From Macrostomum lignano (taxonomy: Eukaryota): 64,000 nucleotides of DNA. The DNA is taken from positions 1-64,000 of the forward strand of contig NIVC01001154.1 of NCBI GenBank assembly GCA_002269645.1. The letters run 5' to 3'. Below, piece by piece: positions 1 through 64,000 of the stretch; position 1 is the first letter of the stretch, and the number at the start of each line of letters is the position of its first letter. A program made the translations under genes and the position numbers. The notes beneath the pieces are model-generated. The model was not told where the DNA came from. It searched no databases and was given only the letters and a program-made list of their open reading frames with translations.

Positions 1-280
1 TATTTTCCTTTTTGCAGTAATTGGAGTCTTCTGTTCCAAAAGCTGGCGTATATATCTGCGATGCTTTCAAGTCGTCTTTTGTTACAGTTACTAATTTTAA
101 TACGTCCACTAATAATATTAAAACAGAAAGTCTACTAGACATCGTATCTCCGACTCTGAAAGTGTTTGTAAAAACTTTTCTCTGCTTTGGATGCTTTAGC
201 CGATAAACAATTTGTAGTAAAAAAGCACACTGACACAATGAGCGAGCATTTTGTTTTCCTTTTTCTGTTAGTTCGCTCAT
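1..280 (-). pseudogene. Small basic Maverick-type ORF downstream of penton, frameshifted, truncated by window edge
   Basis: ATG at 280; manual translation with two 1-nt shifts at T-runs gives ...KQRKVLQTLSESEIRCLVDFLFNIISGRIKISNCNKRRLESIADIY...LLQKGK, resembling from memory the small basic ORF that often neighbours Maverick pentons. Confidence 0.4.
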
Positions 281-325
281 TCTTACAAAACAAATTCACA
301 AAATTTTCTATTACACAATTAATCT

Positions 326-334
326 TTGCTTATA
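326..334 (-). promoter_or_regulatory. TATAAGCAA motif (candidate viral TATA box) 46 nt upstream of ATG 280; overlaps penton stop codon
   Basis: Identical 9-mer at 326-334, 1368-1376 and 2527-2535, each just upstream of a minus-strand viral ORF. Confidence 0.45.
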
Positions 335-1325
335 AATTAGTCCGACCTATGTTTAAAATGCAGTACGACAACAACGTGTGCTCCGGATCAAAATTAAACG
401 GTTTTCCGCGCTGGTCCGATAGTCGAATCGAAATCTCGTGAATTTGTTGTCGATTTGTTTTCAAGTAGTAGGGTGTTTGCAATGCACTGCTATCGCGTAT
501 AAGTTCTCCGTTTTTCTTTTGTTGGAGTTCCACAACTCGAAGCAACGGTACTGATGTACTTCCCACTGCTTGATACTCGATTATATCTGTGTAACAGTAC
601 ATGTAAACCGTTTTACTAGGCATCGGAGAAGGTAGCACAGCATCCAAGTAGGTTTTGTTAATGCGCCAAACACGATTTCTCAACCAATATTGGTGTACTT
701 TGATGTACACTTCTCCTTCCGTTTTTCGAAGATAGTCTCCATGCGAAACAAGTCGTATAGCTTCACCAGGCGATAGAACACAATAAAAAACATAATAGTT
801 CTCAGGTACTAGCGCTAGAGTATTGTCGAGACTTTTTATCAAATCCAAGTATGAACCATCCGGTGGTTGTACACTACCAGCGGCAGGTTTTGATAATTTT
901 TCCGAGACAAGTCCAGAAAGTTTCTTCCAAGAGTCAAATTTGAAAGCGTCCATAAATGTAACTGGTAGTTCTAATCCAATAGTTTTTTCGCCTGAATTTC
1001 GTAAAAGCCAGGCAAATTTTTCATCTGTACCAGACGGTTGCCAGGAAACGTAAGCATCCAAGTCTGCCTCTGCCCAAACACGACCCCAATAGTTTTTCTT
1101 TAATCGTATTATTGAGTCAATGTCCGCAAAATATGGAACTTCAAATCGACGCTCACGATGAGCATTTGGCGTCGTAATTGCTCCATGGCACAGTAATTCA
1201 ACTAGTGCAACCTCGAAGAATCCGTTCAATAAATTTATTGGTTCAGTTAGTCGCACTCGAAATTCATTAGGCGAGTTGGTTTCGTAACTGATATCGTTTG
1301 ACGGCAAAAAAACGTAAAAACTCAT
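330..1325 (-). CDS. Minor capsid protein (penton), Polinton/adintovirus type; intact, ~331 aa
   Basis: N-terminal MSFYVFLPSN...NEFRVRLTEPINL...FEVALVEL and C-terminal YCYTDIIEYQAVGSTSVPLLRVV...YYLKTNRQQIHEISIRLSDQRG match the characteristic Maverick penton pattern; ATG at 1325. Confidence 0.85.
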   Translation of the reverse strand: MSFYVFLPSNDISYETNSPNEFRVRLTEPINLLNGFFEVALVELLCHGAITTPNAHRERRFEVPYFADIDSIIRLKKNYWGRVWAEADLDAYVSWQPSGTDEKFAWLLRNSGEKTIGLELPVTFMDAFKFDSWKKLSGLVSEKLSKPAAGSVQPPDGSYLDLIKSLDNTLALVPENYYVFYCVLSPGEAIRLVSHGDYLRKTEGEVYIKVHQYWLRNRVWRINKTYLDAVLPSPMPSKTVYMYCYTDIIEYQAVGSTSVPLLRVVELQQKKNGELIRDSSALQTPYYLKTNRQQIHEISIRLSDQRGKPFNFDPEHTLLSYCILNIGRTNL

Positions 1326-1367
1326 TTTGAAATAAAACACAAACTAATATTGACAACAGTTTATAAT

Positions 1368-1376
1368 TTGCTTATA
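1368..1376 (-). promoter_or_regulatory. TATAAGCAA motif 43 nt upstream of penton ATG
   Basis: Same 9-mer, in the short gap between ATPase stop (1383) and penton start (1325). Confidence 0.45.
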
Positions 1377-1382
1377 ATAATA

Positions 1383-2070
1383 TTACACAAACTTTGCATC
1401 ACATTCACGAGTATAGACAACTTGTTCATCACCAGAAAATATTCCTGTTCTCAATCGTAAAAAATCTGGTGTCACTTGCCGCAGGTCAATGAATAAATAT
1501 GAAAAAGGTTTGTTATTTGTTGCGTCTTCATACACATTCACTAGAAACCTACTATTACGCGATACATTTGTCGACCGAGATGTTCAACTGTGGTTCGATC
1601 GCGCACACTACGAGTTAGACAAATATAACTAGCTGATAAACTTCGCATGCGTGCTTCTGGATCAGACTTGTTAAAAAGACCTTGACAAAGGTACAGACAA
1701 GTCAAAGGGATATGATGCGCATGCTTTGTAAACATACTAGTAAATTCTGGCAACTTAGCAATCTCGCTTTGCAAGTCGTCAACAACAACCAAATCGTGTG
1801 GTAAAAACGATTAATCATCTGTGGTGTGAATTCGGGTACAAAAACAATAGGGTCAAGACCGCTTTTTTGCCAGCATGTTCTAATTCGTTGTTGATCGTCT
1901 GGTTTCAAACTTGATCCATGGCACCAAACAAGACGGCACGGTTTTTTATCAAATAATTCTTTTCGTTCAGTCAACAAACGCAACGTCCATTCAGTTTTAC
2001 CCGAGTTTGAAGGTCCAGCAATAATAAATGTAGAATCGTGAGCTAGTTGCATATTGTATGGCTGCTGCAT
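1383..2070 (-). pseudogene. A32/FtsK-like DNA packaging ATPase, two apparent 1-nt deletions
   Basis: Walker A FIIAGPSNSGKT, Walker B VVVDDLQ, then Q-x-LF-N-K and GRQMY(P)RNSRFLVNVYEDAT...FSYLFIDL...LRLRTGIF. Frame is restored by adding one T near 1805 and one C near 1560 (minus-strand sense). Confidence 0.9.
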
Positions 2071-2072
2071 TT

Positions 2073-2514
2073 TCAAGCACCAAAGCGTTGCTTAACTTGC
2101 ATAACCTTGGTAACCAACTTCGCAGCTAGTTTTTCTTTCCAACCAGTAGACGGATCGTGGGCAATCTCTCGTGCACGATTCTAATAGCTTATCAGCTTTT
2201 AACCTCTCTTGCACGTCAGAATTTTTATCATAGGCCACGTCGTGAAGCATGCACAAATTGTCAAGCCGATTAATTCCTCGTTGTCCTTTTGCTAGCCTAG
2301 CTTGCAGTTGCGTACCTGGACCACAAAACTGATATCCGCCGGGTAAATGTGCTTCAAATGGTAAATGATTAATTAACCAATTTACGACACCATAACCTTG
2401 TTGCTTTTTATTAATCTTTCTAATAGATTTCTTCTTTTTACGAATGCTCTTCTTTTTCTTTTTAAAACCTCGATCTTTCGCTGGAGACATTTTTACAACA
2501 TATATTTTAGGCAT
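2073..2514 (-). pseudogene. Parvovirus-like phospholipase A2 (PLA2X) with Lys-rich N-terminus; one frameshift near 2180
   Basis: HLPGGYQFCGPGT Ca-binding loop and GINRLDNLCMLHDVAY catalytic HD motif; shifted frame continues RAREIAHDPSTGWKEKLAAKLVTKVMQVKQRFGA* ending at TGA 2073. Confidence 0.85.
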
Positions 2515-2526
2515 AAATTTTTAAAA

Positions 2527-2535
2527 TTGCTTATA
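2527..2535 (-). promoter_or_regulatory. TATAAGCAA motif upstream of PLA2 ORF (37 nt from ATG 2490, 13 nt from ATG 2514)
   Basis: Third identical copy of the 9-mer. Confidence 0.4.
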
Positions 2536-2605
2536 GTATTTACAAAGCTCTCGCATAGTGCACCAATCACCAAAGAAAAAAATCAGTTTATTATTATTAT
2601 TATAC

Positions 2606-3084
2606 TTATTGGCCAGTGCTGCCAAAGCCGCCAAAGCCGCGCCGCTTGGTCGGCGGCTCAATCATCCGAATCGAATTGTCTGCTTCAGTCACATAGACTG
2701 AAGCAAGCACGGCCTGCTCCAGAACCAGTTGTGCAATACTGAGCCCGGCATAGTACTCAAAGTCTTCCGGACTGTAATTAAACAAGACTATACAGATTTC
2801 ACCAGTATAGTCGGGGTCGATTACGCCACCGCCAACAAATAAGCTGTGCAGAGCCATGCTGGAACGTCCCTATCCTGCCATAGGTACCAGGCGGTAAGCG
2901 AATTTTGAGTCCGGTTCGCACACTCCGGGACTCGTAGGCCGGAATGGTACCATCGACGCCGCGCAAAGATCATACCCGATCGACCCGACAGTTTTTCGGG
3001 TCGGAATCGTTGCCGAATCGTATAGACGTTCAACTAAAAGCTTACGATCAGTTAGTTGTTGTTGCTGCTGCTGCTCGGATTCAT
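2606..3084 (-). pseudogene. dut: Trimeric dUTPase, split by frameshifts
   Basis: All five motifs recoverable across frames: GSIGYDL; GTYGRI-x-GRSSMA; GVIDPDYTGEI; GLSIAQLV; RGFGGFGSTG. Start position approximate. Confidence 0.9.
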
Positions 3085-3413
3085 GTCGATTCTTGTAGCT
3101 GAAAGTTTAAAAAAAAGTTTTTTTTCTTGAAACATGAACGATAGCACTACATTTACGTCTACTACAAACACAAGCTTAGTCTTGAGAATCTAACTATAAA
3201 AAATATACTTTTTCAAATAATTAAACACAAAAAAGTGCTAAAATTATAATTTAAACGAATGCCGGTATCATTTATTTATTGTAAATAATGATCAATGAAA
3301 AAATTAATGATGGGTTACAGTCTTCTATAGCATGCTATTACTTTGTACAACAAAAGAGATCAGAGCATATTGTTAATTAATTAGCCAAGTGCCAGTGTCC
3401 AAAGGGTAGCGAA

Positions 3414-4451
3414 TTAATTGAACTTGTCCAGGATCGCTTCGTATCGAAGAAGCTTAGTGCAAGTTTTCTTTGTTGCATCAAAAAAAACTTTCTGTTTTCG
3501 AGAACGAATGGACTGTATGCGCGAAAACACAAGTTGTCGCTTGTGTAAGACTCTTAAATAGTCTTGATGCTTTAAACTGCTCTGTGCGGCTTTAGAAGCA
3601 GTACTGCTCCAGCTTTGCGACCGATTGAGACTGGAACTTTAAACGATTGCTGCTTAACCAGACCGGACCGGACTGGACCGGACCGGACTGGACCGGACTC
3701 CCCGCGCCCGCCGCCGCCGCGCCGCCGCCGCACCACCACCACCACCACCGCCGCCACCACCACCACTGCCGCCGCCCGCCCCCACACCACCGTGGGACGT
3801 ATTTGTTGACAGTGTGCTTGCATGGCTTTTGCGATAAACGCAGAGCATCAAGTCTAGCTGCTCGATTGCTCTATATTGCCAATTACTACCTCGAGATTGA
3901 AAATTGTCAATTTTTATTAACAACTGATTAATAACGCGTGCGAACCAGTCATTGTAGGCCTCGGGAGATAACAGCATGTCACTGTTTGTAATCGTCTCAT
4001 CAAATGATATTGTCGCAATGTTGGTATTAAAATAGACCGAAATGATCTCTTCGCTGCTCGAGCCATCGTTGTCGTCTGCTGCTGTTTTCGGTCGAAATAG
4101 TGTCACTTTCAAGTGAAAGCAGACTCTTATTAATAAACTGGGTGAGCCAATTTTTTCCAATATTTTAAATATTGGTTCTCTTAAAGACGCAATCAACTCG
4201 CCAGGAAGTAACTCGCCAGAGCTGTTGCCTTGTTGTTCAAGAGTGGGAGTAAATTCGACAAAATTTACCCGACCACGATGAGCTGACTCGCGCAAAGCGA
4301 TGGACCACCCATCTGGTGGGTTTTCGATCAGGTTTTGCAGCGATCCGGTCAGTAATCGTTGCGGTGAAAAACAAGCACCATGCGAGTGAGCATGCAGCTC
4401 GGCTTGATTACTGAACTTTTTTCTGCAGATTTGGCATTGTGCACGCGGCAT
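3414..4451 (-). pseudogene. Zn-finger plus GSxW-motif protein resembling the N-terminal region of Polinton protein-primed PolB, with a microsatellite-derived Gly-rich insert; no polymerase core
   Basis: CQICRKKFSNQAELHAH (C2H2-like) and IDNFQSRGSNWQYRAIEQLDLMLCVY; downstream of the (CCG/CCA/CCGGA)n tract, shifted frames give SFKVPVSIGRKAGAV and TTCVFAH. 3' end approximate. Confidence 0.5.
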
Positions 4452-4674
4452 TGTGTGCACCTAGCTCGACAACGAGCGTATCGAGCATAATATTAATAGA
4501 TGATCCGGTTTGTCATTTGCGGCTGTAAGAAAAATGATGATTTGGTTAGTTATAGGTATAGCTGACACGTTTACTATTAGAGAAAACAATTGGTAAATAA
4601 ATAAAAAAAGACAAAATGTTTGTAAAAGAATGCATCGCAACTGCGATTTGACAGCAATTGTTTACTTGTTAAGT

Positions 4675-5268
4675 TTAGTTATTAACAGAGATTAAAAAAT
4701 CCTTGACATGGTTAAGAATATTATTCAATTCATGAGTGTTTTGAACGCCCATAATAACAAACTTTTTCGAAAAAAATATGTTACAAAAAAGCCTTGGTTT
4801 TGATGCTGATCTAACAGAAACTGCTTGTGGGAAATTTTCTGCATCGTATCCAACCAGATAATTCGAATAGTAGCCTGCATATCTTTTTAGACTAGAGAAA
4901 CCGAATTTTGGCCAAAGATGACCAATAAAGCCGACATAGGTACTGCTCTGAATTTTTACTGAATCAAAATCTACACAATTAATAGTGTCGTTGATAAATC
5001 GTAAAACTGAGACTATCTGAGAATTTGATTTACAGCCATATATAGTTAGTTTTCCTGCTGGATAAAGTTGGATTTTAGCATTTGAATAAATTGTCTTTAG
5101 CATTGTTGGTCGGCTTAGGAATAGTTTGCAAAACCGGTTTCTGGTCTGTAGCTTCTGTTTGGTCTGCTTTAAATCAAATTTTCAAACGGGTGCAGCTTCA
5201 GACTCGCAGTAACTATTAATAGGACAAGTCGCTAAAACGGAAAATAAATAATAAGAAAAGTTAAACAT
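4675..5268 (-). CDS. TBP: TATA-binding protein (TBP)-like, two-repeat saddle; one in-frame TGA at 5182-5184
   Basis: KFDLKQ ~ KLDLKT; AKIQLYPAGKLTIYGCKS ~ TALIFSSGKMVCTGAKS; FDSVKIQS ~ FLDFKIQN; YDAENFPQAVSVRSASKPRLFCNIFFSKKFVIMGVQ ~ [34 protein letters not shown] (comparison with the human TBP core from memory). ATG 5268 is in frame with ORF 4675..5103. Confidence 0.8.
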
Positions 5269-5440
5269 GACTATACTATCGTAAATTCTAATATTAAATT
5301 ACAAAACCTGGTTAGCGTACAAGGAGTAGCAAAAATGTTTTGAGCTTTTCCCTAAAAAATAATATTTCCCTAGCCAAAAATTTGATAAATATAGTGGAAT
5401 AAGTTAGTTAAAACTTGGATAAAATTAGTCAAAAATTTTG

Positions 5441-6271
5441 TTACTCATCATCAGAGCTGCTGTACGAGTCGTCCGATGAAGACACGCTAGCTGTAGTAGC
5501 GTCCGCAGCAGCACGCTTTAAAAATGCTGTCTCCTTGGACGCTACCCTGGTTCCAGAGGCAGGTGTACTCACCAAGATCTTTGCTGGTGGAGCCTCCACC
5601 CAGTCTGTGCCATCTGCACCAGCTTCGGCAGAATTGTTTTGCTGTTTTGCACCGCTGCGTTTTCGAACTTGCTTTTTAGGCGGCGGTTCAATAGAGGCTG
5701 GCGCTGCATTCGATGTAGTCGACTTCTTCGATACGGTGGTGGTAGACCGACGCTTTGCAGGTGACTTGGCAGGTGTCACCTGGCTTGAATTCTGCAGGCT
5801 TTGTTCATTTGCTTCTTCTTGCTCACAGGTAGATGTTGGGGACGGACTCCTGCTTCTAATTGCTGACTTGGTCGCGGGTAGGTGTGCAAGCACTCCCTTG
5901 AACATGTCGAGGCGCTGCAACATGTTGTCGGAAGATTCTATGAGTGTCAGAGAGCGCACAGCGAATGTAATGCGCCAGACGAGGCAGCCTTTTGGACAAT
6001 ACAAGCTCGTTGCTTGCACTGTCATTTGGTAGGTACCGCTGACACCTTTGAAATCGGAAATGGACACCTCCTTCCCGTGTGGATGATCGTTGCTGATCCT
6101 GATTGTGGCACAAGGGTAAGCAGGCTTTATAGCCAGCCATTGTTGAGGCACAAACTCGAGGACGTCGTTAGCATGCTGATGAGCTGGTTTTGTTAGTCGT
6201 GCCAAGGGTCGAGCATCTTGAATCTCGTTCAACTTGACCGATAGACCTTTTTCGACTTGACTGCAAAACAT
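5441..6271 (-). CDS. Hypothetical viral protein, 276 aa: globular N-terminus, S/T/K-rich disordered C-terminus with NLS-like PPKKQVRKR and acidic tail
   Basis: Long ATG-initiated ORF, co-oriented and tightly packed within the element; no family recognised with confidence. Confidence 0.65.
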   Translation of the reverse strand: MFCSQVEKGLSVKLNEIQDARPLARLTKPAHQHANDVLEFVPQQWLAIKPAYPCATIRISNDHPHGKEVSISDFKGVSGTYQMTVQATSLYCPKGCLVWRITFAVRSLTLIESSDNMLQRLDMFKGVLAHLPATKSAIRSRSPSPTSTCEQEEANEQSLQNSSQVTPAKSPAKRRSTTTVSKKSTTSNAAPASIEPPPKKQVRKRSGAKQQNNSAEAGADGTDWVEAPPAKILVSTPASGTRVASKETAFLKRAAADATTASVSSSDDSYSSSDDE

Positions 6272-6327
6272 TATATAAATTATGAATATAGTTTCCTAAA
6301 ATTAATTGTATAAATTTAATATGGTGC

Positions 6328-6812
6328 TCACCGGAGAGAGTGGAAGAGTTCCTTATCGCAGCTGTCTGGATGAAATTGGACACTTACTGCGTCGCGAGAG
6401 TCGTGTCTGCAAGACGGATGATCGAGCTCTGGCCTTTCTGCGATTCCACGAAAAAGCTCCATTGGAGCCTTGGTTTGCAATATAATTGGGTACCATTTTG
6501 TACACTCGATTGATGGTTTCCACGCAATAGATCGAAACTGGCAGGACGAACCAGTCGTGGTTGTAGACTGCTCTCCAACGTAAAAAATCGGACTCGAGTC
6601 GGAGCGTACAATTGACTCCGTCTTGATGCAAGCTGCCATGTCTTACAAGCAATTGAATATAGTATTTCTTTTGCTGTAATGATTGAGCTCATGAAAAATT
6701 GACCATTTCGGGTCTTGTATTTATAGCAAGCTTTGCATGCTGTTTGTGAACTAGTAAACAAATTTAATTGTTGCGTGCTGATTAAGACATTGTTGCGTGC
6801 CAAAGGTGGCAT
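6328..6812 (-). CDS. Hypothetical viral ORF(s); true reading frame ambiguous, probably frameshifted
   Basis: Three overlapping minus-strand ORFs (6328-6639, 6353-6652, 6384-6812) occupy a gene-sized slot in the co-oriented cluster. Confidence 0.35.
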
Positions 6813-7329
6813 AAGTTTCTAGGGTGGGTTGCATGATTAGATCTAATTTTACGCAAATGTAGGTTGATATTTTATACAATAAAATTAATGAATCTTAGGC
6901 ACACTAGTTATAAATTTGCAAGAGTAACACGATGGCAAGCGTTTAATAAGAAGACTGCTGGTTGCTGCTTCATTAGATTGGTTTTGTTCTCAAGTAGAAT
7001 GTAATTAAAATATTTTGCGACTTGAAAAATTAGCAATCTTGGATTTTAGAGTAAAAATAAGCTGCACGCGGTGCTATGAAATTAATTTATTGAAAGTTTT
7101 GCTTGCATGTTGGAATTTTTTAGCTCGCACGGTGACAAGAGATTGCTTGAGTAACCTATATATAGAGTGTTACTTTTCAAACAGAAAAAGGTATAGTTGT
7201 AACTCAGCTTTTGCAGTCCTATATTGAGCAGAAGCTATATAGAGTTACACTATCATGCTGCGACGCGCAGCTTGTTGGGACTATAATGACTGCCGCTGCT
7301 ATAACCGCATGCAGTCAGTGCAGTTGACA

Positions 7330-8040
7330 CACAAATGCTGTTTGGACTAAGCTAAATTACTGTGTTGAGACAGTTAAGCTGGACCACGGCTAAATCACTA
7401 TTGATACGGTTAATTGCTACTAGACCCATGGCTAAATCACTGTACGTTGAGACGGTTAAGCTGGACCACGACTAAATCGCTGTACGTTGAGACGGTGGTT
7501 AAGCTGGACCATGGTTATAAAACTGGACGGGTGGTTAAGCTGGACGACTACAGCTAAAATTACTGTTGAGTCAGTTATGCTAGACCACAGCAGCCAAATC
7601 ACAGTTGAGGTAAAGCTGACCATAGCTAATTCTCACTGTTGAGACGGGTGCTGCTGCTTGGCTCACAGCTAAATAACTGGACAGTTAAGCTAATCGGACT
7701 ACAGCTAAATCCCTGTTGAGACAGTTGCCTGGACCACAGCTAAAATCACTGTTGAGGCAGTTAAGTCTGGACAACAGCTAAAATTACTGTTGAGACAGTT
7801 AAGCCTTGACTATAGCTAAATCATCGTTGAGGTAGTTAAGCCTGGACTATAGCTAAATCACTGTTGATGCAGTTTTAAGCTAGACCACAGCTAAATCATA
7901 CTGCTGAGGCAAAAAAGCCGGACCACGGCTAAAAACTGTTGAGGCAAAAGCTGGACCACAGCTAAATCATACTGTTGAGGCAAAAGCTGGACCACAGCTA
8001 AATCATACTGTTGAGGCAAAAGCCAGACCATGGCTAAAGA
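7330..8040. repeat. Degenerate tandem array, ~35-40 bp unit (GTTAAGCTGGACCACAGCTAAATCACTGTTGAGACA-like)
   Basis: Roughly 18 diverged copies readable directly. Confidence 0.85.
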
Positions 8041-8288
8041 AACGTATGAAAAAAAAATTATTTGCATGGATTAATAATTTTTGTTTAATGATGACTGTAC
8101 AAGATATTGACTTTATATTGAATTAAATAATTTCAATAAATGGCGAATAAAATTGAAAGAATTTTTTAGAATAATGAATTTATAGAGATTATATTATTGA
8201 TTACAGACTTGTTTGATATATACTAAAAGAGCAATTACTTGGACACATTGCTGGCAAAATTTTATGAAGAGTTAGAAAAAATGTCTTT

Positions 8289-8840
8289 TTAAGATAGGTC
8301 CCAATATTCAAATACTTGAGTTGTATTACAGGTCTTTGGTAATTCTACTTGGTAGAAGCCTGTGCTCATTTGAGAGACTTTTACAGACTTGATGTCCTTC
8401 TGTACAATAATTGGCGAGTTTAGCAGCGGTTGAACTTGGGTAGAAATAGCAATTGATGATGATGGTGTTTCAGTTGCTGTCGTTGGTTTGGTACTTGTAG
8501 GCTTACTGCAAGTTTGCTTTGTTGGGTCATTGTAGCTGGTTGGTGATGGTGGTGGTGGTGCATACTGCAGTTGGTCAGTTGGTCGTGGGTTCGATTGCTG
8601 CCTAATTGACTGAATAACATCAGTTCTTGTGTAAATGCGATCTAGCTCAGTTGTCTGTCTCTCGACATGAATCGAGGTTACTCTGGCGAGAGATGTAGAA
8701 TATGATGCTCTTGCAGCAGAATTGGATGTGGTGGTGTCGTGGCAAATGCGTTTGCACTGATCTGGAGGTGGCCGCGTGAAGAAACCATTCTTGAATGCTA
8801 TAATAATGGATAAGATGAGGGAAATTTGGTATAGGTGCAT
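8289..8840 (-). CDS. Hypothetical 183-aa protein with hydrophobic N-terminus (signal/anchor) and T/S/P-rich body
   Basis: ATG-initiated intronless ORF, LYQISLILSIIIAF then mucin-like region; membership of the viral element is uncertain. Confidence 0.4.
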   Translation of the reverse strand: MHLYQISLILSIIIAFKNGFFTRPPPDQCKRICHDTTTSNSAARASYSTSLARVTSIHVERQTTELDRIYTRTDVIQSIRQQSNPRPTDQLQYAPPPPSPTSYNDPTKQTCSKPTSTKPTTATETPSSSIAISTQVQPLLNSPIIVQKDIKSVKVSQMSTGFYQVELPKTCNTTQVFEYWDLS

Positions 8841-8857
8841 GTATACAATGTATATAG

Positions 8858-9085
8858 AAACTGAACTAGCAGAGAATCAGTCTAAACAGAAACCGAACTA
8901 GCAGACAATCAATCTAGAAATTCTGAACTAGCAGAGTATTAGTCTAAACAGAAACCGAACTAGCAGAAAATCAATCTAGAGACTGAACAAACAGAGGATC
9001 GGTCTAAACAGAAACCGAACTAACAATCAATCTAGAAACTAAACTATAGCGAATAGTCAATCTAAAAAAGAAAACTGAACTAGAG
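8858..9085. repeat. Degenerate array, ~30-bp halves forming a ~62-bp dimer (AAACAGAAACCGAACTAGCAGA..AATCAATCTAG)
   Basis: Recurrent GAACTAGCAGA and TCTAAACAGAAACCGAACTA words. Confidence 0.75.
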
Positions 9086-9894
9086 TAGGTGATTATCTTA
9101 CCTTGTTTAACATAGCGCTCGGCCAATTCCTGCTGACGTGATCGCTTCATTTCACTTAAGATGTAAGTATAGTTGAACAAGTAGTATAATGTAAACTTGG
9201 TTTAAGTTATTTAATATTTTCTGTGTCAGTGTGTTCGTATATATATATAGTATAAAGAAGAAGCATGTTGACGCAGTTGTTGACATAGTATCTGTAAACC
9301 ATCTGCTCAAGTTGGTGCAAAAATTCTATAGGCACTCAAGAATAGATCATTTACTATCTTTCTTCAAAAGGGTGATAATATTCACAAGTTTTCAATATTT
9401 CAAAAACACTTGAAATGTGTGAATAGCTTTGGAGTAAATTTGTCTTGAATGGAATCCTTTGAAGTGTGTTTGTGTCACCATTGCTAGAATCGGTTACTTG
9501 TATTTTGGACAGGTGGATATGCAATTCGTCTGAATAATCACGTTGCGTAAAAGATATTTAGCGTGCACATGGAATTTCAGACTGCGTGCACATGAAATTT
9601 CGGACTCTGCCATTTTTTTGGGCCTGTACTTACTATGTATTTCGCCATAAGGAAATCGGCTTTGTGTCAAAAAAACGTATACTACTCCCACCAACCACCT
9701 CATCTTCAACCCGGATCACTGCCCTGATTGCGCAACAGGCTTCCCATGTCTCCGCGATTTCAATACCCTTTTCACATTTCCTCCCATCTGCAGCGCGCGG
9801 GCATGCGATGTTCAACTCTCTCTTCTGAATAGAGAAGCTGAAACTGGATCAAATATTTTCAGCATTCCTGATGGCTGAGCTGACTCAAAACCTC

Positions 9895-12800
9895 ATCAAT
9901 CCCAAGCTTCACAATCCCGAAGCCTCACAATCCCGAAGCTTCACAACCCCCAAGCTTCACAACCCCCATGCTTCACAACCCCCAAGCTTCACAACCCCCA
10001 AGCTTCACAACCCCCAAGCTTCACAACCCCCAAGCTTCACAACCCCAAGCTTCACTACCCCCAAGCTTCACAACCCCCAAGCTTCACAACCCCAAGCTTC
10101 ACAACCCCCAAGCTTCACAACCCCCAAGCTTCACAACCCCGAAGCTTCACAACATCCAAGCTTCACAACCCCGAAGCTTCACAATCCCCAAGCTTCACAA
10201 CCCCGAAGCTTCATAACCCCCAAGCTTCACAGCCCCCAAGCTTCACAACCCCCAAGCTTCACAATATCCAAGCTTCACAACATCCAAGCTTCACAACCCC
10301 CAAGCTTCACAACCCCCAAGCTTCACAACCCCCAAGCTTCACAACCCCCAAGCTTCACAACCCCGAAGCTTCACAACATCCAAGCTTCACAACCCCGAAG
10401 CTTCACAATCCCCAAGCTTCACAACCCCGAAGCTTCATAACCCCCAAGCTTCACAGCCCCCAAGCTTCACAACCCCCAAGCTTCACAATATCCAAGCTTC
10501 ACAACATCCAAGCTTCACAACCCCCAAGCTTCACAACCCCCAAGCTTCACAACCCCCAAGCTTCACAACCCCCAAGCTTCACAACCCCCAAGCTTCACTA
10601 CCCCCAAGCTTCACAACCCCCAAGCTTCACAACCCCAAGCTTCACAACCCCCAAGCTTCACAACCCCCAAGCTTCACAACCCCGAAGCTTCACAACATCC
10701 AAGCTTCACAACCCCGAAGCTTCACAATCCCCAAGCTTCACAACCCCGAAGCTTCATAACCCCCAAGCTTCACAGCCCCCAAGCTTCACAACCCCCAAGC
10801 TTCACAATATCCAAGCTTCACAACATCCAAGCTTCACAACCCCCAAGCTTCACAACCCCCAAGCTTCACAACCCCCAAGCTTCACAACCCCCAAGCTTCA
10901 CAACCCCGAAGCTTCACAACATCCAAGCTTCACAACCCCGAAGCTTCACAATCCCCAAGCTTCACAACCCCGAAGCTTCATAACCCCCAAGCTTCACAGC
11001 CCCCAAGCTTCACAACCCCCAAGCTTCACAATATCCAAGCTTCACAACATCCAAGCTTCACAACCCCCAAGCTTCACAACCCCCAAGCTTCACAACCCCC
11101 AAGCTTCACAACCCCCAAGCTTCACAACCCCCAAGCTTCACAACCCCCAAGCTTCACAACCCCAAGCTTCATAACCCCCAAGCTTCACAACCCCCAAGCT
11201 TCACAACCCCGAAGCTTCACAACATCCAAGCTTCACAACCCCGAAGCTTCACAACATCCAAGCTTCACAATCCCTAAGCTTCACAATCCCCAAGCTTCAC
11301 AACCCCCAAGCTTCACAACCCCCAAGCTTCACAACCCCCAAGCTTCACAACCCCCAAGCTTCACTACCCCAAGCTTCACAACCCCCAAGCTTCACAACCC
11401 CAAGCTTCACAACCCCCAAGCTTCACAACCCCCAAGCTTCACAACCCCGAAGCTTCACAACATCCAAGCTTCACAACCCCGAAGCTTCACAATCCCCAAG
11501 CTTCACAACCCCGAAGCTTCATAACCCCCAAGCTTCACAGCCCCCAAGCTTCACAACCCCAAGCTTCACAATATCCAAGCTTCACAACATCCAAGCTTCA
11601 CAACCCCCAAGCTTCACAACCCCCAAGCTTCACAACCCCCAAGCTTCACAACCCCCAAGCTTCACAACCCCGAAGCTTCACAACATCCAAGCTTCACAAC
11701 CCCGAAGCTTCACAATCCCCAAGCTTCACAACCCCGAAGCTTCATAACCCCCAAGCTTCACAGCCCCCAAGCTTCACAACCCCCAAGCTTCACAATATCC
11801 AAGCTTCACAACATCCAAGCTTCACAACCCCCAAGCTTCACAACCCCCAAGCTTCACAACCCCCAAGCTTCACAACCCCCAAGCTTCACAACCCCCAAGC
11901 TTCACTACCCCCAAGCTTCACAACCCCCAAGCTTCACAACCCCAAGCTTCACAACCCCCAAGCTTCACAACCCCAAGCTTCACAACCCCGAAGCTTCACA
12001 ACATCCAAGCTTCACAACCCCGAAGCTTCACAATCCCCAAGCTTCACAACCCCGAAGCTTCATAACCCCCAAGCTTCACAGCCCCCAAGCTTCACAACCC
12101 CCAAGCTTCACAATATCCAAGCTTCACAACATCCAAGCTTCACAACCCCCAAGCTTCACAACCCCCAAGCTTCACAACCCCAAGCTTCACAACCCCCAAG
12201 CTTCACAACCCCGAAGCTTCACAACATCCAAGCTTCACAACCCCGAAGCTTCACAATCCCCAAGCTTCACAACCCCGAAGCTTCATAACCCCCAAGCTTC
12301 ACAGCCCCCAAGCTTCACAACCCCCAAGCTTCACAATATCCAAGCTTCACAACATCCAAGCTTCACAACCCCCAAGCTTCACAACCCCCAAGCTTCACAA
12401 CCCCAAGCTTCACAACCCCCAAGCTTCACAACCCCCAAGCTTCACAACCCCCAAGCTTCACAACCCCAAGCTTCATAACCCCCAAGCTTCACAACCCCCA
12501 AGCTTCACAACCCCGAAGCTTCACAACATCCAAGCTTCACAACCCCGAAGCTTCACAACATCCAAGCTTCACAATCCCTAAGCTTCACAATCCCCAAGCT
12601 TCACAACCCCCAAGCTTCACAACCCCCAAGCTTCACAACCCCCAAGCTTCACAACCCCCAAGCTTCACAACCCCCAAGCTTCACAACCCCAAGCTTCACA
12701 ACCCCCAAGCTTCACAATCCCCAAGCTTCACAACCCCCAAGCTTCACAACCCCCAAGCTTCACAACCCCCAAGCTTCACAACCCCCAAGCTTCACAACCC

Positions 12801-13460
12801 CAAGCTTCACAACCCCCAAGCTTCACAACCCCCAAGCTTCACAATCCCCAAGCTTCACAACCCCCAAGCTTCACAACCCCCAAGCTTCACAACCCCCAAG
12901 CTTCACAATCCCCAAGCTTCACAACCCCCAAGCTTCACAACCCCCAAGCTTCACAACCCCCAAGCTTCACAACCCCCAAGCTTCACAACCCCCAAGCTTC
13001 ACAATCCCCAAGCTTCACTACCCCCAAGCTTCACAACCCCCAAGCTTCACAACCCCCAAGCTTCACAACCCCCAAGCTTCACAACCCCCAAGCTTCACAA
13101 CCCCCAAGCTTCACAACCCCCAAGCTTCACAACCCCCAAGCTTCACAACCCCCAAGCTTCACAACCCCCAAGCTTCACAACCCCCAAGCTTCACAACCCC
13201 CAAGCTTCACAACCCCCAAGCTTCACAACCCCCAAGCTTCACAACCCCCAAGCTTCACAACCCCAAGCTTCACAATCCCCAAGCTTCACAACCCCCAAGC
13301 TTCACAACCCCCAAGCTTCACAACCCCCAAGCTTCACAACCCCCAAGCTTCACAACCCCCAAGCTTCACAACCCCCAAGTTTCACAACCCCCAAGCTTCA
13401 CAACCCCAAGCTTCACAACCCCCAAGCTTCACAACCCCCAAGCTTCACAATTTCGAAGCT
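9895..13460. repeat. 16-bp minisatellite (CCCCCAAGCTTCACAA, HindIII site) with higher-order structure
   Basis: Continuous ~3.5 kb array; CATA variants recur at ~224 and ~541 bp spacing. Confidence 0.98.
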
Positions 13461-14249
13461 TCCCAACTTTAAATTTAAACTTGAAATCCAGATGAACCGA
13501 CTAAATGATTGGAGGACCCATACAGGTCTATTGGCTGTGGAATTCCGGAAGTTCTGACTAAAATAAAAGCAAGAATGACACTCTGAACTCAGCCCAAAGC
13601 GGCTTCTGAGTCTTGACATGCATTTTTATTGCTCCATTTTGCTGGTTCGTGGTTTATATAAATAATCTATAGGTCGTATTTTTGTGCTAATTTAACTACT
13701 AAAAAGTCACCTGTGAGCAGTATGAATTCCGGAATATGTTTCCAAAAATTTCGCCTACTTTTATTGATCTTTTTTATCATAGTAATAATCTGAAAAAAAG
13801 TGAATACCCAACAACTAGAAAGCAAAATAATCACCAAAAAAGGCAACAAAAAACCGAATTGATAAAGATCAAACTCATTGAATTTGAAACTCATGAAGTA
13901 TTCATATTGATGATGGTGTATTTATGATATAACTGCGCTACAAGAAGGTTTTGGGCAAATGGAGTCCATCATAAAATTGTTGCATATGATATGATTGTAA
14001 GCAATAATTAGTTAACAAAGCAAAACGTGTAACAATGGTCAAAGATTTACATGCAAAGTATAATTTTAAAAATATTTGCGTCACGAAATCTTCATTTTAG
14101 CTACTTAAACGACAAGCCATGTAAGCAATTCTTTTTGGCAGTGACTTGAGTGAGGAATAACTGATAAATATGAGCTATTTTGCATTTCAAATCCATCAAT
14201 TTTGATTACGCATCAAGGATAGCTTAGGTTTACTAGACTGCAAAAGTGC

Positions 14250-15690
14250 ACTCTCACACTGTACACAGTCACTCTGACTAGTCACTCTCACACTGTACAC
14301 AGTCACTCCGACTAAGCACTCTCACACTGTAAACAGTCACTCTGACTAGTCACTCTCAAACTGTAAACAGTCACTCCGACTAAGCACTCTCACACTGTAA
14401 ACAGTCACTCTGACTAGTCACTCTCACACTGTAAACAGTCACTCTGACTAGTCACTCTCACACTGTACACAGTCACTCCGACTAAGCACTCTCACACTGT
14501 AAACAGTCACTCTGACTAGTCACTCTCACACTGTAAACAGTCACTCCGACTAAGCACTCTCACACTGTAAACAGTCACTCTGACTAGTCACTCTCACACT
14601 GTAAACAGTCACTCTGACTAGTCACTCTCACACTGTAAACAGTCACTCTGACTAAGCACTCTCACACTGTAAACAGTCACTCTGACTAGTCACTCTCAAA
14701 CTGTAAACAGTCACTCCGACTAAGCACTCTCACACTGTAAACAGTCACTCCGACTAAGCATTCTCACACTGTACACAGTCACTCTGACTAAGCACTCTCA
14801 CACTGAAAACAGTCACTCTGACTAAGCACTCTCACACTGTACAGTCACTCTGACTAAGCACTCTCACACTGTAAATAGTTACTCTGACTAGTCACTCTCA
14901 CACTGTAAACAGTCACTCTGACTAGTCACTCTCACACTGTAAACAGTCACTCTGACTAAGCACTCTCACACTGTAAACAGTCACTCTGACTAGTCACTCT
15001 CATACTGTAAACAGTCACTCTGACTAGTCACTCTCACACTGTAAACAGTCACTCTGACTAGTCACTCTCATACTGTACACAGTCACTCTGACTAGTCACT
15101 CTCACACTGTAAACAGTCACTCTGACTAAGCACTCTCACACTGTAAACAGTCACTCTGACTAGTCACTCTCACACTGTAAACAGTCACTCTGACTAAGCA
15201 CTCTCACACTGTAAACAGTCACTCTGACTAGTCACTCTCACACTGTAAACAGTCACTCTGACTAAGCACTCTCACACTGTACACAGTCACTCTGACTAAG
15301 CACTCTCACACTGAAAACAGTCACTCTGACTAAGCACTCTCACACTGTACAGTCACTCTGACTAAGCACTCTCACACTGTAAATAGTTACTCTGACTAGT
15401 CACTCTCACACTGTAAACAGTCACTCTGACTAGTCACTCTCACACTGTAAACAGTCACTCTGACTAAGCACTCTCACACTGTAAACAGTCACTCTGACTA
15501 AGCACTCTCACACTGTAAATAGTCACTCTGACTAAGCATTCTCACACTGAAAACAGTCACTCCGACTAAGCACTCTCACCCTGTACACAGTCACTCTGAC
15601 TAAGCACTCTCACACTGTACAAGTCACTCTGACTAAGCACTCTCACACTGTACAAGTCACTCTGACTAAGCACTCTCACAGTCACTCTCA
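14250..15690. repeat. 34-bp minisatellite (CACTCTCACACTGTAAACAGTCACTCTGACTAGT / ...GACTAAG)
   Basis: Direct reading; ends about 15 bp from the bHLH stop codon. Confidence 0.97.
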
Positions 15691-15702
15691 CAGAAAACAC
15701 AC

Positions 15703-16662
15703 TCAATCGGTCAGCGGCACGGCCAGCTCCTTGCGCTGGACCAGCTGCAGCAGGCTCTGATAATTAACGCTAGACTCCGTGTCGACGCCGCTATCAAACT
15801 CGTGCAGTACCTGCTGCAGCAGTTGAATGTACTCAATTGTGATTCGAAGTGTTTTCACCTTTGATAGACGCTTGTTGCGCTTCTCGTACGGGATGTACCT
15901 GCGGGGCAAGGGTTGGCGCAGTCTGTATATAAAGTTTTAAAAGGACGTCTTGAACTATAGTTTATACGAGGTAATGTGTTTTTCTAGTCAATATTAATCG
16001 AAGCCATGCAATATTGATAATATTTTAAATTTATATTCATACTTATTCATCATTTAAAAGAATTATAGGGAGAGAAAGAAATCTAGGTGGGTATCGGTTA
16101 ATTCTGATGTTTACAACTTTATTCTATGGGGTATTCTCATTTCTCAAGGCGATTTTTGTAAGGGTATTCTTAGGTTTATTTTGGGGGTATTTATTCTTAG
16201 GGTATTTTTGATGGTATTCTAGTGGTATATTGGGGGTATTCTCGGGCGATTTTCAGGCGCATTCTTAGCGGAAATATTTAGCAAAGAGAGGGGTATTATG
16301 GGGACAATAAGGGATAGATAATATCGTAACTGTCATGGCTTCAGATCCAACAGAACAGCAAACAGAACAGCAAACAGAACAGCGAACAGAACAACAAACA
16401 GAACAGCAAACAGAACAGCAAACAGAACAGCGAACAGAACAACAAACAGAACAGCAAACAGAACAGCAAACAGAACAGCAAACAGAACAGCGAACAGAAC
16501 AACAAACAGAACAGCAAACAGAACAACAAACAGAACAGCAAACAGAACAGCTGAAAAGAAAACTCACTTCCTCAGCCTGGCAAACGCCGAGTTCACCGCT
16601 TCAACTCTGCGCCGCTCCCTGGCGTTCCTCTTCGCCACCATCAACGGCGTCTTCACTTTCGT

Positions 16663-16700
<38 letters not shown>

Positions 16701-17319
16701 TAACAGACCCTGGCGTCGCAGCCTCGCCGCCGCAAGGCGCGGAGGCCGACTTTGTCAGCTTTCGATTATTCCTGCCCGAGCAGCCGCCTGTAGCCGGGAC
16801 GGTGGCCGAGGAGGCGGCGCAGGGGTATAAAGGAGGCGAAGCCCCGGTCAGCAGCGAGGAGGAGACACTTGACGTCGAGTCTGTCGGGAGCCGCGGCTGC
16901 TGCTGCTGGACCTCATCGTCGTCCTCGGCTGTCCCGGCGGCCAGCAAGAAGCCACCACCGGAGCAGTCGGAGGCCTCGGCAGGGGAGGCCAGATAGGCCA
17001 CTGGGCTGGACGAGTAGCCAGCTGAGCAGGTTGGCAAACTGTTTGCGAAGATTGGCGGCTGCTGCTGCTGCTGGTACTGGAGCTGCTGGTACAGCTGGTG
17101 CTGTTCATCAAAGTCAGCCAACTGGTGCTGATACTGCTGGGGATGCTGCGGCAGCAGAAGCTCACCCTGATGATGAAGCACCTGACAGGTTGGCTGATTG
17201 ATGTAGATAAAATCAGAGCCGGGCAGAGGCTGAGGCTGGCTATGCCAGTGCGGATAAACTCCGCTGTCACCGCAGCCGCTCAGATACAAAATTCCACATT
17301 TGCTGTCAACATCCGCCAT
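15703..17319 (-). CDS. ASCL: Achaete-scute-superfamily bHLH transcription factor; exons 17319-16568 and 15898-15703
   Basis: Spliced bHLH VAKRNARERRRVEAVNSAFARLRK|YIPYEKRNKRLSKVKTLRITIEYIQLLQQVL; donor GTGAGT at 16567 and acceptor CAG at 15901-15899 join AA+G = Lys in frame. Subfamily unresolved. Confidence 0.88.
16345..16550. repeat. 12-bp minisatellite (ACAGAACAGCAA) in the bHLH intron
   Basis: Direct reading; starts about 15 bp from the splice donor. Confidence 0.95.
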
Positions 17320-18489
17320 GCTGTGTTAACTTTTGCTGCTCTGCTAATAACTCACTGGGGGGGGGATTAATGCTAGGGAGGGTGCTTGCAGTTTGTGCTG
17401 GCAGTTTTCTATCCGGGCAAGTTTGTCGCGGGTGCTGTCTCCGCCCCGCGGGCCGGTCGCGCTGCTCTCATTGGTCCGCTGACTGGTGGCGGCGGGCCTG
17501 CAGCCACCCCCACCACCCCCTCCCTGTCCCCCCGGCTCAAGTCATCAAGGAGTTGGAAAATCCAGTCAACACTTGGACTGGAGACCGCCAGTTCTGTCTG
17601 TCTACTTAAGTTTATTAAGTCCATTTTTCCAAGTGGTTGGGGTCAGATGACTCCCGTTTTGACCCCCTCCCCTAGATCTAAGGGTCATGGCGACCCCGTT
17701 GTTGACTTCTGAAGTTGTGTATTCAACCAAAAAGCAATGAGATACTTAGTGTCTTAGCCCATCAACTATAATAAATAATAATAATAATAATAATAATATT
17801 TCTTTTGTAGAGTTCATTTCGTCTGTTAACTTCATCATTTCTCTTACGTTTACGTTTAAAAAGCTTATAAACTGTGTTTCTATCAATATTTTCTGTTTTA
17901 GAATATTTTAGCTTTCGAACTTCATGAATTTTCCGATTGGCCTGCAAGGGCAGCGATCGGGCAGAGGGGGCCGGCCACAAGCAATGGGAGAAAAATCACC
18001 TGCTCCTTTCTTTTTCACTCGTGCCTGACTTGCTTCCTTTTTTAACTGCCTAGTGCTGCTGCAGAACTCAGTTGCTTATAACTCAACCGAGTCCACTCAC
18101 TGTCTTCTATAAGCACCCACTCCCAGTTCTCAACCAAGGAAATAATTTTGTTATATTGACTGGAAGATCATTGGGTCCTGATACGATCTTGCTATACTGG
18201 CCACTTCTTGAATATAGAATTCAAATTTATTCTATGCATAGTTTATATTAGCTATGCATAGCCAAGTTTGTTTTAAACAATAAATGACAGACTTTAAACT
18301 ACAGCAGCGGCAGAGGCTTAAATTTATACCTTTAAACGCTGCAAACTAGAGGGGAGTGAATAGAGAGGGAATAGGGGGAGTCAGAGAAGAGGAAAGAGAC
18401 GAGATGAGAGAAGACAGAAGAGAGCAGAGAAGAGACAAACATTGAGCAGGCCGGATTGCTATTGTGAAGTTTTCTATGGGGAGCTGATG

Positions 18490-19215
18490 GAGAATTGATA
18501 GTTGATGGGGGGTTGATGGGGGAGAGTTGACGGGGAGACTTGATGGGGGAGAGTTGATGGGGGAGACTTGATGGGGGAGACTTGATGGGGCAGACTTGAT
18601 GGGGGAGAGTTGATGGGGGAGACTTGATGGGGAGAGTTGATGGGGGAGAGTTGATGAGGGAGAATTGATGGGGGAGAGTTGATGGGGGAGAGTTGATGGG
18701 GAGAGTTGATGGGGCAGACTTGATGGGGGAGAGTTGATGGGGGAGAGTTGATGAGGGAGAATTGATGGGGGAGAGTTGATGGGGGAGACTTGAAGGGGGG
18801 AGACTTGATGGGGGAGACTTGATGGGGCAGACTTGATGGGGGAGAGTTGATGGGGAGACTTGATGGGGAGAGTTGATGGGGAGAGTTGATGAGGGAGAAT
18901 TGATGGGGAGAGTTGATGGGGGAGAGTTGATGGGCAGACTTGATGGGGGAGAGTTGATGGGGGAGAGTTGATGAGGGAGAATTGATGGGGAGAGTTGATG
19001 GGGGAGACTTGATGGGGGAGACTTGATGGGGAGACTTGATGGGGCAGACTTGATGGGGGAGAGTTGATGGGGGAGACTTGATGGGGGAGAGTTGACGGGG
19101 AGACTTGATGGGGCAGACTTGATGGGGCAGACTTGATGGGGGAGAGTTGATGGGGGAGAGTTGATGGGGGGAGAGTTGATGGGGGAGAGTTGATGGGGAG
19201 GTTAATGGGGGAGGC
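18490..19215. repeat. G-rich 14-15 bp minisatellite (GATGGGGGAGAGTT / GATGGGGGAGACTT)
   Basis: Direct reading. Confidence 0.95.
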
Positions 19216-19549
19216 TAGTGGGCCTGAAGGATGGAGTTGAAAGGGATCGACAGCGACTAGAGGTGAATGAGTTAGGAGGCTGGTTTTGGAAGCATGCAAT
19301 GGTACTCATAAGCATGACCAATACAAGCTACCAACCAACAATATAGGTAAGTAGCACTAATAGAACATAACAATCGTAACATGCACGAATGAACTATAAT
19401 AACAGCTGTAAAACACTCACACTCACAAGGTCTCACACAGCCCAGTGTGAACAAATAGGAGAAAAGCGGGATGTAAAGGATAAGAGCTCACTTCTTATGC
19501 TCCATAGCAGCGCTGTCTCGCTGGTCTATGACGCAAAATCAATAACCAC

Positions 19550-22247
19550 TGTGTCTTAGATGGGCGCTATTGTGCCTTTAGATGGGCGCCACTGTCTCTT
19601 TAGATGGGCGCCACTGTGTCTTTAGATGGGCGCCACTGTGTCTTAGATGGGCGCTATTGTGCTTTAGATGGGCACCACTGTCTCTTTAGATGGGCGCCAC
19701 TGTCTCTTTAGATGGGCGCCACTGTCTCTTTAGATGGGCGCCACTGTGTCTTAGATGGGCGCTATTGTGCTTTAGATGGGCGCCACTGTGTCTTTAGATG
19801 GGCGCCACTGTCTCTTTAGATGGGCGCCACTGTGTCTTAGATGGGCGCTATTGTGCTTTAGATGGGCGCCACTGTCTCTTTAGATGGGCGCCACTGTCTC
19901 TTTAGATGGGCGCCACTGTCTCTTTAGATGGGCGCCACTGTCTCTTTAGATGGGCGCCACTGTCTCTTTAGATGGGCGCCACTGTCTCTTTAGATGGGCG
20001 CCACTGTCTCTTTAGATGGGCGCCACTGTCTCTTTAGATGGGCGCCACTGTGTCTTTAGATGGGCGCCACTGTCTCTTTAGATGGGCGCCACTGTGTCTT
20101 TAGATGGGCGCCACTGTGTCTTTAGATGGGCGCCACTGTGTCTTTAGATGGGCGCCACTGTGTCTTTAGATGGGCGCCACTGTGTCTTTAGATGGGCGCC
20201 ACTGTGTCTTAGATGGGCGCTATTGTGCTTTAGATGGGCGCCACTATCTCTTTAGATGGGCGCCACTGTGTCTTTAGATGGGCGCTATTGTGCCTTTAGA
20301 TGGGCGCCACTGTCTCTTTAGATGGGCGCCACTGTCTCTTTAGATGGGCGCCACTGTCTCTTTAGATGGGCGCCACTGTCTCTTTAGATGGGCGCCACTG
20401 TCTCTTTAGATGGGCGCCACTGTGTCTTTAGATGGGCGCCACTGTCTCTTTAGATGGGCGCCACTGTGTCTTTAGATGGGCGCCACTGTGTCTTTAGATG
20501 GGCGCCACTGTGTCTTTAGATGGGCGCCACTGTGTCTTTAGATGGGCGCCACTGTGTCTTTAGATGGGCGCCACTGTGTCTTAGATGGGCGCTATTGTGC
20601 TTTAGATGGGCGCCACTATCTCTTTAGATGGGCGCCACTGTGTCTTTAGATGGGCGCTATTGTGCCTTTAGATGGGCGCCACTGTCTCTTTAGATGGGCG
20701 CCACTGTGTCTTTAGATGGGCGCCACTGTGTCTTTAGATGGGCGCCACTGTGTCTTTAGATGGGCGCCACTGTCTCTTTAGATGGGCGCCACTGTCTCTT
20801 TAGATGGGCGCCACTGTCTCTTTAGATGGGCGCCACTGTCTCTTTAGATGGGCGTCACAGTCTCTTTAGATGGGCGCCACTGTCTCTTTAGATGGGCGCC
20901 ACTGTCTCTTTAGATGGGCGCCACTGTCTCTTTAGATGGGCGCCACTGTCTCTTTAGATGGGCGCCACTGTCTCTTTAGATGGGCGCCACTGTCTCTTTA
21001 GATGGGCGCCACTGTCTCTTTAGATGGGCGCCACTGTCTCTTTAGATGGGCGCCACTGTCTCTTTAGATGGGCGCCACTGTCTCTTTAGATGGGCGCCAC
21101 TGTGTCTTTAGATGGGCGCCACTTTCTCTTTAGATGGGCGCCACTGTCTCTTTAGATGGGCGCCACTGTCTCTTTAGATGGGCGCCACTGTCTCTTTAGA
21201 TGGGCGCCACTGTCTCTTTAGATGGGCGCCACTGTGTCTTTAGATGGGCGCCACTGTGTCTTTAGATGGGCGCCACTGTGTCTTTAGATGGGCGCCACTG
21301 TGTCTTTAGATGGGCGCCACTGTGTCTTTAGATGGGCGCCACTGTGTCTTTAGATGGGCGCCACTGTGTCTTTAGATGGGCGCCACTGTGTCTTTAGATG
21401 GGCGCCACTGTGTCTTAGATGGGCGCTATTGTGCTTTAGATGGGCGCCACTATCTCTTTAGATGGGCGCCACTGTGTCTTTAGATGGGCGCTATTGTGCC
21501 TTTAGATGGGCGCCACTGTCTCTTTAGATGGGCGCCACTGTGTCTTTAGATGGGCGCCACTGTGTCTTTAGATGGGCGCCACTGTCTCTTTAGATGGGCG
21601 CCACTGTCTCTTTAGATGGGCGCCACTGTCTCTTTAGATGGGCGCCACTGTGTCTTTAGATGGGCGCCACTTTCTCTTTAGATGGGCGCCACTGTCTCTT
21701 TAGATGGGCGCCACTGTCTCTTTAGATGGGCGCCACTGTCTCTTTAGATGGGCGCCACTGTGTCTTTAGATGGGCGCTATTGTGCTTTAGATGGGCGCCA
21801 CTGTCTCTTTAGATGGGCGCCACTGTCTCTTTAGATGGGCGCCACTGTCTCTTTAGATGGGCGCCACTGTCTCTTTAGATGGGCGCCACTGTCTCTTTAG
21901 ATGGGCGCCACTGTCTCTTTAGATGGGCGCCACTGTCTCTTTAGATGGGCGCCACTGTCTCTTTAGATGGGCGCCACTGTCTCTTTAGATGGGCGCCACT
22001 GTCTCTTTAGATGGCCGCCACTGTCTCTTTAGATGGGCGCCACTGTCTCTTTAGATGGGCGCCACTGTCTCTTTAGATGGGCGCCACTGTGTCTTTAGAT
22101 GGGCGCCACTGTCTCTTTAGATGGGCGCCACTGTGTCTTTAGATGGGCGCCACTGTGTCTTTAGATGGGCGCCACTGTGTCTTTAGATGGGCGCCACTGT
22201 GTCTTTAGATGGGCGCCACTGTCTCTTTAGATGGGCGCCACTGTGTC
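19550..22247. repeat. 22-bp minisatellite (TTTAGATGGGCGCCACTGTCTC, KasI/NarI core)
   Basis: Direct reading, ~2.7 kb. Confidence 0.98.
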
Positions 22248-23140
22248 TTAAGCCGGTGATGCCAACGTCCAAGCGGGAGGCAAAATTTGAGCTTCTGTCA
22301 TTCGTCGGCTGCCTCTTCTAGTTTTTGAAGGAGAGTAAATTTTATGAAGGCGGCCCCACGGCACCGTTGTTATACTTTCGGATGTTGAAGATATCCGTGT
22401 CTTGTGTTGTCCGCCCAGATAGTACAAGTACTTTCTGATCCCCCTCCAGATATTCCAAGCATCTTTAAGCATCCGGTCCGGATATCTCAAGCTACTTTGC
22501 GTTCTCTGGGGTCCGTTCCCCAGAAGTCACTAGCAGGTTGAAATATCCGGCCGAAGAACTAAGGTTTGCTTTGCGATATCCGGATTGTGAAGTCCGGGTC
22601 AAAGAACGATTTGTCAGTTGAATATTTTCAAAGCAAAGAAGCAATAAATACCAAATTGTCAAAAATTTCAAGAAACAATTGTTGTTTTGTATTTTTAATG
22701 AATTAGTTAAATTAGGAGCGTAGTTAGTTAGTAGTTATTAGTATTTAGTTAAATTAATTTGTTAGTTCAATTAGTTAAAGTCAACAGAATATTGGGGAAG
22801 CACTTTTACTACGAGTAGATTGCCAGGTTTGATTGTTTCCGCACTTTTGGCAATCCTTTGACATTAATTAAATAGCTTTTTAAATACACTGAGCATCAGA
22901 GACAATGAGTTATGCATTGCGCAATTACACTGACAATTTAGCTAGATCTCACGCTGCAAAGTACACAGCTGTTCGTATATAAGGCCGTGTGAGTCCCCGC
23001 ACATGCAACCTATAATTATTTGGCAGAGTTTTAGCCCCGAGGCTGCACACCGCTCATGTACATTTTTACCCCCGGAGATCTCAAATCAGGGAAAACGCAA
23101 GGCACGACTTATGTTATGCCTTGCGTTGTCCGGGACTGTA

Positions 23141-23518
23141 GATCGCAAAGCAGAGTCACATTTGTCTTGCGATCCCCGGCCGGAGACTGCAAGCGCGCGG
23201 AGATCGCAAAGCAGAGTCACATTTGTCTTGCGATCTCCGGCCGGAGATTGCAAGCGCGCGGAGATTGCAAAGCAGAGTCACATTTGTCTTGCGATCTCCG
23301 GCCGGAGACTGCAAGCGCGCGGAGATCGCAAAGCAGAGTCACATTTGTCTTGCGATCTCCGGCCGGAGACTGCAAGCGCACGGAGATCGCAAAGCAAAGT
23401 CACATTTGTCTTGCGATCTCCGGCCGGAGACTGCAAGCGCACGGAGATCGCAAAGCAGAGTCACATTTGTCTTGCGATCTCCGGCCGGAGACTGCAAGCG
23501 CACGGAGATCGCAAAGCC
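23141..23518. repeat. 61-bp CpG-rich tandem repeat, ~6 copies, each with an internal hairpin
   Basis: GATCGCAAAGCAGAGTCACATTTGTCTTGCGATCTCCGGCCGGAGACTGCAAGCGCGCGGA; GAGATCGCAA/TTGCGATCTC inverted pair and CTCCGGCCGGAG palindrome. Confidence 0.93.
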
Positions 23519-23712
23519 TAACACCGGCCCTCTGCGCACGCCACAGACGCATGGATGGAATGTTTGACCCTCTTTAAAATTCAAAGCTAAGTGACGCGAG
23601 GTTTTGTCTATGGTCGGAACCAAAGAAGGGTTATAAGTGGATCCAGTCATTTGTTTTCATTATTTAGCATTCAGTGTCAATCTTGAATAATCATTCTCAA
23701 GCCTGCAAAAGT

Positions 23713-26700
23713 ATGAGAGCTCAGCGCAATAAATTTCTGCAGCGGCTAGAGAAACGGCTCACCCTGACTGAGCAGCGACAGAACAGCGGCGAAGGCGGCG
23801 GCGGCGGCAACAGCAGCAGCAGCAAGGAGGCCACGTCACAGGCCGTCAGCGCCAGGCCATCCCTGACGCAGTCCATCGATCCGAACCGCATTCCAGACGA
23901 GCCGTGGCTGGAAAATAATTGGGAAATTAATCCCGAAGCCTACGAGAATCTGTGCCGTCTGTATAGTGATTATTTTCACAGAATTCACGGCGGGGTAATA
24001 ATGAAAGATCAAACCAAGAAGGTGCTGATTGATCTGGCTATTTGCCAACTGAACTCCTTTGTTGCTATCGACGCACTGTTGGATAGGAAGCTGCTTTTGG
24101 TGCTGGTGAACAGCCATGTTCAGGTGAGGCAGTGGCAGTGGCCAGTGACATTGGGGCAGTGACATTGGGGCAGTGACATTGGGGTAGTGAAATTGGGATA
24201 GTGAAATTGGGGTAGTGACATTGGGGCAGTGACATTGGGGCAGTTAAATTGGGATAGTGAAATTGGGGTAGTGACATTGGGGCAGTGACATTGGGGCAGT
24301 GAAATTGGGGTAGTGAAATTGAGCCAGTGACATTGGGGCAGTTAAATTGGGGCAGTGAAATTGGGGCAGTTAAATTGGGGTAGTGACATTGGGGCAGTGA
24401 AATTGGGGCAGTGACATTGGGGCAGTGAAATTGGGATAGTGAAATTGGGGTAGTGACATTGGGGCAGTGACATTGGGGCAGTTAAATTGGGGCAGTGAAA
24501 TTGGGGCAGTTAAATTGGGGTAGTGACATTGGGGCAGTGACATTGGGGCAGTGACATTGGGGCAGTGACATTGGGGCAGTGAAATTGGGATAGTGAAATT
24601 GGGGTAGTGACATTGGGGCAGTGACATTGGGGCAGTTAAATTGGGGCAGTGAAATTGGGGCAGTTAAATTGGGGTAGTGACATTGGGGCAGTGACATTGG
24701 GGCAGTGACATTGGGGCAGTGAAATTGGGATAGTGAAATTGGGGTAGTGACATTGGGGCAGTGACATTGGGGCAGTTAAATTGGGGCAGTGAAATTGGGG
24801 CAGTTAAATTGGGGTAGTGACATTGGGGCAGTGAAATTGGGGCAGTTAAATTGGGGTAGTGACATTGGGGCAGTGAAATTGGGGCAGTTAAATTGGGGCA
24901 GTAACTTAGTAACCAAATATTAAATACAATATCCCAGTTAAGATTTATTATTATTAAATTCTCTCTAAAATTGTAATCAATGTTTAGAGAATCGGCACAC
25001 TAAATTTCAATATCTAAACTTTTTTCAGGTCCATTATCTAGTAGTATTTTAAGCGCATAAGTATACACATATGTATTTATTTATTTTTGTACACACAGAG
25101 CAACGACCGGTACATCAGCATCAAGGAGTTCATCCGGCTGATGTTCTTTCTGTCTTACGCCTCCAAAGAGCAGCTGGAGGAGACGGTCTTCAGGATTGTC
25201 AGCGACGGCGAGGACAGAGTTAGCGTTGGCCAGCTGATACAGATGCACTGCTTCCGAATGCAGCGGCCGATGTCCTGCCATCTCATCAATCTGATCAGCG
25301 AGTGTGACAGGTCCGGGTCCGGCCTGCTTGACGTGTACGACTTCAGGTAAGAATTGCTTTATGGCAGTAATTATTGCAGTCCCTGACATCCCTGACGGAG
25401 TCAATATGCAACTGTTAATGCATCACTGAATCTTGTAATCCATGAATCTTGTAATCAATGAATCTTGTAACCACTGAATCTTGTAATCCATGAATCCTGT
25501 AATCAATGAATCTTGTAATCAATGAATCTTGTAATCAATGCATCTTGTAATCAATGCATCTTGTAAATCACTCAATCTTGTAATCCATGAATCTTGTAAT
25601 CAACTAATCTTGTAAATCACTGAATCTTGTAAATCAATGAATCTTGTAATCAATGAATCTTGCAACCACTGAATCTTGTAATCAATGAATCTTGTAATCA
25701 ACTAATCTTGTAAATCACTGAATCTTGTAATCAACTAATCTTGTAAATCACTGAATCTTGTAATCAACTAATCTTGTAAATCACTGAATCTTGTAATCAA
25801 TGAATCTTGTAATCAATGAATCTTGTAAATCACTGAATCTTGTAATCAATGAATCTTGTAATCAACTAATCTTGTAAATCAATGAATCTTGTAATCAATG
25901 AATCTTGCAACCACTGAATCTTGTAATCAATGAATCTTGTAATCAACTAATCTTGTAAATCACTGAATCTTGTAATCAACTAATCTTGTAAATCACTGAA
26001 TCTTGTAATCAACTAATCTTGTAAATCACTGAATCTTGTAATCAATGAATCTTGTAATCAATGAATCTTGTAAATCACTGAATCTTGTAATCAATGAATA
26101 TTGTAATCAACTAATCTTGTAAATCACTGAATCTTGTAATCAACTAATCTTGTAAATCACTGAATCTTGTAATCAATGAATCTTGTAATCAATGAATCTT
26201 GTAAATCACTGAATCTTGTAATCAATGAATCTTGTAATCAATGCATCTTGTAAATCACTGAATCTTGTAATCAATGCATCTTGTAATCACTGAATCTTGT
26301 AATCACTGAATCTTGTAATCAATGAATCTTGTAATCAATGCATCTTGTAAATCACTGAATCTTGTAATCAATGAATCTTGTAACCAATTTATCTTTTAAA
26401 TCAGACATCAGCATCGAGATAATTTGATCTTTCCTTTTTAATCAAAGAACCTTGGTTACTGCAAATCCAGTTCTTTAAGAAAACATTTAGAAGAACCTGA
26501 TCACCCACAGACTGCTCATAGCCAAGCTGCAGCAGATGGAGCAGCTCGAGTGCACGCAGGCCCAGCCTCCGATGGAGCGCGAGCGCGAAAAGATGGACGA
26601 AGCCCTGCTGGAGGCGAGCGACCTGCAGTCCTGGTCCTGGGACATCGCAGTGCCTCATCTTCGCATGAGTTCTCAGCTCAGAAGCCTGGCTCACTGCCGC

Positions 26701-27445
26701 TCTCTACTGGAGCAGCATCCGGCCCTCGGAGAGGCATTGTCCCGGCTGGCCTGGGAGTGTGAGCGGATTCGAGCTTGGGGAGATTCGAGCTTGGGGAGAT
26801 TCGAGTTTGAGAAGATAAGAGTTTGGAAAGATTCGATCGAGCTTGGGGAGATTCGAGTTTGGGGAGATTCGAGCTTGGGAAGATTCCAGCTAGGGAAGAT
26901 TCGAGTTTGGGAAGATTCGAGCTAGGGGAGTTTTTTCGTCTTCGGGAAGATATTCGAGCTTGGGAAGATTCGAGTTTGGGAAGATCTGAGCTTGTGGAGT
27001 TTACACGTAGAGTTCCGGAAGATTCGAGTTCGGGAAGATTCGAGCTCCGGAAGATTCGAGTTCGGGAAGATTCGAGTTCGGGAGGATTCGAGTTCAGGAA
27101 GATTCGAGCTTGGGGAGATTCAAGCTTGTGGAGTTTAGAGTTTGGGAAGAGTCGAGTTTGGGAAGATTTGAGCTTGGGGAGTTTACATGTAGAGTTCAGG
27201 AAGATTCGAGCTTGGGAAGATTCGAGTTTGGGAATATTCGAGCTTGGGGAGATTCAAGCCTTAACATCCGCTTCACAGATCCCGAGATGCTGTCGGCTTC
27301 GTTCGTTAAGAGCGCCATCAAGCACTGCTTCGAGCAGGGGACCCCGCCGCAACAATCAACAGCCTCCAGCAGCGATGACGACCGCGACGACATGCATGAC
27401 GCCGGCGAGGGCCCCCTCGATGGAGAGAATTTTTCTGAAATCTAG
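23713..27445 (+). CDS. Divergent EF-hand protein; exons 23713-24123, 25099-25346, 26511-26758, 27279-27445
   Basis: Canonical GT-AG sites with consistent phases (0,2,1); EF-hand loop CDRSGSGLLDVYDF|RLLIAKL and degenerate loops SNDRYISIKEF and DGEDRVSVGQL. Confidence 0.72.
24130..24903. repeat. 14-bp minisatellite (GGGGCAGTGACATT / GGGGCAGTGAAATT) in EF-hand intron 1
   Basis: Begins about 6 nt after the splice donor. Confidence 0.96.
25420..26385. repeat. 16-17 bp minisatellite (AATCTTGTAATCAATG) in EF-hand intron 2
   Basis: Direct reading. Confidence 0.96.
26765..27258. repeat. ~15-bp degenerate minisatellite (GATTCGAGCTTGGGAA) filling EF-hand intron 3
   Basis: Runs from just after the donor to about 20 nt before the acceptor. 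Confidence 0.93.
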
Positions 27446-27769
27446 TAGCAAAAAATGCGCCGCTAATTTTGTACTACTTCTCATGAGTAGTATGCGTTTT
27501 CTAACGCTTATAACTATAAAAACATGGACAATTATCTATTCAAATCCACCAATAATAGTTGAAAATGCGTTTTCTGGATCTCTGATTGATTGTTCATCTC
27601 TGACGACTCAATCTGAATAAATTGGCTTGGAATACAGCCAAAACACAATAGACCTTTCTAAGAGTATATATATTGCAGATCGTGCTGTACTTTATAGGGA
27701 CTTCAAACTCCCGGGAGTTTTAATGTAATTAATTCTCTTACATTTGTGTAGATTGATTGAGGGGCGATT

Positions 27770-28750
27770 CACTGAGGGAAAGGGTGGCTGGAGGGGCGAT
27801 TCTCTAAGGGAAAGGGTGGCTGGAGGGGCGATTCTCTAAGGGAAAGGGTGACTGGAGGGGCGATTCACTGAGGGAAAGGGTGGCTGGAGGGGCGATTCTC
27901 TAAGGGAAAGGGTGGCTGGAGGGGCGATTCTCTAAGGGAAAGGGTGGCTGGAGGGGCGATTCTCTAAGGGAAAGGGTGGCTGGAGGGGCGATTCTCTAAG
28001 GGAAAGGGTGGCTGGAAGGGCGATTCTCTAAGGGAAAGGGTGACTGGAGGGGCGATTCTCTAAGGGAAAGGGTGACTGGAGGGGCGATTCTCTAAGGGAA
28101 AGGGTGACTGGAGGGGCGATTCTCTAAGGGAAAGGGTGGCTGGAAGGGCGATTCTCTAAGGGAAAGGGTGACTGGAGGGGCGATTCTCTAAGGGAAAGGG
28201 TGGCTGGAAGGGTGATTCTCTAAGGGAAAGGGTGACTGGAGGGGCGATTCTCTAAGGGAAAGGGTGGCTGGAAGGGTGATTCTCTAAGGGAAAGGGTGGC
28301 TGGAAGGGTGATTCTCTAAGGGAAAGGGTGACTGGAGGGGCGATTCTCTAAGGGAAAGGGTGGCTGGAAGGGCGATTCTCTAAGGGAAAGGGTGACTGGA
28401 GGGGCGATTCTCTAAGGGAAAGGGTGGCTGGAAGGGCGATTCTCTAAGGGAAAGGGTGGCTGGAAGGGCGATTCTCTAAGAAAAAGGGTGGCTGGAGGGG
28501 CGATTCTCTAAGGGAAAGGGTGGCTGGAGGGGCGATTCTCTAAGGGAAAGGGTGGATAGAGGGCGATTCTCAAAGGGAAAGGGTGGCTGGAGGGGCGATT
28601 CTCTAAGGGAAAGGGTGGATAGAGGGCGATTCTCTATGGAAAAGGATGGATGAGGGCGATTCTCTAAGGGAAAGGGTGGATAGAGGGCGATTCTCTAAGG
28701 GGAAGGGTGGATAGAGGCAATTCTCTAAGGGAAAGGGTGGATAGAGGGGC
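27770..28750. repeat. 32-bp minisatellite (GAGGGGCGATTCTCTAAGGGAAAGGGTGGCTG)
   Basis: Direct reading. Confidence 0.96.
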
Positions 28751-28992
28751 GAGTCTCAGGCGAGACTACTGATTAAAATAACTGCAACACGAAGGCTGAG
28801 TTCCCATTCTGCACTGCAGATCAAGCAGCATTAGTTTATATTACAGCAAGGCTGATTGCACTCTCTATTCTTTTATTAAAGTGAAACTTACTACTTATTT
28901 AGTAGTAAGTAGCAGAGGCGAGCTGCCAACTTGAAACAAAAATAAATAGCTTACCAATCGAATGAGCGTATAAGAAACAATGGATAACTGCG

Positions 28993-29219
28993 GTAGAAGG
29001 AAGCTACACTCGACTTTCTTAAAAATAAGCTGTAACCTGCAAGCCCGCAAAGAACGAATATCTGCCGTATCACCAGTGCATTAACTGTGAATTAGGTTTT
29101 ACCATAGACAAATTCAGTCGAGAAGAATCTAGACTAAACGCACTGGCGACACGAGAAATATCCCTCCCTTACCGACCTCCAGATCGTTTCTTAGAAAGTC
29201 GAGTGTAGCGACCTTCTAC
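28993..29219. mobile_element. MITE-like element, 227 bp, with 27-bp terminal inverted repeats (25/27 match)
   Basis: GTAGAAGGAAGCTACACTCGACTTTCT (28993-29019) versus reverse complement of 29193-29219; no clear TSD. Confidence 0.55.
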
Positions 29220-29715
29220 TTCAGATCTCCACGAGAGGAGATAACGGCCAGATAAAGGAAGGAACACACGGAATATTTGATACATTTAGTGAGCACAGAA
29301 TCGCACACACAGAATTTGAAAGCCAGACTTGAATACAACAATGCTTAAATAAAAATTCAAGTAAGAGGGGGCCCAACACTTCGAATCCCGTGGGGAAAAG
29401 TTATTTGACAGCCGCTTCGAGATGGATTATCAGATAGACAGATGCAACTGTTTGTACTTTTCAAGCCGTTAGCTTTTCTGCTTAAAGAACACTCCAAATA
29501 AAGTTTTGCCTACTGATAGTAGCATAAAAATACAAACGACACATTTTTACATTCAAACTGGTTAAACAAAGTGAATACAACATACACAGAACGCATCGTG
29601 GGACAAAGTAATCTTAGCAGTTGAGCTTCTTACTTACAAAAATTAGAATAAAAATTAGACCAGATGGTATTCAAAGAGTCTGAGAGCCGATAGAGCTCAC
29701 AGGGAAGATTATTCA

Positions 29716-46827
<17,112 letters not shown>

Positions 46828-47490
46828 AATGTGCAAGCGCTGTAAGAGTAAGATCACGTTCGAAATAGTTATTCTTATGTCGATACAGCAACTTAAATTA
46901 ATGCGGTAAGAAGAAGTTGATAAAATACTCATTTAAACTAATATATAAAGTATAGCGACAGCAAAAAACAATTAAGAGGGTTTTTAGTTAAATAATAGTG
47001 AAATTTTTATATTTTTTATTAACAGCTTTGTCTAAAAATATTGCGCGAAGTTAGTCAAGGTACGAGTTTAAAGGGGTATTTAAAGTAATTAGACCCATGA
47101 CTTACGGCCTTTCAGAAATTTTGATTTTCAAAATCGTTGAAAAAAAATCTAAAACTGAAATTGTAAACTATCTAGCAGGTAACGGAATCTTTACCAAAGC
47201 TGACAACTATATGTACATAGATTTTCGATTCTGTCATTTACAAGCCGTATTTCTGAGTTTCACATAAACGCATGCATTTTTGGTTACATTTAATAACTAT
47301 GACCTTTAGGAAAAATCGATTCAGCTAAACGAGGTTAAACACTTTCCCTTGTAGCCCAATAAAGATTCTGAAGCATGGGCAAAGGCAAAATCGACTGCCC
47401 TACTGACACTAACGAAGAAGGAAATATTCGTAAGCAAGTTAATTTGCTCAGAGTTCTCATCTAACTGTATATTTACAATTGTATTCTATT

Positions 47491-48251
<761 letters not shown>

Positions 48252-49051
48252 TTGGATAAATATCGCTGAATAAAGCTACAGACTCAGACTGCAAACTCGA
48301 TAAAGTAAAAAGAGAATTTTCTGTTTCGTATCAGAACTATATCAGTCCCGTCGCCACTGCGCTCTGCAGTTGAAGGAGTAAGGACTCGAATCGATTATAA
48401 TTGTTTTCATTAAATACTTTTTGTTGCGTGGGGCAGAAGTTTCCTAATATCAACTAAAATTTATTAATCGAAGATTAAAAAAGGTTTCGATCCAGCGCTT
48501 CCCAGCCAGTAGCTGTCTGCTTCGGCTACGGTGAAAGTTTCACGCAAAGTTCCTGAAGTCGCGGGGAAGAAAACGTAGCGCAGCTCTGTGCCGAATAATT
48601 AACAGAGTGGAAAACTGCATAGGCTCAGACAGCTCAATGCAGAATATTTGCAGCTGCGACTCAGCGGGGGAGTTGAGGTTGGGTGGAGGACAAGTGGCGG
48701 CCATAACTTTTCACTACTTTATTGATTCTTTTCGTTCAGTCCCGTCTCCACAGCTCTACCCAAGTGCGCTAGACAAAGCCCCTCTACCAACTACATTATG
48801 GTTGTCTCTTCACTCCAATATCGAAGATCCTGAAAGAGAAAAAGCTATGCGACCAACCAACAACCCCCTCCAGCATGTCTCCGGCAACTCTTTATTAACT
48901 CCCACTTTTGCAAATACTTACATTCGATTCCCTCTACGCCCGTCTCCAGCCCGATCGCTACACATTAGAAAATAATCCATACAGTCGCTGACGGTCGATA
49001 TAATCCCCATTTAAAGCCCGTTAATCCATCCGAGCTATTCGGCTTGCTGAT

Positions 49052-52000
49052 ATGGGCAGCTGTCTTGGAGCCGACAAAGACGAAGAGAAGGTTGGCTTGG
49101 TTGGAAAATCTCGAACAGGTTTGCTGCTTTTTAACTGCTTGATTTTGGTGAAAGGTAACTCCTTTGCTTAACTGGTTTTATACTTTTACTCTGATAGTAA
49201 TAATAGTAATAATAATAATAATAATAATTGATTACACCTGCCAATTGAGCCAGATGTGCAACCGACAGCTCAGCCGCAGCTATTGCGCGGCGCATCTGAA
49301 GGCTGCGTACGGCTGTTCAGTCCAAGGACTGGGGGGGGGGGGTCGCCACACACAGCCTCAATTACCCCAGCTAATGCTGGCACCCATTTTACAGCTTAGT
49401 GAACTGAAGCAATACAAAGTTAAGTGTCTTGCTCAAGGACACAAATTGTTCCAGTAGGATCGGGAATCGAACCCCCGACCTTCAAGTCGCGAGTCCGACA
49501 CTCTAACCACTAGGCTACAACCCCTGGTAGTAAGAAATCTCGATAGACTTGATTCAAGGTTACTGCTATTTACTAATTCGCATATACTCCGGCTGTCCGG
49601 AAAGTCGTGAGAATGTATTTAAAAAACCAGTCAGAAGTATATGCGAATTAGTAAATAGCAGTAACCTTGAATCAAGTCTATCGAGATTTCTTACTACCAG
49701 AGGTTGTGGCCTGGTGGTTGGAGTGTCGGACTCGCGGCTTGGGGGTCGGGGGTTCGATTCCCGATCCTACTGGAAGAAGTACAAATGTATTATTGGCGAA
49801 AGATACGAGAAAGCTAGCAATTAATCTAAAAGTATTTCACAAACTGCAGGTGAGGCCCGCCAATACGACAAGAATTTCAAGGGACCAATCCAGGATCGAT
49901 CCTGCACAGATGTCATCTGCTGCCTCCTGTTCGCGTTCTGCGTTGCCATCCTGCTGCTGTTTGCCGTCATTGGTGAGTCATCGATGCGGGACCACAGGAG
50001 TAAACTAATGGCAATCATGCGGGCAACTTGCCCGTGTTTTTAATATTATTAAAAATTGATTATTTCAGCGTACGCCAGAGGCGACCCCAAGCGGATCATC
50101 TACCCGACTGACTCGGAGGGGAAAATCTGCGGAAAAGATTTGCCGTAAGTATTCGGACCTTACTGTGTGCGCTTCGAGTCAGTCTTCGAGTGACTTCGTG
50201 ACTTTTATGTATTCACGGATTTACAAATGATGAGTTCATGAGCTCACGAGTTCATGAGTTTAGGAGTCCATGAGTTCATGAGTTTTGAGTAAGTTCACAA
50301 GTTCATGAGTGAGTTCACGAGTTTATGAGGGAGTTCACGAGTTTATCAGTGAGTTCACGAGTTCATGAGTGAGTTCACGAGTTCATGAGTGAGTTCACGA
50401 GTTCATGAGTGAGTTCACGAGTTCATGAGTGAGTTCACGAGTTTATGAGTGAGTTTACGAGTTCATGAGTGAGTTCACGAGTTCATGAGTGAGTTCACGA
50501 GTTCATGAGTGAGTTCACGAGTTCATGAGTGAGTTCACGAGTTCATGAGTGAGTTCACGAGTTCATGAGGGAGTTCACGAGTTCATGAGTGAGTTCACGA
50601 GTTCATGAGTGAGTTTACGAGTTCATGAGTGAGTTCACGAGTTCATGAGTGAGTTCACGAGTTCATGAGTGAGTTCACGAGTTCATGAGTGAGTTCACGA
50701 GTTCATGAGTGAGTTCACGAGTTCATGAGTGAGTTCACGAGTTCATGAGTGAGTTCACGAGTTCATGAGTGAGTTCCCGAGTTTATGAGTGAGTTCACGA
50801 GTTCATGAGTGAGTCCACGAGTTCATGAGTGAGTCCATGAGTTTTTAAGCGAGCCCATGAGTTCAAAAGTGTCCACCAAGCTCCAAACCTCCCCGTCTGA
50901 ACTCCAGCGACCGAACCAAGCTCGCCTACTTCGACTTCACCGTGTGCGCCCGCATGGGCATCGCCGTCCTGCAGCTGGGCTGTCCGACTCCGCAGGTGTG
51001 CGTGTCCGAGTGCCCGTCAGCCTGGTGGAGTTGGCTGACCGCACAGACTCACGAGACGGCCATCGGCCGGGTGTCGGCTGAGCAGCGGCGGCCCATGGTG
51101 TGCCTGCGCGGCAGGAACGGCCTGCACCCGGAGTACGTCGGTCGAAGCATCAAATCGCTGGTTGACGACGGCCTGTGCGCCCCGTTCACGATGCCCACAA
51201 TCGACTTGATGGGCCGGTGCATGCCGAAGCTACTGGAAGACATCGGCGGTAAGATTGTGGACAGTCTGGGCTCGGTGCCCTCCAACATCACGGCCGGGAA
51301 CAACCAGACGGTTGGCACAGGCGAACTCCGCTCAGGCACTGCCGTCATGTCCAAATTCGTCAAGGTGTACGGCTTCCTGCAGTCAGTGTTCCAGGATGTG
51401 GTCAAGACCTGGCCCTACATACTGACTGGCTTCATTCTGGCTGTGCTCCTGTCGCTGCTGTGGGTGCTGCTGCTCCGGTTTGTAGCCAGGATCATGGTCA
51501 TCACCGCGATCGTGGGTTTCGTATTCGTCTTCGTCTTCCTGGTCATATTCACGTTCTACAAGTACGCCGTATTGAAGAAGGAAACTAAAGATATTGAGGA
51601 AAAGTTCAAATTGACATCGGATATTGGCTATTACAGTCAGCTGTCCACCACCTGGCTGATCATTGGGATTGTCTCCGCTGCCATCTTGGTCATCGTCATA
51701 GTCCTGCTGATCTGGCTGCGGGAGCGAATCAGCATCGCCATTGCGATCATCTCCGAGACCAGCAAGTGCATCGCTCACATGATGACCACTTTGCTGTTTC
51801 CTATTGTACCATTCCTGCTGCAGCTGCTGGTGCTGGTGTTCTGCGTGGTCACCTCGCTCTACATTGGCAGCATGGGCAAGCCGGAGATGCGGTCGGCCGT
51901 CAACCAGACTGCCATCGACAGCCTCAACACCAGCGGAATGAGCGAGGCCGAGGCCAAGGCCAAGATTGACTCAGTGCTCAACCAGCTGACGCCCTGCAAT

Positions 52001-55000
52001 CCTAATGTGAGGAGGGCCAGAAGTGTTAGCGTTTTCATGCAGGAATGATCACACCTGTTAGATACAGATCACAACTGTTCGATAAGGATCACACTTGTTA
52101 GATAAGATTCACACCTGTTAGATAAGGATTACACCTGTAAGATAAGGATTACACATGTTAAGTAAGGATCATAGTTGTTAGATAAGGATCACACCTGTTA
52201 GATACAGATCACAGCTCTTAGATAAGGATCACACCTGTCCGATAAGGATCACACCTGTTAGATATGGATCACACCTGTCAGATAAGGATCACACCTGTCC
52301 GATAAGGATCACACCTGTCCGATAAGGATCACACCTGTCCGATAAGGATCACACCTGTCCGATAAGGATCACACCTGTCAGATAAGGATCACATCTGTCA
52401 GATAAGGATCACACCTGTCTGATAAGGATCACACCTGTCCGATAAGGATCACACCTGTCCGATAAGGATCACACCTGTCAGATAAGGATCACATCTGTCA
52501 GATAAGGATCACACCTGTCTGATAAGGATCACACCTGTCCGATAAGGATCACACCTGTCCGATAAGGATCACACCTGTCAGATAAGGATCACATCTGTCA
52601 GATAAGGATCACACCTGTCTGATAAGGATCACACCTGTCCGATAAGGATCACACCTGTCCGATAAGGATCACACCTGTCAGATAAGGATCACATCTGTCA
52701 GATAAGGATCACACCTGTCTGATAAGGATCACACCTGTCAGATAAGGATCACATCTGTCCGATAAGGATCACACCTGTCAGATAAGGATCACATCTGTCA
52801 GATAAGGATCACACCTGTCAGATAAGGATCACACCTGTCAGATAAGGATCACATCTGTCAGATAAGGATCACACCTGTCCGATAAGGATCACACCTGTTA
52901 GATATGGATCACACCTGTCAGATAAGGATCACACCTGTCCGATAAGGATCACACCTGTCCGATAAGGATCACACCTGTTAAAAATTAATCTTTCACATTA
53001 AATTCTTCAGGCCGCAGGTACTGAAGGCTCAATTTGTCGTTTCATCAAGTACGGCGATGACGGGTGAGTACGCCGTTCTGTTGAGTAGCTGAATGGACGA
53101 TTCGCTTCTGTTAATTGATTGAGCAGTAGGCAAAATTTCTATTGCCTTCATATTTTATTATAGTTTGGCAATAAACTTTTTAATACTCGATTAACCATTA
53201 ATCTGCGAATGTAGGGCAAAGCGGTAAGTTGTGAAGGATTTTTCAATGCGATTTTCTAGAAATGCTTTTTAAATCGTTTTCAAGTGCTTACTTACGCTTT
53301 TTTAAAAGAAAAAGACACGGACAGAAGCAGTGTCGCTGGTTCGCTTTCAAGCAGTACTAGTAGTAGTAGTTGCGTTTCTTAATTTCCTCTGAGTTCGCAC
53401 CGAAGCCATTGAGATGCTGTGTGTCATACAGATTTGACCGAGTGGGGCGAGTCCATGAGTCCATGAGTTCATGAGTCCATGAGTCTAGTAGTCCATGAGT
53501 CTAGTAGTCCATGAGTCTAGTAGTCCATGAGTCTAGTAGTCAATGAGTTCATGTGTCCATGAGTATAGGAGTCTATGAGTCTATGAGTCCATGAGTCTAG
53601 GAGTCCAGGAGTCTAGGAGTCCATGAATTTAGAAGTCCATGATTCTATGAGTCCATGAGTCTAGGAATCCATGAGTCTAGGAGTCCATGAGTCTAGGAGT
53701 CCATGAGTCTAGGAGTCTCTGAGTCTATGAGTAATGAGTTCATGTGTCAGTGGATCGATTGAGTTCATCCGTGTGAGTGAGCTGTTTTGCTCACCTGAAA
53801 TGTTAAGTATTTATTTTCAGAATTTTATTAATTAATTGAAGCGCACAAAAAGAATTCTCAGTGCACACGATGCTTTGCTTGCCATTTTTTTATTTACGAG
53901 TACCAAAGCAGCGAGTTTCCTCTAGGCTTAAATACTCGTAGTGCCAGCGCTGTTTTATTCCTTGCTGAGATCCCCAGTTGATGACGCCAACCCAACTCTA
54001 CGCAACCCCGCACCGACCCTGCAGCTTCTCCGTGTACATGCAGATGTACACGGTGTTCATGTTCCTCTGGCTATTCAATTTCGTTGACGGACTCTGCCAG
54101 ATGACTTTGGCCGGCGCGTTCGCCTCGTACTACTTTGCCTTCAACAAGCCGAAGGACATCCCGACCTTTCCACTGCTGGCTTCCTTCTGGCGGTGCATCA
54201 GGTTGGCGCAGAACGGCAGGCTTATGGATACAGTTTGAGGGGGAGAGGCTGAGAGGGAGAGGCTGAGAGGGAGAGGCTGAGAGGGAGAGGCTGAGAGGGA
54301 GAGGCTGAGAGGGAGAGGCTGAGAGGGAGAGGCTGAGAGGGAGAGACTGAGAGGGAGAGGCTGAGAGGGAGAGGCTGAGAGGGAGAGGCTGAGAGGGAGA
54401 GGCTGAGAGGGAGAGGCGGAGAGAGAGAGCAGGGACCACTAAAATACCTGTCACCTGCCCGCAGATACCACATGGGCTCGATCGCATTTGGCTCGCTAAT
54501 CATAGCCATAGTGCAGGCGATTCGGATCATTCTGGAGTACATTGATGCTAAACTGAGCGGCAGTCAGAATCCTATTGGAAAATTCTTCATCAAATGTCTG
54601 AAATGCTGTTTCTGGTGTCTGGAGAAGTTTGTCAAATTTATTAGCAAGAATGCCTATATTATGGTGAGTACTTTGGATAATGTTAGAATCAGAATCAATC
54701 AATGAGTTTAATTATGACAACCAGGTCGCACTTCTCGTTGCTTTTCTTGCAACAGGGTTCTTGCGTCTCCTCTCGGCTGTACCAAACCATATCTATGGCT
54801 GATGAATCTGTTATGGTCCAGCTGTACAGGTGTGGAAAGGTCCACAGATCCCATTTTGGGCCATAGACAATGAAAAGTCAGTCTTAAATAGCTTGATTCT
54901 CCCAACTAAGGATTAAATTGCTTGCTCCTGTGCTCAAAAAGCTTGGAAAACGCTATAATTGTATAATTATAGCAGTCCTAGAGAACATATTTAAAAGTCG

Positions 55001-58000
55001 AACTTCAGCGTTTCAAACTTCATTTCAGGTGGCCATTTATGGTCGAAACTTCTGCCTATCGGCTAAGGACGCATTCTTTCTAATTCTGCGCAATATTGTT
55101 CGAGTGGCCGTTGTTGACAAAATCACCGAGTTTGTGCTGTTTATCAGCAAAATGGTCATCATTGGGCTTATTGGTGAGTTTTGCTATTGTTCCGGAGGCT
55201 GAAATAAAATGTGATTAATCATGGATTATAGGGGCTGAGAGGCTGAGAGGGAGAGGCTGAGAGAGAGAAACTAAGAGGGAGAGAGGCTGAGAGGGGGGAA
55301 CGCTGAATAGGTAGAGAGGCTGAGAGTTAGAGAATGAGAGGTGTAGAGGCTGAGAGTTAGAGAGGTGGAGAGGCTGAGAGTTAGAGAATGAGAGGTGGAG
55401 AGGCTGAGAGTTAGAGAATGAGAGGTGGAGAGGCTGAGAGTTAGAGAATGAGAGGTGGAGAGGCTGACAGTTAGAGAATGAGAGGTGGAGAGGCTGACAG
55501 TTAGATAATGAGAGGTGGAGAGGCTGAGAGTTAGAGAATGAGAGGTGGAGAGGCTGACAGTTAGAGAATGAGAGGTGGAGAGGCTGAGAGTTAGAGAATG
55601 AGAGGTGGAGAGGCTGAGAGTTAGAGAATGAGAGGTGGAGAGACTGAGAGTTAGAGAGGTGGAGAGGCTGAGAGTTAGAGAGGTGGAGAGGCTGAGAGTT
55701 AGAGAATAAGAGGTGGAGAGGCTGAGAGTTAGATAATGAGAGGTGGAGAGGCTGAGAGTTAGAGAATGAGAGGTGGAGAGGCTGACAGTTAGAGAATGAG
55801 AGGTGGAGAGGCTGACAGTTAGAGAATGAGAGGTGGAGAGGCTGAGAGTTAGAGAATGAGAGGTGGAGAGGCTGAGAGTTAGAGAATGAGAGGTGGAGAG
55901 GCTGAGAGTTAGAGAATGAGAGGTGGAGAGGCTGAGAGTTAGAGAATGAGAGGTGGAGAGACTGAGAGTTAGAGAGGTGGAGAGGCTGAGAGTTAGAGAG
56001 GTGGAGAGGCTGAGAGTTAGAGAATAAGAGGTGGAGAGGCTGAGAGTTAGAGAATGAGAGGTGGAGAGGCTGAGAGTTAGAGAATAAGAGGTGGAGAGGC
56101 TGAGAGTTAGAGAATGAGAGGTGGAGAGGCTGAGAGTTAGAGAAGAAGAGATGGTGATGAAAATTCACGCATGCAAGAGAGATTGGACAGGGGTATGCAT
56201 GTGAACTCTAGCTAGATGTAAATAAATGGAATTCTAATACTTAGATTAACGCAGCAATTAAATAATTTGTTTATCTTAAATATTTGTTATGAAATCAAGC
56301 AAGCGGTGTAGCATCTTAACCGCTACCACTGTGACCTGCAGCGCAAAAACGTTTCGTGAAGCTCTGGGCAACATTATACAGTGCTAAGATACCAGCAAGA
56401 TGCTAGATAAAAGTTTTTTACAACTGGCTTCTAAAGCCCCTGGCTTTGGCTCTGTACTTTTGCACTGCAAGGTTTGAACCCTGCGCTTGCTGGTCCGATC
56501 TTAAGCCGACCTTGGCCCCGCGCTAGGCTGTTGGAAGCCTGCTGTACCAGTAGTGACAGAGACTGTAACTGGGCACGCTTCTGAGGATCCATCATCTGTA
56601 CGGGGGTTGAGGGGGGGGTAAAGTGGTCGGGTTTACATGTATAGGGCCATGCCAGCTTTTCCCAGAATTTTTTCGACTGTGTATAGACGCTATGATCATT
56701 AAAAAGGAAGCGTACTGCTGATTCATTCATAGCTCTCTGACAGGGGTTCCCCAGCAATACGTAATTAGTATTGGCACGTGACCTTTGCAAAGAAGGAGGA
56801 TTAGACATCAACCTACCCTGGGGAAAATTCTGTTCAATTATATCTATTTCAGTTTTAGCTTAAAGTTCTTATTTTCATACTACTTATCCAAACCGATAAA
56901 GTAGAGTAAACAGAATTTTAAAATAATATTAATTTAAAAAATCCACGCTTCCAGTGATAGTGGTGATGCTGCTGGTCCAAGAAGACGTGGACGCTGTCAC
57001 TGGGAAAGGCGATTTTCATTTCTTCGTGATTTTTGTAAATCATTATTAAATGCAATTTATGCCAGTGTGCCCCATCATAAACCAGCATGCTCGTATCCAA
57101 ATCTAGTGCGTAATTTTGCTTTGAAAATGCATTAACAAGATTATTTTCTTCACCATGGCCAAAATGCAAATTCTGAAAGTCGATTAAGTGATTGATTAGA
57201 GGCTGTTTAACTCAGTGGCTTCCTCCAGAATTCACATGACAGAGGTAATCAAGCTTGACGGATGACAGGAGCTTAATTTTTGCCACCTCTTTGTGTGGCA
57301 TCTACCGGTCTAGGAAACAAGGGCGCCCACCAAGAGACAGTGGCGCCCACCAAGAGTCATTGGCGCCCACCAAGAGACAGTGGCGCCCACCAAGAGACAG
57401 TGGCGCCCACCAAGAGACAGTGGCGCCCACCAAGAGACAGGGGCGACCACCAAGAGACAGTGGCGCCCACCAAGAGACAGTGGCGCCCACCAAGAGACAG
57501 TGGCGCCCACCAAGAGACAGTGGCGCCCACCAAGAGACAGGGGCGACCACCAAGAGACAGTGGCGCCCACCAAGAGACAGTGGCGCCCACCAAGAGACAG
57601 TGGCGCCCACCAAGAGACAGTGGCGCCCACCAAGAGACAGTGGCGGCTACCAAGAGACAGTGGCGCCCATCAAGAGACAGTGGCGCCCACCAAGAGACAG
57701 TGGCGCCCACCAAGAGACAGTGGCGCCCACCAAGAGACAGTGGCGCCCACCAAGAGACAGTGGCGCCCACCAAGAGACAGTGGCGCCCACCAAGAGACAG
57801 TGGCGCCCACCAAGAGACAGTGGCGCCCACCAAGAGACAGTGGCGCCCATCAAGAGACAGTGGCGCCCACCAAGAGACAGGGGCGCCCACCATGAGACAG
57901 GGGCGCCCACCAGGAGATAGTGGCGCCCACCAAGAGACAGTGGCGCCCACCAATATCATATCATATATTTCATTGTTTTCCAGTCTGCAGCAGTAGCTAT

Positions 58001-60636
58001 TCAAAATCGACAAATTTTTGAAACATTGGCACCAAAAAATGAAAGACTACAGATAATGCTTCACTTCACAAGAGCCTTCGCATGCAACCAGAGTGCCGTG
58101 TGTCCTTAATTAATGCTGTAAATACGTGTTTTAGCATGAACTTTGAGCTGCTTAATACATACCCAAGCTCCCATAATGCCCAAAGGCTCTCTGGCGTTCT
58201 TCTTCTTTGACGGCACGCTCGGCCAAAAAAGCGAAGTGATTGGCAAAGTGACGCCAAAGGGCATGGATTATTATTTTGTGCCAGTGATTGTGAGTGCAGT
58301 TATAGCCAACTACAGTACCATGTAGTCGCCTGGTAACCATGGCCGCGGATGGGAGATGCTCGTAACTTGAATTTCTTCGGACAGAGTTTCTGGCTTTTGG
58401 TTTTGTTGGAAGGAATTGTTTATAGTAACTTGGTGCTTGATTATGGTCTATTTTATCTGTGTTTGTCCGAGTAGATTCGATGCCTGTCCGAGTAGATTAG
58501 ATAACTGGCCGAATATATTAGATGCCTGTCCGAACAGATTAGATGCCTGTCCGAACAGATTATATGCCTGTCCGAACAGATTAGATGCCTGTCCGAATAG
58601 ATTAGATGGCTGTCCGAATAGATTAGATGGCTGTCCGAATAGATTAGATGGCTGTCCGAATAGATTAGATGGCTGTCCGAATAGATTAGATGCCTGTCCA
58701 AATAGATTAGATGCCTGTCCGAACAGATTAGATCAATGCCCGAATGGAATAGATGCCTGTCCGAGTAAATTAGATGCCCGTCCGAACAGATTAGATGCCT
58801 GTCCGAGAAGATTAGTGGATTATATGTGGGTACCGTTGTGGCCTATTGTACGACTTTGATATTCAAACTCACGTAAGTCTGGTTCTTTGTACGGTAAAGT
58901 AAGGTTAAGGCTACTTAGTTAAGTTTACTTTGTCTCACTATAATTTTAAGAAAATAATTGTTATGGAATTACGCTTGTATTTTCTGGTGCTGGTTGCTCT
59001 ACTAATTCCAAATGCTGTTTTCACTGTTAATTATTCATGCAGAAAATTCGACAAGCAGATTGAATCAGAATTCGAACCCATTTGTTGCAGCTGATCATCG
59101 TGTTCAGCTACTTCTGCACGTCGCTGTTCTTCGCCGTGTACAGCATGGGAGTTGACACCATCTTCCTGTGCTTCTGTGAGTGCATCTGGGCAGGGCGACA
59201 TTTTTTTAACTGTGGAAGAGGGAGAGGGAAAAGAGAAGAGGAGAGCGGAATTATTATCCTCATTTCAGCGCTGTGGCGTAAATTCACGAAATTATCAGAA
59301 TTTATTTGCAGTACGGACGGGCATCGATGTACCGAATGGGGTTCCCGTTCCATTACCAAGCCTTGAGGGAGAGAGGGAGACAGGGAGAGAGGGGGGGAAC
59401 AGGGAGAGAGGGAGACAGGGAGAGAGGGAGACAGGGAGAGAGGGAGACAGGGAGAGAGGGAGACAGGGAGAGAGGGAGACAGGGAGAGAGGGAGACAGGG
59501 AGAGAGGGAGACAGGGAGAGAGGGAGACAGGGAGAGAGGGAGACAGGGAAAGAGGGAGACAGTGAGAGAGGGAGACAGGGAGAGAGGGAGACAGGGAGAG
59601 AGGGAGACAGGGAGAGAGGGAGACAGTGAGAGAGGGAGACAGTGAGAGAGGGAGACAGGGAGAGAGGGAGACAGGGAGAGAGGGAGACAGGGAGAGAGGG
59701 AGACAGTGAGAGAGGGAGACAGGGAGAGAGGGGGGAACAGGGAGACAGGGAGAGAGGGAGAGAGGGAGAGAGGGAGAGAGGGAGAGAGGGAGACAGGGAG
59801 AGAGGGAGACAGGGAGAGAGGGAGAGAGGGAGAGAGGGAGACAGGGAGAGAGGGAGACAGGGAGAGAGGGAGACAGTGAGAGAGGGAGACAGTGAGAGAG
59901 GGAGACAGTGAGAGAGGGAGACAGGGAAAGAGGGAGACAGTGAGAGAGGGAGACAGGGAGAGAGGGAGACAGGGAGAGAGGGAGACAGGGAGAGAGGGGG
60001 GAACAGGGAGAGAGGGAGACAGGGAGAGAGGGAGACTGGAAGAGGGAGACAGTGAGAGAGGGGGGAACAGGGAGAGAGGGAGACAGGGAGAGAGGGAGAC
60101 TGGAAGAGGGAGACAGTGAGAGAGGGAGACAGTGAGAGAGGGAGACAGGGAGAGAGGGAGACAATGAGAGAGGGAGACTGGAAGAGGGAGACAGGGAGAG
60201 AGGGAGACAGGGAGAGAGGGAGACAGGAAGAGAGGGAGACAGTGAGAGAGGGAGACAGGGAGAGAGGGAGACAGGGAGAGAGGGGGGAACAGGGAGAGAG
60301 GGAGACAGGGAGAGAGGGAGACTGGAAGAGGGAGACAGGGAGAGAGGGAGACAGTGAGAGAGGGAGACAGGAAGAGAGGGAGACAGGGAGACAGGGAGAG
60401 GTAGAGACAGAGGAGGGCATCGACGCTCTTTCCGCAATGCCGCACTGCCGCCAAACTCCCACACAGTGGAGGACCTGGAGCGCCACGACGGCTCGGCCGA
60501 AAAGCCCTACTACATGTCCGCCGAGCTCATGGACATCCTCGGCAAGAAGAACGAGGCACCGCCGCCGCCTCCGCCGTCAGCTGACGAAGGCGCGACTGCC
60601 ACTACAGCTGCCGAGGGCGACAAGTCGAAAGATTGA
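49052..60636 (+). CDS. SLC44A: Choline transporter-like protein (CTL/SLC44A2-4-5 type); exons 49052-49118, 49850-49972, 50069-50144, 50908-52006, 53011-53063, 54025-54201, 54465-54663, 55029-55173, 58186-58289, 59091-59175, 60467-60636
   Basis: YDKNFKGPIQDRSCTDVICC, GDPKRIIYPTDSEGKICG, CPTPQVCVSECP, QMTLAGAFASYY, RYHMGSIAFGS, KFISKNAYIM|VAIYGRNFCLSAK, VDTIFLCF|LEDLERHDGSAEKPYYMS; all phases consistent (exon 9 uses an AAG acceptor). Confidence 0.95.
49196..49522 (-). mobile_element. Full-length tRNA-derived CORE-type SINE with (ATT)n tail, in SLC44A intron 1
   Basis: A box TAGCCTAGTGG, B box GGTTCGATTCC, MIR/CORE-like CCTTGAGCAAGACACTTAAC...GCTGTAAAATGGG, simple-repeat tail. Confidence 0.85.
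49449..49775. repeat. 140-bp inverted duplication (arms 49449-49588 and 49636-49775, 47-bp spacer)
   Basis: Arms match except at 7 positions, all within the SINE head or at its edge. Confidence 0.93.
50235..50865. repeat. 20-bp minisatellite (GAGTTCACGAGTTCATGAGT) in SLC44A intron 3
   Basis: Direct reading. Confidence 0.96.
52055..52980. repeat. 20-bp minisatellite (GATAAGGATCACACCTGTCC/A) filling SLC44A intron 4
   Basis: Direct reading. Confidence 0.96.
53455..53735. repeat. Degenerate 16-bp array (CCATGAGTCTAGGAGT) in SLC44A intron 5
   Basis: Direct reading; related to the 50235 array. Confidence 0.88.
54238..54428. repeat. 14-bp array (GAGAGGCTGAGAGG) in SLC44A intron 6
   Basis: Direct reading. 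Confidence 0.93.
55232..56150. repeat. 30-bp array (GAGAGGCTGAGAGTTAGAGAATGAGAGGTG) in SLC44A intron 8
   Basis: Direct reading. Confidence 0.95.
57320..57953. repeat. 20-bp array (CAAGAGACAGTGGCGCCCAC), reverse-orientation relative of the 19550 array
   Basis: Direct reading. Confidence 0.95.
58478..58812. repeat. 21-bp array (AGATTAGATGCCTGTCCGAAT) in SLC44A intron 9
   Basis: Direct reading. Confidence 0.92.
59365..60415. repeat. 16-bp purine-rich array (GGGAGACAGGGAGAGA) in SLC44A intron 10
   Basis: Direct reading. Confidence 0.95.
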
Positions 60637-60944
60637 TTCAATCAATCAGACTCAATCTTGAGCAACGCCTTACGTTGTACTCAAGTGGAAACGTTGTGAA
60701 ATATTGTAGTGAAAACTATGCAGTACGCAAAATGTAGTTCCGCTGCTTATACAATTAACTATAAGTATTATTATTTATATGTAGTTTAATAAGTATTAAA
60801 GAGGTCAAATGAACCCCGAATAAAATATTGGTAATATGTAAAAGATACATGAATTGCTTTTTTGGTAGATTTATCGCTTTAAGGAGGTCTTCAAATTCAA
60901 CATGCAGTTATCAAGGGCTCGTAGGGTGGATAGCGGCACCCACA

Positions 60945-61200
60945 GAGGGACACTTGGGGTAGACAGAGACACCCAGAGGGACTCTTGTGGTAGACAGAAA
61001 CACCCAGAGGGACTCTTGGGATAGACAGGGGCACCCACAGAGGGACACTTGGGGTAGACAGAGACACCCACAGAGGGACTCTTGTGGTAGACAGGGGCAC
61101 CCACAGAAGGACTCTTGTGGTAGACAGGGGCACCTACAGAGGGACTCTTGTGGTAGACAGGGGCACCCACAGAGGGACTCTTGGGGTTGGGGTAGACATG
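60945..61200. repeat. ~33-bp array (CACCCACAGAGGGACTCTTGTGGTAGACAGGGG)
   Basis: About 7 copies. Confidence 0.88.
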
Positions 61201-61799
61201 CAGAGGCACCCACCGAGGGAAACTTTTATTTAACGTACTAATGAATATTTGAAGTTACACACTGCATGCGAAGCGAGAAAAAACTATTTATGTTTAGGTG
61301 AAGGGACCCCCTTTTACTTCCTCGTGCCTTCAATCTTAAGAGAAATTTTCGATTATTTTTCATAGGTAATCAAAATGTGTTAATATTTCTTTCACAAGTG
61401 TCACACAACGGATAGACTTGTCAGATATTGTAAAATCGCTCGCTAATAGCAATTAATCATGCTCTGGCCTTTTTGCAAAATCTTATTATTTTTCAGACGA
61501 TTTACACAAAGTAATTTTTACAATTTTGTGATGTACAGTAAGCATATGATATACGAAAGATAACTAATCACTTCTGAAAACGCCGCAAACTGTGTTTAAA
61601 TACTCTTAGATGCGCTAATGTAGTTTCTGCTTGCCAAATCAGTAAATAAATATTTATTGTCATTAATAAAATAGGCACCACTGTCTAAGCATACATATCG
61701 GGTACCTAATGGTGCCATACATGGCATAATGTATCAGTTTAAATTCTCTTTGATGATGATGTGTAGAAGATAAATTATATTGGGACAGTGAACAGAGAA

Positions 61800-63800
61800 A
61801 CTGGGAGATGGGGCAGTGGGTAGACACACTGGGAGATGGGGCAGTGGGTAGACACACAGGGAGATGGGGCAGTGGGTAGAGACACACTGGGAGATGGGGC
61901 AGTGGGTAGAGACACTCTGGGAGATGGGGCAGTGGGTAGAGACACACAGGGAGATGGGGCGGTGGGTAGACACACAGGGAGATGGGGCGGTGGGTAGAGA
62001 CACAGGGAGATGGGGCGGTGGGTAGAGACACACAGAGAGATGGGGCGGTGGGTAGAGACACAGGGAGATGGGGCGGTGGGTAGAGACACACAGAGAGATG
62101 GGGCGGTGGGTAGAGACACAGGGAGATGGGGCGGTGGGTAGAGACACAGGGAGATGGGGCGGTGGGTAGAGACACACAGGGAGATGGGGCGGTGGGTAGA
62201 GACACACAGAGAGATGGGGCAGTGGGTGGAGACACACAGGGAGATGGGGCGGTGGGTAGAGAAACTGGGAGATGGGGCAGTGGGTAGAGACACACAGGGA
62301 GATGGGGCAGTGGGTAGAGACACACAGGGAGATGGGGCGGTGGGTAGAGACACACAGGGAGATGGGGCGGTGGGTAGAGACACACAGGGAGATGGGGCGG
62401 TGGGTAGACACACAGGGAGATGGGGCGGTGGGTAGAGACACACAGGGAGATGGGGCGGTGGGTAGAGACACACAGAGAGATGGGGCAGTGGGTAGAGACA
62501 CACAGGGAGATGGGGCGGTGGGTAGAGACACTGGGAGATGGGGCAGTGGGTAGAGACACACAGGGAGATGGGGCGGTGGGTAGAGACACTGGGAGATGGG
62601 GCAGTGGGTAGAGACACAGGGAGATGGGGCGGTGGGTAGACACAGGGAGATGGGGCGGTGGGTAGACACACAGGGAGATGGGGCGGTGGGTAGAGACACA
62701 CAGAGAGATGGGGCGGTGGGTAGAGACACAGGGAGATGGGGCGGTGGGTAGAGACACACAGGGAGATGGGGCGGTGGGTAGAGACACTGGGAGATGGGGC
62801 GGTGGGTAGACACACAGGGAGATGGGGCGGTGGGTAGACACACAGGGAGATGGGGCGGTGGGTAGAGACACACAGAGAGATGGGGCGGTGGGTAGAGACA
62901 CAGGGAGATGGGGCGGTGGGTAGAGACACACAGGGAGATGGGGCGGTGGGTAGAGACACACAGGGAGATGGGGCAGTGGGTAGAGACACAGGGAGATGGG
63001 GCGGTGGGTAGAGACACACAGGGAGATGGGGCGGTGGGTAGAGACACACCGGGAGATGGGGCGGTGGGTAGAGACACACAGAGAGATGGGGCAGTGGGTA
63101 GAGACACACTGGGAGATGGGGCGGTGGGTAGAGACACTGGGAGATGGGGCGGTGGGTAGACACACAGGGAGATGGGGCGGTGGGTAGAGACACACCGGGA
63201 GATGGGGCGGTGGGTAGAGACACACAGAGAGATGGGGCAGTGGGTAGAGACACACAGGGAGATGGGGCAGTGGGTAGAGACACTGGGAGATGGGGCGGTG
63301 GGTAGACACACAGGGAGATGGGGCGGTGGGTAGACACACAGAGAGATGGGGCAGTGGGTAGAGACACACAGGGAGATGGGGCGGTGGGTAGAGACACACA
63401 GGGAGATGGGGCGGTGGGTAGAGACACACAGGGAGATGGGGCGGTGGGTAGAGACACAGGGAGATGGGGCGGTGGGTAGAGACACAGGGAGATGGGGCGG
63501 TGGGTAGAGACACACAGGGAGATGGGGCGGTGGGTAGAGACACACAGAGAGATGGGGCGGTGGGTAGAGACACAGGGAGATGGGGCGGTGGGTAGAGACA
63601 CACAGGGAGATGGGGCAGTGGGTAGAGACACAGGGAGATGGGGCGGTGGGTAGAGACACACAGGGAGATGGGGCAGTGGGTAGAGACACAGGGAGATGGG
63701 GCGGTGGGTAGAGACACACAGGGAGATGGGGCAGTGGGTAGAGACACAGGGAGATGGGGCGGTGGGTAGAGACACACTGGGAGATGGGGCGGTGGGTAGT
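61800..63800. repeat. 26-30 bp G-rich array (GGGAGATGGGGCGGTGGGTAGAGACACACA)
   Basis: Direct reading, ~2 kb. Confidence 0.97.
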
Positions 63801-64000
63801 TACCATAGCAAAAGACTCAGAACATCAGTTTGCACTAGAATTGATCGAAGGTGACAGCTGGCACAGTGACAATTGATGAGCTGAGTATATTTAGCCGGCT
63901 TATATAATGAAATGACACAAGAGACTGCATTCGCGCAATTAGCGGCAAAACACAATATATAACAGCGGTAAAAAGAGAGATAATTAAGTACACCTGCTAG

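Follow-up and report, generated by a model that had tools for sequence, protein, structure and literature searches.

Virion genes of a Polinton/Maverick element in the genome of Macrostomum lignano are preceded by a short box, TATAAG(C), which is probably a real and conserved late core promoter of this Polinton clade. The element also encodes a TATA-binding protein (TBP), and we lean towards cognate recognition of the box by this protein. Taken together, the data suggest that the element itself provides for a switch from early to late genes, much as herpesviruses do.

Results

The element and its genes

The window is the whole stretch of DNA that we analysed, 64,000 nucleotides long (C1154:1-64000). 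Its bases 1-9,686 are one end of a Polinton/Maverick element cut by the contig start (Table 1). A genome search returned 20 full-length matches to this element at 99-100% identity. Another copy with both ends is 14,728 bp long and has 104-bp inverted repeats and a 6-bp target duplication (1/1 copy). The AGT-type end motif is known from Polinton/Maverick elements (PMC8097293), and inverted repeats with such ends, together with the 6-bp duplication, are Polinton traits. Two further Polinton traits were found, a retroviral-type integrase (Pfam rve over the cut-off plus a chromodomain, in another copy) and a double-jelly-roll major capsid protein (MCP). The latter rests on a sister-family protein that scored 0.98 in the Atlas to F54H12.2/DJR-like clusters and is 78% identical to the N-terminal half of the window-family MCP.

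All element genes lie on a single coding strand. The early half has, in order, an early gene of two exons, the TBP, the N-terminal part of the polymerase and the dUTPase. The virion module follows the order PLA2, ATPase, penton, pX-like basic gene, 229-aa gene, 62-aa gene, integrase, 152-aa basic gene, MCP and protease. The frames of PLA2, ATPase, dUTPase and TBP are broken in the window copy. The named relatives of the element proteins are labelled Macrostomum lignano. The basic protein matched Pfam Adeno_PX with an E-value of 4.6e-5 in another copy, below the cut-off, and at the cut-off in family A (families are defined below). The ATPase is a P-loop ORF without a match to Pfam A32, and the protease matched Peptidase_C5 at E 0.038. 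The putative penton had no Pfam match, and its Atlas look-alikes were unnamed eukaryote/Nucleocytoviricota clusters of weak recognition; we take it to be the penton from its gene position and the usual Polinton layout. The catalytic part of the B-type polymerase is missing in the window family, and sister families have the full frame (PF03175). An ORF originally labelled as a zinc finger is in fact the N-terminal part of this protein-primed polymerase.

Table 1. Positions of the element features in the window, in order along the forward strand.
Feature	Position	Strand	Remarks
Small basic virion core protein, adenovirus pX-like C-terminus	1..280	-	cut by contig start
TATAAG(C) box before small basic (pX-like) gene	326..334	-	first T to ATG 54 nt; overlaps penton stop codon
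Putative penton (minor capsid protein)	330..1325	-	gene position
TATAAG(C) box before penton	1368..1376	-	first T to ATG 51 nt
Packaging ATPase, frame broken (three pieces in window)	1386..2070	-	P-loop near N-terminus
Parvovirus-type PLA2 domain protein, frame broken	2073..2514	-	Pfam PF08398 E 1.3e-8
One-mismatch variant in PLA2 coding sequence, doubtful	2187..2193	-	~125 nt before ATPase start
TATAAG(C) box before PLA2, first of virion module	2527..2535	-	21/45 nt to first/second in-frame ATG
dUTPase, frame broken, no box in window family	2606..3135	-	Pfam PF00692
Protein-primed B polymerase, N-terminal part	3654..4451	-	tblastn 48-53% to start of sister-family PolB frames
TBP-fold gene, 5' frame part broken	4675..5231	-	Pfam TBP E 2.3e-7
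First early gene: exon 1 (ATG 6639), 71-nt GT-AG intron 6261-6331, exon 2	5441..6639	-	
Canonical TATA box	6718..6725	-	86 nt before first early ATG
Terminal inverted repeat, 104 bp, AGTAGT-type end	9583..9686	.	96% to opposite end of another copy

The box is confined to the virion module

The original prediction placed an identical nine-nucleotide motif, TATAAGCAA, upstream of three virion genes. We recovered every copy that it listed on the minus strand of the whole window, i.e., the three of Table 1 and one at 18072-18080 in host DNA. Four copies compare with a chance expectation of 0.68 per window, and none of 100 shuffles reached this number. The predicted distances to the ATGs (46, 43 and 37 nt, counted from the other end of the motif) correspond to 54, 51 and 45 nt from the first T, and the overlap of one copy with the penton stop codon was also correct. 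The three nine-nucleotide copies are indeed identical, but the conserved unit is only TATAAG(C), the final two A's being variable. The copy at 18072 was treated as a chance occurrence, given that 54.3 kb of host DNA contain TATAAGC seven times, with both strands counted.

The three motifs are common to all 10 copies examined from the 20 full-length matches. The three box-bearing spacers are 76-83% A+T, and when they were shuffled all three held TATAAG in 11 of 20,000 trials. Another natural copy, which covers the part of the module beyond the window, has five further TATAAG on the coding strand, 98, 64, 50, 158 and 134 nt before the starts of the 229-aa, 62-aa, 152-aa, capsid and protease genes, respectively. 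The protease-side copy, a doubtful one, reads TATAAGG and coincides with conserved Tyr-Lys-Glu codons at the end of the capsid gene. In total, the virion module has eight TATAAG in sense and one in antisense within its 7,271 nt. The early half (2600-9686) has none on either strand, in agreement with the prediction that the motif is absent before the TBP and the two ORFs then called ZnF and 276-aa. In a count of all 6- and 7-mers against a second-order background, TATAAGC ranked top (six sense, zero antisense, 0.36 expected), with P values that refer to motifs chosen after inspection. The k-mer count and the shuffles thus both place the motif above the A+T-matched background. The ATPase was predicted to have no box; it has no exact copy, but there are one-mismatch variants at 2193 and 2201. 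In the window family a box stands before the first gene of the module and none after the last. The canonical TATA box has the consensus TATAWAWR, which matched neither strand of positions 1-2600.

The box is conserved across saturated lineages

We compared the window family (W) with five sister families (A, B, B2, C and D), all from one genome. Three truncated or rearranged sisters (L027, L029 and L031) were excluded from the counts; wherever their genes are preserved, so are the boxes. The sister ATPases are 62-66% and the pentons 38-56% identical to those of the window family. Four-fold sites of integrase and capsid are saturated, with 23-35% identity in 10 out of 10 pairs (among W, A, B, C and D). 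The box precedes the penton (43-54 nt), the basic pX-like gene (43-88 nt) and the MCP (124-165 nt) in all six families. It precedes the 152-aa gene in five (46-52 nt; the sixth has one mismatch), the small ORF/integrase in five (41-64 nt), PLA2 in four, the protease in four and the dUTPase in two. Exact boxes were found in a single family before the ATPase, and likewise before the 229-aa gene.

The MCP box sits inside the 152-aa frame, where the codons xxT-ATA-AGC occur in six out of six families while the neighbouring residues differ; codon use predicts 0-0.027 such occurrences per family. In W the penton box lies between genes; in A, B, B2 and C it codes for Ile-Ser where the ATPase ends, and in D it overlaps the stop codon. 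Both the penton and the basic-gene boxes are kept though their phase relative to the upstream frame shifts between families. Placement that persists across saturated lineages, fixed codons at the MCP and shifting phase indicate selection on the nucleotides themselves. The box almost certainly serves to regulate the virion genes and is conserved in this role, and the predicted positional conservation was borne out in the diverged families of this genome. Searches of viral contigs with the N-terminal half of the capsid and with a capsid alignment gave no related loci, and a single metagenome locus taken as a relative proved to be a spurious match; conservation was therefore tested inside one genome only.

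We used the distances from box to start to judge between a -30 element and an initiator. Most starts lie 41-64 nt past the first T of the box, which leaves room for a start site near +30. By eye, ATG triplets are tolerated in the first 30 nt after the box at several sites. This spacing, the likeness to TATA and the presence of a TBP gene point to the box as a likely TATA-type core promoter.

Other Polinton clades have their own boxes

More distant elements have ATPases 31-35% identical to that of the window family, a different gene order and little TATAAG. Variant boxes were found instead. TTAAGAA occurs six to eight times in sense and never in antisense in all six G-type elements (0.5-0.8 expected), and TAAGAA six to seven times in sense and never in antisense in both J elements. 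In the single K element read, TATAAATA occurs six times in sense and never in antisense, the K variant being TA[T/C]AAATA. These variants precede integrase, penton, core, capsid, ATPase and basic genes, and in K, if the TACAAATA form is counted, there is a box before eight out of eight module genes. The boxes in start-proximal windows number 7/8 in W, 5/6 in A, 6/7 in B, 4/6 in D, 6/7 in G, 6/8 in F and 7/8 in K, for windows that cover 18-20% of the sequence, ORFs called mechanically and motifs chosen after inspection. In one G element, a TATAAGCAA copy stands 11 nt ahead of the polymerase frame.

A TBP gene is present in every family of the window clade. We identified homologues in G, F and J with Pfam (E 5e-26 to 6e-19), and in K by alignment only. 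A profile that does detect these TBPs found none in two further Polinton groups (the positive controls being rows of the profile). These two groups showed no enrichment of any of the boxes and have short A+T tracts directly before the ATG. Three elements with a polymerase and no virion module (L067-L075) were dropped from this control. A clade-specific box is therefore found in four out of four TBP-bearing clades vs. zero out of two TBP-less groups, and this pairing of TBP and box is suggestive. The TBP tree groups the proteins by element clade, on long branches, and we did not take it as evidence of co-evolution. Both box and TBP follow the descent of the elements, so the four clades do not amount to four independent co-changes. 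The TBP-less groups differ from the TBP-bearing clades in many other ways.

The early side has a canonical TATA box and an intron

The first early gene of the window element is spliced (Table 1). The 276-aa ORF originally described as a gene of its own is the second exon, its apparent ATG lying inside the 71-nt intron. The intron joint was found in contigs of two of four runs, whose RNA status was guessed. A canonical TATA box lies 86-102 nt before the homologous early ORF in all four families checked. The canonical TATA box and the skipped intron (with the RNA status guessed) suggest that host Pol II and the spliceosome act on the element. In the four sequencing runs compared, out of 24 that were all contigs and none listed as RNA, the virion genes had neither ends nor joints, nor leader-like loose ends, which is uninformative on start sites.

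The element encodes a divergent TBP

The TBP domain starts before the first ATG (5103), and an AG acceptor-like site directly precedes the domain. We predicted a model from the natural frame of another copy (mean pLDDT 93, 11-row alignment), and its best Foldseek match to TBP structures had an E-value of 7.6e-9, a TM of 0.68 and 20% identity. As modelled, the element protein has the two lobes of a TBP fold, and its surface towards the DNA is altered. The TBP-like proteins of the elements are core-only, with about 175-200 aa. Protein searches returned eight TBP-like relatives, plus a handful among the top of 3,308 representatives; those with names were Macrostomum lignano proteins or cellular TBPs, and the others came without context.

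The window-clade TBP shares with the host TBP of the same genome both C-lobe phenylalanines, the proline that follows and the acidic stirrup, whose second glutamate is invariant in 11 out of 11 alignment rows. A C-lobe leucine on the DNA face is replaced by asparagine in six out of six cases. In the N-lobe, a tyrosine replaces the second phenylalanine, and the first phenylalanine and both canonical asparagines are lost. Given these N-lobe losses, DNA binding by the element TBP is putative. The N-lobe would meet the 3' half of the box, and it is in its 3' half that the window-clade box departs from TATAAA. In G and J the TBP has lost the proline, and position 1 of the box is variable; the K TBP is also without it, yet has T at position 1 in eight out of eight boxes. 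In characterised TBPs the kinking of DNA is due to the phenylalanines, the preference for T at position 1 to the proline, and TFIIB binding to the acidic residues (PMC12529657).

Discussion

A proposed two-stage programme and its rivals

The reading that we favour, by a modest degree of belief, is that of a TATA-type late core promoter read by the element TBP with host Pol II. TATAAG(C) would then be the core promoter of the late (morphogenesis) genes, about 30 nt upstream of the start, one per transcript. Host TBP and Pol II would start at the canonical TATA of the early end, and the transcript would be spliced; the canonical box and one intron are observed, and we infer the rest of this step. 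The TBP and the polymerase would be made from acceptor-led early exons (acceptor-like sites are seen, splicing there is putative). The element TBP would bind the variant box, dock host TFIIB via the kept acidic stirrup and recruit Pol II, thereby switching on the capsid, core, PLA2, integrase and ATPase genes jointly. Each Polinton clade would have diverged in both TBP and box, and would thereby have late promoters to itself. More tentatively, animal Polintons might run an autonomous nuclear early-to-late cascade, in which re-specified minimal TBPs, private TATA variants and host TFIIB/Pol II yield orthogonal late programmes for many co-resident families, with TBP-less Polintons of the same genome dependent on a helper polymerase.

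Several observations sit awkwardly with this model. In G, F, H and L the box lies 65-80 nt upstream of the TBP gene itself, and in G and F a canonical TATA is absent from the 200 nt before that gene, which would need a priming route. The T at position 1 of the K boxes, in the absence of the proline, and the TATAAGCAA copy at the polymerase frame of a G element are further such cases. Box coverage of the module is also incomplete (ATPase, 229-aa, dUTPase and protease genes).

The strongest rival, which we nevertheless regard as unlikely, is that the box is a weak TATA variant for host TBP/TFIID. Lateness would then come from template amplification or another activator, and the element TBP would be otherwise employed, e.g., as a Mot1/NC2 decoy, in host shut-off, or in RNA or origin binding. 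The main K variant TATAAATA fits the canonical consensus, and the G and F TBP genes themselves stand behind a box. In HeLa cells, TATAAGA or TATAAGT by itself gives expression like miniCMV, TATAAGC not being among the variants shown (PMC13732139), so TATAAG is not beyond a cellular TBP. However, CTTAAGAA and its variants lack any TATA, and a single host factor should fix a single consensus where each clade keeps a different one. Moreover, the window clade has no canonical box in 1-2600, yet has one at its early gene. The predicted late promoter class read by the divergent TBP thus gains from the enrichment, the restriction to the virion module, the conservation, the TBP fold and the pairing of TBP and box, but the HeLa data and the boxed TBP genes of the G/F clade speak against exclusive reading by this TBP.

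We consider it improbable that a helper-virus RNA polymerase uses the box as its initiator and starts transcription inside it. The W, G and J variants do contain (A/T)TAAG, and baculovirus late genes start in or around TAAG, with TATAAGG enriched upstream of their ORFs (PMC5997678). Virophages are also known to use the late promoters of their giant-virus helpers (10.1101/2022.07.28.501842). Yet, K has TAAA rather than TAAG, the flanks are clade-specific, and the window clade has no conserved start closer than 41 nt to the box. The elements are spliced and TBP-bearing, and it is in the TBP-less groups that very short A+T leaders, of a kind fit for a helper polymerase, are found. Searches of the genome for LEF-8 and VLTF3 were empty but, with no match to a positive control, carry no weight here.

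Even less probable is that the box acts in RNA, as a 3'-end or trans-splicing signal that cuts a long transcript into single-gene messages. The genes are arranged in tandem on the same strand, several boxes reach into the stop codon of the preceding gene, contigs from the runs span box sites, and about 30% of the Macrostomum lignano genes are SL trans-spliced (PMC8629364). However, some boxes lie up to 166 nt within the upstream coding sequence, which cleavage would truncate, the first gene of the window-family module has a box and none follows the last, and a host RNA signal should not vary by clade. Finally, chance or protein-coding constraint in A+T-rich DNA is very hard to credit: it can claim the protease-side copy (conserved Tyr-Lys codons, lost in two out of six families), the Lys-Lys codons that favour TTAAGAA and the TATAAGCAA copy at 18072 in host DNA, but apart from that protease-side copy it is largely refuted by strand bias, shuffles, placement and conservation over saturated lineages with changing frame phase.

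Significance

The box bears on the timing of capsid-gene expression in Polintons, and on whether those of animals are viruses in their own right or depend on a helper. Once such a box is defined, the sites at which to search for 5' ends are known exactly, and recognition can be put to a simple binding assay. The box could also guide the detection of small virion ORFs and, on sequence alone, the classification of Polintons as nuclear or helper-dependent. We found no paper on late promoters of Polintons in animals in a literature search to which subscription journals were external. Promoter analysis is absent from the main text, as far as it could be consulted, of PMC8097293, PMC8502044, PMC11296320, 10.1101/2024.03.25.586562, 10.1101/2023.10.06.561300, 10.1101/2023.08.22.554363 and 10.64898/2026.10.13.758929; their supplements may list TBP genes. 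The one mention of TBP in the accessible parts of this literature is in a figure legend of PMC8502044. A coral paper reports, in the part available, that capsid genes cluster apart in expression.

Comparison with known systems

The element is like other Polinton/Mavericks (adintoviruses) in its integrase, F54H12.2-type double-jelly-roll capsid, putative ATPase and protease, PLA2, pX-like protein, AGTAGT ends and 6-bp duplication. Its promoter recalls three viral systems. Like the late (A/T/G)TAAG motif of baculoviruses, the box has a TAAG core in three of the four clades (W, G and J) and lies upstream of structural genes. The baculovirus motif is an initiator for a viral polymerase, whereas the spacing and the TBP gene of the Polintons point to a -30 element, and K has TAAA. 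The TBPs of Nucleocytoviricota are also divergent, with an N-lobe surface that is not conserved (PMC7221094). These viruses almost invariably encode a TFIIB and a polymerase of their own, whereas Pfam searches of the main ORFs revealed neither a TFIIB nor an RNA polymerase in these 15-18 kb elements.

The closest parallel is with beta- and gamma-herpesviruses, in which a viral TBP mimic (EBV BcRF1, KSHV ORF24, HCMV UL87) recognises the TATT box of late promoters and works with host Pol II (PMC4893493, PMC12529657). In both systems the virus encodes a TBP fold, structural genes follow a TATA variant that seems to be their only promoter element, and early genes have a canonical TATA; in both, too, the DNA face of the TBP is more polar (PMC4893493, PMC12529657). 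A non-canonical box at structural genes with a canonical one at early genes was found in W, G and J, K being mostly canonical. Unlike ORF24, the Polinton TBP keeps the acidic residues that contact TFIIB; it is a bare core of about 180 aa without the extra Pol II-binding domain of the large herpesvirus mimics. The Polinton system has no known six-protein complex, its box differs between clades in one host, and the case is built from sequence. With its core-only TBP it would work like the herpesvirus system without being a member of it. If this is true, the Polintons would add to the herpesviruses another instance, independent and far smaller, of this solution to late transcription, and their clades would offer a natural series of altered-specificity TBP/box pairs that shows how specificity can be rewritten.

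Gene loss and recent spread of the window family

The deoxynucleoside kinase gene, present in the sister families, is missing from the window family, as is most of the polymerase by comparison with these families (window 3654-5231; loci L021, L023 and L026). Yet the window family has at least 20 copies that are 99-100% alike, which marks it as a deletion derivative that is non-autonomous and has spread in recent times. Both arrays of degenerate repeats (Table) lie between the terminal repeat and the first early promoter.

Candidate expression signals

Pyrimidine-rich, AG acceptor-like sites directly precede the TBP and polymerase frames (window 5231 and upstream of 4451; L021, L055, L056), which lack a start codon of their own at these sites; the TBP frame is in phase with the site in several families. 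Frames starting in this manner make cis-splicing or leader trans-splicing of the early genes likely. Two GT-AG joints were found in run contigs, i.e., contigs assembled from sequencing runs (presumed RNA).

Table. Repeats, host ORF and introns in the window and at locus L014.
Feature	Position	Remarks
Degenerate 30-40 nt repeats, two arrays	window 7340-8050 and 8830-9040	
Host ORF	window 16564-17319	ends in a bHLH basic-region-like sequence
71-nt GT-AG intron	window 6261-6331	joins the 103-aa and 276-aa ORFs; run contigs
300-nt GT-AG intron	L014:8880-9181	near the element's end; run contigs

A conserved ORF of 57-99 aa separates the integrase from the box, the candidate late promoter motif TATAAG(C) (L013:8628-8816; homologous places in L020, L022, L024, L025 and L040), which would make the integrase the second ORF of the corresponding transcript. 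In family A, a 111-nt duplication upstream of PLA2 (L018:838-1015) doubles two boxes. The motif copy in host DNA (18072) lies ~750 nt upstream of the host ORF and shares its strand, which is probably a coincidence; the bHLH-like end of this ORF is reminiscent of achaete-scute.

Other elements of the genome

The more distant clade G encodes, alongside its own TBP, a second transcription factor, a PC4/p15 coactivator homologue (Pfam PF02229; L036:3438-4181) preceded by a canonical TATA box. Small elements present in many copies (L067-L075) lack virion genes; next to a protein-primed polymerase they have one or two short ORFs. Two Polinton groups, X (L062-L063, L065) and Z (L077-L081), are TBP-less; capsid matches of group Z number at least 113 (96-100% alike). 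In both groups only short T-run or A-run tracts directly precede the ATG, and head-to-head genes are ~30 nt apart, features that resemble those of viruses transcribed by a cytoplasmic polymerase.

Follow-up and report, generated by a model that had tools for sequence, protein, structure and literature searches.

The closest described systems are viral. KSHV ORF24 and EBV BcRF1 are TBP-fold factors with an added N-terminal region that serve late promoters with host Pol II (PMC7498053 and 10.1101/2025.08.25.672222). ORF24 itself, according to the latter source, contacts the Pol II CTD directly and depends on five further viral proteins, and models of it leave no room for TFIIB. The protein considered here is proposed likewise to serve late promoters and may work as the herpesvirus TBP mimics do, the likeness being one of analogy only, but unlike ORF24 it keeps its TFIIB stirrup and appears to have no such partners in its 15-kb element. 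Nucleocytoviricota TBPs are two-lobed with a diverged N-terminal lobe, as here, and mostly pair with a viral TFIIB, their adapter residues having diverged (PMC7221094), whereas here the stirrup is kept and no multi-copy TFIIB was found in the genome (PF00382, 15 matches on 7 contigs, a search that could miss a very diverged TFIIB). As to the carrier, Polintons, Mavericks and adintoviruses (PMC8502044) have in common with the present element inverted repeats, a chromodomain integrase, a protease, capsid-like genes, an ATPase and PLA2, and, in its sister families, a protein-primed polymerase. A preliminary description of this DNA did not count TBP among the described Maverick genes; a TBP label stands in the legend to Fig. 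5 of PMC8502044 and also in its preprint. That is the one occurrence of TBP in the accessible text, there is none in the text of the supplement, and splicing, the TBP clade and the promoter box treated below are not described there. Novelty is bounded by that label, and no description of clade, splice or box was found in the literature searched, figures, Repbase and subscription papers lying outside the search.

The window, by which we mean the whole stretch of 64,000 nucleotides analysed, comes from Macrostomum lignano (contig NIVC01001154.1, positions 1 to 64,000 of the forward strand). Our main reading, to which we give a probability of roughly 0.55, is that a Polinton within it would encode, by way of alternative splicing, a TBP for late genes that works with the TFIIB and Pol II of the host.

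The element is about 15 kb long and begins with a terminal inverted repeat of 104 bp starting AGTAGT (9583..9686, minus strand), 96% identical to the repeat at the other end in L045, the two ends compared coming from two different copies; loose ends fall at 9686 in 3 runs. L045 is the far half of a sibling and carries an integrase (PF00665) with a chromodomain, a basic protein, a 440-aa capsid-like ORF, a protease and the 104-bp repeat. The 440-aa ORF is conserved and stands at the place expected for the capsid gene, with no significant Pfam or PDB sequence match; the protease matches the S273R protease at E 0.008, and a relative matches Peptidase_C5 at E 4e-4. Of the features by which a Polinton is known, an inverted repeat starting AG, integrase, protein-primed polymerase, A32-type ATPase and adenovirus-like protease are present in this copy or its relatives. 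The Polinton/adintovirus-like carrier that had been proposed is borne out; the TBP recurs in its sibling copies and in another five families. That the TBP belongs to the element is hardly in doubt. Beyond the element end lie satellite arrays of 16-bp and 34-bp units (9901-13450 and 14248-15680) and a piece of a host bHLH gene (PF00010, 16564-17319).

Inward from the repeat, the first gene (8289..9150, minus strand) has two exons and no Pfam match, the joint over its intron (8798-9101) being present in 4 of 4 runs; tandem repeats of 36-40 bp (7351..8038) follow, then the gene upstream of TBP, and TBP itself. Next is a zinc finger with the N-terminal remnant of a protein-primed polymerase gene (3654..4451, minus strand). 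The polymerase domain is absent in this copy and the main family retains only the front of the gene; the PF03175 polymerase is intact in L031-L034 and L039, downstream of TBP and a kinase, and the five sister families have the order upstream gene, TBP, kinase, polymerase. An acceptor-like site at 4520-4535, ahead of the zinc finger/polymerase gene, suggests that this gene too is spliced, and in L031-L034, L039 and L065 the polymerase has a zinc finger at its N-terminus as well as an endonuclease VII domain (PF02945). On 8 sister-family contigs a capsid match is found 12-14 kb downstream in the same orientation. The remaining genes of the window copy, all on the minus strand, are a dUTPase (2606..3106, PF00692, in two frames in this copy), a basic protein with a PLA2-like domain (2092..2514, PF08398, E 1e-8), a packaging ATPase (1383..2070, in several frames in this copy, its pieces matching the ATPase of L060, which in turn matches Pox_A32 at E 6e-6) and a penton-like, minor capsid gene (330..1325, with relatives in capsid-bearing contigs at E 3e-10 and no Pfam match), the name penton-like being taken from its N-terminal motif. 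With the dUTPase, PLA2, ATPase and penton-like genes TBP is co-oriented, as first described.

Both TBP halves and the motifs originally quoted are indeed found at 4675-5268 on the minus strand, but not as the single ORF that had been drawn there: a TGA stands at codon 29 and the stop-to-stop frame is 168 aa. Nor does the ATG at 5268 serve as the start, being substituted in L026-L028 and, in the 26 of 30 near-identical loci that read open from the splice acceptor onward, out of the TBP frame. The TBP-like exon is 4675..5231 (minus strand), with 185 codons in open sibling copies and a frameshift near 5180 in this one. A search of the 764 Mb assembly gave 83 TBP matches, 29 of them with 98-100% identity across most of their length, together with several further TBP families at about 40-47% identity; six Polinton TBP families from this genome, that of the window included, were compared, their identity being 40-46%. 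From a fixed point the exon is open for at least 180 codons in 26 of the 30 near-identical loci, three being broken (the window copy, L025 and L029) and one lacking the fixed point. The frameshift near 5180 is probably an assembly error, because the X1 contig spanning 4901-5289 has a single gap there and because other indels of this copy are contradicted by all covering runs. Purifying selection acts on the exon: dN/dS is about 0.15 in two comparisons (0.14 for L003/L027, 0.15 for L031/L032) and 0.47 in a third (L031/L044), more distant pairs being saturated. L026-L028 form a 97%-identical subfamily with some 3 kb extra between the TBP and capsid genes, compatible with a retained polymerase.

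How is the exon translated? The gene had been called intronless, a view that has to be given up, since a conserved splice acceptor immediately precedes the TBP core and in none of the families does the core have its own conserved ATG. The acceptor, a pyrimidine tract plus YAG in phase 0 (5232..5256, minus strand), abuts the first TBP codon and is at the same position in six of six families; in all of them homology starts after the YAG at an Arg codon, and in the public relatives P0001 and P0002 the site is recognisable as a Q|R or a Q|K junction. An in-frame ATG ahead of the acceptor, within the tract region, occurs in one of eight loci examined. That the exon is spliced is very likely. Its predicted partner lies in the tail of the upstream gene (5567..5573, minus strand), where a conserved phase-0 donor reads G|GTGAGT across the K-x-L|V-S codons; K, L, V and S are 4 of the 13 invariant columns in the alignment of that gene, the rest of the tail being poorly conserved. 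The V-S codons read GTRAG in 6/6 families as against 16 of 64 V-S pairs in long frames overall (those six included), a count to be read with the proviso that the Ser codon class changes slowly, so that the families are not fully independent. Joining donor to acceptor maintains the frame, and the conserved pair defines a predicted alternative intron (5232..5572, minus strand) that would lead from the upstream gene into the TBP exon.

The upstream gene comprises exon 1 (6332..6639), a GT-AG intron 1 (6261..6331) whose joint is present in 3 of 4 runs and whose donor has the same place and phase in L031, L044, L033 and L034, and exon 2 (5441..6260), which holds a putative ssDNA-binding domain, a Lys/Pro/Ser linker and an acidic tail, all on the minus strand. 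Its product resembles DUF2738-type viral proteins (Atlas language-model features, score 0.93, the family occurring on 10% of cluster members), which we take to be an ssDNA-binding OB fold; the SSB identity is putative, resting on this one Atlas lead, and the gene has no Pfam and no PDB match. Homology to metagenomic PC4-like upstream genes, an Atlas lead scoring only 0.80, was looked for with hhalign and hmmsearch, and none was found. Apparent PC4-like/TBP fusions in L068 and L070, considered as fusion support, were set aside, for they look like frameshifts in an overlap because the TBP N-terminus is lost. In L057, L058, L060, L065, L073 and L077 the upstream gene overlaps TBP: the TBP ATG lies where the conserved core of that gene ends, and the tail of that gene is overprinted on the TBP frame.

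The element's two other GT-AG introns (6261-6331 and 8798-9101) are spliced in the RNA-type runs, intron 1 serving as a positive control for the splicing of element genes. Against a spliced fusion, the 5573/5231 joint is not among the 5 joints listed from the four runs, which are RNA-type by guess, have no record as RNA and are kept as contigs, a form that drops rare products; run X7 has no cover over 4951-5280, and among the 19 loose ends listed, with 4 beyond the listing, none falls at 5231. Contigs that cross the element end reflect DNA or read-through, so run depth is uninformative on expression. A word search for a fused SSB-TBP protein of 355-2000 aa, a weak test, gave none in 7999 candidates. 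With the conserved in-phase donor and acceptor in mind, we consider it probable that TBP is made as a cis-spliced SSB-TBP fusion. Could the start codon come instead from a host spliced leader, joined at the acceptor and bringing its terminal AUG, with a free-standing TBP of 186 aa as product? A phase-0 acceptor at the very start of the fold, the missing conserved ATG and an exon that is a complete core would all suit this, a leader-supplied AUG is possible in a flatworm host (PMC12582326, PMC8629364), and, according to the former, reported flatworm leaders all end in ATG and acceptors are often common to cis- and trans-splicing. However, an in-phase cis donor is conserved upstream in all six families, and no leader-like loose end at 5231 is among the 19 listed. 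Such a leader is an unlikely source of the start, and one that can coexist with cis-splicing.

The TBP homology first noticed is confirmed by profile and by structure. The 168-aa frame matches PF00352 at E 2e-7 (31 bits, the cut-off being 22.9) in two stretches and matches PDB TBPs by sequence; across six family representatives PF00352 scores above its cut-off in three, just below in two and not at all in one. An AlphaFold model built from 55 sequences (pLDDT 97, pTM 0.86) is a two-repeat saddle with TBP as its best Foldseek match (TM 0.75, rmsd 3.2 to human TBP, listed ranks 1-44 all being TBP entries). In VIA the best TBP has Z 16.2 with rmsd 2.6 over 168 aligned residues, five TBP chains have Z 14-16 and the first non-TBP fold has Z 8.2. 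An earlier, shallow model from 7 sequences had TBP-like lobes and a poor whole-TBP match (TM about 0.45, rmsd 7). Strand 1 of the model starts at exon residue 2, and the exon alone encodes a complete TBP core. From the modelling we have practically no reservation that the protein has a true TBP fold. Viral TBP-like proteins in BFVD are matched at E 6e-8 and weaker, with identity of only 9-16%. With cellular TBP and TRF2 it has in common the full saddle, the C-terminal Phe pair and the stirrup Glu, whereas identity is about 20%, the first Phe and both Asn are lost, and it stands on its own branch.

The asymmetry of the repeats remarked on at the outset holds: the C-terminal Phe pair is kept, the second N-terminal position is Tyr and the first Phe is absent. 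The third and fourth Phe are present in 10/10 of the window clade and in 116 and 115 of 117 other relatives, and the second stirrup Glu in 10/10 and 115/117; these, with the glycines, are what window clade and relatives keep. The first stirrup position is Asp in 7 and Asn in 3 of 10 in the window clade, and in many relatives a Y-x-G-R-P-x-M-L motif replaces the first stirrup. Phe 1 is lost in essentially all members of the wide Polinton clade; the change of Phe 2 to Tyr and the replacement of both central Asn and both Thr DNA contacts are confined to the window clade, which accordingly lacks the full canonical set of four intercalating Phe and two central Asn and retains, to judge by its residues, an acidic C-terminal stirrup on the TFIIB side. 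Helix 2 has 1-3 basic residues in four of five families compared, versus 6 in host TBP. In cellular TBP the Glu pair contacts TFIIB and the basic patch serves Mot1, TAF1 and TFIIA, while other viral TBPs are reported to have lost both features and to be accompanied by a viral TFIIB (PMC7221094); for the window protein, contact with host TFIIB is predicted from conserved residues alone. Specific DNA binding by the window clade may be weak or different because both central Asn and both Thr contacts are lost. These losses, with the stirrup retained, would equally suit a decoy that sequesters host TFIIB, or a replication factor that binds single-stranded or bent DNA at the termini; in several lineages TBP neighbours ssDNA-binding genes, and Giardia TBP, without key Phe, prefers ssDNA (PMC12209930). 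Such a role seems improbable, however, given that three aromatic intercalating positions are invariant and that all TBP lineages examined but one have their own TATA-like word at a TATA-like distance from gene starts. That the window TBP acts as a late-promoter activator is what the odds favour.

The upstream gene of the window has a canonical TATA box, TATAAATA, at 6718..6725 (minus strand), about 85 nt 5' of its ATG, and TATAAAAG or TATATAAG occupies the corresponding place in four other loci. Elsewhere in the element a different word, TATAAGCA, occurs four times in sense and never in antisense orientation against 0.27 expected, each time 21-98 nt 5' of an ATG: ahead of PLA2 (2528..2535), of the penton-like gene (1369..1376) and of the ORF starting at 280 (327..334), all on the minus strand, and of a 240-aa gene, that is, at 4 of 12 gene starts, the dUTPase and TBP having been omitted for want of a usable start. 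It is the best 8-mer of those 12 starts, with 2 of 500 shuffles as good; a 7-letter box is not significant in the window family (50/500 shuffles), which counts against the claim. Near matches stand ahead of the ATPase (TTAAGCA, about 25 nt before the ATG) and basic genes, and the integrase, major capsid and protease genes have no box within 120 nt. The survey was extended over TBP-bearing elements. Relatives with the same TBP type have ATGCAAA in 12 of 42 upstream regions (0/200 shuffles), mostly 30-50 nt before the ATG, and seven related contigs, near-duplicates removed, have TAYGCAAA (0/200 shuffles); two other TBP types have CTTAAGAA and TATAAGA words, and 14 regions of L073, L077 and L079 gave no enriched word. 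TATAAGCA differs from TATAAAAG in its 3' half, its 5' half being unchanged. In TBP-DNA structures it is the C-terminal repeat that lies over the 5' half, and with that orientation the unchanged and changed halves of the box fit the unchanged C-terminal and rebuilt N-terminal repeats. The redirection of host Pol II to viral promoters, proposed at the outset, gains indirect support from this element-specific TATA variant.

The box may of course be read by host factors, whether a variant-tolerant host TBP or a POU protein, with the viral TBP acting elsewhere. ATGCAAA is what we take to be the core of the host POU octamer, and TATAAG is near the consensus TATA; on the other hand the ACGCAAA and TAAGCA variants break the octamer core, and the word varies with TBP lineage (TATAAGCA, TAYGCAAA, CTTAAGAA, TATAAGA), so that we regard host reading as a distinctly long shot.

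The relatives are widespread. A profile search gave 145 TBP-related matches, 4 of them close, and a wider profile 76 proteins of the Y-x-G-R-P-x-M-L type; among 68 metagenome loci 24 carry that motif, 19 of them with Polinton genes, as against 14 of the 44 without it, and relatives occur in marine Polinton contigs. The window clade and its motif-bearing relatives form one branch apart from cellular TBP, with support of 100/97 (LG+G4) and 97/95 (mixture model) on 44 rows and an unstarred 87 in a 145-row quick tree, trees in which branches are long and the eukaryote or archaea labels of database rows were read from their sequences. The capsid proteins of these elements are separate from those of the PC4-TBP type in an unrooted tree of 14 rows, and grouping with the genome's second Polinton TBP type is rejected weakly (AU p 0.018). 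By sequence, then, the window TBP belongs to a wide Polinton clade in which the first Phe is lost and the TFIIB-binding stirrup kept. A captured host TBP or TRF retrocopy, a functionless passenger, might be suggested by the broken window copy and two other broken near-identical loci and by the host TBP core itself lying on one exon, but it is refuted by AU tests (p 5e-7 for a grouping with host TBP, 0.001 for one with the host TRF2-like gene), by purifying selection, by the same position in six families and by the marine relatives. A word search of 90%-cluster proteins for the TBP family gave none in 1770 candidates, IMG/VR scans with TBP and capsid queries gave no confirmed locus, and Rfam gave 0 matches.

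Other arrangements also occur among these elements. L122-L124 represent another Polinton TBP of this genome, distinct and multi-copy, which starts at its own ATG, has Trp in place of the first Phe and gives over 100 matches; it is convergent with the polymerase, both lying within about 3 kb on 7 contigs, and CTTAAGAA is ahead of 8 of 15 starts, that of the TBP gene itself included. In one family (L035 at 3940-5346, L037, L039) a deoxynucleoside kinase (PF01712, E 6e-24) follows on from the TBP exon with no break in the frame; in L031 and L032 the kinase overlaps the TBP tail in a different frame, and the window family is without it. In L087, L097, L108, L089 and L080, which are of another Polinton type, the gene immediately 5' of TBP is a tandem PC4 coactivator (E 6e-21 to 7e-25); the TBP there is more canonical, and TATAAGA is enriched ahead of the genes. 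The host TBP and TRF2-like cores (L046, L052) are each single-exon, with three copies each.

On our preferred reading the events might run as follows. An early unit, whose canonical TATA box host TBP could read, would yield two products of one gene. With the second splice omitted there would be a putative ssDNA-binding protein with an acidic tail; splicing from 5572 to 5232 would give the same N-terminal domain, a basic linker and the complete TBP core, about 517 aa in all. The C-terminal repeat, with its two Phe and acidic stirrup, would grip the 5' TA step and bind TFIIB, the N-terminal repeat having been rebuilt, with the first Phe lost, Tyr at the second and a thinned basic patch. Such a TBP would bind TATAAGCA where it precedes the packaging and structural genes, bring in TFIIB and Pol II from the host and evade control by Mot1/TAF1, and, more speculatively, its ssDNA-binding fusion could couple late transcription to replicating genomes. 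It is a tentative extension, with the odds against it, that animal Polintons of one large group possess an early-to-late transcription switch of their own, in which a lineage-specific, rebuilt TBP has co-diverged with a variant TATA box and is here spliced to a replication SSB, so that capsid genes come on only with replicating genomes.

These observations bear on how Polinton capsid genes are regulated and on whether an integrated copy goes through a true early/late programme. That several particle-building genes stand behind a matching altered TATA box suggests how such elements may switch on their capsid genes, and, with a single protein as the switch and an 8-bp box that is easily recognised, the early/late model is open to RNA data and a binding assay. 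Given their conserved introns, ORF calling misses Polinton TBP genes or models them wrongly. If TBP and box differ naturally from lineage to lineage, the pairs would provide altered-specificity TBPs for studies of core promoter recognition.
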